The position numbers and the translations under genes are program-made. Source: Escherichia phage vB_EcoM_VR7. From it: a stretch of DNA of 64,000 nucleotides. Under the pieces are notes generated by a model that was not told the origin of the DNA, made no database searches, and saw only the letters and a list, made by a program, of their open reading frames with translations. Location: the sequence record NC_014792.1; one strand, written 5' to 3'. Below, piece after piece: positions 1 to 64,000 of this stretch; within the stretch, counting starts at the first letter, position 1, and the number at the start of each line of letters is the position of its first letter.

Positions 1-189
1 AGCCGGAGCGATTATCATAAAGAAACCCATCTCAATGGGCATCACTCCCTCGATTGCAGCCATAACCGTGGTCATTACCAGACCAACCAAGCCGCCAAGC
101 ATGGCGGTGACAATCCCTAATAATAAATTGGCACCAATATCATATTCAGCCAATTGATAAACATGTGATGCAAGACTAGGCCGTTCCAT
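1..189 (-). CDS. Hypothetical small hydrophobic (membrane) protein, partial (C-terminus beyond window edge)
   Basis: ATG at 189 on minus strand; translation MERPSLASHVYQLAEYDIGANLLLGIVTAMLGGLVGLVMTTVMAAIEG... is strongly hydrophobic; overlaps the stop of the upstream ORF; not in the ORF track because it is truncated. Confidence 0.35.
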   Translation of the reverse strand, partial: MERPSLASHVYQLAEYDIGANLLLGIVTAMLGGLVGLVMTTVMAAIEGVMPIEMGFFMIIAPA

Positions 190-466
190 TACGAATCTCC
201 TTAATAAATTCTTTGGCACATTTAATTTTGTGCTCTTCTTGCAGGGAAACACATTTTTGTTCCCACTCTTTAACTCGCCCACGATATCCTTTATTCATAT
301 GATTTTGATGCCACACATTTATCAATATCATACTCAGGACTGTAATAAAAGGAGCTGCGATTATTAGCGCCCAGGCAACTCCAACACTAATGATATCCAT
401 ATCTCCACAAACAACCATCATTATAACTCCAACGATGCACATGGACAGAGCTCCAAACGCAGGCAT
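176..466 (-). CDS. Hypothetical small membrane protein (start uncertain; alternative ATG at 442 has a GGAG RBS)
   Basis: ORF track 176..550; hydrophobic core CIVGVIMMVVCGDMDIISVGVAWALIIAAPFITVLSMILI; the N-terminal extension overlaps the preceding ORF so an internal start was chosen. Confidence 0.4.
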   Translation of the reverse strand: MPAFGALSMCIVGVIMMVVCGDMDIISVGVAWALIIAAPFITVLSMILINVWHQNHMNKGYRGRVKEWEQKCVSLQEEHKIKCAKEFIKEIRNGTA

Positions 467-476
467 AAGGTCTTTA

Positions 477-683
477 TCAATCTTGTCTGCATATACAAAT
501 TTTACCTGCCAGAGTTGCCAGTTTAGCAGCTTCGCCACGAGTGATACCAAATACTGCCGGGTTAAATGAAATACCTTCAGCTGTCAGACGTTTGAAGAAC
601 ATACGCGCTGCTGATTGCGCTTCAGCTTCAGAAGAGTTGTTTAATGCCAGTTTAACATACTTAACCAGTTTTGAAGTTTTCAT
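477..683 (-). CDS. Hypothetical small early protein (68 aa)
   Basis: ORF track; preceded on the minus strand by an early-promoter cassette (-35 GTGTAC, -10 CATAAT) at 726-755. Confidence 0.5.
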   Translation of the reverse strand: MKTSKLVKYVKLALNNSSEAEAQSAARMFFKRLTAEGISFNPAVFGITRGEAAKLATLAGKICICRQD

Positions 684-725
684 TTTATTATCCCGTTTGT
701 TTATTTGGTAACTCAGTATGGAATC

Positions 726-755
726 ATTATGCCTTAGTTAAATTCCAAAGTACAC
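726..755 (-). promoter_or_regulatory. T4 early-type promoter (-35 GTGTAC, 18-nt spacer, -10 CATAAT) inside a repeated cassette
   Basis: Minus strand reads GTGTAC-N18-CATAAT; cassette ggtaactcagtatggaatcattatg recurs at 1591-1620 and 39411-39440. Confidence 0.5.
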
Positions 756-756
756 A

Positions 757-1053
757 TTAATTTTCAGAAGTTGGGAAATAAACTTCAAAGTCATACATGT
801 TTACTACTGCAGATGCAATTGCTTGATACTGCATACCCAAGAAAGTTTTCTTGTTCTTGCGCCATAAGTTAACCATTTCTGTTTTGATGCATGCCAGAGA
901 ATAGTTGGATGCAGGATACTGTTTGATGATTGCAACAACTTCTTCAGAAGCAGTTTCGCACAATTCATTCAGTTGAGCTTCAATTTTAGCAGAAATGATT
1001 GCTTTGTTTTCTTCTTGAGCTTGGGTAGCGTGCCATGCAGGTGCGTTAAACAT
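757..1053 (-). CDS. Hypothetical small early protein (98 aa)
   Basis: ORF track; own upstream promoter cassette at 1095-1124. Confidence 0.5.
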   Translation of the reverse strand: MFNAPAWHATQAQEENKAIISAKIEAQLNELCETASEEVVAIIKQYPASNYSLACIKTEMVNLWRKNKKTFLGMQYQAIASAVVNMYDFEVYFPTSEN

Positions 1054-1094
1054 TTTATTCTCCAGTGTTTTATTTGGTAACTCAGTATGGGATA

Positions 1095-1124
1095 ATTATA
1101 CACTATCCCACCTGGAAGTAAAAC
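1095..1124 (-). promoter_or_regulatory. T4 early-type promoter (-35 GTTTTAC, -10 TATAAT) with the -10 in the loop of inverted repeat GGGATA/TATCCC
   Basis: Minus strand GTTTTAC-N17-TATAAT; inverted repeat gggata(1089-1094)/tatccc(1104-1109). Confidence 0.5.
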
Positions 1125-1135
1125 ACTTTTCTCAA

Positions 1136-1561
1136 TTATTTTTGAGCTTTGCGGAAGTTAGAAGCATAAGACTGAACAACAGTCTTTTTGATATCATGGG
1201 TAGTAACCAGGACATCAATCAGAGCGCGGCGAGCTGCATTATCATTCATATCAATTTCTGCAAATGCCTGGAAGCAAATGTCACGGGCGTTACCAGATTT
1301 GGACTGGATTTTTTCTTCTTTAACTTCTTCAATTGGGAATTCAATCATTTCAGCTTGGATTAATTCAATGATGGATTCTTTTGACTGTTTGGTGTTTACC
1401 TTCAGTTCAGAATTAAGGGACTTAGCGATGGCAACAATCTGGGTTGAAGTCAGATGGATAAGTGCATCTTCACGAATGCAGATTTCACATACTTCGTCAG
1501 CAACCATTTTGTTAGTGATGCGGGTAACAGAAAATGCAGAGGTCAGGGTCAGAAAGTTCAT
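1136..1561 (-). CDS. Hypothetical early protein (142 aa)
   Basis: ORF track 1136..1642 trimmed to the ATG at 1561 (GGAG RBS); the longer N-terminus would run through the promoter cassette at 1613-1642. Confidence 0.5.
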   Translation of the reverse strand: MNFLTLTSAFSVTRITNKMVADEVCEICIREDALIHLTSTQIVAIAKSLNSELKVNTKQSKESIIELIQAEMIEFPIEEVKEEKIQSKSGNARDICFQAFAEIDMNDNAARRALIDVLVTTHDIKKTVVQSYASNFRKAQK

Positions 1562-1612
1562 TTTATTTCTCCAAAGTTTTGTTTGATTCAGTGTGTAACT
1601 CAGTATGGAATC

Positions 1613-1642
1613 ATTATGCACCCGGTCAATCCGGATGTACAC
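1613..1642 (-). promoter_or_regulatory. T4 early-type promoter (-35 GTGTAC, -10 CATAAT)
   Basis: Minus strand GTGTAC-N18-CATAAT; same cassette family as 726-755. Confidence 0.5.
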
Positions 1643-1679
1643 TACTTTTTGAAGAAAATTTCAAATTTATTCGGGGTAT

Positions 1680-1708
1680 AAAAAAGCCCCAACCTTTCGG
1701 AAGGGGCT
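1680..1708 (-). terminator. Rho-independent terminator (minus strand)
   Basis: Minus strand AGCCCC-loop-GGGGCT followed by TTTTT. Confidence 0.6.
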
Positions 1709-1710
1709 AA

Positions 1711-1990
1711 GCCTTGCGGCAACCTTGTCGGGGTTCCACCTGCTAGGCAAGTGTTTGTACGAAACGCCGGGATTCGAACCAGGTTATTAAGTAGTTGACG
1801 CTACTAAATATTTTTAAAAGGCCATATCTCGACCATATCCGAACGTTCCGTCAAAAACGCTACTCGGCTTACGGCAAAGATATTTCCTCGAATCGTTAAT
1901 TAGGTGCGCCGTTTCAGCTGTGATATAAGGGGTCATTAACAAAACATAAAGATTTATTAATGCCGGTCCTTAAACAGGGAACATCAGTCC
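1711..1990 (-). ncRNA. Candidate small stable RNA region downstream of the tRNAs (possible counterpart of T4 species 1/2 RNAs)
   Basis: About 280 nt with no ORF between a protein gene and a terminator, in a tRNA operon; minus strand has a T-loop-like GGTTCGAATCC motif and a possible 7-bp acceptor-like pairing (CGGAACG/CGTTTCG), but no canonical cloverleaf could be folded by eye. Confidence 0.3.
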
Positions 1991-1996
1991 GACGAC

Positions 1997-2551
1997 TTAC
2001 CGGTAGCGACCCGGTTTCTTGTTTGGTATTTCAAATTGCGTAGATTTAGTATCTAATTTTTTAACTATGGAACTTATGTCATGAAAGAAAAACCATTCAC
2101 CATTTATATGGTCCTGATTATAAATGGTGTGCATATATTTTTCAAGTTCTACTGCATCCTGGGAATATCTAAATGATACTATTTTAAAACTTTTAAAAGG
2201 TGAAAATGTATTTGCTGCTATAGCTCTAACATCGGGTTCTATACTTCTTCCTATTTTATAATAATTAGGATTTGTAGTGTCTACCATTATGTATACAAAA
2301 GCTTGTCGATAACTTTTTTCTATATCGAATTCATCTTTAAATTTCAATAGATTTAGAGCAGCCGTTCTACAAAATATTCCCCATATCGACGAGCGTTTAG
2401 CTTCGGTCATCGAAAAGAATTTTTTCTTATCTATGATTTTAAGAAAAGCCACCTTTTCAATTAGTTCTTGTGTTATTTCAAAATTACCATGGTATATTAA
2501 TCCAGCTTTTATAGCCAAATTAATTTGGTCCCAGTCTACATCACTTCTCAT
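1997..2551 (-). CDS. T5orf172 / GIY-YIG-superfamily domain protein (184 aa) in the tRNA island; possible homing-endonuclease-like nuclease
   Basis: C-terminal half carries FVYIMV...NYYKIGRS...R...E...NGEWFFF, resembling the GIY-YIG/T5orf172 signature; occupies the position where T4 has segB in its tRNA cluster. Confidence 0.5.
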   Translation of the reverse strand: MRSDVDWDQINLAIKAGLIYHGNFEITQELIEKVAFLKIIDKKKFFSMTEAKRSSIWGIFCRTAALNLLKFKDEFDIEKSYRQAFVYIMVDTTNPNYYKIGRSIEPDVRAIAANTFSPFKSFKIVSFRYSQDAVELEKYMHTIYNQDHINGEWFFFHDISSIVKKLDTKSTQFEIPNKKPGRYR

Positions 2552-2570
2552 AATATTATTCTCATTAATT

Positions 2571-2647
2571 TGGTCGGGGTGAAAGGATTCTAACCTTTAA
2601 CCTGCGGTTTAGAGGACCGCTACTCTATACAATTGAGTTACACCCCG
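2571..2647 (-). tRNA. tRNA-Arg (anticodon UCU)
   Basis: Minus strand folds as a cloverleaf: acceptor CGGGGTG/CACCCCG, D-stem ACTC/GAGT, anticodon stem GCGGT/ACCGC with loop CCTCTAA (TCT), T-stem AAAGG/CCTTT, encoded 3' CCA. Confidence 0.8.
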
Positions 2648-2651
2648 TGTT

Positions 2652-2726
2652 TGGTGGCCCTTGCTGGTTTCGATCCAGCTACCTATCAGTTATGAGCTGA
2701 CAGCTCTCCCATTGAGCTAAAGGGCC
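2652..2726 (-). tRNA. tRNA with CAU anticodon (Met, or Ile if lysidine-modified)
   Basis: Minus strand cloverleaf: acceptor GGCCCTT/AAGGGCC, D-stem GCTC/GAGC, anticodon stem GTCAG/CTGAT with loop CTCATAA, T-stem GCTGG/CCAGC, encoded CCA. Confidence 0.85.
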
Positions 2727-2733
2727 TTAATTA

Positions 2734-3153
2734 TTAACTTGACCATCCCCAACCTTCGGAAGGACCATCGTAGTGTACACAAATATCAGGTGAAATATTA
2801 AAATTGGCTTCGTCCGAAGAAAAAACACCCAACTTTTTACCAAACTCACTGAAGCAGAATTGTTCGCCGCCCGGAGCCCAAACATCTTCAAATAAAACAG
2901 TGAATAGCCAGCCAGCAATTAAATCTGCATCAAATTCTGTTACACCTGAACACATTTCATATAACTCGTCATCACAGACTGTAGCCACGATATGGGCCAA
3001 ATGACTTTCAGATTTTAACCAGATGCGAATTAAATTACCATCAAAACAATTGTAGTTAATTTCGGATGGCTGGCAGTTATAAAATACTTCTGTAGCGATT
3101 TCTGGATTTTCCCAAGTTTCGTCGTTAAAATTGATAAGAATAGGAGTAATCAT
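2734..3153 (-). CDS. Hypothetical acidic protein (139 aa)
   Basis: ORF track; GAGGA RBS; D/E-rich with few K/R. Confidence 0.5.
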   Translation of the reverse strand: MITPILINFNDETWENPEIATEVFYNCQPSEINYNCFDGNLIRIWLKSESHLAHIVATVCDDELYEMCSGVTEFDADLIAGWLFTVLFEDVWAPGGEQFCFSEFGKKLGVFSSDEANFNISPDICVHYDGPSEGWGWSS

Positions 3154-3265
3154 ATTTTCCTCATTAGTTGATTATTCTATTATGAAAGGCTCTTTGAGGG
3201 AAGAACCTTTGGTAATAGAGGGTACTTATTAATAATAACACACAACTCTTAAAGCATATTACTTG

Positions 3266-3649
3266 TTAACCTTCATCAACAATAGTGTGGGTGTTGGCAT
3301 TAACAATCTGCCACCAGTCAAAACGGGTTAGAACCATAACATGGTTGTTTTCATTTTCTTTAATAATATCACGCAGTTCATCTTCAGTCGCAGCTTTTGC
3401 AATTAAATCTGCATAACCGCCCCGGGGATAATAGCTATCGCCAGCAAAGAGTAAAAAGTTTGTTTTGATATTCTTGAATTCTTCAAGAGTAATAACCGTT
3501 CCAGATGGTTGTTGAACAATATCTACGTAACTATATCCTAATTTCTGGGCATTATCTACCGCTTCAAGCAGGGTGTCATGTGCCCACCCAATTTGACATT
3601 CTGGTTTGTCAGATGGGTTTGCCTGATAATCCGCATACACTTTATACAT
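3266..3649 (-). CDS. Hypothetical protein (128 aa)
   Basis: ORF track 3266..3697 trimmed to the ATG at 3649 with RBS; start abuts the stop of the upstream small ORF. Confidence 0.45.
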   Translation of the reverse strand: MYKVYADYQANPSDKPECQIGWAHDTLLEAVDNAQKLGYSYVDIVQQPSGTVITLEEFKNIKTNFLLFAGDSYYPRGGYADLIAKAATEDELRDIIKENENNHVMVLTRFDWWQIVNANTHTIVDEG

Positions 3650-3650
3650 T

Positions 3651-3836
3651 TTACTCACCTTTAGACATTTTATCCATAACGAAAGAGATTGAACCAATTA
3701 AGAATGCAACTACTAAAGAGATTATATTCTCAGAAGTTGAAAGCATATTCAACATAAAGCCAGCAAACATGCTAAAACCAAAAGCGGTAACAGCAACAAG
3801 GGCAGTAACATTTCTAATTAATTCGCAACGTTTCAT
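3651..3836 (-). CDS. Hypothetical small membrane protein (61 aa)
   Basis: ORF track; hydrophobic segments; own promoter cassette upstream. Confidence 0.4.
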   Translation of the reverse strand: MKRCELIRNVTALVAVTAFGFSMFAGFMLNMLSTSENIISLVVAFLIGSISFVMDKMSKGE

Positions 3837-3864
3837 TTTATTCTCCTCATTAGTTGATGGGATA

Positions 3865-3895
3865 ATTATACACTATCCCATATCTAAAAGTACAC
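3865..3895 (-). promoter_or_regulatory. T4 early-type promoter with the GGGATA/TATCCC stem-loop
   Basis: Minus strand GTGTAC-N19-TATAAT; same cassette as at 1095-1124. Confidence 0.45.
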
Positions 3896-4129
3896 TTATT
3901 TTTTACGGAAAATTGATTTATACTGTTTAGCCCATTTCTCGATAACTTCTGCTGGACCCTGGATAACAAAATAGTCCCCAAACTCTTCACCGCCGAGCTG
4001 ACCGTAATTATCTAAGGCGTCGCGGAGAGTTCCATAAGGCATTTCGCCCATTTTATCTTTCTTGCCGGTGTAAATGAATTGCACTTTAACATCAGCAGTT
4101 TCATTAATAAATTCTTGATAAGTTTTCAT
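3896..4129 (-). CDS. Internal-protein-like protein with capsid-targeting N-terminus MKTYQEFINE (77 aa)
   Basis: N-terminus MKTYQEFINE matches the T4 internal-protein targeting sequence MKTYQEFIAE (gp21 cleavage after I/L-x-E); body is unique. Confidence 0.7.
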   Translation of the reverse strand: MKTYQEFINETADVKVQFIYTGKKDKMGEMPYGTLRDALDNYGQLGGEEFGDYFVIQGPAEVIEKWAKQYKSIFRKK

Positions 4130-4185
4130 GTTGTCTCCAGTAGTTGATGGGATAATTATACTGCAGTTATCCCATCACGTACACT
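4103..4185. repeat. Direct repeat copy A (~80 bp: promoter/stem-loop, RBS and first codons of an internal-protein gene)
   Basis: Near-identical to 4436..4518 by eye. Confidence 0.8.
4155..4184 (-). promoter_or_regulatory. T4 early-type promoter within the GGGATAA/TTATCCC stem-loop cassette
   Basis: Minus strand GTGTAC-N18-TATAAT; inverted repeat gggataa(4149-4155)/ttatccc(4167-4173). Confidence 0.5.
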
Positions 4186-4462
4186 AAATTTTTGTATATT
4201 GTCCAGCTTTAACTTTTTTCAGTTCACGAGGGCTTACCGCGTAAGTGAATGGAGCATTCCAGGAAGAACTGACTTTGTAACCTTTAGTCAACATCATTGC
4301 TGAAACTTTCTTGTTATCAGGACCGTTTTCGCCTTTAACAAGAAACAACTCAAATGCGCCACCATCAACCGGTTTGGCCTTAACCATCAGATGTCCTTTC
4401 AGGTCTTCCAGCATATCCGGGTGACTAATTGATTCGTTAATAAATTCTTGATAAGTTTTCAT
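4184..4462 (-). CDS. Internal-protein-like protein with capsid-targeting N-terminus MKTYQEFINE (92 aa)
   Basis: Same N-terminal decapeptide; unrelated body. Confidence 0.7.
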   Translation of the reverse strand: MKTYQEFINESISHPDMLEDLKGHLMVKAKPVDGGAFELFLVKGENGPDNKKVSAMMLTKGYKVSSSWNAPFTYAVSPRELKKVKAGQYTKI

Positions 4463-4518
4463 GTTGTCTCCAGTAGTTGATGGGATAATTATACTGCAGT
4501 TATCCCATCGTGTACATT
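4436..4518. repeat. Direct repeat copy B (~80 bp promoter/stem-loop/RBS/first-codons cassette)
   Basis: Near-identical to 4103..4185. Confidence 0.8.
4488..4517 (-). promoter_or_regulatory. T4 early-type promoter within the stem-loop cassette
   Basis: Minus strand -10 TATAAT with -35-like ATGTAC 18 nt upstream. Confidence 0.45.
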
Positions 4519-4816
4519 ACATTTTTGAACCGCGAATCACGCCATAAGCTGCGAAGTCGTCAGTGATGTTCTTAGGGGTGTTTTTACCAGTTTCAATATA
4601 TGCGATGCTGGATTTCTGACCAAATGAGGTAATTTTATTATAGTTAGAGTCAAGGAAAGTATAACCATTTTTACGCAGCTGGTCAAAGTCTTCAGCGTCG
4701 CCTTTACCTTTGAAGTCAACCCATTTGTATGTGTTTTTCTTCTGAAGGCCCAGAGGCCAGGTTTTTGCTTCTGCCAGGTAATTATTTTCTACCAAAAATT
4801 CGTGGAGCGTTTGCAT
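4517..4816 (-). CDS. Internal-protein-like protein with N-terminus MQTLHEFLVE (99 aa)
   Basis: Divergent version of the targeting motif ending in L-x-E; unique body. Confidence 0.6.
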   Translation of the reverse strand: MQTLHEFLVENNYLAEAKTWPLGLQKKNTYKWVDFKGKGDAEDFDQLRKNGYTFLDSNYNKITSFGQKSSIAYIETGKNTPKNITDDFAAYGVIRGSKM

Positions 4817-4824
4817 TTGAAATC

Positions 4825-5097
4825 CTATTTTAGATAAATTGCATATTTTTTATAACCAGCTGTCTCATGGCGGAGACCCTTGTCATTGGCAAAACGCTCA
4901 ATGTTATTAATTTGGTTCTGGTCAAGTTCAGAGATGTCAAACGCGAAAAAGTTGCGTTTGTTACCAATTGTTATATGGTCAGTCAAGTCAATGCTATACA
5001 AGTGATTGATATTGTCAATCATAGCTTTGACTGCTTTACTAATTTTTACTTCTTCATTCAGTTGGGACTCGTTGAAAAGTTCATTAAAAGTTTTCAT
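4825..5097 (-). CDS. Internal-protein-like protein with N-terminus MKTFNELFNE (90 aa)
   Basis: Targeting-like N-terminus; 8-bp spacing to the next gene suggests operon expression. Confidence 0.6.
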   Translation of the reverse strand: MKTFNELFNESQLNEEVKISKAVKAMIDNINHLYSIDLTDHITIGNKRNFFAFDISELDQNQINNIERFANDKGLRHETAGYKKYAIYLK

Positions 5098-5105
5098 AAG
5101 AAACC

Positions 5106-5438
5106 TTATTTATACAGTTTAGCCAGTTCTTTACGTCCGCGAGCAGACATAATGAATTGTTCATCACCAATTTTGAAATAAGCCATACCACCGTCAACAG
5201 CGATGCCAATTTCTTTAGTACCTTCTTTGCCTTTCCACTTGCCACCAGATTTTAGGACAGCTTCAACCGCAGCTTTGGAATATTTGGACGTTTGAAAACG
5301 TTCATTACCAATCTGAAAGAAAACACCATCTGCATTTTTGGATAAACCAAATTTCAGAGAGCCTTCACTATCATCAATTGATTTGGTCTCATTGATGGCG
5401 GATTCGGCTAAAAACTCGTTATAAGTCTTGATGTTCAT
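5106..5438 (-). CDS. Internal-protein-like protein with N-terminus MNIKTYNEFLAE (110 aa)
   Basis: ORF track 5106..5471 trimmed to the ATG at 5438 (GGAG RBS); the extension would overlap the promoter; body has two internal repeats (FFQIGNERF / YFKIGDEQF). Confidence 0.6.
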   Translation of the reverse strand: MNIKTYNEFLAESAINETKSIDDSEGSLKFGLSKNADGVFFQIGNERFQTSKYSKAAVEAVLKSGGKWKGKEGTKEIGIAVDGGMAYFKIGDEQFIMSARGRKELAKLYK

Positions 5439-5469
5439 TTTAACTCCGTTTGTTCGTTGGTGTAGGAAC

Positions 5470-5498
5470 ATAATACTGCACCTACACTCATTTGTACA

Positions 5499-5499
<1 letters not shown>
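5470..5499 (-). promoter_or_regulatory. T4 early-type promoter (-35 GTGTAC, -10 TATTAT) within hairpin GTAGG/CCTAC
   Basis: Minus strand GTGTAC-N18-TATTAT; inverted repeat 5462-5466/5481-5485. Confidence 0.45.
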
Positions 5500-6189
<690 letters not shown>

Positions 6190-6190
<1 letters not shown>

Positions 6191-6867
6191 TATATTACCT
6201 TATTAATTTTATCAAAAAGTTCTTCGAGTGTGCCATCGTTTTTAATAACAATGTCACTAGCTAGTGGTGGAAGTCCAGCTTCCGTAATGTGTGTATCAGT
6301 AGAATGATTTGCTTCATCGCGTTCTACAAAGATTATTGTAGCACCCATCGCCCGAAGCGAATCAAGTTCGTTCTTTTGGCGAACATCTGGGACAACGTAA
6401 TATTTATATCCAGAATAGAGGTTGTCAAGATAATCGCATGCAAAAGTTTTAATCCAAAACATGCTGTCGAACTCTGTACAAACGATATCAGTTCCAAGGG
6501 TCTGCATGAAACGTCTAACTGTCCAGGGCTCAACATTATTTAGTGTGTGAAATTCAATGATTTTACGAACCATATCTGGATTCGGAAGGTCAAGATTATA
6601 TTGTTGTTTCAACCATTCAAGAGCGTCAACCAGAAGAATATGAGCTTCAGTGTTGTTCATTATCAAGGTTTTTTCACGGTCATAACCTTGTCCATCAAAA
6701 TTTTCCAGGGTCAAATTGTGTGGCAGGTCTTGACGAACCCACGCTTTATAAAGCGCTTCTTTAATTGGACCAGCAAGTTGCCACTTTGTTCCGTTTTGAC
6801 TAATAACATAATCAGCGGTCGTATCTTTACCACTGCGTTTTTTACCCACAATCGCAATTAATTTCAT
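6190..6867 (-). CDS. 1: Deoxynucleoside monophosphate kinase (gene 1)
   Basis: P-loop GKKRSGKDT near the N-terminus; 225 aa; synteny with T4 gene 1. Confidence 0.85.
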
Positions 6868-7463
6868 ACGTTTCTCATAGATGGATGCATTGACTTAGAC
6901 CTGATTTCCTGTTGCATTGCTGCATTACTATCAATCTGTGGTCTACCTTCTATTATTATACCATCAATTTCTACAGCAAAAGACTTAAAGTTAAAAGTTG
7001 CTGTTGCATTGATAGCAGGGTCAGAATCTTCTTTATATGAATACTGAATCTCTGACAGGTCGGACGGCCATGCTCCATAGTAATGGATTGACATGACAAT
7101 TTTGTCCTTGTTGTTATCTAAGATATGAAGCGTGACCGCTTCGGGACGACCCTTTGGATGCCATGCTTTTGATTCGTGTGTGATGTAGTTATTAAGCGAG
7201 AGCATCCATTTATAGATATCAAGCCATGCCCTTAGGTCTTTGTCACACAGAAAGTTAACAATCAGCGGGTCGAATTCTATTGTACTACCAGGAAGACTGG
7301 AGCGATTTATACCTTGCGTTCCGCCGGGGACATCCGTCACAGGAATGTGAACCCCTGGGAGGGTAACGTCTTGAACGTTGAGTTTAAAAGTCTGTGTGAG
7401 GTTTGAATCGCTTACCTCTAATATAAAGTTAGTCGTGTTAGTTTGATTATATAAACCTGACAT
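6864..7463 (-). CDS. 3: gp3 tail completion / tail tube terminator protein
   Basis: Size and position between gene 1 and gene 2 as in T4. Confidence 0.75.
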   Translation of the reverse strand: MSGLYNQTNTTNFILEVSDSNLTQTFKLNVQDVTLPGVHIPVTDVPGGTQGINRSSLPGSTIEFDPLIVNFLCDKDLRAWLDIYKWMLSLNNYITHESKAWHPKGRPEAVTLHILDNNKDKIVMSIHYYGAWPSDLSEIQYSYKEDSDPAINATATFNFKSFAVEIDGIIIEGRPQIDSNAAMQQEIRSKSMHPSMRNV

Positions 7464-7475
7464 AGTGCACCTTGT

Positions 7476-7501
7476 TTGCTTAAACCAATCAGTGTTATAA
7501 T
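7476..7501 (+). promoter_or_regulatory. T4 middle-type promoter (MotA box TTGCTTA + 13 nt + TATAAT) on the plus strand, antisense to the HNH gene
   Basis: ttgctta 7476-7482, 13-nt spacer, tataat 7496-7501; inverted copy of the ggtctagaaccattata element at 43173 and 50473. Confidence 0.4.
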
Positions 7502-7547
7502 GGTTCTAGACCTTTTGTCCTTACCAATAACACTGACCGATAATAGA

Positions 7548-8219
7548 TTATTTTATTAATGTGTTAAGTCTTAGCTTAGTCATAAACGGATAACGTTCCA
7601 ACATTGGCTTTACCCAGTATCGAGGATGCAATTCCTTTTTATATGCTAGGACCAACTCTCGAGCTTGCTCGACGGTATCAACTCCGAAGTTTTTACACAT
7701 TTCTTGCCTATCTTTTTCCCACCGGCGCTTTGATAATTCTGCGTTGACTTTCGTAAATGTATCATTCTTTCGGTTGTGTTTTTTGCCCGTTGTTGGGCTG
7801 TAATGTCTTCCTTTAACGAATCCTTCTGGAACGTCTTCCCACGGAAATAATTTTATCGATTTGACACCATTATTAAAATAAACTTTTCCCGTTTGACTTT
7901 TCGAAATGTTGTTGGCATGTTTACGTCTTAACCAACCAAATAATTTATTGTTATGCCGTTTATGATTTTTTGAATTTTGTGCCATTGTTGTTGCGGCAAA
8001 ACTTAACCCAGGATGTGTGGGATATATTTTAACCAGTAATTGATGCGCGACATAATGTTCTTCGGGTGTTAAATTAACCAGATTATCTGGGTCATTGGAA
8101 CCGCCCATACATTTTGGAATGATGTGATGAGATTCTTTATATGAAATCAGGACCCTGTTACGGGCCCTTTCAATTAACGATGAATATATAAACTGATAAT
8201 TCAAAGTGAATTTCTCCAA
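7548..8219 (-). CDS. HNH homing endonuclease (freestanding), inserted between genes 3 and 2
   Basis: HNH core [30 protein letters not shown]; non-ATG (TTG) start with weak RBS; not present between T4 genes 2 and 3. Confidence 0.75.
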
Positions 8220-9037
8220 ACTTTTTGTGCAGAGAATTTTTTGCCTTTGCTGTAAAAAGCTTGCAATGGAAGCATAACAACGTTTGCCCAGTCGCTGGGC
8301 TTGATTTCAGTGATAGTACCTTTTATATTACCAGGTATATATGCTTTAATCATCTGGTCAGCCCCTTTAAATCCCTTCACCTTTGACCAATCAATCTTCA
8401 GATGAGTCTTGTTCGTAATCGTAGGAGTATTAGCATATTGCTTAAGCAGTTCCTCAAGGAACTCTTGACGTGCCTTCGGTGGAATATAGTGCAAGTTCAA
8501 ACCATACATCAAATTGTGCTTACCTAACCCAAGATAAATGATTAACGGATATTTGTCCCAGTACGGAAGAGTATCCTTATGCTTTGCATCATAGATATAA
8601 GCATAAATCTTACCTGGTTGAGGTTTAGCCGTTACGTGTCCTCTGACAGCTTTCTTAATTGTCTCTGCGAACCATCTGGCAGATTTGGTGTTGCTTGCAG
8701 CGCCTTCGTTAGCAATCTTATCTCTTATGCTCTTTCTAAAGCTATTCACCATTATTAGCTGGCGTTCAGCCTTCGTAAGTTTACCAGCAGGTTTCTTTTT
8801 GAGTTTGGATACTTTATAAGCAGTCTGAATTCTCGAATGATATCTTGACATGCTTTTGGTAAAGGTTGAATAGTTGATTCCTTTCTCTTCAGCAAACTTT
8901 TTCGAGGTCATTCCCTTTTCTTTTGCTGTATAAAATTCAACCCCTATCTCAACCCATTGTTGTTCGGATTTACTGGGTTTCGGACCCGGTTTATCTGCAG
9001 ATTCATTGATAAATGTAAAAATACTCATCCTTTCCAT
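8201..9037 (-). CDS. 2: gp2 DNA end-protector / head completion protein
   Basis: 278 aa; synteny between 3 and 4. Confidence 0.8.
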
Positions 9038-9474
9038 CCTAATTTTTTCAGTGAGTTTTCAGTGATTATCCTGAACGTTATACCCATTTTATCTGCCGTA
9101 GATTGTGCAGCTTTCCATTTGTCCGAGTTAACAGCCCAGGTATACATCTCGTTAATAAATCTCTTTTTGCTCGCAGCGGTATTATTAACAGGTTTGGTTG
9201 GTGGTCTTGTTTCTTTTAATGGCTTAACTTCGAAAAAGAACTGTTGTCCTGTATCAAACTTAACCCAGAAATCCATATAATACCTGCGCTTTTTACCATC
9301 GGCATTGCTAAAGTAAGGGATGATAACAGTCTCAGAACCCCATTGAACAACGTTCGGATGGTTGTCGAGCCATCTCATCAACCAAGCCTCCCAGCTCGAC
9401 CTGTATTGTATTTTCTTCCAGTCACCCTTATATTTTTCTATATTAGTGGGCTTAAATTTCCCGGAGTATGCCAT
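9025..9474 (-). CDS. 4: gp4 head completion protein
   Basis: 149 aa; MAYSGK... N-terminus and overall match to remembered T4 gp4. Confidence 0.9.
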
Positions 9475-9502
9475 ATAGCCTCCTAATAAATATTGATATA
9501 CT

Positions 9503-9510
9503 TATTTATA
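9503..9510 (-). promoter_or_regulatory. T4 late promoter TATAAATA (minus strand) for genes 4-2-3
   Basis: Plus tatttata is TATAAATA on the minus strand, ~29 nt upstream of the gp4 start; overlaps a near-consensus plus-strand TATAAATG for gene 53. Confidence 0.55.
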
Positions 9511-9522
9511 AATGGAGGCTTT

Positions 9523-10125
9523 ATGCTTTTTTCATTTTTTAACCCAATTGATTATGATGCTAAAACAATCAGAAAAAACCCTGCATCATTGACGAAAGAA
9601 GATGTCTTAAGCATTCCAATGACAGACATCTTCAGAAATTATCGTGCTTACTTTGATAAGGTCGCGGTCAATTATACACCAAAAACCTATTACATCGCCG
9701 GAGCTCCGCGTCCGGAAGAATTATCATATCAGCTTTACGGTAACACGCAGCTATATTGGGTTCTCCTTATGCTCAATGATATCTATGACCCTTATTATGG
9801 TTGGCTTTGTACCCAAGAAGCATCGTATCAAGCATCAATTCAGAAATATTCGAATGTCGGGGGTAATCAGGTCCTTTATCATGTGAATGAAGATGGTGAA
9901 AAGTTCTGGAACCTTGTTTCTTATCCTGATAATCCATACACATGGTACGATAAAGGTGACAAGAACAAATTATATCCACAATACGAAGGTCCATTAGCTG
10001 CAGTGGATATCTATGAAGATGCTATCCGTAAAAATGAATACAAACGCGAAATAAAAATAATCGACCCGGAAGATATTGAGTCATTTATTTCCGCACTTAT
10101 CCGTGAAATGGAGAAGGCGCTATGA
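9523..10125 (+). CDS. 53: gp53 baseplate wedge protein
   Basis: ORF track 9493..10125 trimmed to the ATG at 9523 (GGAGG RBS); MLFSFFNPIDY... matches T4 gp53. Confidence 0.9.
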   Translation: MLFSFFNPIDYDAKTIRKNPASLTKEDVLSIPMTDIFRNYRAYFDKVAVNYTPKTYYIAGAPRPEELSYQLYGNTQLYWVLLMLNDIYDPYYGWLCTQEASYQASIQKYSNVGGNQVLYHVNEDGEKFWNLVSYPDNPYTWYDKGDKNKLYPQYEGPLAAVDIYEDAIRKNEYKREIKIIDPEDIESFISALIREMEKAL

Positions 10126-11852
10126 TTAATATGTCAGATAGTGTAAGTTGGTTCGTCGGTGTAGTTGAAGACCGAATGGACCCGCTTCAGCAAGGCCGTG
10201 TGCGCGTTCGCGTGTGGGGTATGCATCCATATGAGAAAGCACAAGGTCCTGTGAAAGGTATCAGAACCGAAGACCTCCCTTGGATGTCTGTATTGATGCC
10301 AACATCATCTGCGTCGGTTTCTGGAATTCAAACCGCAATGACTGGTATGGTACCAGGGACTCAGGTATATGGTCACTTTTTGGACAAGTGGAAGCTCAAC
10401 GGTCTTGTCATTGGTACATATGGTTCAGCCTCAAGACAAAAAGCAAATCCTAACGAAGGCTTCTCTGACCCCACGGGACAATATCCACTTTATGTCGGTA
10501 ATGATGCTGCAGCGCTTAACCGTGGGGGTGAAGTTGGTTATGATGCTACTTCGAACGTAATCCAGGATGCAAACCTTGACCTTGGTATTAACCCTGATGG
10601 CCTTGATTTAAGCCAGGTTAAGCCAGATGATAATCCCAATTTCACAATTGAAAATATGCTTCACCGCGATGAAGGTCTTCGTTTGAAAGTATATTGGGAC
10701 TCCGAAGGATATCCGACTGTCGGGATTGGTCACCTTATTACCCCGCAAAAAATTCGTAATATGGAACAAATCAACTTGATATTATCAAAGCAAGTTGACC
10801 GTGAAGTTAAAGGAAACCCAGGCACAATATCCATGGATGAAGCTTCGAAGTTATTCCAGGAAGACCTTAAGAAAGTACAAAAAGATATTGGCAGTACAAA
10901 TGCGCTTTTATCCCAGGTTTATAACCAAGAAAACAGGTCAAGACAAATGGCCCTGGAAAACATGGCATTCCAAATGGGTGTAGGTGGACTGGCTAAGTTT
11001 CGTAGCATGCTAGGCAATATGCTTGTTAAAGATTATAAAGCCGCTTTCGATAACGCAAGGGATTCGGTTTGGTTCCAACAGACAAAAGGCCGGGCATCAA
11101 GGGTATCGATGATTATCTTGACTGGCAACATGGAGTCATATGGCATCATGGCTCCAAAAGAAGGTGGACGTGCTCGCATGGCTACTTTTGCCGAACCAAG
11201 AGAAGCCGTCCCGGCTGACCCGTGGACTCCAGAAGATACAAGGATTCTGTTTAAAGAACCAGAATCAAGTTACAAAGGCGAATATCCTTACATACAGACA
11301 ATGCAAACCGAAGGCGGTCACATTCAGGAATTCGATAACACTCCTGGACAAGAACGTTATCGACTGATTCACCCGACTGGCTCCTATGAGGAAGTTGCTC
11401 CGGATGGTCGTAAGACTTCAAAGACAGTAGCCGATGGTTATTATATGACCCAGGGCGATTCGAGCACTTATGTCGGCGGTAATAATAAAGTCAACGTCGG
11501 CGGCGATGAAACCTATTACAATATGGCTAACGTTCGCAGACAAACCGATGGAAACGAAAGCATTCATATCAGAGGGAATGAAACCAAAACTATCGAAGGT
11601 GACGGTACAATTATTGTCAAAGGTAATGTAAGTATTCTGGTCGAAGGTAATGCTGAAATAACTGTTAAAGGTGATGCAAAAACTCTTGTCGAAGGTAACC
11701 ATGATTATACAGTAAATGGTAATGTCAAATGGTCCGTTAATGGAAACGTTGATATGACTGTAGCTGGCAACTGGTCCGAGACTATGGCTTCAATGAGTTC
11801 TATTGCATCTGGACAATATACTATTGATGGTTCGAGGATTGACATTGGCTAA
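10122..11852 (+). CDS. 5: gp5 baseplate hub / cell-puncturing device with tail lysozyme domain
   Basis: 576 aa; OB-fold N-terminus, lysozyme domain, C-terminal VxGNxxV beta-helix repeats. Confidence 0.95.
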   Translation: MINMSDSVSWFVGVVEDRMDPLQQGRVRVRVWGMHPYEKAQGPVKGIRTEDLPWMSVLMPTSSASVSGIQTAMTGMVPGTQVYGHFLDKWKLNGLVIGTYGSASRQKANPNEGFSDPTGQYPLYVGNDAAALNRGGEVGYDATSNVIQDANLDLGINPDGLDLSQVKPDDNPNFTIENMLHRDEGLRLKVYWDSEGYPTVGIGHLITPQKIRNMEQINLILSKQVDREVKGNPGTISMDEASKLFQEDLKKVQKDIGSTNALLSQVYNQENRSRQMALENMAFQMGVGGLAKFRSMLGNMLVKDYKAAFDNARDSVWFQQTKGRASRVSMIILTGNMESYGIMAPKEGGRARMATFAEPREAVPADPWTPEDTRILFKEPESSYKGEYPYIQTMQTEGGHIQEFDNTPGQERYRLIHPTGSYEEVAPDGRKTSKTVADGYYMTQGDSSTYVGGNNKVNVGGDETYYNMANVRRQTDGNESIHIRGNETKTIEGDGTIIVKGNVSILVEGNAEITVKGDAKTLVEGNHDYTVNGNVKWSVNGNVDMTVAGNWSETMASMSSIASGQYTIDGSRIDIG

Positions 11853-11886
11853 TATCCTACCAATGAGCGCTGATTTAGGAGACTCC

Positions 11887-12384
11887 ATGGAAGGAGCCTC
11901 AATCGATGTTACGTTTACAGCTCAATTAGAAACAAACGAAACATTAGTCGAAATAAATATAACTGAATATGAGGCCACCCCTGGCGTTAATGTTGAGGGC
12001 AATCATCTTTATGGTGTTTATGAATCCGTGTTCGGATTTGCAGATGATGCGCTTAAATATCGGCTTAACGATGAATTTAAAACTGCTGGTTCATGGGAAG
12101 ACCTTCCTGCGGATAAGAGTACTCAATTGTATCTCTGGAGGGCCCCAGCGAGCCTCCAGAAGGTCTTTTCATACACAGTAACCCTAACCTATGACTTTCA
12201 AGAAGAGAGCTCTGGTGGAGACACAGGGAACTCTGGTGGCAGTAATAGTCGTGCAGGTAATGAGACTGACCCACCACCAGCTCCAGTAAGGAAGACAATG
12301 ACAAAAGTTTACACAAAAACTATCGTCGGTAACTGGTCAAGATGGGCAGATAAATTGCGTTCATACGTATACGCGAGGGATTAA
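11887..12384 (+). CDS. gp5.1-like hypothetical protein
   Basis: ORF between 5 and 5.4; start set at the ATG at 11887 with AGGAG RBS. Confidence 0.55.
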
Positions 12385-12677
12385 TGGCTGGATTAAGTTT
12401 TAATCAATGTGTTACAGCAGGTCACGAAGCATGGCCGCCGACTGTAATCAATGCAACTCAAGGTAAAGTATTCACCGGGGGAATTCCTGTGTTAGTTGCC
12501 GGGGACCCTATTACCGAGCATACCGAAATTAAAAAACCATATGAAACCCACGGTGGAGTAACACAACCAAGAACTCCGAAGGTATTTGTTACCGGTAAGA
12601 AAGCTGTTCAAATGGCGGACCCGATTTCATGTGGTGATACTGTGGCTCAAGCCTCATCAAAAGTCTTTATAAAATAG
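12384..12677 (+). CDS. 5.4: gp5.4 PAAR-repeat spike tip protein
   Basis: 97 aa, directly after 5/5.1 as in T4. Confidence 0.8.
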
Positions 12678-12685
12678 GAAATAAA

Positions 12686-14644
12686 ATGGCTACTCCTACG
12701 AATTACCAATTAACAAGAACCGTTAACGCTATCCCAAAAGTATTTGTGGGAGCTACGTTTGAAGAAATTAAAAAGAACATCATCGACTGGTTATCAAGCC
12801 AGGATGAATTTAAGGATTATGATTTCGTAGGTTCGCGAATGAACATCCTGATTGATATGCTTGCATATAATACATTGTATATGCAGCAATTTGCTAATAC
12901 AGCGGTTTATGAAACATTCATCGGAACTGCAAACTTAAGGTCTTCTGTTGTTCAGGCCGCACAGGATAATGGTTATCTTCCATCTTCACGTTCGGCTGCA
13001 AAGACTTCGGTTATGTTGACATGTTCTCACGCTCTGCAACCATCGAATATTGAAATCCCGCGCGGGACTAAGTTCCTGGCTTATGCTCGTGATACATCAG
13101 CTGACCCTTATATGTTTGTCACAACGGATAATGTAATCGCGGTAAAAGACATTAACAACCAATATCTGCCGATTGTGTCCCTTGCACAAGGTCGTATTAT
13201 TCGTACTGAACTTTTGTATGACCCGAAACAACCGATTCTTATTCGTGACCCAGATATTGACCGAAAAGAAGTTAAGCTTTTCGTGAACGGTATCGAGTGG
13301 ACCGACTGGACAAACAAATCAATGGTTCATGCTGGCTCAACGTCCACTATTTTCTATATGCGCGAAACTGTTGATGGTAATACCGAATTCTTCTTTGGTG
13401 AAGGTGAAGCATCGAAATCGGTTGCCGGGGGTGTCATGGAAGCCAACTATATTGGTGGTCTGAAACCTGTACAGGACTCGACCATTGTTATCGAATATCT
13501 TCGCACTTCAGGGGCCGATGCAAATGGCGCAGTTGATTTCAGCTATGCAGACTCCTTGACTTATATCACAGTTGACAAGATTACCGAAAACTACAATAAT
13601 GACCCAGATTATGTAGGCGCTGATGGCGGCGGTGACCCGGAAGATATTGAACGAATCCGTGAACTGGCTGTAGTTAAACGTGAAGCACAAATGCGTGCAG
13701 TCACCGGGACCGATTATGATACCTTCGTATCAGAAAGATTTGGCTCAATCGTGCAAGCCGTGCAGACGTTTACGGACGCGAATAAACCTGGATATGCGTT
13801 TATATCAGTTAAACCTAAATCGGGCTTGTATCTCACCGCAGTGCAGCGTGAGGACATCAAAAACTACCTTAGTGAGTTCAACGTATCGACAATTACACCA
13901 TCGGTAATTTCTCCCGATTATTTGTTCCTTAAACACAATATCAAAGTGTCTTATGCGCTGAATAAATTACAGGAATCTGAACAGTGGTTACAAGCACAAA
14001 TCATTAACCAGATTGACCGTTATTATATTGATGAAGTTGAATTGTTTAACCACAGCTTTGCCAAATCGAAAATGCTCACTTATGTGGATAATACTGACCA
14101 TAGTATTTTGGGTTCGTCTGCAACAGTGACAATGGTTCGTGAAGTCTTGAATTTCTTTAAGACTCCAGAATCCGGCATTAAATATTATAATCAATATACT
14201 AATAGGTCTGTGGAATCAAGCGAATTCGAATTTGTTCCAACTAACCAAAGTGATACCGTTACCTCCTATAATGTTCGTATTGTAGCGACTGACCGTAACT
14301 CATCTGGTGATGGTAAAATGGTCATTGGCCCATTCCGTGTGGGTGATGTGCAGCTTAATGCGAATATTCAACCTTATACAGGTACTGACTTTAATAAGAT
14401 GGCTGCTCCGGCTGACCAGACTCAATACTTTGTAATCGGTGAAATCGATTATTGGTCTGATTATATTTTCTGGGACATTGCTGCAATTGGTTTATCTTCT
14501 GAACGTTTTGAAGTGCAATCAATCGAATTGTATGCAGGCCCCGACCAGGACAACATCTATACAAAAGACGGTTCGCTTATCGTATTCGAAAATGACCTTC
14601 GTCCACAGTATACGACTATTAATTTAGAACCAATTACATTATAA
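12686..14644 (+). CDS. 6: gp6 baseplate wedge protein
   Basis: 652 aa; synteny and size. Confidence 0.9.
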   Translation: MATPTNYQLTRTVNAIPKVFVGATFEEIKKNIIDWLSSQDEFKDYDFVGSRMNILIDMLAYNTLYMQQFANTAVYETFIGTANLRSSVVQAAQDNGYLPSSRSAAKTSVMLTCSHALQPSNIEIPRGTKFLAYARDTSADPYMFVTTDNVIAVKDINNQYLPIVSLAQGRIIRTELLYDPKQPILIRDPDIDRKEVKLFVNGIEWTDWTNKSMVHAGSTSTIFYMRETVDGNTEFFFGEGEASKSVAGGVMEANYIGGLKPVQDSTIVIEYLRTSGADANGAVDFSYADSLTYITVDKITENYNNDPDYVGADGGGDPEDIERIRELAVVKREAQMRAVTGTDYDTFVSERFGSIVQAVQTFTDANKPGYAFISVKPKSGLYLTAVQREDIKNYLSEFNVSTITPSVISPDYLFLKHNIKVSYALNKLQESEQWLQAQIINQIDRYYIDEVELFNHSFAKSKMLTYVDNTDHSILGSSATVTMVREVLNFFKTPESGIKYYNQYTNRSVESSEFEFVPTNQSDTVTSYNVRIVATDRNSSGDGKMVIGPFRVGDVQLNANIQPYTGTDFNKMAAPADQTQYFVIGEIDYWSDYIFWDIAAIGLSSERFEVQSIELYAGPDQDNIYTKDGSLIVFENDLRPQYTTINLEPITL

Positions 14645-14672
14645 GCCTCTCCGGAGGCTTTAAGGAATCTTA

Positions 14673-17600
14673 ATGACCGTTAAAGCCCCTTCTGTTACTA
14701 GCTTGCGGATTGATAAACTATCTGCCAACCAGGTTAGTATTAAATGGGATGATGTAGGCTCCAACTTTTACTATTTTGTGGAGATTGCGCAAATCACAGA
14801 AAATGGAGTACACATCCCAACTAGAGATTTAATTTGGCGTGACCTTGGTTATACCGCAGACAATGAATGGTTCGAGCAGGAATATATTCGTCCGTTAACA
14901 AGTTATCAGATGCGTGTGTCTGTTGCGGCAATGGGCTTCGAACAGTCTGATTGGGAATACACCGAAGAATTTGAAACCTTTGCAACAAACGCATATACTT
15001 TTGAACATATGCGCGAATTTAGTTTGGCCAATAAATTCATTGAAGAAAAATTCACCAATAACAATCAGAGATATATCAACTTTAACAATGATGCTATTAT
15101 GGCCTCATTGATGTCCGAAGACTTTACATGGACCTCTGCATATTCTCATTTGTCTTCAATCTCGAACTATGTTTTACAAGAAGACCAATATCACGAAATC
15201 CAGGGACCGATTCAAGCAGTTTGTGTTGACCAAAACCGCACGATGCTTGCTGAACTCGGTGGAGTTCTTTATTTGTTCGAACGCTTCCAGCCGATGGTTA
15301 AAGTCTCCAATGACAAAGGTCAGAACTGGTATTACATAAGACTCTTTAACGAGCGTATCGGTAACCCTGTATCAAGAACTGTGTATTACCAGACTGATAC
15401 CACAACTTACGTTTTGGGGTATGACCGTATATTCTATGGTCGCCAATCAAGTGACATAAGATGGTCTGCAGATGATGTTCGATTCAGTTCCGAAGATATT
15501 ACATTTGCTAAAGTCGGTTCGGATATTAACCTTGGATTTGATATTGAAATCTTCGGTAACTATGCAAGACTTCCGGCCTATATTTCGCAAATAGCAGAAG
15601 CTATTACGGTTTCGGATGAGTTCATTTATGTCGCGGCTCGTGGTCGTGTATATAAAGCAAAAACCTCTGATGCGCCGATTGATACAACCCCAGGGTCTCC
15701 GACCTTTGGTGAAAAACTATTTGAAACTGGTTACAGTACAATTACGGCGAACCCTAAAGCAGTTTGCTATAAAATGGATTCAGTTCAAGGTCATACGTTT
15801 GCATTAATTACGGGTGAAGTTAAAGAAGAAAGACAAGACCCAACTAAACCTGAAAACGTTGTTGACTCTCTGGATAAAGGTGTTTATAAATTAGACCCGG
15901 ATACTGATACATGGACGAGAGTTTTCGGTAATACAGAAGAAGAACGACGCCGAATCGAACATGGTTATGCGAGCATGTCAACTGATGGCATCGAAGTGTT
16001 CTTTAGCTCCAGCAACTTCAAATATTCGGTTGAGCCTGATACTGAACTCCCTCTTAAATATCCTGATGAAGTTAACGAAGCAGTCAAATACGTTTACGAT
16101 GAACAATGGATACATGATAAGCATTACCTGATGATGAGCTTCAGAGCTGGTGAAGATTCTGGCTTCGAAGAGTTCAAACCTGGGCGTATGACTTACTATG
16201 CAGAGCCGTTCTTTAACTGGTCAAGACGTGACGATACTCGTTGTTGGATTACAACTTCTGACCGAGCAATGGTCGTATATAACGATGTCCTTTATCAGTA
16301 CATCATCGATACATTTGGTGGAACTTCCCCAGAACGTATTGTACATGAATACTGGAACAAAGGTCAAGTAACGATTACTGCACCTAACATCGAATTCAAT
16401 AGCTTTAAAAAATATGCCTCCGGGATTATGCTTCATAAAAATACCGGGGAATTAATTGGCTATTTTGAGTTTGACTATCGCGTGCGTGATGAAGTGCGTA
16501 TCATCTGGAAGCCAAAAGAAATTATGCTTATGGCTGAACTGCAAAACCAGGAACACGATATTCCATGGACTCCGGAAAATGAGAACAAGGAAAAAGACCC
16601 TGACTTGCAGCCACTGTTAACGAAGATGGTCCCGGATAGTTATCTTTTACAGGATAGCAAATTTGAAAAATTCTGTGAATACTATTTGCAGTTCATCAGT
16701 GATGGCTCCGGTACATACTATAACAACCTGTTGAATCTTATTCGCAACCAATATCCGCGAGAGGAAGATGCATGGGAATATCTCTGGAGCGAAATGTACA
16801 AACGCAACATTTATCTCTCCAAGGAAAAACGTGACGAAGCTGTTCGATTCTTCCAAGCCAGACAGTCTGATTTTTGGGCAACAAAAGGTACAGAAGCGTC
16901 TTATAAGTTCCTGTTCAAATTGTTATATAATGAAGATGTTGAAATTGACATCGAATCCAAAAACGGAACCGAGTATGATATTGTAGTTGAATCTGATAAT
17001 ATCAGTGAAGACATTGTAGGCCAAACCATTTATACCGCTACCGGGCGCAGTAATGTGACTTATATGGAGCGCGATTATAAAGATGGTAAATTAAGATGGC
17101 GCATCACGATTCATAATCTCCTGGGCCGTTTTATTGCTGGACAAGAAATTAAATCAGAAAGAACCTCATTCGAGGGGATGATTGTACAAGGTGTTCGTGG
17201 TAAAGAGTTGTTGAGTAACAACATCGATTATATTAACCGTAATCGCTCTTATTACGTAATGACAATTAAGTCAAACCTTCCGACCTCCCGTTATCGTAAT
17301 GACGTTTTAAGATTCGTTCACCCGGTTGGATTTGGATTCATCGGTATTACGTTGCTGACAATGTTTGTTAACGTTGGTTTGACTCTTAAACACACCGAGA
17401 CAATCATTAATAAATTAAGTAACTATAGATGGTCTTCTGGTATTCCGTCCGAATGGAATGACCGAGTTGCGGTGATTGGTGTTGATGGTACTATTGAGAA
17501 AAACCCTACCACAGGCGAAGCAATATATAACATCGCTCCTAATGCTGGTCAACCTTTCCCGTTACCTGCGGATTATGATGCCGAGAATGATTTCTCAATG

Positions 17601-17768
17601 TTCTATGGGTTGTTACCGTCACAACGTCGTGGAAAATATAGTCCACTGTTTGACCAGTCTGCTGTTACATTCTCGAATTGGAGAGCATTAGTTGACCAAC
17701 GTCTTAAAGATGATATTGGTAATCCAAGAGACCCGGTTAATCCTACACAGGTAAATGTAAATGAATAA
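14673..17768 (+). CDS. 7: gp7 baseplate wedge initiator
   Basis: 1031 aa; synteny and size. Confidence 0.9.
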   Translation: MTVKAPSVTSLRIDKLSANQVSIKWDDVGSNFYYFVEIAQITENGVHIPTRDLIWRDLGYTADNEWFEQEYIRPLTSYQMRVSVAAMGFEQSDWEYTEEFETFATNAYTFEHMREFSLANKFIEEKFTNNNQRYINFNNDAIMASLMSEDFTWTSAYSHLSSISNYVLQEDQYHEIQGPIQAVCVDQNRTMLAELGGVLYLFERFQPMVKVSNDKGQNWYYIRLFNERIGNPVSRTVYYQTDTTTYVLGYDRIFYGRQSSDIRWSADDVRFSSEDITFAKVGSDINLGFDIEIFGNYARLPAYISQIAEAITVSDEFIYVAARGRVYKAKTSDAPIDTTPGSPTFGEKLFETGYSTITANPKAVCYKMDSVQGHTFALITGEVKEERQDPTKPENVVDSLDKGVYKLDPDTDTWTRVFGNTEEERRRIEHGYASMSTDGIEVFFSSSNFKYSVEPDTELPLKYPDEVNEAVKYVYDEQWIHDKHYLMMSFRAGEDSGFEEFKPGRMTYYAEPFFNWSRRDDTRCWITTSDRAMVVYNDVLYQYIIDTFGGTSPERIVHEYWNKGQVTITAPNIEFNSFKKYASGIMLHKNTGELIGYFEFDYRVRDEVRIIWKPKEIMLMAELQNQEHDIPWTPENENKEKDPDLQPLLTKMVPDSYLLQDSKFEKFCEYYLQFISDGSGTYYNNLLNLIRNQYPREEDAWEYLWSEMYKRNIYLSKEKRDEAVRFFQARQSDFWATKGTEASYKFLFKLLYNEDVEIDIESKNGTEYDIVVESDNISEDIVGQTIYTATGRSNVTYMERDYKDGKLRWRITIHNLLGRFIAGQEIKSERTSFEGMIVQGVRGKELLSNNIDYINRNRSYYVMTIKSNLPTSRYRNDVLRFVHPVGFGFIGITLLTMFVNVGLTLKHTETIINKLSNYRWSSGIPSEWNDRVAVIGVDGTIEKNPTTGEAIYNIAPNAGQPFPLPADYDAENDFSMFYGLLPSQRRGKYSPLFDQSAVTFSNWRALVDQRLKDDIGNPRDPVNPTQVNVNE

Positions 17769-18765
17769 CTCTACCGTAGTTTACCGTTCGATTGTTACAT
17801 CAAAATTCAGAACGGAAAAAATGTATAACTTTTATGGCGCTATCGGGGATAGCGCCACTGAAAATACAATGTATGTCACGTTCGGTCGTGCAGAACCATG
17901 GGCTGCAAACGAGAACGACCCGGGGTTTGCTCCACCTTATCCGGTTGATGATGCTCAAGGCGTTGAAGATGTTTGGACTAATATGATGGGGGCAGTCAAG
18001 GTGTATAAATCTATGCTTGACTGTGTAGTTCCTCGTAAAGATTGGGGCGATGTTCGTTATCCTAACCCGTTGAACTTCCAGATTGGTGAAATTGTTGTAA
18101 GTAATACCGCGCCATATAACCGAACTGATGTTGGTAAAGGTTGGATGGTTTATCGTTGTGTGGATGTTCCTGAATCTGGTACATGTTCGATTTATTCCAT
18201 CACCAATAAGCAAGAATGTCTTAAGCTTGGTGGCAAATGGACATCAGACTATGCTTCCAGCCGTGCTCCATCTGGGACCGGTGACACCGAAGGTCGTGTT
18301 GATATGGGTGATGGCTATCTCTGGGAATATCTCTATGAGATTCCGCCTGACGTATCCATTAACCGCTGTACAAACGAATATATCGTTGTTCCATGGCCAG
18401 AAGAAATTGCAGAAGACCCAGAACGTTGGGGGTACAAAGATAACCTGACATGGCAGCAAGATGATTATGGTTTAATCTATCGTATCAAGGGTAATACAAT
18501 TCGATTCAAGGCTTTCATGGATTCGATTTATTTCCCTCAGTTCAGTCTTCCAGGTAACAAAGGATTTAGACAGATTTCAATTGTCGCCAACCCTCTGGAA
18601 ATTAAAGCTGCGCCTAATGACCCGAACATCAAAGCAACAAAAGAATATTACGATGCTATTGATTTGAGTCGACATTCTGGTGAAATGATTTACATGGAAA
18701 ACAGGCCACCTGTTTATCGTGCAATGGACCAAACCGAAGAAGTAAATATTATTTTTGAATTCTAA
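17761..18765 (+). CDS. 8: gp8 baseplate wedge protein
   Basis: 334 aa; synteny. Confidence 0.9.
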   Translation: MNNSTVVYRSIVTSKFRTEKMYNFYGAIGDSATENTMYVTFGRAEPWAANENDPGFAPPYPVDDAQGVEDVWTNMMGAVKVYKSMLDCVVPRKDWGDVRYPNPLNFQIGEIVVSNTAPYNRTDVGKGWMVYRCVDVPESGTCSIYSITNKQECLKLGGKWTSDYASSRAPSGTGDTEGRVDMGDGYLWEYLYEIPPDVSINRCTNEYIVVPWPEEIAEDPERWGYKDNLTWQQDDYGLIYRIKGNTIRFKAFMDSIYFPQFSLPGNKGFRQISIVANPLEIKAAPNDPNIKATKEYYDAIDLSRHSGEMIYMENRPPVYRAMDQTEEVNIIFEF

Positions 18766-18767
18766 CT

Positions 18768-18790
18768 AGGGACCTTCGGGTCCCTTTTTT
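18768..18790 (+). terminator. Rho-independent terminator after gene 8
   Basis: AGGGACC-ttcg-GGTCCCT followed by TTTTTT. Confidence 0.7.
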
Positions 18791-18794
18791 ATTT

Positions 18795-18802
18795 TATAAA
18801 TA
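18795..18802 (+). promoter_or_regulatory. T4 late promoter TATAAATA (gene 9)
   Basis: Exact TATAAATA ~28 nt upstream of the gp9 ATG. Confidence 0.7.
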
Positions 18803-18829
18803 TAGCTATATCAATAATGAGGCTTACCT

Positions 18830-19699
18830 ATGATTAATCAAACCCCAAAACTTTTAATAGATGTCGGCGAAATTGGTAACGCCAGCACCGGCGATATCTT
18901 ATATGATGGTGGTCGTAAAATTAACGAAGATTTTGATAACGTCTACAATACCTTCGGTGACCAACGTCTTTATTCAATCGATAACGGTCAGAACTCCCAA
19001 GTCTTGCATGCTACCGGTTATTATCAAAAAGCAACAAACATAATTGAATGGAACACTCCTGTTGCGCTTGGTTCTCTCCGTGACGTTGATACCTCCAAGG
19101 GTGTTGTTACTGCCAGGATTGCCCGCGGTAAAATGGGTGAAGGTATTATCTTCATTAACTCTAACGGGACTTTATCGCCGACTCAATCTCTGGAAATCGA
19201 ACTACAAGGCACAGATACTTTCGTTCGGCTCCGACCAAACAAAATTCGCTTCACTAGCCCTTATACAAAGATTACTCTTTGGTGTATCGATGATGCAAAC
19301 GGCGTCGGTACCTGGGATTATTCAATCGAAAATATGTTTGGTGTAAAACACATTCCGTTGGACCGAACTTATAATATTGGCCTGAACGCAAGAGATATTC
19401 CGATTGCATTGCGCGGTGATTTCAAAACAATGAAACTTTTGTTAACCGCTATATCTACTGATGAAACTAAATACAAAGCATCAGAGGTCATGCTCTTTGT
19501 AGACACTCAAGCTAACCAAGTGTATAGCACAGAATACGGTGTATTGCGTCGTGGTCACGTGAATGACGATGATGAGTTATATACCATTAACTTTAAAATA
19601 GGCGCTGACAACTTCGTTACGGCGACCGTAAGCGCACCAGTCTCCATGAAGCTCGCCTTTAAGGTAGCCGAGACACAAACCATTGGGGTAGCAATCTAA
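18830..19699 (+). CDS. 9: gp9 baseplate wedge / long tail fiber connector
   Basis: 289 aa; synteny. Confidence 0.85.
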   Translation: MINQTPKLLIDVGEIGNASTGDILYDGGRKINEDFDNVYNTFGDQRLYSIDNGQNSQVLHATGYYQKATNIIEWNTPVALGSLRDVDTSKGVVTARIARGKMGEGIIFINSNGTLSPTQSLEIELQGTDTFVRLRPNKIRFTSPYTKITLWCIDDANGVGTWDYSIENMFGVKHIPLDRTYNIGLNARDIPIALRGDFKTMKLLLTAISTDETKYKASEVMLFVDTQANQVYSTEYGVLRRGHVNDDDELYTINFKIGADNFVTATVSAPVSMKLAFKVAETQTIGVAI

Positions 19700-21510
19700 T
19701 GAAACAAAATTTAAAAATAGGCGTGATGGTCGATGATGGCACCGGCGATTATCTTCGTCTCGGCGGCCAAAAAATTAATAATAACTTTGATGACCTTTAC
19801 TACCAGCTCGGTGATGGGGAAAATCCTCATGCTGCTGGCGCATGGAAAACATGGTCAGTAGCTGATGGTACAACCCTGGAAGCTGTTATGGGTCGTAGCT
19901 ATGCAGTGAATACCTCAAATGGTATGATTACTGTTAAACTCCCTAAAGGAACTCCAGCCGAATATAATTACGTTATTCGTTTGCGTGATGTATTTGCAAC
20001 ATGGCAAGTCTCCCCGGTGACGATTGTTCCGGCTGTCGGTGACACAATGAAAGGTTCTCCTGACCCTGTTGTTATCCGTCGCAACCTGGCAGATATCGAA
20101 CTGGTTTACTGCTCTCCGGGTCGTTGGGAATATATTGACAACAAACAAATTGACAAGATTTCGAATAACGATGTAGCAACCGTTGAGACCCAGCAATTCA
20201 TTGCAACAGAAGGCCAAACGGACTTCCTGGATGTGTTTAATGGTCGCCCTTATAACATTGCTAGCCTCGAAGTTAAACATCGTGGTAACGACCTGTTTTA
20301 TGGTAAAGATGATATTTTCGACCCGGTTAATGCTGAATTCGGTTCCCCCGGGGCAGCACCTGGTGAAATTGTAACCCTTGATGGCCGCAATATTCGTCTG
20401 CGCATGCCTTGTGCTGCTGGTGATACAGTCATTGTTAGAACATTCAACGATGGTATTGCCCAGTATCGTAGTTCTTATAACCGTCGAGATGTTCAAATTC
20501 GTGATTCGAAATTTACTCTTGAAACCCCGGTTGAAGGTTCTTTGGTTGTAGCTGATTTATCTACTAAACATCTTTTTATGGTTACTGAACTGGCGGTATC
20601 TCCGAGCAGTCCGATTAACCCGAATGCATGCGAAGTTTATATCAACAGCATATTGCAACACGAAGCCGGGACTGCAAACTATCCAGCTTATACATGCGAA
20701 GGTGCTGATGGTGAAACTGCAGAAGAGTGTACAGATAATGGTGGTCAATGGTCTAAATCAAAAGAAGACTATATAACAGCCTTTGATGAAGACAACCGTA
20801 TTGAATCTTTTGAGTTTGCTCGCACATTTGAAGATGGTGATATTCTGTCTATCGTTTGGTATAATAACGATATCGGCACCACAATGACTCTTGATGAAAT
20901 TACAGATGAAACAAATAACATCTATGTTTCCCAGGGTCCAGAAGTTTCAATCACCGGCGATATAAGAATTACGGATTACGATAATCCATTTGCTCCTAAC
21001 CTGGAACCGGTTGACCCGAGCGAAATTAAACCATCTGCTGTTTCGATTCTCTTTAATATGTTCCATCCAATTGGCACAATTTACGAGAACACGACTAACC
21101 CAAATAACCCTGCAACATATATGGGTATGGGAACATGGAAGCGCCTTGAAGAGCGTGTTTTGATTGGTTGGTCTGCTGACCCTGCCTCGAACTTCCATAC
21201 GAACAATAACGACCTAGATTCTTCTGGTGTTCCACAGGCAACTGCAGGCGGAACTGGTGGTGATGTACAGATTCATATTAAACCGGTCAATATTCCTAAA
21301 ATTCAGACCGATGAAAAAGTATTGGTAGCTGATGCAACTGGCCCAATTATTGTTGGTGGTTGTCAGATTGACCCGGATGCGCAAGGTCCTGCGTATACAA
21401 ACTATCGTGAAGACAAAGCAACCATTAACGAAGCTCTTGACCCACTGGCCCAGCCAATAGCTACGCTTCCTCCATATTTGATTGTTTACCGTTGGGTAAG
21501 GATTGCATAA
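19699..21510 (+). CDS. 10: gp10 baseplate wedge / short tail fiber attachment
   Basis: 603 aa; synteny. Confidence 0.9.
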   Translation: MKQNLKIGVMVDDGTGDYLRLGGQKINNNFDDLYYQLGDGENPHAAGAWKTWSVADGTTLEAVMGRSYAVNTSNGMITVKLPKGTPAEYNYVIRLRDVFATWQVSPVTIVPAVGDTMKGSPDPVVIRRNLADIELVYCSPGRWEYIDNKQIDKISNNDVATVETQQFIATEGQTDFLDVFNGRPYNIASLEVKHRGNDLFYGKDDIFDPVNAEFGSPGAAPGEIVTLDGRNIRLRMPCAAGDTVIVRTFNDGIAQYRSSYNRRDVQIRDSKFTLETPVEGSLVVADLSTKHLFMVTELAVSPSSPINPNACEVYINSILQHEAGTANYPAYTCEGADGETAEECTDNGGQWSKSKEDYITAFDEDNRIESFEFARTFEDGDILSIVWYNNDIGTTMTLDEITDETNNIYVSQGPEVSITGDIRITDYDNPFAPNLEPVDPSEIKPSAVSILFNMFHPIGTIYENTTNPNNPATYMGMGTWKRLEERVLIGWSADPASNFHTNNNDLDSSGVPQATAGGTGGDVQIHIKPVNIPKIQTDEKVLVADATGPIIVGGCQIDPDAQGPAYTNYREDKATINEALDPLAQPIATLPPYLIVYRWVRIA

Positions 21511-22175
21511 TGACTACGTTGACAAATAAAAAGGCGAGTGTAATATCTCGCCATGCTGGTTACCTCCAGTTTGATTATACAACTACTGATTCCACTGCTG
21601 TAGCGGGTAACCGCTATATCGGTGGCCCGTCTGCTAACCAGACAAATGATGGTGTATTCTATCCAACAGTCCAAAGTGCAATTGATGATATTGCATTTCG
21701 TGCAGAACTTCCTGTTGGTTCGATAATTACTCGTCATGAGAATACCGCCCCTGGATTTATTAGTCAGTCTGATAAAATTAAGTTCACTGGGTCTATTTCC
21801 GGTGAAACTCTTGGCGCAACTGTGCTTATTAAAGTATTCGGTTTCCCAGTAGAAGTTATTGTTGGTGACTCAAGCGTGCTTGTTGCATCTAAGGTCAATG
21901 ATGTTCTTTTGACTGCAATTTCACAAGGTCTTATTCTTGCGGAAACAGCAATTGATGCACTGGACCAGTCTATATTAAATATTACATATAACGACTATCA
22001 GAATCATATCTTTGAATCCAAATCCCAATATGGCTGCGTTATGGAACAAACTATTGTTCAACAACCACGTGCCGGGTATGGACAATGGGAATATCTTGGT
22101 GCACAAGATGTAACCTTGCAAGGTGGTTCGGTTAATGGTCCAACATCTCTTTACTACTATAAGCGAGTCTACTAA
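21510..22175 (+). CDS. 11: gp11 baseplate wedge / short tail fiber connector
   Basis: ORF track 21492.. trimmed to the ATG at 21510 overlapping the gp10 stop; 221 aa. Confidence 0.85.
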   Translation: MTTLTNKKASVISRHAGYLQFDYTTTDSTAVAGNRYIGGPSANQTNDGVFYPTVQSAIDDIAFRAELPVGSIITRHENTAPGFISQSDKIKFTGSISGETLGATVLIKVFGFPVEVIVGDSSVLVASKVNDVLLTAISQGLILAETAIDALDQSILNITYNDYQNHIFESKSQYGCVMEQTIVQQPRAGYGQWEYLGAQDVTLQGGSVNGPTSLYYYKRVY

Positions 22176-23710
22176 TGACAACGACTAACACGCTAAAACA
22201 TATTAGCGATAAATCCGAATATAAAACATTTGACCCGACGGGAACTTCATTTCCTCCGTCAGTAACAAATGTTCAGGAAGCATTGGGGGCTTTGGCTCCT
22301 ATTGCTATTGATGGATTTATCCCAGAATCTACGGTTGCGGTACCAGGTATTATTCGCCTGGCGACTGAACAAGAAGTTATTGATGGCATAGGCAATAACA
22401 CAGCAGTAACCCCCGAAACTCTTAAAGCTCGTTTGAATATTCCAACCCAGGCCACAGAGACTGTTGTCGGAATTACCCGTTACGCAACCAATGCAGAAGC
22501 TATTGATGGCACAGTAGCCGATGCAGCTATTGTCCCATCAAGCCTTAAAGCTTCTATTGATAATACATTTAATACCCGCACTTCTACAGAAGACCGTAAT
22601 GGTGTAATTAAGATTTCGACCCAAGCCGCTGCTCTGGCAGGAACGGATGATACAACGGCCATGACTCCTTTGAAGGTTTCATTGGCCATCGGTGCAGCAA
22701 CTGCAGCTCTTCCAACTTATAGCACAGCAACAACCACTGTACAAGGGATTGTTAAAATTGCAACTCCAGCCGAGGTTCAAGCTGGTGCAATGAATAACGG
22801 TGTGGCAGTTTCTCCACTTGGGCTTATTTCATTGACTGCAAATGCCTCCCGCAGAGGGTTGGTCCAATTGGCTTCCAGTGCTGAAGCAATTACAGGTACG
22901 GATGCAACAAAAGCAATTACTCCACAAGCTCTACATGCAAAAACTGGTAATACCGGGCGACTCGGCATTGTCAAACTGACAACTACCGTTGGTTCAGGGG
23001 ATGGTAACACTGCTCTTGCATATAATGCAAACGTAATTTCAACCACTGGCGGTACAATTAATGGAACTCTTAACGTTAATGGAACTTTACGCAGAAATGG
23101 TCAGGATGTTGTAACCCGTAACGAACTAAAAGATAGTGTGCCAATCGGAACTATTATTATGTGGGGTGGTCAAACTGGTAATATTCCTTCTGGTTGGGAA
23201 ATTTGTGACGGCGGTAATGTCGGTGATGCTGGTTTCCGAAATGTCGTTGGTAGTAAATGGGGCGCAACTGGTAATAAGCCAGATTTTCGTGGATTGTTTC
23301 CTCGTGGTTCCAACAGCTCTAACGATGGTGCTATGAAGGAATGGGAAACAAACATTAATATAAGAAACGCCAAGGGAAATGATTCCAAACAAAAACCTAA
23401 ATTGGGTCAAGGTGTTGGTTCATATGGTCACGGTACAGTACAGGCACAACAACTCCGTTTCCACAAGCACGCCGGTGGTTTTGGTGAACATGATAATTCG
23501 GGTGCATTTGGTAACACAGTTCGTTCAAACTATGCAGGCACCCGTAAAGGTTTGGACTGGGATAACCGTTCTTATTTTACGAACGAAGGTTATGAAATCG
23601 ATGGCGCTGGTAGCCGTGATTCTCGAACTACATTAAACAGCGAAGGTCTGATAGGTAATGAAAGCCGCCCATGGTCCATGTCCATTCTTTTTATTATTAA
23701 GGTCAGATAA
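22175..23710 (+). CDS. 12: gp12 short tail fiber
   Basis: 511 aa; motifs LATEQEVIDG and HKHAGGFGEHDNSGAFGNT match remembered T4 gp12. Confidence 0.95.
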   Translation: MTTTNTLKHISDKSEYKTFDPTGTSFPPSVTNVQEALGALAPIAIDGFIPESTVAVPGIIRLATEQEVIDGIGNNTAVTPETLKARLNIPTQATETVVGITRYATNAEAIDGTVADAAIVPSSLKASIDNTFNTRTSTEDRNGVIKISTQAAALAGTDDTTAMTPLKVSLAIGAATAALPTYSTATTTVQGIVKIATPAEVQAGAMNNGVAVSPLGLISLTANASRRGLVQLASSAEAITGTDATKAITPQALHAKTGNTGRLGIVKLTTTVGSGDGNTALAYNANVISTTGGTINGTLNVNGTLRRNGQDVVTRNELKDSVPIGTIIMWGGQTGNIPSGWEICDGGNVGDAGFRNVVGSKWGATGNKPDFRGLFPRGSNSSNDGAMKEWETNINIRNAKGNDSKQKPKLGQGVGSYGHGTVQAQQLRFHKHAGGFGEHDNSGAFGNTVRSNYAGTRKGLDWDNRSYFTNEGYEIDGAGSRDSRTTLNSEGLIGNESRPWSMSILFIIKVR

Positions 23711-23719
23711 GGAATAAAA

Positions 23720-25306
23720 ATGATTAACAAATTAGAATTAGCGAATCTTCCGTTTGTCGATGGTGTACCAGAACCTGACCAGAAACGAATTGAATGGATT
23801 CGCAACGGTGATTGCTTAACTGCAGCCACTACCAAATACGGGCACGATGGTGCCCTTAATGCTGCAGCTTTGGGTGTGCAGACCAACGTTGAAACTCTGG
23901 AAAAGAATGACGCGACCACTAAAGACAAAGTAAACGAAATTGTCGATAGCGTTAACCAGATTAAAGAAGCTCTGGATATTTCTACAGATGCAAGCGTTAT
24001 TCAACAGATTGAAACCAACCGTATTAATATTGTAAGCCTCCAGACAGGATTAGCTGAAACTGATATTGCTTTACTTGATACCAGTACAAATCTCGGTGAA
24101 TTACAGGAAGATGTTGGTTATTATAACCCACTGGAAGATGGACCATATTTGACCGTACGCGCCAATATTAATCGCATTAAGCGCGAAATGGGCCATTATG
24201 CGAACCAAGATATCAACGGTGACCCATTGCCTGAAGGTGAAACTAATGATGCCACCGGGATGAAACGTATTATCATCGATAACAGTACAGCAATTGCAAC
24301 CACGCAACATCGTCTTACTGTTCTCGAAGATAATTATAATGATTCGGATGTTGGTGGCCTCACGATTAAATTAAATGAGATGCGCGAAGAACTTGGTCCT
24401 CGCACTGAAGGTATTGGTAAATCTCCTGTTTATACTCGTTTAACTGCAGTCGAAGCTAAAGCGGAAACTAATGAAACTGATGTAAGCAATATCAAAGCCG
24501 CAATTGGTTTTGACCAAGGACAAAGTATTGCAAACCGTGTTGGGACTCTGGAAACCAAGGCAACAAATTTAGAAAATACCACATCTGCTATGAATACAAG
24601 ATTGTCAACGGTTGAAACTGATATTGGCACTGATGCCGAACCTACTTCAATTAATGGTCGTCTAAAAACGTTGCGTGACGATATGACAGGTGTTCGTGTT
24701 GTTATCGGGGAAAATACAAGCAGTGGTTTGCAAGGACAAGTTGTTGCCCTTAACGTTGCAGTAGGTATTAGCGATAGCCCGGCGCCAACTTCCTTGATTC
24801 CGCGTATGCGTGAAGTCGAAACTTCTAGTCGCGCAAATGCCGCGGCTATTCAGGATATTCAGGCCGAAATTGGTAACAATCAGTCAGGCATCAAAGGTTC
24901 TATCCTGACGATTAAATCACAAATCGACGGGACCAACCCGAACGGTTCTACGGTTGTTGAAAAAGGTATTCTTCCGACTGTTGAAACTCTTAACAACGAA
25001 ATGCCTACCAAAATTAGTGATGCTCCATCTGATACGAAGATATATGGTCGCCGTGATGCAGCATGGGTAGAAATCGCTACAGGCGGTGATGTATCTGCTC
25101 TGACATTGCGTGTGGATGGTATCGAAACGCGCACCGGTGAAGCCGAGACGAAGATAACTGAACTAGAAGGTAAAGTATCAGCCCTAGAAACAGAGCTCTC
25201 CAAAAGGCCTCCTGTCGCTCCTGCGGCTGATGGTCTTCCTTATGTACTTGTTGATAATGCATGGGTTCTTTTGTCTACATTTGTGACATTAAATCCAGTG
25301 CCATAA
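23720..25306 (+). CDS. wac: Fibritin (whisker antigen control) with foldon-like C-terminus
   Basis: 528 aa coiled-coil-type sequence; C-terminus DGLPYVLVDNAWVLLSTF resembles the T4 fibritin foldon. Confidence 0.9.
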   Translation: MINKLELANLPFVDGVPEPDQKRIEWIRNGDCLTAATTKYGHDGALNAAALGVQTNVETLEKNDATTKDKVNEIVDSVNQIKEALDISTDASVIQQIETNRINIVSLQTGLAETDIALLDTSTNLGELQEDVGYYNPLEDGPYLTVRANINRIKREMGHYANQDINGDPLPEGETNDATGMKRIIIDNSTAIATTQHRLTVLEDNYNDSDVGGLTIKLNEMREELGPRTEGIGKSPVYTRLTAVEAKAETNETDVSNIKAAIGFDQGQSIANRVGTLETKATNLENTTSAMNTRLSTVETDIGTDAEPTSINGRLKTLRDDMTGVRVVIGENTSSGLQGQVVALNVAVGISDSPAPTSLIPRMREVETSSRANAAAIQDIQAEIGNNQSGIKGSILTIKSQIDGTNPNGSTVVEKGILPTVETLNNEMPTKISDAPSDTKIYGRRDAAWVEIATGGDVSALTLRVDGIETRTGEAETKITELEGKVSALETELSKRPPVAPAADGLPYVLVDNAWVLLSTFVTLNPVP

Positions 25307-25310
25307 CAAA

Positions 25311-25330
25311 AAGGGCTTCGGCCCTTTTTT
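25311..25330 (+). terminator. Rho-independent terminator after wac
   Basis: AAGGGC-ttcg-GCCCTT followed by TTTT. Confidence 0.7.
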
Positions 25331-25332
25331 CG

Positions 25333-25340
25333 TATAAATA
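25333..25340 (+). promoter_or_regulatory. T4 late promoter TATAAATA (gene 13)
   Basis: Exact TATAAATA 19 nt upstream of the gp13 ATG. Confidence 0.7.
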
Positions 25341-25358
25341 CAGTAAAGAGGAAAACAT

Positions 25359-26297
25359 ATGGCAACTGAATCATACAACCCGAAACAATTAAAAGATGCA
25401 ATCCTTCGTCGTCTTGGTGCACCAATCACGAATATCGAAGTTACGACCGAACAGGTTTATGATTGTATCCAGCGTGCATTAGAATTATATGGCGAATATC
25501 ATTATAATGGTTACAACAAAGGCTATCAGGCTTTTTATATTGGTCATGATGAAGTTTCACAACAGAAATTCCGTGATGGTGTTTTCGATTTAAAAGGTCG
25601 TAATATTTTTGCAGTAACACAAATTATTCGTACTAACGTCGGTTCATTAACTTCAATGGATGGCCAGGCAACATATCCATGGTTTACAGATTTCGTTCTG
25701 GGACTTGCCGGGATTAACGGTGGAATGGGAAGTTCTTGTAATAGCTTTGGTCCAAATGCCTTTGGCGCAGACCTTGGTTATTTTACACAGCTTATGCAAT
25801 ATCGTTCGATGATGCAAGACCTGATGGTTCCGCTTCCGGATTACTGGTATAATGACGATACTGAACAACTTAAAATTATGGGCAACTTCCGCCAGGGAGA
25901 TGTGATTGTAATTGAAGTTTACACCAAATCCTTTAATGGTGTTGATGCAATGGCCAGCAATACGGCAGGTAATGGTTATGCTTCTGGTGATTGTGATAAT
26001 CCGTGGAATGCCGGTGCACAGTGGGATAACCCGGCACGCAGAATAGGCGGCATGAGAGCTGGTGAGGACCTTGGACTTCAAGATGGTGCATACAACAACC
26101 GTTGGGTGAAAGACTATGCCACGGCGCTTGTTAAGGAAGTTAACGGCAACGTATTGGCAAAGCACCAGGGAATGATGATGCCGGGTGGTGTCACAGTTGA
26201 TGGTGTTCGTTTAATCGAAGAAGCTCGCATGGAAAAAGAACGTCTCCGCGAAGAACTTGACCTGCTGGATGCACCGACTCCTATATTGGTGGGCTAA
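25359..26297 (+). CDS. 13: gp13 neck protein
   Basis: 312 aa; synteny. Confidence 0.85.
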
Positions 26298-27082
26298 TGG
26301 CTACATATGACGCGAACTTATTCGCCCGGCTCGAAGACGGGACCGGGTATGACAATACCAATGCTACAGAGATATTGAACCCTTATGTAAACTTTATGCA
26401 TCATGAAAATACCCAGACTTTAGCCGATGCTATTGTTGCTGAAAGTATTCAGATGCGCGGAATGTCTCTCTATTACATCCCAAGACAATTCGTTAAACCA
26501 GATTTGTTATTCGGTGAAGACCTCCAGAGTAAATTTGATAAAGCATGGAAATTTGCTGGTTATCTGGATACGTTCGATGCATATCAGGGTGATGGTTCTA
26601 TCTTCAGTAAATTTGGCATGACTGTGAACGATGAAATCACAGTGTCGATTAACCCTAATCTGTTTAAACATCAATGCAACGGCACCGAACCTATTGCAGG
26701 GGATTTGATTTATTTCCCTCTCGATAACAGTCTGTTCGAAATAACCTGGGTACAGCCTTATGACCCGTTCTATCAGGTAGGTCAAAACGCCATCCGTAAA
26801 ATCACCGCGAGCAAATACATTTACTCCGGAGAAGAGCTTAAACCTGAATTGCAACGAAATGAAGGTATTAATATTCCAGAATTCAGTGAGCTCGATTTGC
26901 AACCAATCCACAATATCGATGGCCTTACAGATATCAGTGATATCCCTTATGCTGAATCCGATGAGATTAACGCAGAAGCAGCTGAATATGTTAAACCATA
27001 TTTTGTGCAGAATGGCCGTGGACTTGAGTCACCGCCTAAGGCAAAACAGGATAGCTTTGACGATAGTTTCTTTGATGAATAA
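26297..27082 (+). CDS. 14: gp14 neck protein
   Basis: 261 aa; synteny. Confidence 0.85.
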
Positions 27083-27125
27083 ATACATTTATTAATGCGC
27101 CCGAACTGGGCGCCTGGAGGTTACT

Positions 27126-27997
27126 TTGTTTGGGCATTTTTATAATTCGTCTCTGCGTCGCTATATCGTTTTAATGGGCGATTTATTTTCCCATGTACAA
27201 GTGGCCAGAACCAGAGAAGACACTGGACTTAAATATATTAAGGTCCCTATTTCTTATGCATCAAAAGAAAAATTCATGATGCAGCTTGGAAAATGGACAG
27301 CAATTCAGAATACACCGACTCCTGACATGTCACCACAAGAACGTGCTGCTCAGAAGGCTAAAATCGAGACCGTACTGCCCCGTATGAACTTACATCTTGT
27401 TGACTTGATGTATAACGGGCAATATAAAACGGCTCTCCAGAATCACACACAGGCGCGATTTGCTAATAACGACCCTCGCAAGCAGATATCTCAATATTCT
27501 CCGGTGCCGGTCAAAATGATTTTTGAGCTTGGAATATATACAAGGCATCAAGATGATATGTTCCAGATTATCGAACAAATCATGCCTTACTTCCAGCCAC
27601 ATTTTAATACAACTATCACCGAACTTTACACGAATGAAATTACATTCGAACGTGATATACGAATCGTGCTTCAGTCCATTGCTATGGATGAGCAAATTGA
27701 AGGTGATGCAATGACTCGTCGTAGACTTGAATGGTCCATTATGTTCGAAGTCAACGGTTGGTTATATCCACCGGTTAAAGAAGTGGCCGGAGAAATCCGT
27801 ACTATCTATCTTGACTTCTTTGCAAATTCCAGAGAGCTTGCGCCGGAAGGTAATTTCGAATCTGTTGACTCGGAAGCCGTTCCGCGAGATGTCGACCAAG
27901 AAGACTGGCAAGGTGAATCCATTCAAACATACTCGCAGGATATTCCTGTACCGGTCGACCCAGCACCTCCAGCACCAAGAAAAAATAGGGTACCATT

Positions 27998-28001
<4 letters not shown>
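27126..28001 (+). CDS. 15: gp15 tail sheath stabilizer / tail completion protein
   Basis: 291 aa; TTG start with GGAGG RBS; [10 protein letters not shown]-terminus T4-like. Confidence 0.8.
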
Positions 28002-30308
<2,307 letters not shown>

Positions 30309-30337
30309 AAGTAAAGCAAACTATTAGAGGACTCAAA

Positions 30338-32317
30338 ATGGCTTTATTATCCCCGGGCATTGAGCTCAAAGAAACAACGGTCCAAAGCACTGTTGTTCGT
30401 AACGCGACGGGTCGTGCGGCGCTGGTTGGTAAATTCCAGTGGGGCCCAGCTTTCCAGGTAACTCAGATTACAAACGAAGTGGAACTTGTTGATTTGTTTG
30501 GTGGTCCGAACAATATCACAGCTGACTACTTTATGAGTGGAATGAACTTCCTTCAATATGGTAATGACCTGCGCACAGTTCGTGTAGTTAACCGCGACCA
30601 CGCTAAAAACGCATCCCCGGTAGCAGGGAACATCGAAAGTACAATCGCTACTGCAGGTTCTAACTATGCAGTCGGTGACGTTATCCAGGTTAAACACAAC
30701 CAGACTGTTGTTGAAACTTCTGGCCGTATTACCAAGGTTGACGTTGACGGGAAAATCCTCGCGGTCTTCATTCCGTCTGACAAAATTATTGCCTTTGCAA
30801 AATCTGTAAACCAGTATCCGGACCTTGGTCCAGCGTGGACTGCTGAAATCCTGACCACTTCTTCAGGTGTGTCTGGTACGATTACCCTTGGGAAAATTGT
30901 CACCGATTCTGGTATCCTGTTGACCGAAGCAGAAAATAGCGAAGAAGCTATTACCTCTTTGGAATTCCAGGCTTCCCTGCAGAAATATGCAATGCCGGGT
31001 GTTGTTGCTCTTTATCCTGGTGAAATCGGCTCGACTCTCGAAGTTGAAATCGTTTCCAAAGCTGCATATGATGTTGGCGCTTCGAAGATGCTTGACATTT
31101 ATCCGAATGGTGGTTCCCGTGCTTCTGTTGCTCGTGCGGTGTTTAACTATGGTCCGCAGACTGACGACCAGTATGCAATCATCGTTCGTCGTGATGGTGC
31201 TATCGTTGAAAACGTTGTTCTGTCAACCAAAGAAGGCGATAAAGACGTTTACGGCAACAACATTTATCTGGACGACTACTTTGCAAAAGGTACTTCCAAT
31301 TACATCTATGCAACTTCTCTGAACTGGCCAAAAGGCTTTGCAGGCATCATCAATCTGATGGGCGGTATTTCTGCAAACGACCAGGTTACTGCTGGTGATT
31401 TGATGCAAGGTTGGGACCTGTTTGCTGACCGTGAAGCACTGCATATTAACCTGCTTATCGCTGGTGCAGTAGCTGGTGAAGGTGATGCAACCGCTTCAAC
31501 TGTTCAGAAGCACGTGGTTTCTATCGCTGACGAACGTCAGGATTGCCTGGCATTTATCTCTCCACCAAAAGGCCTTCTGGTTAACGTTCCTCTGACCCGT
31601 GCAGTGGATAACCTGATTGACTGGCGTACAGGTGGCGGCTCATTCGATACTGATAACATGAATATCAGCACGACTTATGCAGCGATTGATGGCAACTATA
31701 AATATCAGTATGATAAATATAACGACGTTAACCGTTGGGTTCCTCTGGCAGCTGATATGGCTGGTCTGTGTGCTCGTACTGATGATGTTTCTCAGCCTTG
31801 GATGTCTCCGCCCGGTTATAACCGTGGTCAGATTCTGAACGTACTGAAATTGGCTATCGAACCTCGTCAGACCCAACGTGACCGCATGTATCAAGAAGCT
31901 ATCAACCCGGTTGTTGGTTTCGCAGGTGGTGATGGTTTTGTTCTTTACGGTGATAAGACTGCAACTAAAGTTCCATCTCCGATGGACCATATCAACGTTC
32001 GTCGTCTTACGAATATGCTGAAGAAAAATATCGGTGACGCATCCAAATATAAACTGTTTGAGCTTAACGATAACTTCACTCGTGCATCATTCCGTATGGA
32101 AACTTCTCAATACTTGGATGGTATTCGTGCGCTCGGTGGCATTTATGAAGGTCGTGTAGTTTGTGATACTACCAACAACACCCCATCGGTTATTGACCGA
32201 AATGAATTTGTTGCTAGCATATATTATAAACCGGCAAGGTCGATAAATTATATCGTGCTTAATTTCGTAGCAACAAGTACGGGCGCTGATTTTGATGAGT
32301 TGATTGGGGTGCAATAA
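30338..32317 (+). CDS. 18: gp18 tail sheath protein
   Basis: 659 aa; synteny. Confidence 0.92.
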   Translation: MALLSPGIELKETTVQSTVVRNATGRAALVGKFQWGPAFQVTQITNEVELVDLFGGPNNITADYFMSGMNFLQYGNDLRTVRVVNRDHAKNASPVAGNIESTIATAGSNYAVGDVIQVKHNQTVVETSGRITKVDVDGKILAVFIPSDKIIAFAKSVNQYPDLGPAWTAEILTTSSGVSGTITLGKIVTDSGILLTEAENSEEAITSLEFQASLQKYAMPGVVALYPGEIGSTLEVEIVSKAAYDVGASKMLDIYPNGGSRASVARAVFNYGPQTDDQYAIIVRRDGAIVENVVLSTKEGDKDVYGNNIYLDDYFAKGTSNYIYATSLNWPKGFAGIINLMGGISANDQVTAGDLMQGWDLFADREALHINLLIAGAVAGEGDATASTVQKHVVSIADERQDCLAFISPPKGLLVNVPLTRAVDNLIDWRTGGGSFDTDNMNISTTYAAIDGNYKYQYDKYNDVNRWVPLAADMAGLCARTDDVSQPWMSPPGYNRGQILNVLKLAIEPRQTQRDRMYQEAINPVVGFAGGDGFVLYGDKTATKVPSPMDHINVRRLTNMLKKNIGDASKYKLFELNDNFTRASFRMETSQYLDGIRALGGIYEGRVVCDTTNNTPSVIDRNEFVASIYYKPARSINYIVLNFVATSTGADFDELIGVQ

Positions 32318-32359
32318 GACTTTACTTCTGATTTAACTTGGGTTATAATGCGCGTATGA

Positions 32360-32367
32360 TATAAATA
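32360..32367 (+). promoter_or_regulatory. T4 late promoter TATAAATA embedded in hairpin GCGCGTA/TACGCGC, upstream of the HNH gene
   Basis: Inverted repeat 32350-32356 / 32366-32372 with TATAAATA at 32360-32367. Confidence 0.55.
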
Positions 32368-32384
32368 CGCGCAAGGATTTACAA

Positions 32385-32990
32385 GTGATTATTTCTAAAT
32401 TTGTTGAAGTTCAAATACGAAATCATGCAAAGTGGTGGAGCGAATACTTAGGTAAACCTCTAACATACCATGATGTGATTTCTGTTCCAGTTGAACAAAT
32501 GCCAGATAATAGTAATAAAAAGATTGAGTGTTCCTGTGATGAATGTGGGATACATTTTGAGCGAGGGATTCAGTTGCTTCGTCGCGTTGATAAACATTTA
32601 TGTAAGGCATGTTCAAGAAAAGATATTGGACAAAAGAATGTTATTGCACAAGGCGGTGTGCCAAGACCATGGCAACGTGGTGAAAAACATCATAGCTGGA
32701 AAGGCAATAAGCGTGAATTCTATTTGTACGCTCAACGTGTTCATGCATTGACAAGAGCAAAACATCTAAAGAATATTTGGTCAACATGGGAAAATGCAGA
32801 TAAGATAGGAAAATGTGGGGAAGAAGGTGCATACCAACTTGACCATAAAGTTTCTATTGCGTATGGATTTTATAATCATATACCAGAGACTGTTATCGCT
32901 TCGCTCAACAATTTAGAAATAGTCACTTGGGAATCTAATAGGTCCAAAGGAAAATCAAATAGTATTGACTTATGGGATATATTATCCTGA
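32385..32990 (+). CDS. HNH homing endonuclease (freestanding) inserted between genes 18 and 19
   Basis: 201 aa; GTG start with AAGGA RBS; Cys pairs CSCDEC / CKAC and HNH core QLDHKVS...NLEIVTWESN; genes 18 and 19 are adjacent in T4. Confidence 0.85.
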   Translation: MIISKFVEVQIRNHAKWWSEYLGKPLTYHDVISVPVEQMPDNSNKKIECSCDECGIHFERGIQLLRRVDKHLCKACSRKDIGQKNVIAQGGVPRPWQRGEKHHSWKGNKREFYLYAQRVHALTRAKHLKNIWSTWENADKIGKCGEEGAYQLDHKVSIAYGFYNHIPETVIASLNNLEIVTWESNRSKGKSNSIDLWDILS

Positions 32991-33014
32991 CAGTAAATGT
33001 AATTAAGCAGTAAA

Positions 33015-33067
33015 CCGTAGAACCATTATACAATGCTATAAATAAAAGCATATCATCGGTTCTACGG
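33015..33067 (+). promoter_or_regulatory. Long hairpin (10-bp stem CCGTAGAACC/GGTTCTACGG, 33-nt loop) containing a TATAAATA motif
   Basis: Perfect inverted repeat 33015-33024 / 33058-33067; loop has tataaata at 33037-33044; lies just downstream of the HNH gene. Confidence 0.55.
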
Positions 33068-33125
33068 ACTCCTCAGAGCTTCCCCAGCGACCTAAATACA
33101 TTTATTGATGAATCATATTACCTAG

Positions 33126-33133
33126 TATAAATA
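33126..33133 (+). promoter_or_regulatory. T4 late promoter TATAAATA (gene 19)
   Basis: Exact TATAAATA upstream of the gp19 ATG at 33186. Confidence 0.65.
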
Positions 33134-33185
33134 CATGCATCAGGGACGCGTTCGCGCGACCTGTGTCTATAAAGAGGATTCCTTA

Positions 33186-33677
33186 ATGGAGTTGACCGAT
33201 ATCACACGCGCTTTCGAATCCGGTGACTTTGCTCGCCCTAACCTGTTCGAAGTCGAAATCCCATTCCTGGGTAAAAACTTTGCTTTCCATTGTAAAGCAG
33301 CCCCGATGCCAGCAGGCATTGTAGAAAAAGTACCAGTTGGTTACATGAACCGTAAAATCAACGTCGCGGGAGACCGTACATTTGATGACTGGACTATTAC
33401 GATTTATAACGACGATGCTCATAAAGTTCGTCAAGCAATTGTTGATTGGCAAAATATGTGTCACGGTATGACCAACGAAATTACCGGTGCAGCTCCTGCT
33501 GATTATAAGAAAACCGCTACTGTCCGCCAGTTCCATCGTGATGGCAAGACCATTACTAAAGAAGTTGTTATCACCGGTATGTGGCCAACTAACGTTGGGG
33601 AAGTCCAGATGGATTGGGATTCGAATAATGAGATTGAGACATTCGAAACTACGTTTGCAATTGACTGGTGGGAATAA
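33186..33677 (+). CDS. 19: gp19 tail tube protein
   Basis: ORF track 33135.. trimmed to the ATG at 33186 (AAAGAGGA RBS); MELTDITRAFESGDFARPNLFEVE matches the T4 gp19 N-terminus. Confidence 0.9.
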   Translation: MELTDITRAFESGDFARPNLFEVEIPFLGKNFAFHCKAAPMPAGIVEKVPVGYMNRKINVAGDRTFDDWTITIYNDDAHKVRQAIVDWQNMCHGMTNEITGAAPADYKKTATVRQFHRDGKTITKEVVITGMWPTNVGEVQMDWDSNNEIETFETTFAIDWWE

Positions 33678-33678
33678 G

Positions 33679-33686
33679 TATAAATA
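33679..33686 (+). promoter_or_regulatory. T4 late promoter TATAAATA (gene 20)
   Basis: Exact motif between 19 and 20. Confidence 0.65.
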
Positions 33687-33734
33687 AAGTTATTATGAGG
33701 CTTCGGCCTCATTTCCCAAACTTCGGAGACTCTA

Positions 33735-35309
33735 ATGGCAGGTTTTAATACAATACTAAATTTTCTTAAGCCTTGGGCTAAAGAAGATGAACAAGAATAT
33801 AAGCAACAAGAAAAAAATAATTTAGAGTCAATGACCGGGCCGAAGTTTGATGATGGGGCTCGCGAAATTGAGTCACAAGAACAAAACGTCCCGTATAATG
33901 CATTGATGCAACAGATGTTCGGGAGCAACGAACCTGAAGTAAAAAACACCAGGGAATTAATTGACACATACCGCAACCTACTAAATAATTATGAAGTTGA
34001 TAACGCGGTGCAAGAAATTGTGTCTGATGCTATCGTTTTTGAAGATGGTAAAGATGTCGTAGCTCTTAACCTTGATGCTACTGAATTTAGTCAGAAAATT
34101 AAAGACCGAATTCTCGAAGAATTCTCGGAAGTTAATAACCTCCTTAATTTCGAGCGTAAAGGTTCTGACCACTTTAAACGTTGGTATGTGGATTCTCGAA
34201 TTTTCTTCCACAAAATTATCAACCCTTCAAAACTTAAAGAAGGCGTTCAAGAACTTCGTCGCCTTGACCCAAGACAAATCCAGTTCATCCGTGAAATCGT
34301 TACACGCATGGAAAATGGTACGAAAATTGTTGACGGTTACAGAGAATATTTTGTATACGATACAGGTCATGAAAGTTATTGTGCCGATGGTCGTATATAT
34401 GAAGCGGGTACTAAAATAAAAATTCCTCGTGCGGCAATTGTATATGCACATTCCGGATTACTTGATTGTTGTGGTAAGAATATCATCGGATACCTGCAAC
34501 GAGCAATCAAACCTGCAAACCAATTAAAACTATTAGAAGATGCTTTAGTCATTTATCGTATAACTCGTGCGCCAGACCGCCGAGTCTTTTATATCGATAC
34601 TGGGAATATGCCGTCTCGCAAAGCAGCAGCACATATGCAACATATTATGAACACGATGAAAAACCGTGTCGTATATGATGCAACTACGGGTAAAATCAAA
34701 AACCAACAGCATAATATGTCAATGACAGAAGACTATTGGTTGCAACGTCGCGACGGTAAAGCAGTCACCGAAGTTGATACTCTCCCAGGTGCACAAGGCA
34801 TGTCGGATATGGATGATGTTCGCTGGTTTAAGAACAACCTATATCAGGCTCTCAGAATTCCATTATCTCGTATCCCTAATGACCAGAACAGTGGCGTTAT
34901 GTTTGATGCGGGGGCGACAATTACTCGCGATGAATTGAATTTCTCTAAATGGATTAGACAACTACAGAATAAATTTGAAGAAGTTTTCCTCGACCCGCTT
35001 AAAACCAACCTTATCCTGAAAAAAGTTATTTCAGAAGAGGAATGGGACAAGGAACTAAATAATATTAAAGTTACGTTCAACCGTGATAGCTATTTCACCG
35101 AAATGAAAGATGCAGAAATCATGGAACGCAGAATCAATATGCTAACGATGGCTGAACCGTTTATCGGTAAATATATTTCGCATCAAACTGCAATGAAGGA
35201 TTTCCTCCAGATGTCTGATGAAGAAATTAATCAAGAAGCTAAGCAAATTGAATTGGAGTCCAAAGAGGCTCGTTTCCAAAACCCTGAAGAAGAAGAAGAG
35301 GATTTCTAA
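33735..35309 (+). CDS. 20: gp20 portal vertex protein
   Basis: 524 aa; synteny. Confidence 0.92.
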
Positions 35310-35566
35310 TGGATGATTTATTTGAAGCCATTAAATCAAACGACCTCGTAGCCGTTCGCAAATATTTTGCTGAAAACATTGGCCCAGTATGCGGTAGTTT
35401 GATTCAAGAACGTAAGATTGAAATTGCACGTTCCATCATGATTGAAGGCGAAGAGCCTAAAGAAGATGATGAAGACAAGGACGACGACAAAGCAGAAAAG
35501 AAAGACAAAAAAGAATCTGACGACGCTGACGAAGGTGACGACGATGAAGATGAGGACGATGAATAA
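35309..35566 (+). CDS. 67: gp67 prohead core protein (acidic C-terminus)
   Basis: 85 aa with poly-D/E tail; position after portal. Confidence 0.75.
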
Positions 35567-35994
35567 TGTTTATTATCCCTGATGATTACGAATTAACTCT
35601 TGAAAACATCGAAAGTGTTTCCGAAGAAGCTCAGGGACAATTTGATTCATTATCCGAAGCCTTAGAAAAAGACGATATAAATATTATTGTAGAAAACATG
35701 TTTGCAGCCGGTGAATATGAAAAAGCAACGGTTATCGGCGCACTGAATGAAGGTGTTCAGCTTAACGAATTTATCGTTAAACATGTATCGTCTCGCGGTG
35801 AGTTAACCCGCACAAAAGACCGAGCTACTCGTAAGCGTAATGCTTTCCAAACAACTGGTCTTTCTAAAGCTAAACGTCGTCAAATTGCCCGACTGGCTAC
35901 TAAAACGAAAAGAGCAAACCCATCTACGCAAATCAGAGCAGAGCGCAAGCGCAAAAAAGCTCGAGCTAAGCGTAAAGCATTCGGACTTGATTAA
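35566..35994 (+). CDS. 68: gp68 prohead core protein
   Basis: 142 aa; synteny. Confidence 0.75.
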
Positions 35995-36632
35995 TGGAAC
36001 AGAAACCAGAGTTACTAATCGAACACTGGGGTCAACCGGGCGAAATTAAAGATGGTGTACCGATGTTGGAATCTCATGATGGTTCCAGCAGCGGTTTAAA
36101 GCCAGGACTTTATATTGAAGGTATTTTCCTACAAGCTGAAGTTGTTAACCGTAATAAACGACTTTATCCTAAACGTATTTTGGAAAAAGCCGTTGCGGAC
36201 TATATCGCCGAACAGGTTGAAACCAAGCAGTCTCTTGGAGAATTAAACCATCCACCTCGTGCAAACGTTGACCCTATGCAGGCAGCAATTATTATCGAGG
36301 AAATGTGGTGGAAAGGGAATGATGTATATGGCCGTGCGCGTATTATCGAAGGCGACCATGGTCCAGGTGATAAACTTGCTGCGAATATAAGAGCGGGTTG
36401 GATTCCTGGTGTATCTAGTCGTGGGCTCGGTTCCCTGACTAAATCAGCAAAAGGTTATAACATCGTCAATGAAGGTTTTAAATTGACGGTTGGAGTAGAT
36501 GCAGTATGGGGGCCAAGTGCTCCGGACGCTTGGGTCAAACCAAAGCAGATTACAGAATCACAAACGGCGGAAGCCGATACAAGTGCCGACGACGCCTTTA
36601 TGGCTCTCGCAGAGGCTTTAAAGACGTTATAA
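35994..36632 (+). CDS. 21: gp21 prohead core protease
   Basis: 212 aa; GLKPGLYIEGIF...AEVVNRNKRLYPKRILEKAV matches remembered T4 gp21. Confidence 0.92.
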   Translation: MEQKPELLIEHWGQPGEIKDGVPMLESHDGSSSGLKPGLYIEGIFLQAEVVNRNKRLYPKRILEKAVADYIAEQVETKQSLGELNHPPRANVDPMQAAIIIEEMWWKGNDVYGRARIIEGDHGPGDKLAANIRAGWIPGVSSRGLGSLTKSAKGYNIVNEGFKLTVGVDAVWGPSAPDAWVKPKQITESQTAEADTSADDAFMALAEALKTL

Positions 36633-36635
36633 ATA
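36628..36635 (+). promoter_or_regulatory. T4 late promoter TATAAATA (gene 22)
   Basis: Exact motif overlapping the gp21 stop. Confidence 0.6.
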
Positions 36636-36664
36636 AATGTATATCTTAACAACAGGACTACAAA

Positions 36665-37483
36665 ATGCTTAAAGAACAACTCATTTCTGAAGCTCAAAAC
36701 ATCGATGCTTCCGTTGCTCTCGATAGTATTTTCGAATCAGTTAATTTGTCCCCGGAAGCGAAAGCTACCTTCGGCACTGTATTCGAAGCTACCGTCAAGC
36801 AACACGCCATCAAACTGGCAGAATCTCACATTCACGCCATCGCTGAAAAAGCTGAAGAAGAAGTCGAAAAGAATAAAGAAGAATCCGACGAAAAAGCAGA
36901 GAAAAAACTGAAAGAATCTGCAGCTAAATTCCTGGACCACGTTGCTAAAGAATGGCTTGCTGAAAACAAACTGGCTGTCGACCGTGGCATTAAAGCTGAC
37001 CTGTTCGAATCCATGTTTACCGGCATGAAAGAACTGTTCGTTGAGCACAACGTTGTTGTTCCAGAAGAATCTGTTGATGTTGTTGCAGAAATGCAGGAAG
37101 AACTGGCTGAACAGAAAGAAGAAACCGCTAGTCTATTCGAAGAAGTTTCTAAGCGTGATGCTTATATCAATTATGTCCAACGTGAAGTTGCGTTGACTGA
37201 AGCGACCAAAGACCTGACCGAATCTCAGAAAGAAAAAGTTGGTTCTCTGGTAGAAGGTATGGATTATTCCGATGCGTTCGGTACCAAAATTGGCGCTATC
37301 GTTGAAATGGTTAAAGGTCAGGTAGACACCACCGAAAAACCTATCACCGAAGCAGCTATAAATAATTCTGTAGACGATGCTGCGGCACTGAATTACATTT
37401 CAGAAGCAGTTGAAGAAAAAGGCGCCAAGCCTACCCTGTCCTTCGCGGACTTGTCTGCTCTCGCAGCATCACGAATTTCTTAA
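36665..37483 (+). CDS. 22: gp22 prohead scaffold core protein
   Basis: 272 aa, E/K-rich; synteny. Confidence 0.85.
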   Translation: MLKEQLISEAQNIDASVALDSIFESVNLSPEAKATFGTVFEATVKQHAIKLAESHIHAIAEKAEEEVEKNKEESDEKAEKKLKESAAKFLDHVAKEWLAENKLAVDRGIKADLFESMFTGMKELFVEHNVVVPEESVDVVAEMQEELAEQKEETASLFEEVSKRDAYINYVQREVALTEATKDLTESQKEKVGSLVEGMDYSDAFGTKIGAIVEMVKGQVDTTEKPITEAAINNSVDDAAALNYISEAVEEKGAKPTLSFADLSALAASRIS

Positions 37484-37504
37484 TTTAATAAGGTTATACA
37501 ACAC

Positions 37505-39064
37505 ATGAAAAAGAATGCATTAGTTCAAAAATGGTCCGCTCTGCTGGAAAACGAAGCTCTTCCTGAAATCGTTGGTGCTTCTAAACAAGCTATCATCGCT
37601 AAAATCTTTGAAAACCAGGAACAAGATATCCTGACCGCTCCAGAATACCGTGACGAAAAAATCTCCGAAGCATTTGGTTCTTTCCTGACCGAAGCTGAAA
37701 TCGGTGGTGACCATGGTTATGATGCTACCAATATCGCCGCTGGCCAGACCTCTGGTGCAGTAACTCAGATTGGGCCGGCAGTTATGGGTATGGTTCGTCG
37801 TGCTATCCCGCATCTGATTGCGTTTGATATTTGTGGCGTACAGCCTCTGAACAACCCGACTGGCCAGGTATTTGCCCTGCGTGCAGTTTACGGTAAAGAC
37901 CCTGTAGCTGCTGGTGCTAAAGAAGCTTTCCACCCGATGTATGCTCCGAACGCTATGTTCTCCGGTCAGGGTGCTGCTGAAGCTTTCGAACCTCTGGCTG
38001 CAAGCAAAGTTCTTACCGTTGGTAAAATTTATTCTCACTTCTTCGAAGCAACCGGTTCCGCACACTACCAGGCCGTTGAAGCTGTAACCGTTGATGCCGC
38101 CGCTACTGATGCTGCTAAACTTGACGCTGAAGTTACCAAACTGCTCGAAGCTGGTAAACTGGCAGAAATCGCTGAAGGTATGGCTACCTCTATCGCCGAA
38201 CTGCAGGAAGGTTTCAACGGTTCTCAGGATAACCCGTGGAACGAAATGGGCTTCCGCATCGATAAACAAGTTATCGAAGCTAAATCCCGTCAGCTGAAAG
38301 CAAGCTACTCTATCGAACTGGCACAGGACCTGCGCGCTGTTCACGGTATGGACGCTGATGCCGAATTGAGTGGTATTCTGGCTACTGAAATTATGCTGGA
38401 AATCAACCGCGAAGTTATCGATTGGATTAACTACTCCGCACAGGTTGGTAAATCTGGTATGACCAACACCGTTGGCGCTAAAGCTGGTGTGTTCGACTTC
38501 CAGGACCCGATTGATATCCGTGGTGCTCGTTGGGCTGGTGAAAGCTTCAAAGCTTTACTGTTCCAGATTGATAAAGAAGCCGCTGAAATCGCTCGTCAGA
38601 CCGGTCGTGGTGCAGGTAACTTCATCATCGCTTCCCGTAACGTAGTTAACGTACTGGCTGCAGTTGATACCTCTGTATCTTATGCTGCTCAGGGTCTGGG
38701 TAAAGGTTTCAACGTTGACACCACTAAAGCCGTGTTCGCTGGTGTTCTGGGTGGCAAATACCGTGTCTACATCGACCAGTATGCTCGCGCAGATTACTTC
38801 ACCATCGGTTACAAAGGCGCTAACGAAATGGATGCTGGTATCTACTACGCACCATATGTTGCACTGACCCCGCTGCGTGGCTCTGACCCGAAAAACTTCC
38901 AGCCAGTTATGGGCTTCAAAACCCGTTACGGTATCGGTATTAACCCGTTCGCTGACCCGGCAGCTCAGGCTCCGACCAAGCGTATTCAAAACGGCATGCC
39001 GGACATCGTTAACAGCCTCGGCTTGAACGGTTACTTCCGTCGCGTATATGTTAAAGGAATTTAA
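37505..39064 (+). CDS. 23: gp23 major capsid protein
   Basis: 519 aa; synteny. Confidence 0.95.
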   Translation: MKKNALVQKWSALLENEALPEIVGASKQAIIAKIFENQEQDILTAPEYRDEKISEAFGSFLTEAEIGGDHGYDATNIAAGQTSGAVTQIGPAVMGMVRRAIPHLIAFDICGVQPLNNPTGQVFALRAVYGKDPVAAGAKEAFHPMYAPNAMFSGQGAAEAFEPLAASKVLTVGKIYSHFFEATGSAHYQAVEAVTVDAAATDAAKLDAEVTKLLEAGKLAEIAEGMATSIAELQEGFNGSQDNPWNEMGFRIDKQVIEAKSRQLKASYSIELAQDLRAVHGMDADAELSGILATEIMLEINREVIDWINYSAQVGKSGMTNTVGAKAGVFDFQDPIDIRGARWAGESFKALLFQIDKEAAEIARQTGRGAGNFIIASRNVVNVLAAVDTSVSYAAQGLGKGFNVDTTKAVFAGVLGGKYRVYIDQYARADYFTIGYKGANEMDAGIYYAPYVALTPLRGSDPKNFQPVMGFKTRYGIGINPFADPAAQAPTKRIQNGMPDIVNSLGLNGYFRRVYVKGI

Positions 39065-39087
39065 TCTTAGATTAAGTTAAATAAAAA

Positions 39088-39110
39088 GGGACCCTTGAGG
39101 TCCCTTTCTT
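39088..39110. terminator. Bidirectional rho-independent terminator between gene 23 and a convergent small ORF
   Basis: GGGACC-cttga-GGTCCC with T-runs on both strands. Confidence 0.7.
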
Positions 39111-39114
39111 GTTT

Positions 39115-39396
39115 TCATACCATACCATTTAAATGAACTTCTACCCGGCGCTTGATGAGGTCTCTGAAATTAACACTGTTCTCTTGAAGTTTCAACCAGT
39201 TACCTGATTTGTCTTTGGTGTGTGTAGAATAATTACCATTCCACCAAAAATCAGTATCATATGCTAAGTTTTCATATTTTTTAACTAGTTTGTTCAGAGC
39301 ATTACCATTAACACCATTTGGGTATTTGTTGACCAATGCAACAACTTCAATTTCCAGATTTTTAAAGGTATTCCGAAGGAAAGATACTTTGTTCAT
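39115..39396 (-). CDS. Hypothetical small protein (93 aa) on the opposite strand between genes 23 and 24
   Basis: ORF track 39115..39408; start placed at the second ATG (39396) with GGAG RBS; own early-type promoter cassette upstream. Confidence 0.45.
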   Translation of the reverse strand: MNKVSFLRNTFKNLEIEVVALVNKYPNGVNGNALNKLVKKYENLAYDTDFWWNGNYSTHTKDKSGNWLKLQENSVNFRDLIKRRVEVHLNGMV

Positions 39397-39432
39397 TTTA
39401 GACTCCATTGTTTGGTAACTCAGTATGAAATC

Positions 39433-39462
39433 ATTATGTCTTATCTTAATCGGGTTGTAAAC
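39433..39462 (-). promoter_or_regulatory. T4 early-type promoter (-35 GTTTAC, -10 CATAAT)
   Basis: Minus strand GTTTAC-N18-CATAAT; cassette ggtaactcagtatgaaatcattatg. Confidence 0.5.
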
Positions 39463-39468
39463 AACTTT

Positions 39469-39476
39469 TATAAATA
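39469..39476 (+). promoter_or_regulatory. T4 late promoter TATAAATA (gene 24)
   Basis: Exact motif 26 nt upstream of the gp24 ATG. Confidence 0.65.
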
Positions 39477-39501
39477 AAGTATATCACAAAAGGAAAGCGC
39501 A

Positions 39502-40782
39502 ATGGCAAAGATTAACGAACTGCTGCGCGAGTCAACTACTACATCCAGCAACTCATTAGGCCGCCCGAATCTTGTTGCTTTGACCCGCGCTACAACTAAA
39601 TTGATTTACCGCGATATCATCGCTGAACAACGTACTAACCAGCCTGTTGCTGCGCTGTACGGTGTTAAATATATTACTCCTGATAATGAATTCAGTTTCC
39701 AGACTGGTGCTACTTATGGTGGTGAAGTCGGTTCTAAAGACCGTACAACTATTCCAGAATTAGCCACAGCTACTCAGCCTGTTGCTAAAGGCGAATATGT
39801 AAAATATCAAAATATCGTTTACAAAGCTCTGGTGGATAATCCATTTGCAACGACTACAGAAACAGTATTATCTGATGTTCTACAGGAAGGTCTTATTGCA
39901 TCGACTATTCGTTTAGTTCCTGATGCAGCGCATACCGAGAAATTTGAAGCCGGTGATGTTGAAATTAGCAACGCCGTGTTCCAGGTTAATAAATGGAATG
40001 CTCCTGTTAAATCCCGTAAATTGAAAACTGCACTGACTGTTGAACTTGCTCAGGATATGGAAGCAAACGGTTTTAATGCTCCTGCTTTCCTGGAAGACCT
40101 GCTTGCAACTACCATGGCAGACGAAATTAACAAAGATGTTCTGCAGTCTCTGATTACCGTTTCCAAGCGTTATAAAGTCGCTGGCATTTCTGATAAAGGT
40201 TTCATCGATTTGACATATGATTCAGCTCCAGAAGGCGCACGTAAACTGTACGAACTGGTTTGCGAAATGAACTCTGAAATTCAGAAAACTACATCTTACT
40301 CTGGTACATTCGTTGTTGCCTCAAGTCGTGTGGCCGCGATGCTCGCCGGTTCCGGCTGGTTGAAACATAAACCTGAAGATGAACAATGGCTCCCGGAAAC
40401 CGCGTACGGCTATTTGATTAATGGTCTTCCTGTATTCTGTGATGTTAACAGTCCATTGGATTATGTAACCGTTGGCGTTAAAGAAAATTACGGTGGAAAC
40501 GAAGTCGTAGGCTCAATCTTCTATGCTCCTTATACCGAAGGCCTGGACTTAGATGATGAAGAACACGTAGGTGCGTTTAAGGTCATTGTGGACCCAGACA
40601 GCTTGCAGCCATCTATCTCCCTGATGGTTCGTTATGCACTTTCAGCCAACCCTTATACCGTTGCTAAAGACGACAAAGAAGCTCGTATTATCGATGCAAC
40701 TAATATGGATTTAATGGCCGGCCAGAGCAACATGTCTTATCTGCTCGGTGTTAAACTTCCACCAATCATTTATGAGGCGTAA
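39502..40782 (+). CDS. 24: gp24 capsid vertex protein
   Basis: 426 aa; MAKINELLRESTTT...GRPNLVALTRATTKLIY matches remembered T4 gp24. Confidence 0.95.
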   Translation: MAKINELLRESTTTSSNSLGRPNLVALTRATTKLIYRDIIAEQRTNQPVAALYGVKYITPDNEFSFQTGATYGGEVGSKDRTTIPELATATQPVAKGEYVKYQNIVYKALVDNPFATTTETVLSDVLQEGLIASTIRLVPDAAHTEKFEAGDVEISNAVFQVNKWNAPVKSRKLKTALTVELAQDMEANGFNAPAFLEDLLATTMADEINKDVLQSLITVSKRYKVAGISDKGFIDLTYDSAPEGARKLYELVCEMNSEIQKTTSYSGTFVVASSRVAAMLAGSGWLKHKPEDEQWLPETAYGYLINGLPVFCDVNSPLDYVTVGVKENYGGNEVVGSIFYAPYTEGLDLDDEEHVGAFKVIVDPDSLQPSISLMVRYALSANPYTVAKDDKEARIIDATNMDLMAGQSNMSYLLGVKLPPIIYEA

Positions 40783-42066
40783 ATGCAAAAGATTAACGCA
40801 CTAATTCACGAATCAACATTAACGGCGGCCAACCAGGTCGCCCGTCCTAATTTGCTTTCTTATACTCGGGCTACGAATAAACGAATTTTTAAAGCTCTTG
40901 TGGCCGAACAGAAAACTACTCAGCCAGTCGCAGCGCTGTATGGCGTTCGTGTTCTGAACCCAGATGATAAAATGACTTATCTTGGTGGAGCAACATTTGC
41001 AGGCCAGATTGGTATGTTCGAGCGTAAGAATATTCCAGAATTTACGAACAAAGACGAAGCTTATGCAGTCGGCGACATGTTCCAGTTTGAAAGCATTGTA
41101 TTCAAAGCTTTGGAAGCTTCTCCTTTTGCCGGGACCCTCGAAACTGATTTGGGTGAAGTTATTTCTGAAGCCATTGCGGCTGGCCATATAAGAATGATGT
41201 CAGATGCGGCTTTCACTGATAAATTTGAACAAGGACATCCTGAAATTGCTGAAGCCGGTTTCCGTATCGATAAATGGCAGACTGAAGTTAAATCTAGAAA
41301 ACTGAAAACCTCTTTAACTGTTGAGCTTGCGCAGGACCTGGAAGCAAATGGTTTCGATGCAACAGACTTCATTGATAATATCCTCGGTATTCAAATGGCA
41401 GAGGAAATTAATAAGGACGTACTGCAATCTTTAATTACCGTAAGTTCACGTTTTAAAGTCCAGGGTGTTTCCGAAAAAGGTGTACTTAATCTTACTGATG
41501 CCGCTTATGATAATGCTCAGGACCGTGCTCGAACTCTGTATTATTATATGTGCGAAATGAATTCCGCAGTTCAACGTCAGACTTCGTTCGCTGGTACATA
41601 TGCAGTCGCTTCTTCCCGTTGTGCAGCTATTTTAGCCGCTTCTGGCTGGGTTGAGAAAAAGGAAGACCAAGATGAATTGGCCTATGGTGTTCTGAAGAAC
41701 GGTTTGCCACTTTATGCAGATATGAATAGCCCGTGCGATTATGTTATTGTTGGTGTAAATGCTGATATGGGTGAAGGTCAGACGGTCGCATCTTTGTATT
41801 ATGCGCCTTATACGGAAGGTCTTAGTGAAGTTGATGATGAAGGTGACACCTCGGTTGGGGAATTCAAGGTTATTGTTGACCCTGAAAGTTTACAGCCTAC
41901 AGTTGCACTGTTAGCTCGTTATGCACTGACTGCGAACCCTTATACCGTTGCTAAAGACGATAAAGAAGCTCGCATTATTGATGGAGCTGATATGGATAAG
42001 ATGGCTAACCAAAGCCAATTGAGTTCTTATCTTGGTGTTAAACTTCCACCACTGGAAAAAGAATAA
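40783..42066 (+). CDS. gp24 paralog (second capsid vertex-like protein, tandem duplicate)
   Basis: 427 aa; collinear with the preceding gp24 but divergent (MQKINALIHESTLT..., shared QSLITVS and YALSANPYTVAKDDKEARIIDG blocks). Confidence 0.85.
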   Translation: MQKINALIHESTLTAANQVARPNLLSYTRATNKRIFKALVAEQKTTQPVAALYGVRVLNPDDKMTYLGGATFAGQIGMFERKNIPEFTNKDEAYAVGDMFQFESIVFKALEASPFAGTLETDLGEVISEAIAAGHIRMMSDAAFTDKFEQGHPEIAEAGFRIDKWQTEVKSRKLKTSLTVELAQDLEANGFDATDFIDNILGIQMAEEINKDVLQSLITVSSRFKVQGVSEKGVLNLTDAAYDNAQDRARTLYYYMCEMNSAVQRQTSFAGTYAVASSRCAAILAASGWVEKKEDQDELAYGVLKNGLPLYADMNSPCDYVIVGVNADMGEGQTVASLYYAPYTEGLSEVDDEGDTSVGEFKVIVDPESLQPTVALLARYALTANPYTVAKDDKEARIIDGADMDKMANQSQLSSYLGVKLPPLEKE

Positions 42067-42086
42067 GGGCCTTGCGGCCCTTTTTC
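42066..42086 (+). terminator. Rho-independent terminator after the gp24 paralog
   Basis: AGGGCC-ttgc-GGCCCT followed by TTTTCTT. Confidence 0.65.
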
Positions 42087-43091
42087 TTATGATACTAATT
42101 CAACCCATACTGGTCGCAATACTTCTTTGACCATTTCAATTAATTCTTTCTTAACTTCTGATGGGTTATCGGTTTGTTCTAGTGTAATTCCTTCACGAGC
42201 CGATTCTTCCAGAATATCCTGGACAGTCAAACCCATTACCTTACCAAAATCTTTAGTAGTTACTTTACCAATCTTACTGATAACGTTATTAACGCGATTT
42301 AATGTAACATAACAAGCCAGAATACTAAGCAAATTATTGTCGATTTCAGACAGTTCTACTTTAGCTTTAATAGGTTTATCAGACTTTTTCTTTTCACTGA
42401 ACTTAGAGTTCTTACATTTAATCGCTACGCGATTACCGTTTGGGGCCCATTTAGGATAACATGGCTTTAGAACATAACCTTCGGCGGTAAATGTCTCGCC
42501 TTTAGCTTCAGCTTTCCAAACATGGCTGTTGGCTTCAGTCAATCCGACATTATCAACCATGAAATTATAATCAGGAACAACTGAATCTAAGTCATTTGGC
42601 AATTGAATAAGGTCTTCAAATTTACCACGCCCTAATAACGGGGCAATTTTAAAACCGAATGATTTACAGAATGAATGCATCATGTAATCATCGACATAAG
42701 TCTCATCACCACTTTCGGTCGTAACGATAATATCGAACACATAAAAGTCTTTTGTGCCATAATCAACGCCTTTCTGGATTCCGCCGCCCGCAAACTCACC
42801 AAATACCTGATAAGATACGGCAGCCGCAGTTTCCATGATTTCTTGTACAGCTTTAATAGAATCAGCGTAATTCTTCAATACAATTTCATAACCATAAAAG
42901 TCTTCAGCTGGAAGAATGGGCCCGGTGCGCTTAGCGCACGTTACTGCATCACGTTCTATGATTAAACTAAAGTTGGTTCCATGAATCTTCTCACGTGCTA
43001 CCCATTCACCATCGGTCATACCATGGGTACGGAGTTTTTCAATGAACTTATTGTTGTAGTGGTTTTCAAGACTCGAATATTTCTTAAACAT
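42087..43091 (-). CDS. rnlB: RNA ligase 2
   Basis: 334 aa; [20 protein letters not shown] and nucleotidyltransferase motif I KIHGTN match remembered T4 Rnl2. Confidence 0.95.
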
Positions 43092-43182
43092 AATTAATTA
43101 ACCTTATAAATATCATTATAAATTATACCCTCTATACTTTCTTTCTCTGAAAGGAATTAATCGTATCGGAAGGTCTAGAACC

Positions 43183-43209
43183 ATTATACCACAATTTTAT
43201 TTGAAGCAA
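43183..43209 (-). promoter_or_regulatory. T4 middle-type promoter (MotA box TTGCTTCA + 13 nt + TATAAT) for rnlB
   Basis: Minus strand TTGCTTCA-N13-TATAAT; -10 lies in the ggtctagaaccattata element. Confidence 0.5.
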
Positions 43210-43214
43210 AAAGG

Positions 43215-43478
43215 TCAGAATTTTACATACAATGTTGGCTTGTTTTCTTGCCAATTATAATTCCAGGTAAATGATGTAAATTTTTCTGCCCGCAGAAAAT
43301 CAGATATCTTTGCGCGATTTCCTTCTTCATACTCTTTTTCAGAAACTGCCATATTAACAGCATCTTTGCCATTCTCGGCAGCGGCAATAGCCACTTTGCG
43401 AAATATAACAATAAAGTCATTTGCAACTTTATCTTGTGATTCTTTAGCCATTTGGCGTAGTTCTTCTGCGAATGTCAT
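43215..43478 (-). CDS. Hypothetical small protein (87 aa)
   Basis: ORF track; compact coding between rnlB and the collagen-like gene. Confidence 0.45.
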   Translation of the reverse strand: MTFAEELRQMAKESQDKVANDFIVIFRKVAIAAAENGKDAVNMAVSEKEYEEGNRAKISDFLRAEKFTSFTWNYNWQENKPTLYVKF

Positions 43479-43678
43479 TTCTTCACCTTTTTGTTAAACA
43501 ACCGCTTGCGGTATACGATTTTCTCTCGTGACTTGAACTTTTCTTTAGCTTGTTCAACATCAACCCAGGCCTTTGCCATTTCTTTAGCGGTCCCGCCTAA
43601 TACCTTGGCGATTTCAATAAATGTCATACCAGTTTCATGCAGGAAATGTACTTTAACCTTATCCATAATGATTCCCAT
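43475..43678 (-). CDS. Hypothetical small protein, possibly helix-turn-helix (67 aa; start may be the internal ATG at 43666)
   Basis: ORF track; segment MTFIEIAKVLGGTAKEMAKAW looks HTH-like; stop overlaps the downstream start. Confidence 0.4.
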   Translation of the reverse strand: MGIIMDKVKVHFLHETGMTFIEIAKVLGGTAKEMAKAWVDVEQAKEKFKSREKIVYRKRLFNKKVKK

Positions 43679-43815
43679 GGTGAGTTAGGGAAGCTATCTT
43701 AACATGGAATTTTTAACTTGTAAACAGGAGTTTTATGCCAGATATTCTTGAACGTAAAGATTTACTTTACAACCGCCACTACCTTAATAAATATTAAATT
43801 AATAACGGAGGATTT

Positions 43816-45099
<1,284 letters not shown>

Positions 45100-45226
45100 T
45101 GCTACTGGGACTACACAACACGCCCACGAAGTAAAATATTTTATAATAGGACGCGACGGTTATACGGAAAATACTTCTGTTGGTGCTACTGTTACTATTG
45201 AAAAACTCTATAACTAAGGACTACAA

Positions 45227-46045
45227 ATGGCTATTACATTAAGTCCATCTTCAATAGACGTAGAATACGGTGACTCTTATACAGTCACTGCTAATATTCC
45301 AGATATTAGCCCTGGTTCATCTATTGTGTATAACTGGACTAAGAATAAAAAATTTATTAGTTCCGGAACTAATGTATTCACTGAAATAGCATCATCGGTA
45401 GAAACATTCAGTATTGCGTGCCGAATTGAAATTATATCACCGGATAAAAACACTGAATATATTTTATCGGATTCTTGCTTGGTTAATGTTAGTAAAAACA
45501 CAAAAGCGGACGGTATAAATTCTCAGCTAGTTTATTCACCAGATGTTCATAAAATAGGTGACCAAGTTATTCTTTCTGTAGAATCCCATCATGTAGACCC
45601 TGGCTATATTAAAGGAGTTATTTGGAAAGATCCATCGGGTAATGTCGTGTCAATTGGTAAAGAATATACGCATAAGATTAAGACGACAGAAGATGTTGTA
45701 GATGTAAAAATAGATTTGGCTTCTGAAAATTATGCCTATTACAATAAAACACTTCAAATTGTTCTTAAAGCTGTTGAAGAAGATAATTCGGAGTGTAGTG
45801 TAAGATATATTCATCCTTTAGACCACAGGGATTCAGGATACATCTGGATGGGTTGGTGGGTTATGGACGAAATTGAAAGGGCGACGGTAGAAGGATTAAA
45901 TTGGAAAGCGCCGGACGGTACTGACCTGAAGTATAAGTGTGACTTGAAAACTCTTTCTATAATGCTTGACTTATATAATAATGTTGAAGTACAAGAATCA
46001 AGGAATGGTTATATTCTAAACAGGGCAGATTTACTTCCAAAATAA
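45227..46045 (+). CDS. Hoc-like paralog: Ig-like domain plus Hoc-type C-terminal capsid-binding domain
   Basis: 272 aa; C-terminus YIHPLDHRDSGYIWMGWWVMDEI...VEVQESRNGYILNRADL closely parallels the Hoc C-terminus encoded convergently at 46071-47174. Confidence 0.7.
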   Translation: MAITLSPSSIDVEYGDSYTVTANIPDISPGSSIVYNWTKNKKFISSGTNVFTEIASSVETFSIACRIEIISPDKNTEYILSDSCLVNVSKNTKADGINSQLVYSPDVHKIGDQVILSVESHHVDPGYIKGVIWKDPSGNVVSIGKEYTHKIKTTEDVVDVKIDLASENYAYYNKTLQIVLKAVEEDNSECSVRYIHPLDHRDSGYIWMGWWVMDEIERATVEGLNWKAPDGTDLKYKCDLKTLSIMLDLYNNVEVQESRNGYILNRADLLPK

Positions 46046-46066
46046 AAAAGGGCCGCAAGGCCCTTT
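46046..46066. terminator. Bidirectional terminator between the convergent hoc paralog and hoc
   Basis: GGGCC-gcaa-GGCCC with flanking A/T runs on both strands. Confidence 0.65.
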
Positions 46067-46070
46067 ATCA

Positions 46071-47174
46071 TTAATAGACGTAATCGTATATAATACCAGC
46101 TTCCAATGCCGAACGGTGGACGATACGACCGTTACGAGATTCCTGTACATCAACTTCCGGGTAATCACTAAGCATTTTGGCTAATACCGCCAGATGACAA
46201 TAATATGGTGTATCCTCTTTAGTGGCTTTTTTCCAATCTGTACTTTCAGATGTTAATTTCTGAATAGCGTCCATAACCCACCAGCCACACCAAATATACG
46301 CAGTATTACGGACAGGAAGTGGATGTACATAAATTAAAGGGCATTCTTCTGGAATAACAGGCTCTGCTTCTTCCACCGTAACAGACTTATTACCTGATTT
46401 AACTGAATTTGTAAAGCCTGTTTGCGATGCGGTAACTTCACAAGTATATGACTTCAAGCCTTCAGTGGATTCCGTTATTGCTCTTGTTGCTTCTGTTGAG
46501 TTGTCGTCCCATTTATATGCAAGAGTAGCACCAGGGATAGCAGGAGACACAGAAGCTGTCAAATTGAATGGAACATCAACCGTCGCAGTAGACGGGCCTG
46601 AAATCTCAACAGTGAACTCAGGAAATGTATTGTTTTCGACCGTAACAACTACTGCCTCAGGATTAATAACTTGATTGTCATAATCTGCAGCAGAAACGGT
46701 AATTTGACAAGTTAAAGAAACTGGTCCTGCGACAGTAGCAGTACGAGTAATATCTTTAGTAATTTCACCGGTAGACCACAAATATGCTATTGTAGCTCCA
46801 CCAGGTTCACCTGTTACGTCGGCCGAAGCGTTATATTCCTCGCCAACTTTAACGGTTGGAGTGGAAGTTGTTAATGTTGCAGTTGCAGACATAGTCTTGT
46901 TATTAACTGTAATAGTTGTTTGAGCCTCTGCCGTTTCAGGCTCTCCTTCTTCCGGCGTTGTGGTGGCAACAACTTTAATTACTTTTGAACCTGCTGGGCC
47001 AGCTGCAATATAATCCATAGTAGCAATAACAGAAGCTTGTGGAACATCATCAACGGTCCATACAAAAGATTCGGTACCAGCGACAGCGGCTCCAGCTCCA
47101 GTGGCAGTAAAATTAGTTGTTGCACCTATAACCGCTGTAGGTGTTAAAGGGGCAATTGATACAGTATAAGCCAT
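46071..47174 (-). CDS. hoc: Hoc (highly immunogenic outer capsid protein; Ig-like domains plus capsid-binding domain)
   Basis: ORF track 46071..47186 trimmed to the ATG at 47174 (GGAG RBS); collinear with remembered T4 Hoc, including KVVATTTPEEGEPETAEA and C-terminal YVHPLP...YIWCGWWVMD...YPEVDVQESRNG. Confidence 0.9.
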   Translation of the reverse strand: MAYTVSIAPLTPTAVIGATTNFTATGAGAAVAGTESFVWTVDDVPQASVIATMDYIAAGPAGSKVIKVVATTTPEEGEPETAEAQTTITVNNKTMSATATLTTSTPTVKVGEEYNASADVTGEPGGATIAYLWSTGEITKDITRTATVAGPVSLTCQITVSAADYDNQVINPEAVVVTVENNTFPEFTVEISGPSTATVDVPFNLTASVSPAIPGATLAYKWDDNSTEATRAITESTEGLKSYTCEVTASQTGFTNSVKSGNKSVTVEEAEPVIPEECPLIYVHPLPVRNTAYIWCGWWVMDAIQKLTSESTDWKKATKEDTPYYCHLAVLAKMLSDYPEVDVQESRNGRIVHRSALEAGIIYDYVY

Positions 47175-47201
47175 AAAAATCTCCAAAAGGCCATAGTGGC
47201 C

Positions 47202-47882
47202 TTAGTTTAAACGAATAAAAGATGAGTTACGTGTTTCACGAATAAGAATGGAACCGTCACGATTGATATAGTAAATCAAACTAAACAATGTTTGGTGTGC
47301 GCTTGCATGAGTAAAAGAAGTAGGGCGTTCTTTCCAGTCCGGGGTCTCTTTAATCCACTGGTAAATCCACCAAGGGAGAGTACAATATCCAGGAGCTTTG
47401 CCCAGCATAAGCAGATTGGGGCTAAAATTTTTAGGCAGTGTAAATTTAGGAGTTTCAGCTTCGATGATTTGAGCGACAGCTTCTTCAAAGTCTTCGGAAA
47501 CAAACGGCACTTCAATTTCAACGAGTTTAACTTCTGATTCAGGAACAACTGCCTGGGTAACTTCGACTACTTCAACGGGTGCTTCTGGAGCATCAAACAA
47601 AAGAACAGCTTCAGGTTTAGCTGATTCTTCACCTTCAAACTTACTACCTGATAATTCATCATCAGCATTAATAAGGTCGGTGATGCTTAAGCCTTCGTTA
47701 TCGTCCGGCATAGGCATGTCAGCAAATGCTTTAAGTCCTGCTTCCAGGTCAATCAACATATTATTGAAAGTTTTTGTTTTCTTAACATCAACACCAAGCG
47801 ATGATGCATATTCAGCTAATTTTTCTTTGGCTTCTTTTTTCTCGAGGACACGAATTTCCTCAATATAGTTCTTATCAATCAT
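47202..47882 (-). CDS. inh: Inh-like protein (prohead protease inhibitor family), with a Hoc-like C-terminal domain
   Basis: 226 aa at the T4 inh position between hoc and uvsW; C-terminus PWWIYQWIKETPDWK...RETRN resembles the Hoc capsid-binding domain. Confidence 0.65.
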   Translation of the reverse strand: MIDKNYIEEIRVLEKKEAKEKLAEYASSLGVDVKKTKTFNNMLIDLEAGLKAFADMPMPDDNEGLSITDLINADDELSGSKFEGEESAKPEAVLLFDAPEAPVEVVEVTQAVVPESEVKLVEIEVPFVSEDFEEAVAQIIEAETPKFTLPKNFSPNLLMLGKAPGYCTLPWWIYQWIKETPDWKERPTSFTHASAHQTLFSLIYYINRDGSILIRETRNSSFIRLN

Positions 47883-47900
47883 AATGAACCTCGGTTATTG

Positions 47901-47908
47901 TATAAATA
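47901..47908 (+). promoter_or_regulatory. T4 late promoter TATAAATA (uvsW)
   Basis: Exact motif 29 nt upstream of the uvsW ATG. Confidence 0.6.
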
Positions 47909-47936
47909 TAGATATATTTATTACCTTGGAATCATC

Positions 47937-49436
47937 ATGGATATCAAAATCAACTTTTTAAATTTTAGTCATGTACATGTTGAATGTGAAGATAGTATCT
48001 TCTATGAACTCCGTGACTATTTCAGTTTTGAAGCCGAAAACTATCGGTTTAACCCTAAATTCAAAGCGGGAGTTTGGGACGGACGTATCCGTCTCCTGGA
48101 TTATAACCGTAAATTACCATACGGCTTAGTTAACCAGATTAAAAAATTCGCTGACCAGTTTGGTTATTCATTTTGGATTGACCCTCAAATCACCGAGAAA
48201 GAGGAAATCTCTCGTGCGGATTTCGATAAATGGGTCGAGTCAAAAGAAATCTATTCAGGCCATACCAAGATTACTCCCCATTGGTACCAAACAGACGCCG
48301 TATACGACGGTCTGGTCAACAGAAGAAAGATATTGAACTTACCTACGTCTGCAGGTAAAAGCCTCATCCAGGCGCTTCTGGCGCGATATTATCTCGAGAA
48401 CTATGAAGGCAAGGTTCTTATCCTTGTACCTACAACCGCGCTTGTTGACCAGATGATTAACGATTTCGTCGATTACAGATTGTTCCCTCGAGAAGCTTGT
48501 CTCGGTATCCGTTCCGGAACTAAACGTGATTCAGATGCAATGATTTATGTGTCTACTTATCAGACGGCAGTAAAACAACCTAAAGAATGGTTTTCACAGT
48601 TCGGTCAGTTTATGAATGATGAATGCCATATGGCTACTGGTAAATCCATTTCGACTGTTATCGAAGGCCTGACTAATTGTATGTTTAAATTTGGTCTCTC
48701 TGGTTCTCTCCGTGACGGCAAAGCAAACCTTATGCAATATATGGGTCTGTTTGGTGATATCTTTAAACCAGTATCCACATCCCAATTAATGGATGAAGGC
48801 CAAGTTACTGACCTTAAGATAAATAGTATTTTCCTTCGTTACCCTGATGAATTCACCGTTAAAATGAAAGGCAAATCTTATCAAGATGAAATCAAGGTAA
48901 TTACAAAAGCTACACGTAGAAATAAATGGGTAACAAACCTCGCACTCAAGCTTGCTAAAAAAGATGAAAACGTCTTTTTGATGTTTAAGAATATCGAGCA
49001 TGGTAAATCGATGTTTGAAATGCTTAAGGAAGCAGGTCATGAGAACGTGTATTATGTTTCTGGGGAAGTTGATACAGAAACACGTAACGCATTAAAGGTC
49101 ATGGCAGAGAATGGAAAGGGAATTATCGTTGTAGCTTCATATGGTGTATTCTCGACGGGGATTTCCGTTAAAAACCTCCATCATATTATTTTCGCTCACC
49201 CGGTCAAGTCAAAGGTAATTGTACTCCAGACAATTGGTCGTGTACTTCGAAAACATGAATCCAAATCGCAAGCAAACGTTTTTGATATCGTGGATGATAT
49301 GGGTGTTAAACCTAAATCGGCAAATGCTAAAAAGAAATATGTTCATTTGAACTTCGCCCTAAAACATGGCCTTGAACGTATACAACGATATGCTGATGAA
49401 CGTTTTAACTATGTAATTAAACAGGTGGAAATATAA
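47937..49436 (+). CDS. uvsW: UvsW DNA/RNA helicase (SF2)
   Basis: ORF track 47898.. trimmed to MDIKINF; Walker A LPTSAGKS, DECH box; about 500 aa. Confidence 0.9.
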   Translation: MDIKINFLNFSHVHVECEDSIFYELRDYFSFEAENYRFNPKFKAGVWDGRIRLLDYNRKLPYGLVNQIKKFADQFGYSFWIDPQITEKEEISRADFDKWVESKEIYSGHTKITPHWYQTDAVYDGLVNRRKILNLPTSAGKSLIQALLARYYLENYEGKVLILVPTTALVDQMINDFVDYRLFPREACLGIRSGTKRDSDAMIYVSTYQTAVKQPKEWFSQFGQFMNDECHMATGKSISTVIEGLTNCMFKFGLSGSLRDGKANLMQYMGLFGDIFKPVSTSQLMDEGQVTDLKINSIFLRYPDEFTVKMKGKSYQDEIKVITKATRRNKWVTNLALKLAKKDENVFLMFKNIEHGKSMFEMLKEAGHENVYYVSGEVDTETRNALKVMAENGKGIIVVASYGVFSTGISVKNLHHIIFAHPVKSKVIVLQTIGRVLRKHESKSQANVFDIVDDMGVKPKSANAKKKYVHLNFALKHGLERIQRYADERFNYVIKQVEI

Positions 49437-49663
49437 TGAAGTCATTTGAAGAAATTATGTATGAAGCGGCAATTGAAAGCTTCATGTCTAAGATAGGTTC
49501 TTGTCAGACCATGGACGGTCTGAAGGAGCTGGAAGGTTATTATAAAAAGCGCAGCAAAGAAGCTGAATTGAAAGATTCCGATGATATCAGTGTTCGCGAT
49601 GCTCTAGCAGGTAAACGTGCCGAGCTTGAGGATATGGACGACGAAGAAGACGAAGATTTCTAA
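49436..49663 (+). CDS. uvsW.1: UvsW.1-like small acidic protein
   Basis: 75 aa directly after uvsW with overlapping stop/start; acidic C-terminus. Confidence 0.65.
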   Translation: MKSFEEIMYEAAIESFMSKIGSCQTMDGLKELEGYYKKRSKEAELKDSDDISVRDALAGKRAELEDMDDEEDEDF

Positions 49664-49665
49664 AT

Positions 49666-49694
49666 AAAAAGGCCCCAACCAAAAAGGAAGGGGC
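49666..49694 (-). terminator. Putative terminator (minus strand)
   Basis: GCCCC / GGGGC stem with a T-run on the minus strand. Confidence 0.4.
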
Positions 49695-49720
49695 AAAACC
49701 AAAATGGTTAACAACACTAG

Positions 49721-49888
49721 CTAAATTAAAAGTTGGGTCTCGTTCAGTTGCTCTTGAGTATTTTCCGTAACTGGCAAACTCTGAACATAATTATAACAGG
49801 CGCCCGGATGCACCGGACCTTGGTCTGTATCCACAACCAATGCAGAATCGATTGGAGTTTTACAGACAACACAAATCTTATCTGACAT
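49721..49888 (-). CDS. Hypothetical small protein (55 aa, Cys-containing)
   Basis: Not in the ORF track (below cutoff); ATG at 49888 with strong GAGGAG RBS; MSDKICVVCKTPID... Confidence 0.4.
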   Translation of the reverse strand: MSDKICVVCKTPIDSALVVDTDQGPVHPGACYNYVQSLPVTENTQEQLNETQLLI

Positions 49889-49917
49889 GATTGTCTCCTC
49901 AGTTAAACTTACATATC

Positions 49918-50022
49918 TATTTAGTGCTTCTTTAATGCGGCATTAATAAACTGTTGAAATTCACGCATCTTCTCTTCAGAAGGTTTTAATGGTTTTCTAA
50001 TATTTGCTTTACGACAACCCAT
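49918..50022 (-). CDS. Hypothetical very small basic protein (34 aa) translationally coupled to uvsY
   Basis: ATG overlaps the uvsY stop (TGATG); MGCRKANIRKPLKPSEEK... Confidence 0.3.
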
Positions 50023-50456
50023 CATTTACCTGCCTCAAATTGTCTTATTTCTAACATATGTTTAAGTGCGAAACTTCGTGACTTAACACCATCTAATGCA
50101 GCGCTACAGAAGTCCTGGAGCAGTGCCCAATATTGAATTGAAGTATCAATCTTAAGCACGCTTGAATCTGCAGCCATGACTGTTTTCAATTCTGACTTCT
50201 CGTACACATCCATGCATACTTCTTCCCCTGGGTCACCCCTTCCTGTATAATGGTCTAGTCGTTTTTTCAGTGCAGTCTTCTTCTGAATCTCAAGACGCAT
50301 TATTTCTTTCTTGCAGTTAGTATACAATCTCAACCATTTGCTATGCAACAAAACGTTGTTTTGTGTTTCATATTGAATTTGTGTACCATCAATTTTTAAA
50401 TCTGCATCCAACTCATCCTGAAATACTTCCAACTTATATTCAATCTCTGTTTTCAT
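50022..50456 (-). CDS. uvsY: UvsY recombination mediator protein
   Basis: ORF track 50022..50486 trimmed to the ATG at 50456 because the extension lies in the promoter; LHSKWLRL...EIMRLEIQKK...DFCSAALD...FEAGK collinear with remembered T4 UvsY. Confidence 0.9.
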   Translation of the reverse strand: MKTEIEYKLEVFQDELDADLKIDGTQIQYETQNNVLLHSKWLRLYTNCKKEIMRLEIQKKTALKKRLDHYTGRGDPGEEVCMDVYEKSELKTVMAADSSVLKIDTSIQYWALLQDFCSAALDGVKSRSFALKHMLEIRQFEAGK

Positions 50457-50484
50457 AATGTATCCAATGTAAGGGTCTAGAACC

Positions 50485-50510
50485 ATTATACAGCCATAAA
50501 ATTAAAGCAT
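50485..50510 (-). promoter_or_regulatory. T4 middle-type promoter (MotA box ATGCTTTA + 12 nt + TATAAT) for uvsY
   Basis: Minus strand TGCTTTA-N12-TATAAT within the ggtctagaaccattata element. Confidence 0.5.
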
Positions 50511-50899
50511 TAACCGTTTTGACTTAACTGAATCCTGATTTGTTCGAGGGTGTCAGGGTCATCAACAATGCTGAACTGAACCGTTACGATGATGGAGTTA
50601 TCATCATACATAGGGACAACCGCAACCTGTAGATTGCTTATCCTTGGTTCGAAGTTCCGCACCGCGGAGACGATGTTGCGTTTAATAGTATCTGTGATTA
50701 ATGGAGTGATATTCTCAAAAAGCTGATTACTTATATCACATCCAAATTCAGGCATAAAAGGCCTTGACCCTTTTCTTGTGGTGATTATTCCCAGAAGACT
50801 GTTCTTAACAGACCTTGCACCAGTTACTTTAGCAACGTCTTTATCCCAACTCATTGACAAGTCGGGAGGCACATCGCTATACATTTTGTTTATATTCAT
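50510..50899 (-). CDS. 25: gp25 baseplate wedge protein
   Basis: 129 aa; NSLLGIITTRKGSRPF..PEFGCD matches remembered T4 gp25. Confidence 0.92.
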   Translation of the reverse strand: MNINKMYSDVPPDLSMSWDKDVAKVTGARSVKNSLLGIITTRKGSRPFMPEFGCDISNQLFENITPLITDTIKRNIVSAVRNFEPRISNLQVAVVPMYDDNSIIVTVQFSIVDDPDTLEQIRIQLSQNG

Positions 50900-51529
50900 T
50901 TACATAAACTTAAACTTAAAGAATTCTTTAAGCCCCTTAATTACATGGACAGAATGCGCTCCACACTCACAAGAGATAGGAATAGCCATTTGGACCTGTG
51001 GCTTGAGAAGTTCTTCCGTTAGTGCATTGATATCATCGAGGGTAATTGCATTGTACAGGTCCTCGATTTCGGCCTCATTTAAGTCATCAACAACGATGCG
51101 CTCGCCGCCTTCGGTGATAATATATTCAATGCAACAAGCAATCATTTTTCCTTTATCACCGTCTTCAAACAGTCCAGGATAACGGAATTTGATTTTAAAC
51201 GACCCAAAATCACGAATAACTTCAGACTCGTCCACGATGCTCGCACGGCTAATCGTTACCGGAATATCTTGTTCCTTTCCACACTCACATACCCATGTAT
51301 GCTCGACGTTGACAGCTCCGAGACTATTTGCCCAGAGATTAATAAGAAGCAGCTCGGCTTCCTGTTTGTTTAACCCTTTAGCATCAGTGCATTTATTAAG
51401 CAGTTCAATTATTGCAGGTTCCATACGCTTTTCTAATTTTGCCTGAAGCAAATCTTTATATTCGCGCAAGGTAAAAGCCCTACAATTTATAGTTTTATTT
51501 TTAATTTGGACAATAAATTCATAAGTCAT
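50900..51529 (-). CDS. 26: gp26 baseplate hub protein
   Basis: ORF track 50900..51562 trimmed to the ATG at 51529 with AAGGAG RBS; synteny. Confidence 0.8.
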   Translation of the reverse strand: MTYEFIVQIKNKTINCRAFTLREYKDLLQAKLEKRMEPAIIELLNKCTDAKGLNKQEAELLLINLWANSLGAVNVEHTWVCECGKEQDIPVTISRASIVDESEVIRDFGSFKIKFRYPGLFEDGDKGKMIACCIEYIITEGGERIVVDDLNEAEIEDLYNAITLDDINALTEELLKPQVQMAIPISCECGAHSVHVIKGLKEFFKFKFM

Positions 51530-51546
51530 AATTTGCTCCTTTACTG

Positions 51547-51558
51547 TATTTATAAATA
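51547..51558. promoter_or_regulatory. Overlapping divergent T4 late promoters (TATTTATAAATA): minus for 26-25, plus for 51-27
   Basis: Plus tataaata 51551-51558; minus TATAAATA 51554..51547. Confidence 0.6.
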
Positions 51559-51582
51559 TCAATAAAGATAAAAGGGGATTCT

Positions 51583-52335
51583 ATGGCCAATATCGTAAGA
51601 TGTGAAATGCCAGACGGAGTTCATCGTTTCAAACCGTTTACAGTCGCTGATTACCGTGATTTACTGCTTGTGCGAAACGACATGAACAACAAACCCGTCG
51701 AAGAACAAAAACAATTATTAGACGAACTGTTAGAAGATTATTTTGGAGAGTATCCGAAAGCATGGAGACCTTACATATTCCTGAAGGTATTCACTTCCTC
51801 TATCGGCAAGACGAAAGTCCCGGTAGCGTTCGAATGTCAAAAATGTAAAAAGACAAAGCAGACTTTGTTTAACATGAGCCAAGGTCCATTGATAAATCCA
51901 ACGATGGAAACCGCAGGGATAAAAATACAATTTAAGTTCCCTGAAGTGGAATATAAAGATAAGTCGGAGCTTGTTCTAAACACCATCCAGACTGTCGAAG
52001 ACTCGGAACAAAAGTACAATTGGGAAGACCTTCCTGAAGAAACGAAGATGCAGGTTATTGATGCCATTGATATAGAGAGCCTCGAAGAGCTCCTTAAGAA
52101 AATGCACTCGATTTATCTTCCATTTACATATGGTTGTTGCGAAAAGCACAAAACCGAATACACTGACCTGCTTGATGTCTTTAAGCTCATCCTTAACCCG
52201 GATGAAGTCTTTGTATTTTATCAAATTAACCACTTGCTGGTAAAGAATCAATATTCGCTGGATAGCATCATGCAAATGATTCCTATCGAACGAGGTATCG
52301 CTTTATCGTTAGTTGAGAAGGACTTGAAGAAATGA
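51583..52335 (+). CDS. 51: gp51 baseplate hub assembly catalyst
   Basis: 250 aa; synteny between 26 and 27. Confidence 0.8.
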
Positions 52336-53501
52336 CAGCTAAATCTATGCAGCGCGAAGGCTTTCCTAATATCAGCATACGCCTTTATGAAGATTATGAT
52401 GCCTGGCTTGAACACCGTTTTGTAGAACTGGCTGCAACATTTACAACGTTAACCATGCGTGATTCCCTTTATGGAAGAAACGAGGGGCTGTTGCAATTCT
52501 ATGACACAAAGAACTTACATACAAAAATGAATGGCGAACAAATTATTCAGGTCTCCGTTAAGAATGCCAACTCAGACCGAACCCAATCCAGGATATATGG
52601 AAGCAAGCACTTTGCTGTTTCTGTGGATGCAAAGGGTGATAACATAATTACAATTCAACTGGCGCCCATTCACGAAATTGAAGACCTGAAATTTAGTCGT
52701 ATGTTTTACCCGAGTGTACAAGAAACATTAGTCGAAATGACCGGGGTAATTTATCAGGACCGACCATTACTTGCTCCTCCGATAAACGGCATAAACGTTT
52801 ATGCTCCTAATGTTCCATGGTGTGATTCGATGAACCAATATATGGAATTCATAAGGGAAGTAGGTCTTGCAGTTGAGTCTGATAAATTTGTATTTGTATG
52901 GGAAGATATCGATGGCATAAGTATTCAGGATTATGAATGGTTAACTACACAAGAGCCGATTAATTTTGTGGTGGGTGAACCTCGATTGGTTGGTCAGTTT
53001 GTACAAAACCTCGAGACTCCGTTAGCCTTCGATTTTGAATGGTTAACAAAGGCAAACCAACATACAAGAAAACCATATGAAAACGCAACCGTGTACGCAC
53101 ATTCATTCCTTGACAAGAATGCAACCAGAATAACTTTTGGGGAAGGACAAAACAGCATTCTGGTATCTCGTTCCGGGGGATATTCGGATTACACATACCG
53201 AAATGGTTTCGAGGAAGCACAACGATTAATAACCATGTCTCAATATGATGGTTACGCGCACTGCAAAACATACGGGAACTTTGAATTAACCCCGGGTGAT
53301 AAGATTAACTTCTATGACCCGAAGAACCAATTCAAATATGATTTTTACGTAGACGAAGTTATTCATGAAGTGAGTAACAATACATCAATTACAAACCTCT
53401 ATATGTTTACCAATGGTAAGCCTATCGAAGTTGAAGAACCACCGAAGGTTAAAAATGAACTTAAAACTGATTCTGCCGACGAAGAAAATACAGCTGGGTG
53501 A
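52332..53501 (+). CDS. 27: gp27 baseplate hub protein
   Basis: 389 aa; synteny. Confidence 0.9.
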
Positions 53502-53973
53502 TAAAGAGATTCATGTACCTAAGCTTGGACTTAAGCATCACAATCTGATTAAAAACGAACCTAATCCTTATGCTGCATTAAGAAAGATTATGCAATCGGT
53601 ATTCCCTAATCTTACAGCAGCCGAATCCGACTTTGTATCTTTACATCTTCTGGAATTCAATGGTAAGCTAAAAGACAAACGCGAGATTAATGGATTTACA
53701 TATAAGCTGGATGATGTTTATATCTGTCAGCGCCTTGAATTCTCTTATCAAGGAAAGACATTTAAATTCCGCTCTAATAAACCGTATGAAGAATTCGGAC
53801 CAGTTGACAATCTCCTGGAGACCCTTTATCTCGGGGAAGATGTTCCAGACTTTCTGGATATGCCTGCTTTTGTTGCTAAGTGGGCAGACGATATCACAAG
53901 CACATTAGCAATCCCGGGTCCAAATGGTCCTGTTAAGGGGTTACTGAAAATAATGGAACTCCTAAATGAATAA
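53455..53973 (+). CDS. 28: gp28 baseplate hub distal protein
   Basis: ORF track 53413.. trimmed to the ATG at 53455 (RBS); overlaps the gp27 end. Confidence 0.75.
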
Positions 53974-55711
53974 GAACTCCGAACAAACGAGCTTCAGACG
54001 CGGTGGACCTAATAAAAAGCTTATCGAAGAATTAGCACCACAAAGGAGGGCGGAAGCCCTCTCTGCTGAACAGAATGATGAATTATCGAATCTGAATACA
54101 ACTCTTACAAATACTCAGGCTGCAACCGAACTTGTATCGGAAGCTATTGAGGATAAGGGTAATCAGATTATTGAGAATATCCAGACCAACAATGGAGTCC
54201 TCCAGGACATCAGTGCTGGGGTTGAACTGACGGCCGAAGCCACCGAGAAGACTCAACAAGGGATTAAAAACCTCACGGATATTCTCTCGGATAAGCTCGA
54301 CAAACTCAGTGCAATGATAAGCGGTAAAATAGGCGTCACGTCTCCTGTGGCTGGTTCTGAAAGCCTTAAACCTGTGGAGGACGCACTACCAGAGCCTGAA
54401 GAGAATAAGCCCACAGCGAGCGTTCCAGCGCTCATACCGCCAGAAGAACAAAAGCCCGACGCTGACTTCATTCCGGAACCAGAGCAACCAAAAACCGATG
54501 CAGAAGGTAAAGAGACTAATACCTGGTCACTTGGCGATAAGCTTGACACACTTTCGAAGATAACCGAAAAAGGATTTAAGGCATCGATTTCTGTTGCCGA
54601 CCGAATCTCCGGGATGCTGTTCAAATATACAATTACGGCAGCAGCCGAAGCGGCCAAGCTTATTGGTGGATTATTGTTGTTGGTATTCGGTATCGATGCA
54701 ATACGAGTTTACTTCCAATATTTCATGAAGCAATTCGAAAAAGGATGGGCCGAATTTAATGACAAGTTCAAAGAATGGGGACCGTTGCTCGAAGGACTAA
54801 TGACTTGGGCTAAGAATGCTGAAGCAATGTTTAGTGAAAGAAATTGGCTTGGGCTGGCAGAAGCTATTATCCGTGGAATGGTTAACTTAACGAAGAATAT
54901 GGCTCAACTTCTTATGCTTGGCATTTCAAAATTAATCTCGGCTATCTTAAGTAAAATCCCCGGGATGGGTGATTTGGCAGATAATGTGGAAGCCTCTGCG
55001 TTGATGTCTTATCAGCAAAACACGGGCGCAACCCTTGATGATGAAGACCAAACGAAGATAGCTAAGTATCACGATAAACGTTCGGCCGAAGCAATGAAAA
55101 CTGCGGAGAAGATGAATAAGAAGTATAAGGATAAACCTGAACTGATTAATCAAGCCGAAAAATATGGCAACCTTACCAAGGAACAAGCTGACCAGCTTCG
55201 TGCGGGTGGTATTGACACAAGCTTCAGAGACCTTCCAGAAGAAGAACGTCTGGACTATTTCAAGAAGCGTGATAAAACCCAAGCCGATATTATTCGTTTA
55301 ACCCAGACTGCAGATAACTTAATGAAGCCAGATGCAACCGATAAAAAGAATGCTGAAGCCTCATATAAAGCAATCCAGGAACAGTTGGCTGACCCTGTTA
55401 TGGCAAAAGGTGGAGCCCCGAAAGACCTTAATATGCATGCCCTCCTGGAAAAACTCGATAAGTCTCTTGAGAAGTTCAAAGACGAACCGAAAGTTAAACC
55501 ACCTGATGTTAAGGCTTCTCCGGATGCACAACAAGCTGCGAAGGTTGACGAAGGCATGAAGGCCAAAGAAAATAAATACAAGGATGCACCAGCTAATGCG
55601 CAAATTAACACGGTCAATAATATTCAGAAGACTTCCAGGACGCAATACAATATGCCTCCTCAAAGTTCAACCCCTGCCCCTGGTATGAGACAAGCCACGA
55701 GAATTAACTAA
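53966..55711 (+). CDS. 29: gp29 tail length tape-measure / baseplate hub protein
   Basis: 581 aa; synteny. Confidence 0.85.
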   Translation: MNKNSEQTSFRRGGPNKKLIEELAPQRRAEALSAEQNDELSNLNTTLTNTQAATELVSEAIEDKGNQIIENIQTNNGVLQDISAGVELTAEATEKTQQGIKNLTDILSDKLDKLSAMISGKIGVTSPVAGSESLKPVEDALPEPEENKPTASVPALIPPEEQKPDADFIPEPEQPKTDAEGKETNTWSLGDKLDTLSKITEKGFKASISVADRISGMLFKYTITAAAEAAKLIGGLLLLVFGIDAIRVYFQYFMKQFEKGWAEFNDKFKEWGPLLEGLMTWAKNAEAMFSERNWLGLAEAIIRGMVNLTKNMAQLLMLGISKLISAILSKIPGMGDLADNVEASALMSYQQNTGATLDDEDQTKIAKYHDKRSAEAMKTAEKMNKKYKDKPELINQAEKYGNLTKEQADQLRAGGIDTSFRDLPEEERLDYFKKRDKTQADIIRLTQTADNLMKPDATDKKNAEASYKAIQEQLADPVMAKGGAPKDLNMHALLEKLDKSLEKFKDEPKVKPPDVKASPDAQQAAKVDEGMKAKENKYKDAPANAQINTVNNIQKTSRTQYNMPPQSSTPAPGMRQATRIN

Positions 55712-55719
55712 GGAATAAC

Positions 55720-56826
55720 ATGAAAGTAAAAGAACTCGATTTCGATTTCGATATTGCGGGTTTATTTAACGGAGGTTCTAAGACCTCCGCTGGGCAGTCA
55801 AAAGCTGCCCAGACTCAAGCTACTATTGTGGCGCAATATCCAGCAGAACGAGCTTCCGGTAATGATTCTTCAGATGATATGCGAGTTAATGACCTTTATA
55901 AAAATGGTCTGTTATTCACGGCATACAATTTCAGTTCAAGAACATCTCCGGAATTACGCTCAGACAGGTCAAGCCAATTGACTTCATTAAAGAAAGTTTC
56001 CAATGGTGCTTCATTTAACCCGGTTAAAAGTTTAACATCTTTTGCTAAATCAAAATTAACCGGCTCCGGTTCAACAGGTAAAAGTTTTGATTCAAACGCT
56101 GTTGCAAATATCCTGTTGCCTCGTTCGAAGTCTGATGTAGAATCCGTATCGCATCGATTCAACGATGTTGGCGAATCTCTTATTACGAAAGGTGGCGGCT
56201 CAGCTACTGGTATTCTTAGTAACATCGCATCGACTGCAGTTTTTGGCGCGCTCGAATCAGTTACAAACGGTGTAATGGCCGACCATGGTGAACAGATTTA
56301 CACAACGGCAAGAAGCATGTATGCTGGTCCGGATAACAGGACAAAAGTTTACACATGGGAAATGACTCCACGTAGCGCGCAAGACTTAATCCAGATAGTG
56401 AAGATATACGAGATTTTCAACTATTATTCTTATGGTGAAACTGGTAAAAGCTCCTTTGCTTCCGAGCTGAAAGATAAAATCGATACGTGGTATAAATCCA
56501 CCTTCCCTTCAAAAAGGAAAGCAATCGATAACTTTGACGGTAAGTTGCTCGGTGAAGAGATAACAAGCTTCTTAACGAACGTTCTGGTGGTCTCTAACCC
56601 TACTATCTGGTATATCCGCAACTTCGGTGATACAAGCTCATACGATGGCCGTGGGGAGCTATTTGGGCCATGTCAGATTCAGAGCATAAGATTCGATAAA
56701 TCTCCGGATGGTCATTTCGGTGGATTAGCTATTGCTCCTAACCTGCCATCGACTTTTGTACTTGAAATCACTTTCCGTGAAATCATTACGCTTAACCGTG
56801 GCTCACTATATGCGGAAGGTTTCTAA
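55720..56826 (+). CDS. 48: gp48 baseplate tail tube cap
   Basis: 368 aa; synteny. Confidence 0.88.
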   Translation: MKVKELDFDFDIAGLFNGGSKTSAGQSKAAQTQATIVAQYPAERASGNDSSDDMRVNDLYKNGLLFTAYNFSSRTSPELRSDRSSQLTSLKKVSNGASFNPVKSLTSFAKSKLTGSGSTGKSFDSNAVANILLPRSKSDVESVSHRFNDVGESLITKGGGSATGILSNIASTAVFGALESVTNGVMADHGEQIYTTARSMYAGPDNRTKVYTWEMTPRSAQDLIQIVKIYEIFNYYSYGETGKSSFASELKDKIDTWYKSTFPSKRKAIDNFDGKLLGEEITSFLTNVLVVSNPTIWYIRNFGDTSSYDGRGELFGPCQIQSIRFDKSPDGHFGGLAIAPNLPSTFVLEITFREIITLNRGSLYAEGF

Positions 56827-57785
56827 TGTTTACTTTACAAGAATTTCAAACACAAGCGATTAATATCGACTTGCAGAGGAATAACCTTTTTAGCGTGGTC
56901 TTCGCGACCGCGCCTTCCTCTAAATCTCAGAATCTTCTGGACCAGTTCGGTGGTGCGTTATTCAGCAACCTTCCTGTTAACTCGGATTGGTTTGGTTTAA
57001 CGCAAGGCGACTTAACCCAGGGAATAACAACTCTTGTTACTGCAGGAACTCAAAAGCTTATTCGTAAATCAGGGATAAGCAAATATCTTATCGGGGCAAT
57101 GAGTAACCGTGTTGTGCAATCATTATTAGGGGAATTTGAGGTTGGTACTTACCTGCTTGATTTCTTTAATATGGCTTATCCAACGGCCGGGCTATTAGTT
57201 CACTCCGTTAAGCTTCCGGACAACACATTGAACTACGAAATGGACCTTAACCATAACGCGCCAAATATCAAGATAACAGGGAGAGAATATTCTCCGTTGG
57301 TATTAAGCTTTAGAATGGATTCAGAGGCAGGGAACTTCAGAGCATTTAACGATTGGGTCAACTCTGTACAGGACCCAGTTACCCAGCTAAGGGCTTTGCC
57401 TGAAGATGTTGAAGCAGATATTCAGGTTAACCTTCACTCACGTAATGGATTGCCACACACGGTTGTTATGTTAACTGGTTGTGTTCCTGTAAGTGTATCT
57501 GCACCTGAATTGAGTTATGAAGGGGATAATCAGATAGCTACATTTGATGTGACTTTTGCTTATCGCGTTATGTCAACTGGGGCGGTGGGAAGAAATGCTG
57601 CATTAGAATGGTTGGAAGATAAGGTTATTAAGGGTGTATCTGGTATTAGTTCAGATAACAACTTGAACGCAGAAGTTGCCAAATTGAGTCGCTTGTCTGG
57701 TGCCCAATCTGGATTAACAAGTCTGTACAATACGTTCACTGGTTCTGGAAGAGCCGTCTCTGGTGGAAGTCAACGTATATTATAA
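56826..57785 (+). CDS. 54: gp54 baseplate tail tube initiator
   Basis: 319 aa; synteny. Confidence 0.88.
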   Translation: MFTLQEFQTQAINIDLQRNNLFSVVFATAPSSKSQNLLDQFGGALFSNLPVNSDWFGLTQGDLTQGITTLVTAGTQKLIRKSGISKYLIGAMSNRVVQSLLGEFEVGTYLLDFFNMAYPTAGLLVHSVKLPDNTLNYEMDLNHNAPNIKITGREYSPLVLSFRMDSEAGNFRAFNDWVNSVQDPVTQLRALPEDVEADIQVNLHSRNGLPHTVVMLTGCVPVSVSAPELSYEGDNQIATFDVTFAYRVMSTGAVGRNAALEWLEDKVIKGVSGISSDNNLNAEVAKLSRLSGAQSGLTSLYNTFTGSGRAVSGGSQRIL

Positions 57786-57791
57786 AAAGAA

Positions 57792-57815
57792 AGGGACCCG
57801 AAGGTCCCTTTTTTA
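57792..57815. terminator. Bidirectional rho-independent terminator after gene 54
   Basis: AGGGACC-cgaa-GGTCCCT followed by TTTTTT. Confidence 0.75.
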
Positions 57816-58103
57816 TTTGCGGAATGAAATGAAACCTGCTACAGTCATTACAGCTTCTTTCTTAACAAAGACTGTAATCGCAATTGGTGCTTCAGATTCA
57901 AGCTGTCCAGTTACTATACCATTAAAAATATTTTCTGTTTGTTCAGAATTTACAAAGTTTTCAACAGGGCGAAGGTCGAATTTCTTATCTTCACCAAATA
58001 CACGTCGTAATTCATTACCCACTGCGCTGTCAAACTCTTCTGAAGCTGGGATAACATTCTCAACTACCAGTTCCTGACCATTAAAGCGAAAAGATGATTT
58101 CAT
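57813..58103 (-). CDS. Hypothetical protein downstream of alt (96 aa)
   Basis: ORF track 57813..58226 trimmed to the ATG at 58103 with GAGGA RBS. Confidence 0.45.
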   Translation of the reverse strand: MKSSFRFNGQELVVENVIPASEEFDSAVGNELRRVFGEDKKFDLRPVENFVNSEQTENIFNGIVTGQLESEAPIAITVFVKKEAVMTVAGFISFRK

Positions 58104-58167
58104 TTTGTTTTCCTCATGTGCAATTGATATGAACATTGTATCGCACTTCCTTGTGCTTGTAAACCCC

Positions 58168-60219
58168 CTATGAAAGGAATTTAGGAGGAATACTTTCCAA
58201 ATTAATACAACTAGCAAGAATACCAAGGCCTTGGTTGACTTTCTTCGTCACCCTGGAGGATGCAAACGATGCGAAGTCAACAGATTCTTCTGGTTCCTCG
58301 CCTTTATAAACGACAAGCTCGCCAGTTTCCATCAACACATCACCATCATAGATAACTGCATTTTCATCCAGTTGGTCAGTGGTCTGAATGTCAGGTTCCA
58401 GCATTTTGACGTTCGCATTTCCTTGATACGACGCATCCGTAATTTTTGTAATCTTAACTATAGTTCCACGAGGAAGAATAACTTCTTGCTCGGTCGGGTT
58501 TCCTGACAATTCACCAGGAACAATTACGTTAATTAAGTCCGCTCCAGAAATTTTCCAACCGACATGCATCATTACGTGGTCGCGGCGGGCATCCGGCATA
58601 TCTGGTAAAACAATTTCGTCATCAGCCTGGAAAGATGTCCCATCACGATAGTCCTGATGAACTGCGGCCATAGCAACGTTCGCCACCCAGCCACCAAAGA
58701 TAATCGGTTTAAACGACGTTGATACATAGTTCCTGAAATAAAATAATTTAGATTTCTTAATTTTATCAAATGTAGGAACGTTTAAATATTGACCACGCCA
58801 AAGAGTTGTATTAGGCGGCAACTTATGTCCAATTTCAAAGGCCGAATCCAATTCCTTAATTGTTTCGACAACTCTGTCTAGATTTAGGAATTCAGCTTCT
58901 TCTTCATAATATTTGCCCATCAAATAATTATTAATATCGGCATAGTTTGCTCCACAATAATCTGCAATTGCTTCTCGCTGGCCATAATGGAAACGGTTGT
59001 CAGTATACCCTGCTGTGAAATTAAGAGTATTTTCTGATGCTTCTTCGGCAAAGTCTTTAACTGCAACACGAATGGCGCTTGTGTATTCTTTTTCCCAGAG
59101 CGAGGCTGCATAAGTGGCTGCATCTAGGTTAGGAGGAGCATCATTCATTTTTCTTTCGATAAATGCGGCTTTGCGAAGGTTAAGAATCTCTGCGCATGAT
59201 TCGGCAAAAATCTGCATCTGCTTCATGCTACCAACTGGGGCACGTTTAAGTTCACGATGCATACGGTTAAAAATTGGGTCAGAGTCTTCAACACGAATTT
59301 CTTCTTTCCAAACACCATTTGCGCGCATAGCCGTATCCGCGGCGCGCATACGAGCCATAGTATTCGTTTCGGAAGGTCGAACAAAAATTTCCAGTTCTTC
59401 GGCATCATCAATTAATTCAGCAGTTGCAGGTCGACTAAACTTAGCAGCTTCTGCATCAATTTCGTCCCAACCTTCTGGCACGGAATCACTTGGTGCGTAC
59501 TGGGCTTGTGCAATAGCTCGGCGACTGATTTTAGTTTTCTGGGCAACAGCAGCGTCGGTCTTTTTGTTTGCTGCGTCAATCAGAACTTCGGCTGCGATTT
59601 CTTGTTTGGAGACTTGCGCACCGTTATCTTTATTAGTGAATACGTCGCCAACTTTTGTTGTGACTTTTTGATATTTCTCAGGGACAGGTGGCATACCATC
59701 AACCGACAGCAGGTCAACGCCCTTTTTGTACATAATTACATAAGCGTTCTTTTTACCGAGACCAGAAGCATTCGGAAGAACATGATAACGCCCGGAAGTT
59801 TTCATTTGAATCAGTCGATTCATAATACGAATAACAGCTTGCTCTTGACCTTTCATCTTTTTGGAAGGGAAACGGAACAAGACTACATCAGGTTTGCCTA
59901 GTTTGATACTTTCCCAGACTGTGGTAAAAATCAGGTTAATCGCATCAAGAGGTTTTTCACCTAGGCCACCCTTCAGAGGAACAGCATGGCCGTGTGAAGT
60001 CCCAGAGAGCAGGAATACCTCGGCAATTGCATCACCACGTTTATATTGTTTAACAGTTTCTTTGCCCGTGAATTGCATTAAACGGGCCATAAGAGAATTG
60101 GTCCCAGGAACACCGAATTGCCAAACCTGCGGGACCTTGTATTTTGGATTCATATTAATGACAGGATAACCGAAGGCTTCGATATATTTGTCAAAGAGTT
60201 CATTTAATTGTTCAGACAT
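58168..60219 (-). CDS. alt: Alt-like ADP-ribosyltransferase (head-packaged)
   Basis: 683 aa at the T4 alt position between 54 and DNA ligase. Confidence 0.8.
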   Translation of the reverse strand: MSEQLNELFDKYIEAFGYPVINMNPKYKVPQVWQFGVPGTNSLMARLMQFTGKETVKQYKRGDAIAEVFLLSGTSHGHAVPLKGGLGEKPLDAINLIFTTVWESIKLGKPDVVLFRFPSKKMKGQEQAVIRIMNRLIQMKTSGRYHVLPNASGLGKKNAYVIMYKKGVDLLSVDGMPPVPEKYQKVTTKVGDVFTNKDNGAQVSKQEIAAEVLIDAANKKTDAAVAQKTKISRRAIAQAQYAPSDSVPEGWDEIDAEAAKFSRPATAELIDDAEELEIFVRPSETNTMARMRAADTAMRANGVWKEEIRVEDSDPIFNRMHRELKRAPVGSMKQMQIFAESCAEILNLRKAAFIERKMNDAPPNLDAATYAASLWEKEYTSAIRVAVKDFAEEASENTLNFTAGYTDNRFHYGQREAIADYCGANYADINNYLMGKYYEEEAEFLNLDRVVETIKELDSAFEIGHKLPPNTTLWRGQYLNVPTFDKIKKSKLFYFRNYVSTSFKPIIFGGWVANVAMAAVHQDYRDGTSFQADDEIVLPDMPDARRDHVMMHVGWKISGADLINVIVPGELSGNPTEQEVILPRGTIVKITKITDASYQGNANVKMLEPDIQTTDQLDENAVIYDGDVLMETGELVVYKGEEPEESVDFASFASSRVTKKVNQGLGILASCINLESIPPKFLS

Positions 60220-60247
60220 AATAGGTTCCTTATAAAATATGATGTAT

Positions 60248-60270
60248 TTATACTAAAAAAGGGCCGAAGC
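60248..60270. terminator. Bidirectional terminator between DNA ligase and alt
   Basis: AAGGGC-cgaa-GCCCTT with T-runs. Confidence 0.65.
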
Positions 60271-60277
60271 CCTTTTG

Positions 60278-61810
60278 TTATTTTAACCCCGTCTGTGACC
60301 AGTCGCCAAATACTTCTTCGAAAGTATCTGCCTTATCTTTATCGAATCTGAACCCTTTGATAATCGGAAGGAACAGTTTAACAGTATTATCTTTACGAGT
60401 TTCAGAAGTCAACCAACCATTACATTCACAGTCAGCAATCATTCCAACCAATTCACCTTTACGAGCCTTAATCATAAGAGCTTCGCGGTCCATTTCATGA
60501 CGCTCATCAATTGGGATAATAGCCCATTTCTTAGTCTTCGGGTCTTTGACTTGTGTTGTATCTTTGAAGCCTGACCCACAATTGGTAACAATTTTACCGC
60601 AAGAAGATTGAAGCACAACACCACCAATTTTATTTGGGTCTTTCTCGTGCTCATAGAATCCGATAATTTCCAAAGCGATGTCAATAACTTCTTTGAACTT
60701 GTACATATTCTTAGAACGCTTGTTTTCCCAAGGAGCTGCAGTGTTTTTAAGAATAATACCTTCGAGCTTTAAAGCAATATATTTCTTATAGATGGCTTTG
60801 GCTTCTTCGAGGTTATTAACCACGTGGTTTTCAATCAGAATCATGCGGTCGTAGCCATGAAGCACCACGTTATCTGCAATCATCTTCTCTAATACCGCGA
60901 ACCGCACATCATATTTCAGAGGGTTAAGAATTTTAACATCTGAATACACTTCAATCAACGGAACATAATCCCAGACCTGGAATTTCATGCCAGCTGCTTC
61001 AACCGCAGTGATAGTTCCTTTTAATGATTTGTTCGCTAGACCGTTTGACTTAGTACGAGATTCCGCAGATTCAATTTGAGTCTCGGCTTGCTCTGTATCA
61101 TCAAAAAGGAAGGCCAACCCATCATCCTGGACAACTGTTTTCTGTTCATGGTATACTAACTCACCATCAATCAAAACGCCCTCAGGATGTCTCTCACGCG
61201 CTTCACGGGTGGCTTCAATCAATTCCTTTTTAAGAAGGTCAAGCTTAAGATACTCATTTCCAGCGCGGGATAACAATCGAACATCATCCAACTCATCGCC
61301 ACGAACTTCTGCAAAACACCGGGCGCCATCGGCTTTCAATTGTGCAAAGGCCGGGAACTTAATGTTTTTAGCAATACCTGCTTCATCGTAAGAAGAAGCA
61401 AGCATCTGTGGCTGTTCAGGAATTAAACCTTTCCAAACTTTATTCGCAATCGATACGGATGCCCCACATTCCAGGTCACGCATCATCACACGACGCAGGA
61501 CTTCAACATCATCTTTTTTACCATCAGCAATATAGCCAGATAATTCCTCGATTGCCGCATTACCTGTTAATTTACGAGGGGCTAATGTAAATTCGATAAA
61601 GTCAAGCATATCACTTATATTCAACATGCCAAAGCTTTGAGTCGTTGTCCCAGGTTTTGGCCATTTCTTGATATAGAACTGAATGCCTTTGGAATATGTC
61701 AAACGATACACACGTTTAAGCGTTTCATTTTCAGAATACGATTCCAGGATAGCTTGTTTCTCTTTCGTAGAATCGGTTGCAGCAATTTCATTTAAAATAT
61801 CTAAAATCAT
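60278..61810 (-). CDS. 30: ATP-dependent DNA ligase (gene 30)
   Basis: 510 aa; adenylation motif QLKADGARCF (KxDG); synteny. Confidence 0.92.
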   Translation of the reverse strand: MILDILNEIAATDSTKEKQAILESYSENETLKRVYRLTYSKGIQFYIKKWPKPGTTTQSFGMLNISDMLDFIEFTLAPRKLTGNAAIEELSGYIADGKKDDVEVLRRVMMRDLECGASVSIANKVWKGLIPEQPQMLASSYDEAGIAKNIKFPAFAQLKADGARCFAEVRGDELDDVRLLSRAGNEYLKLDLLKKELIEATREARERHPEGVLIDGELVYHEQKTVVQDDGLAFLFDDTEQAETQIESAESRTKSNGLANKSLKGTITAVEAAGMKFQVWDYVPLIEVYSDVKILNPLKYDVRFAVLEKMIADNVVLHGYDRMILIENHVVNNLEEAKAIYKKYIALKLEGIILKNTAAPWENKRSKNMYKFKEVIDIALEIIGFYEHEKDPNKIGGVVLQSSCGKIVTNCGSGFKDTTQVKDPKTKKWAIIPIDERHEMDREALMIKARKGELVGMIADCECNGWLTSETRKDNTVKLFLPIIKGFRFDKDKADTFEEVFGDWSQTGLK

Positions 61811-61820
61811 TAATCACCTC

Positions 61821-62099
61821 TTAGTCGTTGGCTCTATTATATGCCACGTCTTCCAAAAGCAAATCCAGACGCTTATGATAAGTGAACACAAATTTCGTGG
61901 CACCGTCTGGTTTCATTTTAGTCATGAAGTGAACATAAATGAATCCTTGCTCAACACATTCACGCCAAACGGGATTATCTTTAGCCGGATTAATATCAAA
62001 CGAGTAATCATGATTCACATGACGAATAAACTGGTTAACATGACCATAATCCATCGTGGTGGTTGGACCACGGTCAGAAATAGTATGAACGACAAACAT
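61821..62099 (-). CDS. Hypothetical protein (92 aa)
   Basis: ORF track 61821..62141 trimmed to the ATG at 62099, 2 nt after the upstream stop. Confidence 0.4.
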   Translation of the reverse strand: MFVVHTISDRGPTTTMDYGHVNQFIRHVNHDYSFDINPAKDNPVWRECVEQGFIYVHFMTKMKPDGATKFVFTYHKRLDLLLEDVAYNRAND

Positions 62100-62100
62100 A

Positions 62101-62913
62101 TTAACCCCTTCCACAGGTCGGTTGATTATACCAGTATTCAATACCAGTACCTACGCCATATTGGTATGGATATGCTGGATTATATCCAGGAGTCCATGGC
62201 TGACCTGGCTGCCAGCCTTGTTGCATTTGTTGCTGAAGACGTCGAGTTTCACGAAACAGTTCTTCCAGTTTACGGAGTTCATCTGGTGTGAATTCTGGTT
62301 TGGTCGGTTCATCTTTGTGTTTCAGTTTAAGCTGTCCAGCAACATCGTCCCAATTAAAAACTTTGGAAGCTGTTTTAGGAATAGCATCACGTTCACCACG
62401 AGCCATCCAATAAACCGGAACTGCAAGGATTTCACTCGCATGGTCGCAATGGTGAGCAAGGTCATCAATATAACAAATGACATTATATTTGTCTTTTGCC
62501 TTCTGGAACAACTCCTCTTTAGAGGCTGTATGACCACACATCATAACTTCTTTAAACGCACCAGGGAACAAAGCATTCAGGTTGAATTGACGATTCAGGC
62601 GGGCGTCAATGGAATCACCCAGGGCTGTAACGGCCACAAAATCATATTGTTCTTTGAGGTTATTAATAACCCTTAACGCATCTGCATAAGGAGACAAATA
62701 ACGAATAAAATCCGAACAGTTATATTTCTCAATCAACTGTGCGCCCAACTCTTCATCACAATTGAACAGTTTGCCCGGGGTCACAAATTTTTCATCCTGA
62801 ATCATCTTAAGGATATGTTCCAGGGGTAAATTGTATTTTTGAGCGAAATAAGGCAAGCCAGATTGCCATGACAAACATACGCCATCAATGTCTGTTAAAA
62901 TAACGGGTTTCAT
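62101..62913 (-). CDS. HAD-superfamily hydrolase-like protein with Q/P-rich C-terminal tail
   Basis: N-terminal MKPVILTDIDGV (DxDG HAD motif I); 270 aa. Confidence 0.55.
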   Translation of the reverse strand: MKPVILTDIDGVCLSWQSGLPYFAQKYNLPLEHILKMIQDEKFVTPGKLFNCDEELGAQLIEKYNCSDFIRYLSPYADALRVINNLKEQYDFVAVTALGDSIDARLNRQFNLNALFPGAFKEVMMCGHTASKEELFQKAKDKYNVICYIDDLAHHCDHASEILAVPVYWMARGERDAIPKTASKVFNWDDVAGQLKLKHKDEPTKPEFTPDELRKLEELFRETRRLQQQMQQGWQPGQPWTPGYNPAYPYQYGVGTGIEYWYNQPTCGRG

Positions 62914-63377
62914 AATGCATCTCTCAATTGGTTAAGTATGTCAATAAATTCTTGTTCAGTCAATATTGTATCATGAACAGTAAGGTGGCTCGCCATCGAA
63001 TGCTTTAAAACTTTGCCCTTTGTAGCTTGTAATGCGTCGCGGAATCCTTTGTTTTGGAGAGCTGCTTCAAAATATGCACTTGTATACAACTCTTTCCATG
63101 CTGCAGAGTATCTTGAAAAGGGAATTCCAAGCCAGAAAAGCGTCCCACGGTCCGCAGCTCTTGCATAAGCTCTTCCAGTTTGTTGTGCGACCAGCCCGGA
63201 CATCCCAAATATACGTTTTTGTTGTTCATAATTTCTCACCTTGCACCCTTGTAGGAAGCCTTCAAGACCTCCAAACTGGATACCATCCATAACAAAAGGC
63301 CATTTGGCAAAGTTACTTAATGCGCATGATGGCCACGGGAAATTGCTTCTGATTTCTAACTCAGACATCTTTGACAC
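62910..63377 (-). CDS. NADAR (YbiA-like, DUF1768) domain protein
   Basis: 155 aa; LSNFAKWPFVMDGIQFGGLEGFLQ resembles the YbiA/NADAR core (SNFA.WP...DG.....EH.FQ). Confidence 0.55.
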   Translation of the reverse strand: MSKMSELEIRSNFPWPSCALSNFAKWPFVMDGIQFGGLEGFLQGCKVRNYEQQKRIFGMSGLVAQQTGRAYARAADRGTLFWLGIPFSRYSAAWKELYTSAYFEAALQNKGFRDALQATKGKVLKHSMASHLTVHDTILTEQEFIDILNQLRDAL

Positions 63378-63573
63378 TTATAATTTCGACATCAGCCCAA
63401 TGGCCATAACCCGGTAGACGGTCCGCAATGGATAATCCGCCGTCAGTTTTGAGCATTTTAATTGTCTTAGTATATGGTTCAATATTTCGGGCCCATGGAC
63501 TTACGTCAGTCACGCGATAAGTCACTTCAACCATTTCTGTGCCCAAAATTTTCTGAATCAATTTCTTAAACAT
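63361..63573 (-). CDS. Hypothetical small protein (70 aa)
   Basis: ORF track; overlaps neighbouring genes by a few nt. Confidence 0.4.
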   Translation of the reverse strand: MFKKLIQKILGTEMVEVTYRVTDVSPWARNIEPYTKTIKMLKTDGGLSIADRLPGYGHWADVEIISVKDV

Positions 63574-63574
63574 A

Positions 63575-63769
63575 TTATCCTCGCTTTAAACATTTGATTA
63601 CAGACAATTCTTGCCCCATGCGGACGTCTTCAGTTCCATCAACCCACAGGACTGCATAGGCTTCTTTAATGGAAATATTACTCAATTTGAAAGCAGGCAG
63701 GACCTTGGAAATCATTCCAGGAATACCCACACCTTTTAACTGAACAGTTTGTGATAAGAATAGTTGCAT
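63575..63769 (-). CDS. Hypothetical small protein (64 aa)
   Basis: ORF track; start overlaps the upstream stop (TAATG). Confidence 0.4.
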   Translation of the reverse strand: MQLFLSQTVQLKGVGIPGMISKVLPAFKLSNISIKEAYAVLWVDGTEDVRMGQELSVIKCLKRG

Positions 63770-64000
63770 TAGAACCTCATCTGGAAACCATGTGATTTGA
63801 CATTCTTGCCATTAATATCAGATGAATTAATTTCACGTGCCGCGATTGGGTCAATATCAATGTCACGACTAAGCTTGGTGATTGCCAGAGTATCGCGCCC
63901 ATTAACAGTCCTGAATTCAACTGGGCAAACTATATCCACATAGTTTTTAATGGATTCTTTAGTTGGTTGCTTATCAGCAGGTACACCTGGACCAGCTTTG
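63770..64000 (-). CDS. Hypothetical protein, partial (N-terminus beyond window edge)
   Basis: Open minus-strand frame to the window edge ending ...NGKNVKSHGFQMRF. Confidence 0.35.

What the first reader, a model, noticed from the sequence alone, without database searches (positions are those of the whole stretch)
49721..50022. Two unannotated short ORFs upstream of uvsY, one translationally coupled to it
Seen in sequence: a 55-aa ORF (49721-49888) has a strong GAGGAG RBS and several Cys residues (CVVC...C); a 34-aa basic ORF (49918-50022) starts at an ATG overlapping the uvsY stop. Both fall below the ORF-track size cutoff. Established knowledge: T4 has small uvsY.-1/uvsY.-2 genes at this position. 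Inference: these are the counterparts.
Basis: partly seen in the sequence, partly recalled or inferred. Interest (0 to 1): 0.25.

Follow-up and report, generated by a model that had tools for sequence, protein, structure and literature searches.

The report
Two small genes after phage uvsY
Two short genes following the recombination gene uvsY in a T4-like phage are real: one is the known, widely conserved zinc-finger mini-protein UvsY.-2, and the other is a little-known 34-residue basic peptide that replaces T4's uvsY.-1 rather than matching it, so the finding is largely ordinary.

Summary
The window is a VR25-like Gaprivervirus, a T4-like coliphage. Both ORFs exist, but on the minus strand and downstream of uvsY, not upstream.

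**55-aa ORF (49721-49888).** This is the ortholog of T4 uvsY.-2.
- It matches Pfam DUF2685 at E 9e-29 and is 80% identical to the T4 protein.
- It is found in 1241 phage records and is annotated in close relatives.
- It has an invariant C-x2-C...H-x3-C motif, a zinc-finger-like model, and a conserved acidic tail ending E-x-Q-L-L-hydrophobic.
- A published knock-down shows that T4 needs uvsY.-2 for full fitness. Its function is unknown.

Its ATG overlaps the uvsY stop codon (ATGA). It is not uvsY.-1.
- The 74-77-aa uvsY.-1 is missing from this phage, and profile comparison shows no similarity (P 0.89).
- It belongs to a separate small family with the motif Q-x-FINAAL, a weak match to phrog_25483. 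Members occur in Dhakavirus, Kanagawavirus and a few Gaprivervirus phages, always start-overlapped with uvsY.
- It is under purifying selection (pS 0.76 against pN 0.23).
- The slot it occupies is hypervariable among T4-like phages.

A resemblance to the BRC repeats of Trichomonas BRCA2 is most likely chance.

Verdict: real genes, interpretation half right, low novelty.

The parts
49721..49888 (-). uvsY.-2 ortholog, 55 aa (DUF2685): C-x2-C...H-x3-C zinc-finger-like core plus an acidic tail ending EQLNETQLLI
   Evidence: ORF listed. Pfam PF10886 99.9 bits, E 9e-29; phrog_1043. 80% identical to T4-type uvsY.-2; 1241 phage records. Invariant C6, C9, K10, G29, C31, E42, and H27 in >90% of 67 sequences. 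AF2 model pLDDT 78.8.
49895..49900 (-). Shine-Dalgarno GAGGAG of uvsY.-2, 6 nt before its ATG
   Evidence: Read. Identical in VR25, VR26 and SP18; AAGGAG or GAGGAG in the Dhakavirus and Kanagawavirus loci and T4.
49918..49925 (-). ACTAAATA: a 6/8 match to the T4 late-promoter box TATAAATA, overlapping the stop codon of the 34-aa ORF
   Evidence: T4 has an exact TATAAATA at the equivalent place, overlapping the uvsY.-1 stop 26 nt before uvsY.-2. JS98 and CIP9 have AATAAATA. Whether the window's version works is not shown.
49921..50025 (-). 34-aa basic small ORF of the Q-x-FINAAL family (weak match to phrog_25483); occupies the variable slot in place of uvsY.-1
   Evidence: ORF. phrog_25483 E 1e-4; the JS98-type member hits the same PHROG at E 1.3e-25. 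13 distinct family sequences. pS 0.76 vs pN 0.23 against CIP9. AF2: residues 1-16 disordered, helix 17-32.
50022..50025 (-). ATGA overlap of the uvsY stop (TGA) and the start (ATG) of the 34-aa ORF
   Evidence: Every family member starts 0 to 4 nt into or directly after the uvsY stop.
50033..50036 (-). GAGG, 7 nt before the ATG of the 34-aa ORF, inside the uvsY codons for F-E-A-G-K
   Evidence: Read. Present in the Gaprivervirus members and several Dhakavirus members, but GAAG in the Kanagawavirus members and some Dhakavirus members. It is also constrained by UvsY coding.
50022..50456 (-). uvsY (recombination mediator). The ORF extends to an ATG at 50486, but that ATG lies inside the promoter -10 box
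   Evidence: Pfam PF11056 E 8e-50. VR25 annotates the 435-nt version.
50485..50512 (-). T4 middle-promoter-like site: MotA box TAATGCTTTA, 12-nt spacer, TATAAT
   Evidence: Pattern TGCTTYA-N10-14-TANNNT gives 7 sites in the window against 2.3 expected; one is at 50485-50509. T4 annotates oriF/PuvsY at the equivalent place. Function is inferred.
49662..49694 (-). Intrinsic-terminator-like hairpin (GCCCC..CC / GG..GGGGC) followed by CUUUUUAUUU, ending the uvsY / 34-aa / uvsY.-2 transcription unit
   Evidence: RNA fold -17.7 kcal/mol, z -2.2. The simple terminator scan missed it because of the internal mismatch.

Best explanation
The stretch is the 3' part of the uvsY transcription unit of a VR25-like Gaprivervirus, read on the minus strand. 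The order is middle-type promoter, uvsY, 34-aa ORF, uvsY.-2, hairpin terminator.

Shown here:
1. Both small ORFs are genuine protein-coding genes under purifying selection.
2. The 55-aa gene is the ortholog of T4 uvsY.-2 (DUF2685).
3. The 34-aa gene is not uvsY.-1. It belongs to a separate narrow family (K-P-S-x-E-R-M-x-x-F/L-Q-x-F-I-N-A-A-L) that sits in a hypervariable slot between uvsY and uvsY.-2. In every member the start codon overlaps or abuts the uvsY stop codon.

Inferred:
- The 34-aa peptide is made by termination-reinitiation coupling to uvsY, helped by a GAGG 7 nt upstream. uvsY.-2 uses its own strong GAGGAG.
- UvsY.-2 binds one zinc ion through C6, C9, H27 and C31 in a treble-clef-like knuckle-hairpin-helix module. 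It uses its flexible acidic tail, ending E-x-Q-L-L-hydrophobic, to dock on a partner protein, as other small zinc-finger binders such as YacG do.
- The 34-aa peptide (disordered basic arm 1-16, amphipathic helix 17-32 with invariant F26 and I27) acts as a small docking or modulator peptide.

The partner of the 34-aa peptide is open. My estimates are about 45% for a host or defence-related target (an accessory gene in a plastic slot), about 35% for a phage recombination or replication protein (UvsX, UvsY, gp32 or the acidic UvsY.-2), and the rest for something else.
For: Identity of the phage and gene order: 98.7% DNA identity to VR25 with the same neighbours.

uvsY.-2:
- Pfam and PHROG hits; 1241 phage records; 94 database clusters.
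- Invariant CCHC positions and a tail conserved out to Vibrio, Aeromonas and Acinetobacter phages.
- AF2 model with pLDDT 81-89 over residues 1-40, a hairpin at 19-26 and a helix at 30-37.
- The structural neighbours are almost all small zinc modules, and all are weak matches: LIM half-fingers, eL24, GATA, C1, YacG, CsfB.
- T4 uvsY.-2 knock-down lowers fitness and is complemented (PMC11879866).

34-aa ORF:
- Homologs at 48-63% identity in Kanagawavirus and Dhakavirus at the same place.
- Against the window sequence, changes concentrate at third codon positions and omega is about 0.1-0.2 where dS can be estimated; omega is also about 0.1-0.2 among JS98-type members.
- Synonymous variation occurs inside the FINAAL codons.
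- The start overlaps the uvsY stop in all members even though the relative reading frame differs between them.
- Helix prediction.

Transcription unit: MotA-box promoter pattern and terminator hairpin.
Against: - There are no expression data for this phage.
- The 34-aa family is narrow: 13 distinct sequences, with nothing new in IMG/VR or metagenome scans.
- Between family subtypes omega rises to 0.6-1.0 in the N-terminal half.
- The slot is empty in about a third of the T4-like loci sampled, and T4 uvsY.-1 knock-down has no phenotype. Whatever sits in the slot is therefore dispensable, and position says little about function.
Confidence: 0.85

Rival explanations
1. The 34-aa ORF is the homolog (counterpart by descent) of T4 uvsY.-1, shortened.
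For: Same position immediately after uvsY, with start/stop overlap as for uvsY.-1 in T4.
Against: There is no sequence similarity (hhalign P 0.89). The two fall in different PHROGs, 25483 against 1541. The charges are opposite, pI 10.3 against 5.0. VR26 and SP18 carry the full uvsY.-1 followed by a different small ORF in the same slot, so the window lacks uvsY.-1 altogether.
Confidence: 0.02
2. The 34-aa ORF is not translated. It is a chance ORF in a spacer whose conservation reflects DNA or RNA signals for uvsY.-2, such as a late-promoter box, a ribosome-binding region or a palindrome.
For: The 3' end of the ORF overlaps a late-promoter-like box (AATAAATA in JS98 and CIP9, exact TATAAATA in T4). 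A 15-nt palindrome lies in the INAAL codons. In Yersinia phage MHG19 the equivalent stretch contains TATAAATA. ORFs of this length are common by chance.
Against: Synonymous sites are saturated while the amino-acid sequence is kept (pS 0.76, pN 0.23, p 8e-5). Variation within the motif is at third positions. The frame stays open and the ATG is retained at the uvsY stop in three genera. The palindrome is not conserved outside VR25-like phages.
Confidence: 0.05
3. The 34-aa peptide is a BRC-repeat-like module. Like the BRCA2 repeats that bind RAD51, it would bind the phage RecA/RAD51-family recombinase UvsX and tune filament assembly, being made together with the mediator UvsY.
For: The only non-phage hit among 1.84 billion proteins is Trichomonas vaginalis BRCA2, matched over 11 BRC repeats (E 4.5e-25 summed). 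About 15 of 30 residues are identical to the repeat at residue 502, by my own alignment of the sequences. The family profile against the Trichomonas repeats gives hhalign 88.6%, P 2.6e-6, reached by 0 of 300 column shuffles. Against 218 BRC repeats drawn from the other BRCA2 homologs (66 proteins searched) the helical half still aligns (score 17.2, P 2.4e-4, 0 of 200 shuffles). The predicted shape, a disordered arm plus a helix, is BRC-like. The gene is coupled to uvsY.
Against: The best single repeat scores only 15.6 bits, E about 1500 in that library, so the significance comes from summing non-independent repeats. The Pfam BRCA2-repeat model hits none of the 13 family members at E <= 10. A general BRC HMM does not single the ORF out among 1704 segments of the window. 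No BRC4 chain appears in a PDB profile search. The FxxA module, which from my own knowledge is essential for RAD51 binding, is not conserved (CRKA, CRKV, YRKP, or absent). The comparison with the wider BRC set is not independent of the original selection. The PSEE-plus-amphipathic-helix pattern is generic.
Confidence: 0.04
4. The 34-aa gene is an accessory gene unrelated to recombination, for example host take-over or anti-defence. It merely lodges in a recombination-prone plastic slot, and the overlap with uvsY reflects genome compaction.
For: Slot content differs even among near-identical Gaprivervirus genomes whose UvsY is 99-100% identical. The slot is empty in 13 of 35 sampled loci. T4 uvsY.-1 is dispensable. 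From my own knowledge of T4, small genes lying among replication genes, such as dmd in the gene 61 cluster, have anti-defence roles.
Against: The family is always found at this one position, coupled to uvsY, in three genera. In MHG19 the equivalent ORF is in frame with uvsY.-2. No PADLOC or defence link was tested.
Confidence: 0.4

Closest known systems
T4 uvsY.-2 (NP_049797; Pfam PF10886 DUF2685; phrog_1043)
   Same: Same length (55 aa) and 80% identity. Same C-x2-C...H-x3-C positions and EQLNETQLL tail. Same position between uvsY and uvsW.1/uvsW, and the same GAGGAGACAATCATG ribosome-binding region.
   Different: T4 has an exact late promoter TATAAATA just upstream; the window has ACTAAATA. 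The upstream neighbour is a 34-aa ORF here and uvsY.-1 in T4.
phrog_25483 / JS98-type 32-aa ORF and its CIP9- and PSD2002-type relatives (34-35 aa 'hypothetical proteins' after uvsY)
   Same: Same slot, start overlapping the uvsY stop, basic N-terminal part, and C-terminal motif M-x-x-F/L-Q-x-F-I-N-A-A-L.
   Different: Only 45-67% identical. The window type has an extra Met and the N-terminus G-C-R-K-A-N, and ends KKH instead of NK. The PHROG HMM hit is weak (E 1e-4). The ORF is not annotated in VR25.
T4 uvsY.-1 (NP_049798; phrog_1541)
   Same: Position directly after uvsY, with the start overlapping the uvsY stop.
   Different: 74-77 aa, acidic, no sequence similarity. It is absent from this phage.
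BRC repeat of BRCA2 (Pfam PF00634)
   Same: About 30 residues, with a K-x-x-x-P-S-E-E-x-M/L-R-x-x-Q-x-hydrophobic-hydrophobic-N pattern and a predicted helix in the second half. Encoded next to a recombination mediator.
   Different: No conserved FxxA. The Pfam model does not match. The resemblance is strong only to the Trichomonas repeats. It is a single copy in a phage whose recombinase is RecA-like.
Small single-zinc protein binders: LIM half-finger (C-x2-C-x16-23-H-x2-C), YacG (gyrase inhibitor), CsfB/Gin (anti-sigma)
   Same: Knuckle-hairpin-helix arrangement with four Cys/His ligands. Very small size. A tail available for docking (YacG).

Membership tests
UvsY.-2 / DUF2685 (PF10886) | Match to the family HMM above the curated cutoff over the full length | tested here: met
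   99.9 bits against a cutoff of 25, residues 3-54 on profile positions 1-54 of 55. phrog_1043 E 4.4e-29.
UvsY.-2 / DUF2685 (PF10886) | Conserved C-x2-C-K ... G-x-x-H-x-G-x-C positions | tested here: met
   C6, C9, K10, G29 and C31 are invariant, and H27 and G24 are in >90% of 67 sequences. All are present in the window protein.
UvsY.-2 / DUF2685 (PF10886) | Acidic C-terminal tail ending E-x-Q/E-L/M-L/I-hydrophobic | tested here: met
   EQLNETQLLI in the window. The tail is kept in Vibrio, Aeromonas, Acinetobacter, Krischvirus and Nanhuvirus homologs.
UvsY.-2 / DUF2685 (PF10886) | Location in the uvsY-uvsW neighbourhood of a T4-like (Straboviridae) genome | tested here: met
   Lies between uvsY and uvsW.1/uvsW. 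uvsY was found upstream on the same strand in 35 of 37 IMG/VR loci, within 1 kb in 34 of them.
UvsY.-2 / DUF2685 (PF10886) | Zinc binding and biological role | not testable with these tools
   Only the motif and the AF2 model are available. The fitness role is known for T4 only (PMC11879866).
UvsY.-1 (phrog_1541), for the 34-aa ORF | Sequence similarity to the 74-77-aa UvsY.-1 proteins | tested here: not met
   hhalign P 0.89. The PHROG scan of the 34-aa ORF does not list phrog_1541. In the alignment with VR26 and SP18 the window has gaps across the uvsY.-1 segment.
UvsY.-1 (phrog_1541), for the 34-aa ORF | Position directly after uvsY with start/stop overlap | tested here: met
   ATGA overlap at 50022-50025. 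T4 uvsY.-1 starts on the last base of uvsY.
FINAAL small-ORF family (phrog_25483 and relatives), for the 34-aa ORF | HMM or sequence match to family members | tested here: met
   phrog_25483 E 1e-4. tblastn 60-63% identity over the full length to CIP9 and Kosakonia phage 305, E 6e-5 to 5e-4. P0022 at E 5e-5 in 1.84 billion proteins.
FINAAL small-ORF family (phrog_25483 and relatives), for the 34-aa ORF | C-terminal motif Q-x-F-I-N-A-A-L with invariant F and I | tested here: met
   Alignment A3: R5, K14, F26 and I27 are invariant; Q24, A30 and L31 are in >90%.
FINAAL small-ORF family (phrog_25483 and relatives), for the 34-aa ORF | Start codon overlapping or abutting the uvsY stop, with uvsY.-2 following | tested here: met
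   All 13 members.
BRC repeat (PF00634), for the 34-aa ORF | Match to the curated BRC repeat model | tested here: not met
   No PF00634 hit for any of the 13 members at E <= 10. A general BRC HMM built here does not rank the ORF among the top hits of the window.
BRC repeat (PF00634), for the 34-aa ORF | Conserved F-x-x-A (F-x-T-A-S-G-K) module | tested here: not met
   The window has C-R-K-A-N-I-R-K. Other members have CRKV or YRKP, or lack the segment. hhalign against the broad BRC set aligns only residues 11-28.
BRC repeat (PF00634), for the 34-aa ORF | Second, helical module (S-x-x-x-L-x-K-x-x-x-L-F-D/N) | tested here: inconclusive
   hhalign score 17.2, probability 44%, P 2.4e-4, reached by 0 of 200 shuffles. 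The test is not independent of how the hit was found, and the pattern is a generic capped amphipathic helix.
BRC repeat (PF00634), for the 34-aa ORF | Binding to a RecA/RAD51-family recombinase | not testable with these tools
   I did not look for uvsX in the window; by T4 gene order (my own knowledge) it should lie outside it.
Treble-clef / LIM-type single zinc finger, for UvsY.-2 | Knuckle (C-x2-C), beta-hairpin, then a helix whose N-terminus supplies the last two ligands | tested here: inconclusive

The most novel reading that the evidence does not exclude
The 34-aa peptide is a phage-encoded, single-copy BRC-repeat-like module. It would be co-translated with the mediator UvsY and use its capped amphipathic helix (M20, F23, F26, I27) to dock on the RecA/RAD51-family recombinase UvsX, tuning presynaptic filament assembly. 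That would be a viral analogue, or a convergent mimic, of the BRCA2-RAD51 interaction.
Probability: 0.04. Interest if true: 0.75.

Novelty: new member of a known kind. Interest (0 to 1): 0.2.

Why it matters
The practical value is in annotation. The 55-aa gene should be named uvsY.-2 (DUF2685). The 34-aa gene should be called as a conserved small ORF distinct from uvsY.-1; it is missed in VR25 and JS98.

Two points go a little further:
1. UvsY.-2 is one of the few T4 genes of unknown function with a demonstrated fitness effect (PMC11879866). The invariant CCHC positions and the conserved C-terminal tail described here give concrete mutants to test.
2. The slot between uvsY and uvsY.-2 is a compact example of cassette-like turnover of small genes. 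It exists in at least five states among T4-like phages, and in three states among near-identical Gaprivervirus genomes.

The resemblance to BRC repeats would be interesting if real, but the evidence points to chance.

Tried and rejected
- **Word-indexed protein search with the 34-aa ORF:** The exhaustive HMMER search was used instead.
- **Pfam, PDB profile search and Rfam on the 34-aa ORF or its DNA:** nothing meaningful. The only Rfam hit is AniS at 24.7 bits against a gathering score of 50. It lies on the terminator hairpin and is taken as chance.
- **IMG/VR and metagenome scans for more family members:** no new sequences.
- **BRC-repeat lead:** followed through per-domain scoring, shuffles, a broad BRC profile and a window-wide control. 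Judged most likely chance, inflated by repeat summation.
- **Programmed frameshift fusing the peptide to UvsY:** rejected. Family members overlap the uvsY stop in different relative frames (ATGA, TAATG, or TAA directly followed by ATG), so only independent initiation is common to all.
- **FINAAL conservation as a DNA signal (palindrome TTAATGCGGCATTAA or a late-promoter relic):** rejected. The palindrome is broken in other members, and the variation is synonymous.
- **phrog_26998 (126 aa with DUF2685 at its C-terminus) as a uvsY.-1/uvsY.-2 fusion:** T4 UvsY.-1 does not hit that PHROG. The longer database entries (P0006, P0014, P0034, P0040, P0052, P0070) look like upstream start calls, fragments or chimeric calls. 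In MHG19 the small ORF runs in frame into uvsY.-2 and contains a TATAAATA box, so the 93-aa product is probably an annotation artefact, although a real fusion is not excluded.
- **Similarity of the 34-aa family to the alternative 36-38-aa slot ORF of VR20 and VR26:** none (P 0.1).
- **The + strand ORF 49733-49885, antisense to uvsY.-2:** treated as a shadow of the conserved gene.
Full report
**What is in the sequence.** The region 47.9-52.3 kb carries, on the plus strand, uvsW (47898-49436) and uvsW.1 (49436-49663). On the minus strand it carries gp26, gp25 (50510-50899), uvsY (50022-50486 as an ORF; Pfam UvsY E 8e-50), a 34-aa ORF (49921-50025) and a 55-aa ORF (49721-49888). The two ORFs of the finding therefore exist.
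- GAGGAG lies 6 nt before the ATG of the 55-aa ORF.
- The ATG of the 34-aa ORF overlaps the uvsY stop as ATGA, with a GAGG 7 nt upstream.
- The DNA is 98.7% identical to Escherichia phage vB_EcoM_VR25 (Gaprivervirus, Tevenvirinae).

**The 55-aa ORF is uvsY.-2.** It matches Pfam DUF2685 (PF10886) at 99.9 bits, E 9e-29, and phrog_1043 at E 4e-29.
- It is 80% identical to the T4-type protein and has relatives in 1241 phage records: Escherichia, Klebsiella, Acinetobacter, Vibrio, Aeromonas and others.
- T4 annotates uvsY.-2 (55 aa) and uvsY.-1 (74 aa) at this position, and VR25 annotates this very gene as UvsY.-2.
- In 67 diverse family members, C6, C9, K10, G29, C31 and E42 are invariant, and H27 and G24 are present in more than 90%. 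This gives C-x2-C-x17-H-x3-C.
- The acidic C-terminus ending E-x-Q/E-L/M-L/I-hydrophobic is kept out to Vibrio, Aeromonas, Acinetobacter, Krischvirus and Nanhuvirus phages.
- An AlphaFold2 model (mean pLDDT 78.8; 81-89 over residues 1-40, 58-69 in the tail) shows a hairpin at 19-26 and a helix at 30-37 that begins at the H27/C31 ligands.
- I read UvsY.-2 as a treble-clef-like single zinc finger with a flexible docking tail. That is inference from the motif and the model.
- The only functional data I found are for T4. In a CRISPRi-ART screen uvsY.-2 was 'Semi-Fit', and the defect was complemented. uvsY.-1 and uvsY itself were 'Not Fit' (PMC11879866). UvsY.-2 therefore matters, and not only through UvsY.

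**The 34-aa ORF is not uvsY.-1.** Alignment with VR26 and SP18 shows that those phages carry a 77-aa uvsY.-1 (MRYSIDDAFN...) after uvsY. In that alignment the window, VR25 and TH15 have gaps across this roughly 235-nt segment. Profile comparison of the 34-aa family with UvsY.-1 finds nothing (P 0.89), and the two fall in different PHROGs.

The 34-aa ORF does have full-length relatives, at 60-63% identity in Kanagawavirus (CIP9, Entb_45, IME523, Kosakonia phage 305) and 48-60% in Dhakavirus (PSD2002, JS98, Bp7 and others). All of them lie directly after uvsY. Some are annotated as hypothetical proteins, and some are unannotated, such as those in JS98, Bp7 and VR25. Thirteen distinct sequences align with invariant R5, K14, F26 and I27 and near-invariant Q24, A30 and L31. 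The consensus is M..RK....KP.KPS.ERM.KLQEFINAAL..NK. The JS98 type defines phrog_25483 (E 1.3e-25); the window type hits it weakly (E 1e-4).

**Is the 34-aa ORF coding?** Against the CIP9 homolog, synonymous sites are saturated (pS 0.76) while pN is 0.23. There are 17 third-position changes against 8 and 8 at the first two positions; Fisher p is 8e-5.
- Among JS98-type sequences omega is about 0.1-0.2.
- Between subtypes the N-terminal half evolves faster, with omega 0.6-1.0.
- Inside the FINAAL codons the only nucleotide variation is synonymous, apart from one A-to-T change.
- The ATG sits 0 to 4 nt into or directly after the uvsY stop in every member, although the relative frame differs: ATGA, TAATG, or TAA followed by ATG. 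This argues for independent initiation coupled to uvsY termination and against a frameshift fusion.
- AlphaFold2 predicts a disordered basic arm (residues 1-16) and a confident helix (17-32). The peptide has pI 10.3 and net charge +5.6.
- I conclude it is a real small gene. Translation and coupling remain inferred.

**The slot is hypervariable.** In the 35 IMG/VR loci where both uvsY and uvsY.-2 were located, the spacer between them takes several forms:
- Empty (13-33 nt) in 13 loci.
- uvsY.-1 in 11 loci, sometimes followed by another 26-36-aa ORF.
- A FINAAL-family ORF in 7 loci.
- A 38-aa ORF (MMKQNISKILDEM...) in VR20.
- Other unrelated contents: Cronus, 79 and 84 aa; a 1.8-kb insertion; a 707-nt gap.

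Among Gaprivervirus genomes whose UvsY is 99-100% identical, three states occur. The replaced segment is exactly the small ORF, bounded by the uvsY 3' end and the conserved junction CACTAAATAGATATGTAAG. The two alternative basic peptides are unrelated (P 0.1). This cassette-like turnover, together with the dispensability of T4 uvsY.-1, means that position is weak evidence for a recombination role.

**Transcription context.**
- A MotA-box middle-promoter pattern (TAATGCTTTA, 12 nt, TATAAT) lies at 50485-50512 (-). This is where T4 annotates PuvsY/oriF. Its -10 box covers the ATG at 50486, so uvsY probably starts at 50456, as VR25 annotates.
- After uvsY.-2 there is a hairpin followed by a U-run at 49662-49694 (-).
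- T4 has an exact late box TATAAATA overlapping the uvsY.-1 stop, 26 nt before uvsY.-2. JS98 and CIP9 have AATAAATA, and the window has ACTAAATA overlapping the stop of the 34-aa ORF. A dedicated late promoter for uvsY.-2 may therefore be weak or lost here.

**The BRC-repeat lead.** An exhaustive HMMER search of 1.84 billion proteins with the 34-aa ORF returned two phage relatives and one other protein, P0020 (E 4.5e-25 over 11 stretches). P0020 is Trichomonas vaginalis BRCA2: Pfam BRCA2 repeat E 2e-43, plus the OB1 and helical domains. The matched stretches are its BRC repeats, for example FIGFSTANGKKPIVPSEESLRRAQQIMNAAE against MGCRKANIRKPLKPSEEKMREFQQFINAAL. Because the ORF is coupled to the mediator of a RecA/RAD51-family recombinase, I tested this further.

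In favour:
- The family profile against the Trichomonas repeats gives hhalign 88.6%, P 2.6e-6, reached by none of 300 column shuffles.
- Against 218 BRC repeats drawn from the other BRCA2 homologs (66 proteins searched), the helical half (residues 11-28) still aligns, with score 17.2, P 2.4e-4, and 0 of 200 shuffles reaching it.

Against:
- The best single repeat scores 15.6 bits, E about 1500 in that library, so the headline E-value comes from summing non-independent repeats.
- The Pfam BRCA2 model hits no family member at E <= 10.
- A PDB profile search finds no BRC peptide.
- A general BRC HMM does not single the ORF out among 1704 stop-to-stop segments of the window; only the Trichomonas-specific HMM does.
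- The FxxA module is not conserved in the family.
- The shared pattern, a P-S-E-E cap followed by an amphipathic helix, is generic.

I rate this about 4% likely. No paper in the library links FxxA-type (BRC) motifs to phage proteins.

**Other leads.**
- In Yersinia phage MHG19 the equivalent small ORF runs in frame into uvsY.-2, annotated as a 93-aa protein, and keeps the P-S-x9-F-I-N spacing. It also contains a TATAAATA box, so the fusion is probably an annotation artefact.
- The end of UvsY.-2 (SESSEEQLNETQLLL in T4) is of the same Ser-rich, acidic, Leu-rich type as the end of gp32 (SSADDTDLDDLLNDL). That is only a hint about what the tail might bind.

**Verdict.**
- Shown here: gene identity, family membership, purifying selection, slot variability and the overlap architecture.
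- Inferred: translation by coupling, zinc binding, tail or helix docking, and any partner.

Novelty is low. The 55-aa gene is a known conserved gene of unknown function, and the 34-aa gene is a new member of an already catalogued small-ORF family that annotators often miss.

Noticed in passing
window 50485-50512 (-): MotA-box middle-promoter pattern (TAATGCTTTA, 12 nt, TATAAT) just upstream of uvsY, where T4 has PuvsY/oriF. Its -10 box covers the ATG at 50486, so uvsY most likely starts at 50456.
   Followed up: partly
window 51547-51558 (both strands): Two overlapping exact late-promoter boxes TATAAATA facing opposite ways, between gp26 (-) and gp51 (+). The window holds 21 exact boxes against 4.4 expected by chance.
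   Followed up: no
window 49918-49925 (-); L004 (T4) about 2186-2193 (-): T4 has an exact TATAAATA overlapping the uvsY.-1 stop, 26 nt before uvsY.-2. The window has ACTAAATA at the same junction, overlapping the stop of the 34-aa ORF. JS98 and CIP9 have AATAAATA.
   Followed up: partly
window 49932-49946: A perfect 15-nt palindrome TTAATGCGGCATTAA inside the INAAL codons of the 34-aa ORF. It is not kept in the Dhakavirus or Kanagawavirus homologs, so it is probably incidental.
   Followed up: yes
L003 (VR26) 985-1125, L002 (SP18) 2182-2322, L010 (VR20) 2356-2472: A different 36-38-aa basic ORF (M(M)K(Q)NISKILDEMVISANRIT.IVNE.KA.A..MKSTK) fills the same slot in other Gaprivervirus genomes, with or without uvsY.-1 before it. 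This gives three slot states among phages whose UvsY is 99-100% identical.
   Followed up: partly
L002 (SP18) 1130-1729: SP18 carries an extra 600-nt ORF between uvsW and uvsW.1; TH40 gives the same three-piece match and probably has it too. RefSeq calls it a homing endonuclease. It is absent from the window.
   Followed up: no
L055 (Yersinia phage MHG19) 1501-1782: The small ORF after uvsY runs in frame into uvsY.-2 and is annotated as one 93-aa protein. It keeps the P-S-x9-F-I-N spacing of the FINAAL family and contains a TATAAATA box.
   Followed up: partly
P0020 (Trichomonas vaginalis BRCA2), residues 181-717: Fourteen BRC repeats of this protein resemble the 34-aa phage peptide (up to about 15 of 30 identities). 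It is the only non-phage hit in 1.84 billion proteins, but each repeat alone is far from significant.
   Followed up: yes
window 49663-49743 (-): Sub-threshold Rfam hit to the AniS sRNA (24.7 bits against a gathering score of 50, E 0.12), lying on the terminator hairpin after uvsY.-2. Taken as chance.
   Followed up: no
L056 (T4 gene 32) 1449-1598 (-): The gp32 C-terminus (SSADDTDLDDLLNDL) and the UvsY.-2 C-terminus (SESSEEQLNETQLLL) are the same type of Ser-rich, acidic, Leu-rich tail.
   Followed up: no
L050 (Acinetobacter phage Apostate), L053 (Cronobacter phage LPCS28): In distant Straboviridae uvsY.-2 is not directly after uvsY. In Apostate no uvsY lies between gp25 and uvsY.-2. In LPCS28 uvsY.-2 lies upstream of uvsY, near a Dda-like helicase. 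It still sits among DNA-metabolism genes.
   Followed up: no

What the first reader, a model, noticed from the sequence alone, without database searches (positions are those of the whole stretch)
62101..63377. HAD-like hydrolase and NADAR (YbiA-like) domain protein adjacent to DNA ligase and the Alt ADP-ribosyltransferase
Seen in sequence: 62910-63377 encodes a 155-aa protein with LSNFAKWPFVMDGIQFGGLEGFLQ resembling the NADAR/YbiA core; 62101-62913 encodes a protein starting MKPVILTDIDGV (HAD motif I) with a Q/P-rich tail. Established knowledge: NADAR domains are linked to NAD/ADP-ribose metabolism and have been reported to reverse DNA ADP-ribosylation. Inference: a possible counter-defence function against DNA-ADP-ribosylating systems, or nucleotide salvage.
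Basis: partly seen in the sequence, partly recalled or inferred. Interest (0 to 1): 0.5.

Follow-up and report, generated by a model that had tools for sequence, protein, structure and literature searches.

The report
Known anti-DarT NADAR plus uncharacterised phosphatase
These are the T4-like phage genes 30.3 and 30.2: the first is an ortholog of AdfN, an enzyme already shown to strip ADP-ribose from phage DNA and so defeat the bacterial DarTG1 defence, and the second is a conserved phosphatase-like protein whose substrate is still unknown.

The parts
62910..63368 (-). Gene 30.3 / adfN ortholog. 152 aa, NADAR-superfamily DNA ADP-ribosylglycohydrolase. The maximal ORF from a GTG at 63377 is probably not the start used.
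63261..63263 (-). Codon for E36, a catalytic Glu. The E36A mutant of T4 AdfN is inactive in vitro.
   Evidence: Invariant. Coordinate verified. Mutant data from PMC11825919.
63240..63242 (-). Codon for K43, an ADP-ribose-contacting Lys.
   Evidence: Invariant. Coordinate verified. K43A data from PMC11825919.
63000..63002 (-). Codon for H123, the His that replaces the last-strand Glu/Asp in phage-type NADARs.
   Evidence: Invariant. The phage-specific His is described in PMC11125620 and PMC11543638.
62913..62957 (-). Last 15 codons of 30.3 (within the predicted C-terminal helix, residues 138-151) — the 15 residues missing from the DarTG1-sensitive RB69 allele; intact here.
   Evidence: Helix 138-151 in the model. 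RB69 30.3 is 414 nt = 137 aa. The truncation reduces activity (PMC11825919).
62910..62913 (-). ATGA overlap of the 30.3 stop and the 30.2 start (translational coupling).
   Evidence: The same 4-nt overlap occurs in T4 and in most sampled Tevenvirinae loci with both genes (gap -4).
62101..62913 (-). Gene 30.2 ortholog. 270 aa: a HAD-fold phosphatase-like core plus a disordered C-terminal tail.
62878..62892 (-). HAD motif I, DIDGV. D8 is the nucleophile and D10 the acid/base. Invariant W16 follows at 62866-62868.
   Evidence: D8, D10, G11 and W16 are invariant in 47 sequences. They align to DMDGV...F of mouse deoxyribonucleotidase 2jao.
62626..62628 (-). HAD motif II, Thr96.
   Evidence: At least 90% conserved. 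Coordinate verified.
62518..62520 (-). HAD motif III, Lys132.
   Evidence: Invariant. Coordinate verified.
62461..62466 (-). HAD motif IV, Asp150-Asp151 (Mg2+ ligands).
   Evidence: Invariant. Coordinate verified.
62104..62328 (-). C-terminal tail of gp30.2 (aa 196-270). One confident helix (210-233) is followed by a disordered Pro/Gln/Trp/Tyr-rich stretch ending in the conserved motif GTGIEYWYNQPT.
   Evidence: pLDDT falls to 49-66 after residue 235. A tail is present in 58 of 115 homologs and the GIEY[LW]-type motif in 15 of those 58. Alignment.
63361..63573 (-). Gene 30.4 ortholog, immediately upstream. Its stop overlaps the 30.3 ATG by 8 nt.
   Evidence: PHROG 2042 E=1.8e-34. Synteny. Overlap shown.
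61821..62099 (-). Gene 30.1 ortholog (DUF3045), lying between 30.2 and the ligase.
   Evidence: PF11243 E=5e-18. VR25 annotation.
60278..61810 (-). Gene 30, ATP-dependent DNA ligase (context).
   Evidence: PF01068 E=9.3e-28. PHROG 114.
58168..60219 (-). alt, the Alt ADP-ribosyltransferase (context).
   Evidence: PF03496 E=2.7e-19. PHROG 802 E=2.3e-225.

Best explanation
The region holds two tightly packed genes of a T4-like phage (genus Gaprivervirus); in T4-like phages this cluster is reported as early-expressed (not tested here).

Gene 30.3 is an intact ortholog of AdfN. It is a NADAR-fold N-glycohydrolase that cuts ADP-ribose off guanine bases that the host DarT1 toxin has placed on phage DNA. 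That restores replication in DarTG1-carrying hosts. The function is shown for T4 and inferred here by orthology, conserved catalytic residues and fold.

Gene 30.2, translationally coupled to 30.3 by an ATGA overlap, is a catalytically competent-looking HAD-superfamily enzyme. It is most likely a Mg2+-dependent phosphomonoesterase with an alpha-helical C1 cap, which would act on a small nucleotide-like substrate in the manner of the NT5C 5'(3')-deoxyribonucleotidases. It carries a fast-evolving disordered tail with a short conserved C-terminal motif that probably docks it to a partner.

The activity and substrate of gp30.2 are inferred. It is not required for AdfN's anti-DarTG1 function in T4.
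For: AdfN ortholog:
- PF08010 E=4e-64.
- 85% identity and the same gene order as T4 30.4-30.3-30.2-30.1-30-alt.
- E36, K43 and H123 are invariant.
- The protein is full length at 152 aa, against 137 aa in DarTG1-sensitive RB69.

Published function:
- PMC11825919 shows in vitro de-ADP-ribosylation of DarT1-modified DNA, the E36A and K43A mutants, and that AdfN (30.3) accounts for T4's resistance to DarTG1: a delta-adfN derivative of the unmodified-DNA strain T4-GT7 becomes sensitive.
- PMC11125620 shows guanine-ADPr hydrolysis by the phage NADAR.
- In HIDEN-SEQ, T4 30.3 insertions fall by log2FC -7.25 under DarTG1.

gp30.2 as a HAD enzyme:
- D8, D10, K132, D150 and D151 are invariant and T96 is at least 90% conserved across 47 sequences.
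- AF2 pLDDT is 87.9, with the core above 90.
- In Foldseek, the deoxyribonucleotidases 2jao, 3bwv, 2i7d and 1q92 have the highest target-normalised TM-scores (0.62-0.70) and the lowest rmsd among the listed hits.
- Sequence-level hints point to NT5C.

The family is large: 1251 representatives at E<=1e-3.
Against: No activity was measured for this phage's proteins.

gp30.2 reaches no Pfam or NCBIfam threshold. The HAD fold also supports dehalogenases, epoxide hydrolases and mutases, so 'phosphatase' and 'nucleotide substrate' are inferences.

T4 30.2 has no detected phenotype in the two HIDEN-SEQ comparisons where its row was read. It is non-essential on K-12, and log2FC is -0.12 under DarTG1 and +0.02 in the RnlAB comparison.

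AdfN from T4 does not rescue uninfected cells or non-T-even phages (PMC11825919), so its in vivo requirements are not fully understood.
Confidence: 0.85

Rival explanations
1. gp30.2 and AdfN form a two-step module. AdfN releases ADP-ribose from DNA, and the HAD enzyme then dephosphorylates ADP-ribose-derived products such as AMP or ribose-5-phosphate after Nudix cleavage, or ADP-ribosylated nucleotides. Alternatively, gp30.2 is the 'additional T-even protein' that AdfN seems to need.
For: - The ATGA translational coupling is conserved in Tevenvirinae.
- The NADAR lies within 1.3 kb upstream of the HAD, in the same orientation, in 18 of 29 T4-like genomes.
- In KVP40-like Vibrio phage ValKK3, the NADAR overlaps a bona fide NT5C gene (PF06941 E=1.5e-12) in a different neighbourhood.
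- Single-chain NADAR+HAD proteins exist in Tenacibaculum phage pT24 and two relatives at 50-55% identity, with DxDxT, T, K and DD invariant.
- In locus L077 a gp30.2-like HAD lies about 0.7 kb upstream of the NADAR.
- PMC11825919 proposes an unidentified T-even cofactor.
- PMC9503650 describes host ARG glycohydrolases coupled to HAD 5'-nucleotidases, presumed to process released ADP-ribose.
Against: - In the T4 transposon screen under DarTG1, 30.2 is not depleted (log2FC -0.12, p=0.61, 71 sites) while 30.3 is lost (log2FC -7.25).
- The two genes are 54-69 kb apart in 11 of 29 T4-like genomes.
- About 60 other NADAR loci have no HAD within 3 kb, by HMM or by motif search.
- The fusion is confined to three protein clusters among 599 hits.
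Confidence: 0.2
2. gp30.2 is a stand-alone nucleotide-pool enzyme, a 5'(3')-(deoxy)nucleotidase that removes unwanted or non-canonical nucleotides during infection. It would be functionally unrelated to AdfN, and the adjacency would simply be inherited T4 synteny.
For: - The closest characterised structures are cytosolic and mitochondrial deoxyribonucleotidases.
- Motif I plus W16 aligns with DMDGV...F of 2jao.
- 6 of 47 family members weakly hit PF06941.
- gp30.2 stays beside the ligase even where the NADAR sits elsewhere.
- It is dispensable in rich medium, as accessory metabolic genes usually are.
Against: - No Pfam NT5C hit for the window protein.
- The profile-profile match to the ValKK3 NT5C covers only motif I (23 columns, probability 80%).
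- This reading explains neither the conserved docking-like tail nor the recurrent NADAR linkage.
Confidence: 0.4
3. gp30.2 is a polynucleotide end-healing phosphatase, like the HAD domain of T4 polynucleotide kinase. It would work on DNA or RNA ends with the neighbouring ligase, possibly tethered to the sliding clamp by its tail.
For: - The gene sits two genes from DNA ligase.
- The tail motif GIEY[L/W]Y resembles, residue class by residue class, the clamp-binding C-termini SLDFLF of T4 gp43 and SLDFLY of gp55.
Against: - The Pnkp similarity is no better than to dozens of generic HADs.
- The model has a four-helix C1 cap (helices at 16-65). By established knowledge of HAD enzymes (Burroughs et al. 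2006), such a cap typifies small-molecule rather than macromolecular substrates.
- T4-like phages already encode PseT.
- Half of the homologs lack a tail, and the fifth motif position is often not aromatic.
Confidence: 0.1

Closest known systems
T4 gp30.3 = AdfN (anti-DarT factor NADAR; Johannesman et al. 2025, PMC11825919)
   Same: 85% identical, same length, same catalytic E36, K43 and H123, same C-terminal helix, and the same position between 30.4 and 30.2. It is the same Pfam family, PF08010.
   Different: It comes from a different genus (Gaprivervirus rather than Tequatrovirus) and differs at about 15% of residues. Activity and DarTG1 resistance have not been tested for this allele.
DarG1 / DarT1-associated NADAR antitoxins (G. 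lovleyi 8bat, E. coli C7; PMC11543638)
   Different: The window gene is an orphan with no adjacent DarT. It has His instead of Asp in the last strand. T4 AdfN cannot replace DarG1 in uninfected cells.
E. coli YbiA (2b3w) and Phytophthora NADAR (8bau)
   Different: Only 20-23% identical. YbiA-type enzymes carry Glu in the last strand and have been linked to riboflavin-intermediate N-glycosidase activity.
T4 gp30.2 (NP_049815, hypothetical protein)
   Same: 68% identical overall and about 86% over the core. Same ATGA coupling to 30.3 and the same tail ending GIEY.YN.PTCG.
   Different: The middle of the tail is not alignable. No function is published: 'gp30.2' occurs in no paper in the library.
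NT5C family 5'(3')-deoxyribonucleotidases (cdN/mdN: 2jao, 2i7d, 1q92; S. epidermidis 3bwv)
   Same: HAD core plus a helical C1 cap. Motif I is DxDGV with an aromatic residue eight positions after the nucleophile. They have the best target-normalised TM-scores, 0.62-0.70.
   Different: Sequence identity is only 15-20%. Pfam PF06941 is not reached. gp30.2 has an extra 75-residue tail.
Host ARG glycohydrolase + HAD 5'-nucleotidase gene pairs (Iyer et al. 2022, PMC9503650 section 3.8)
   Same: An ADP-ribose-releasing glycohydrolase genetically coupled to a HAD phosphatase.
   Different: The glycohydrolase fold differs (ARG, not NADAR), and those are cellular rather than phage systems. The coupling here is lineage-restricted.

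Membership tests
Phage gp30.3 / AdfN family (Pfam PF08010, NADAR superfamily) | Significant match to the family profile | tested here: met
   PF08010 E=4e-64, 215 bits against a cut-off of 36, covering residues 15-153 of the 155-aa ORF.
Phage gp30.3 / AdfN family (Pfam PF08010, NADAR superfamily) | NADAR alpha+beta fold | tested here: met
Phage gp30.3 / AdfN family (Pfam PF08010, NADAR superfamily) | Catalytic Glu and Lys (E36, K43 in T4) and the phage-type His in the last strand | tested here: met
   E36, K43 and H123 are invariant in alignments of 10 and of 29 family members that include the window protein. In the 11-sequence alignment, E36 and H123 are invariant and K43 is at least 90% conserved. 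Their roles come from PMC11825919, PMC11125620 and PMC11543638.
Phage gp30.3 / AdfN family (Pfam PF08010, NADAR superfamily) | Intact C-terminal helix (lost in the inactive RB69 allele) | tested here: met
   152 aa, ending ...EFIDILNQLRDAL, with a predicted helix at 138-151. RB69 has 137 aa.
Phage gp30.3 / AdfN family (Pfam PF08010, NADAR superfamily) | Orthology to T4 adfN by synteny | tested here: met
   Gene order 30.4-30.3-30.2-30.1-30-alt is identical to T4 and VR25.
Phage gp30.3 / AdfN family (Pfam PF08010, NADAR superfamily) | Hydrolysis of guanine-ADP-ribose in DNA and protection from DarTG1 | not testable with these tools
   Shown for the T4 protein only.
Canonical NADAR domain (Pfam PF08719) | Match to PF08719 above the gathering score | tested here: not met
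   No hit for the window protein at E<=0.1. Relatives from ValKK3 and Acj9 give E=0.003-0.004 at 18 bits against a cut-off of 35. PF08010 is the sister model that covers phage NADARs.
HAD (haloacid dehalogenase-like) superfamily | Four catalytic motifs: DxD, S/T, K/R and DD | tested here: met
   D8, D10, K132, D150 and D151 are invariant and T96 is at least 90% conserved in 47 sequences. The same holds in 34 sequences that include T4.
HAD (haloacid dehalogenase-like) superfamily | Rossmannoid core fold with a cap | tested here: met
HAD (haloacid dehalogenase-like) superfamily | Match to a curated HAD sequence model above threshold | tested here: not met
   No Pfam hit for the window protein at E<=0.1. 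Only sub-threshold hits among relatives: PF00702 in 9 of 47, best E=3.5e-4. No NCBIfam hit.
HAD (haloacid dehalogenase-like) superfamily | Mg2+-dependent phosphoryl transfer through an aspartyl-phosphate intermediate | not testable with these tools
   Inferred from the invariant motifs only.
NT5C 5'(3')-deoxyribonucleotidases (Pfam PF06941) | Match to PF06941 above the gathering score | tested here: not met
   None for the window protein. 6 of 47 relatives hit weakly, best E=0.002. PDB sequence searches give 2jao at E=0.31 for the single sequence and E=0.14 for the profile.
NT5C 5'(3')-deoxyribonucleotidases (Pfam PF06941) | Structural similarity closer than to other HAD families | tested here: inconclusive
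Obligate AdfN partner (two-gene anti-DarTG1 module) | Loss of 30.2 sensitises the phage to DarTG1 | tested here: not met
   Published T4 HIDEN-SEQ table: 30.2 log2FC -0.12, p=0.61; 30.3 log2FC -7.25, adjusted p=0. This is literature data, not my own experiment.
Obligate AdfN partner (two-gene anti-DarTG1 module) | Conserved adjacency wherever both genes occur | tested here: not met
   Adjacent within 1.3 kb in 18 of 29 genomes, and 54-69 kb apart in 11 of 29.

The most novel reading that the evidence does not exclude
The HAD protein gp30.2 is a conditionally important companion of the NADAR enzyme. NADAR+HAD would be a two-step ADP-ribose removal and disposal module that phages have assembled at least three separate ways: coupled genes in T-even phages, a NADAR+NT5C pair in KVP40-like phages, and a fused polypeptide in pT24-like phages. 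The variable C-terminal tail of gp30.2, whose motif resembles the gp45 clamp-binding peptides of gp43 and gp55, would bring the module to replicating DNA. Its dispensability in the published DarTG1 screen would then reflect redundancy or the particular DarT and growth conditions used.
Probability: 0.15. Interest if true: 0.55.

Novelty: already known. Interest (0 to 1): 0.22.

Why it matters
The NADAR gene is a textbook-ready example of a phage carrying an 'orphan antitoxin' to undo a host DNA-modifying toxin. Finding an intact allele predicts that this VR25-like phage resists DarTG1, which is useful for judging the host range of therapeutic T4-like phages. It adds no new biology.

The only open question here is gp30.2. 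It is a widespread HAD-type enzyme, found in about 1,450 phage records and 1,251 representative clusters, with no assigned family, substrate or phenotype. It is linked to NADAR genes in three different architectures. Defining its substrate would annotate a quasi-core gene of T4-like phages and could show what happens to ADP-ribose after it is removed from DNA.

Tried and rejected
1. Single-sequence and profile searches of PDB sequences for gp30.2 gave only marginal hits (E=0.14-0.31 to deoxyribonucleotidase). Fold comparison was needed instead.

2. I tested whether gp30.2 is the missing T-even cofactor of AdfN. I rejected it as an obligate partner because of the published T4 transposon table under DarTG1 and the non-adjacency in 11 of 29 genomes.

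3. I looked for HAD genes next to NADARs across 80 IMG/VR loci. I used a gp30.2 HMM, jackhmmer seeded with the ValKK3 NT5C and the pT24 HAD half, and a motif regex. Nothing turned up beyond the T4-like lineages, ValKK3 and pT24.

4. Profile-profile comparison of the gp30.2 family with the ValKK3 NT5C and with the pT24 HAD half aligned only motif I or motif IV. This shows common superfamily membership, not close kinship.

5. The genomic contexts of three distant gp30.2-family members were uninformative. They sit in large phage-like contigs full of unannotated genes.

6. Multi-domain family members (P0309, P0362, P0258 and others) showed no recognisable extra Pfam domain.

7. The promoter and terminator scan of 60000-64000 was not informative. 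Terminator-like sites were at chance level (3 found against 3.0 expected). Promoter-like sites were modestly above shuffles (18 found against 10.6 +/- 3.2) but all weak.

8. NCBIfam has no model for either protein.

9. I tried to read the 30.2 row of the LB-versus-M9 HIDEN-SEQ table but picked the wrong part of the file and did not pursue it.
Full report
**What is there**

The window's last 6 kb is a minus-strand run of small, tightly packed genes. DNA from 61800-63600 is 98.6% identical to Escherichia phage vB_EcoM_VR25 (Straboviridae, Tevenvirinae, Gaprivervirus). Related sequence occurs in 212 phage records.

Gene order is alt (58168-60219), DNA ligase gene 30 (60278-61810), 30.1 (61821-62099, DUF3045), 30.2 (62101-62913), 30.3 (62910-63368) and 30.4 (63361-63573). 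This matches T4 and VR25. T4 and VR25 annotate the ATG three codons downstream (152 aa), which overlaps the 30.4 stop by 8 nt. The 30.3 stop and 30.2 start overlap as ATGA.

**Gene 30.3 is an AdfN ortholog**

- It matches Pfam PF08010 (Phage_30_3) at E=4e-64 and is 85% identical to T4 gp30.3.
- An AlphaFold2 model built on 29 family sequences is very confident (pLDDT 95.1, pTM 0.89).

The literature settles the function. Johannesman et al. (Nat Commun 2025, PMC11825919) mapped DarTG1 resistance of T-even phages to gene 30.3 and renamed it adfN. They showed that purified AdfN(T4), but not E36A, removes ADP-ribose from DarT1-modified DNA. E36A and K43A variants give only partial rescue of RB69. 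RB69 is DarTG1-sensitive because a frameshift removes the last 15 residues, which form a terminal helix.

Schuller and colleagues showed guanine-specific de-ADP-ribosylation by the phage NADAR. They also noted that phage NADARs carry His where YbiA-type enzymes have Glu and DarG1-type enzymes have Asp (PMC11125620, PMC11543638). A T4 transposon screen (HIDEN-SEQ, bioRxiv 10.1101/2025.11.20.689424) lost all 30.3 insertions on a DarTG1 host.

The window protein has E36, K43 and H123. It is full length with a predicted helix at 138-151, whereas RB69 30.3 is 137 aa. I conclude it is a functional adfN allele. This is known biology.

**Gene 30.2 is a HAD-fold enzyme of unknown substrate**

No Pfam or NCBIfam model reaches threshold, and the term 'gp30.2' occurs in no paper in the library.

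In an alignment of 47 homologs down to 37% identity, the four HAD motifs are invariant or nearly so:
- D8-x-D10-G11 (motif I)
- T96 (motif II)
- K132 (motif III)
- D150-D151 (motif IV)

Invariant W16, R108, N111 and R172 accompany them.

In Foldseek, the cytosolic and mitochondrial 5'(3')-deoxyribonucleotidases and 3bwv have the highest target-normalised TM-scores (0.62-0.70) and the lowest rmsd. The only PDB sequence hint also points there: 2jao, with DIDGVCLSWQSGL aligned to NMDGVLADFESGL. Six of 47 relatives weakly hit Pfam NT5C and nine hit PF00702.

An NT5C-like nucleotidase is the most specific defensible guess, but membership of NT5C is not established.

The family is large. It has 1,451 phage records by tblastn and 1,251 representatives at E<=1e-3 in the 1.84-billion-protein library.

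**The tail**

Residues 196-270 form one confident helix (210-233) followed by a low-confidence Pro/Gln/Trp/Tyr-rich stretch. About half of the homologs (58 of 115) have such a tail.

Its sequence is not conserved except for short terminal motifs that differ by clade. These include GTGIEY[LW]xxQPT (15 of 58, including the window and T4), LRAYY and DYVLLNKVxANDS. This looks like a docking motif.

The T4 version, GIEYLY, matches the gp45 clamp-binding C-termini of T4 gp43 (SLDFLFG) and gp55 (SLDFLYEAND) residue class by residue class. That is a lead and has not been tested.

**Is gp30.2 functionally tied to AdfN?**

Evidence for:
- The ATGA coupling is shared by most sampled Tevenvirinae loci with both genes.
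- NADAR and HAD lie in the same orientation within 1.3 kb in 18 of 29 T4-like genomes where I could place both.
- In KVP40-like Vibrio phage ValKK3, the NADAR overlaps a true NT5C gene (PF06941 E=1.5e-12) beside gp46/47 rather than the ligase.
- Tenacibaculum phage pT24 and two relatives encode a single roughly 290-aa protein. It has an N-terminal PF08010 domain (E=5.8e-45) and a C-terminal half carrying invariant DxDxT, T, K and DD motifs.
- PMC11825919 reports that AdfN(T4) works fully only in T-even infections and suggests a missing T-even protein.
- PMC9503650 describes host ARG glycohydrolases coupled to HAD 5'-nucleotidases.

Evidence against:
- In the T4 HIDEN-SEQ DarTG1 table, 30.2 is unaffected (log2FC -0.12, p=0.61, 71 TA sites) while 30.3 is at -7.25. 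30.2 is also non-essential on K-12.
- In 11 of 29 genomes the NADAR lies 54-69 kb from 30.2, which stays beside the ligase.
- About 60 further NADAR loci from IMG/VR have no HAD within 3 kb by HMM, jackhmmer or motif search.
- Only 3 of 599 NADAR hits are HAD fusions.

I therefore rate an obligate partnership as refuted and a conditional or auxiliary link at about 0.15-0.2.

**Mechanism, with its status**

1. Shown in T4 and inferred here: DarT1 ADP-ribosylates guanines in phage DNA. AdfN hydrolyses the ribosyl-guanine N-glycosidic bond using E36, K43 and H123. This releases ADP-ribose and restores replication.
2. Inferred: gp30.2 is a Mg2+-dependent aspartyl-phosphate phosphatase. Its C1 cap encloses a small nucleotide-like substrate, with W16 in the position of the base-contacting Phe of deoxyribonucleotidases (that role is recalled from memory of the mdN structures). 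Its tail docks it to an unknown partner.
3. Speculative: the substrate derives from ADP-ribose.

**Novelty and score**

The headline of the finding, a NADAR as counter-defence against DNA ADP-ribosylation, was published in 2024-2025 for the T4 ortholog. The window copy is an ordinary intact allele. The HAD neighbour is a genuine unknown with modest contextual hints but a negative published phenotype. Novelty is 'already known' and interest is low (0.22).

Noticed in passing
window 63005-63229 (-): An internal out-of-frame ORF of 74 aa lies within 30.3. It corresponds to T4/VR25 '30.3''. It stays open (53-75 aa) in relatives that are at least 84% identical, but its sequence drifts freely. It is absent from NADAR genes below 60% identity, where the median longest alternative-frame ORF is 25 aa. 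It is probably not an independent gene.
   Followed up: partly
window 62128-62145 (-), gp30.2 residues 257-262: The tail motif GIEYWY (GIEYLY in T4) resembles the sliding-clamp-binding C-termini of T4 gp43 (SLDFLFG) and gp55 (SLDFLYEAND) at every position by residue class. Other gp30.2 clades end in LRAYY or DYVLLN motifs instead.
   Followed up: partly
L005:3001-3879 (Tenacibaculum phage pT24 BPT24_061); proteins P0137-P0139: A single polypeptide fuses a PF08010 NADAR domain to a capless HAD-like domain with invariant DxDxT, T, K and DD motifs. It is found in three protein clusters at 50-55% identity.
   Followed up: partly
L004:3007-3961 (Vibrio phage ValKK3 ORF191/ORF190): A NADAR gene overlaps, by 23 nt, a downstream bona fide NT5C 5'(3')-deoxyribonucleotidase gene. 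The pair sits next to the gp47/gp46 exonuclease genes rather than the ligase.
   Followed up: partly
proteins P0242, P0251: These are dihydrofolate reductase (PF00186) fused to a PF08010 NADAR domain, which links some phage NADARs to nucleotide or folate metabolism. P0239, P0241 and P0244 carry other, unrecognised N-terminal extensions, some rich in Cys.
   Followed up: no
window 63361-63573 (-), gene 30.4 ortholog: In the published T4 DarTG1 transposon table, 30.4 is also significantly depleted (log2FC -1.79, adjusted p=0.014). 30.5 is at -3.0 but not significant. This is most simply a polar effect on the translationally coupled 30.3, but a role for 30.4 in AdfN function is not excluded.
   Followed up: no
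L087:536-3073 (Vibrio phage PC-Liy1): A second, gp30.2-like HAD of 190 aa in a KVP40-like phage lies two genes from nicotinamide phosphoribosyltransferase, on the opposite strand. That places it in an NAD-salvage neighbourhood.
   Followed up: no
L072:3001-3890: The ORF immediately downstream of the PF08010 NADAR begins MIVEFQNEFRWLSNFWHFES..., which looks like a second, YbiA-type NADAR. This would be a tandem pair of NADAR genes.
   Followed up: no
11 T4-like genomes, e.g. Serratia phage CHI14 and Enterobacter phage PG7: The NADAR gene sits about 54-69 kb away from 30.2 and the ligase, in a different early region. The gene has therefore moved within the T4-like backbone.
   Followed up: partly
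window 62852-62867 (-): A terminator-like hairpin followed by a T-run lies inside the 5' end of 30.2. Such sites occur at chance frequency in this region (3 found, 3.0 expected).
   Followed up: no
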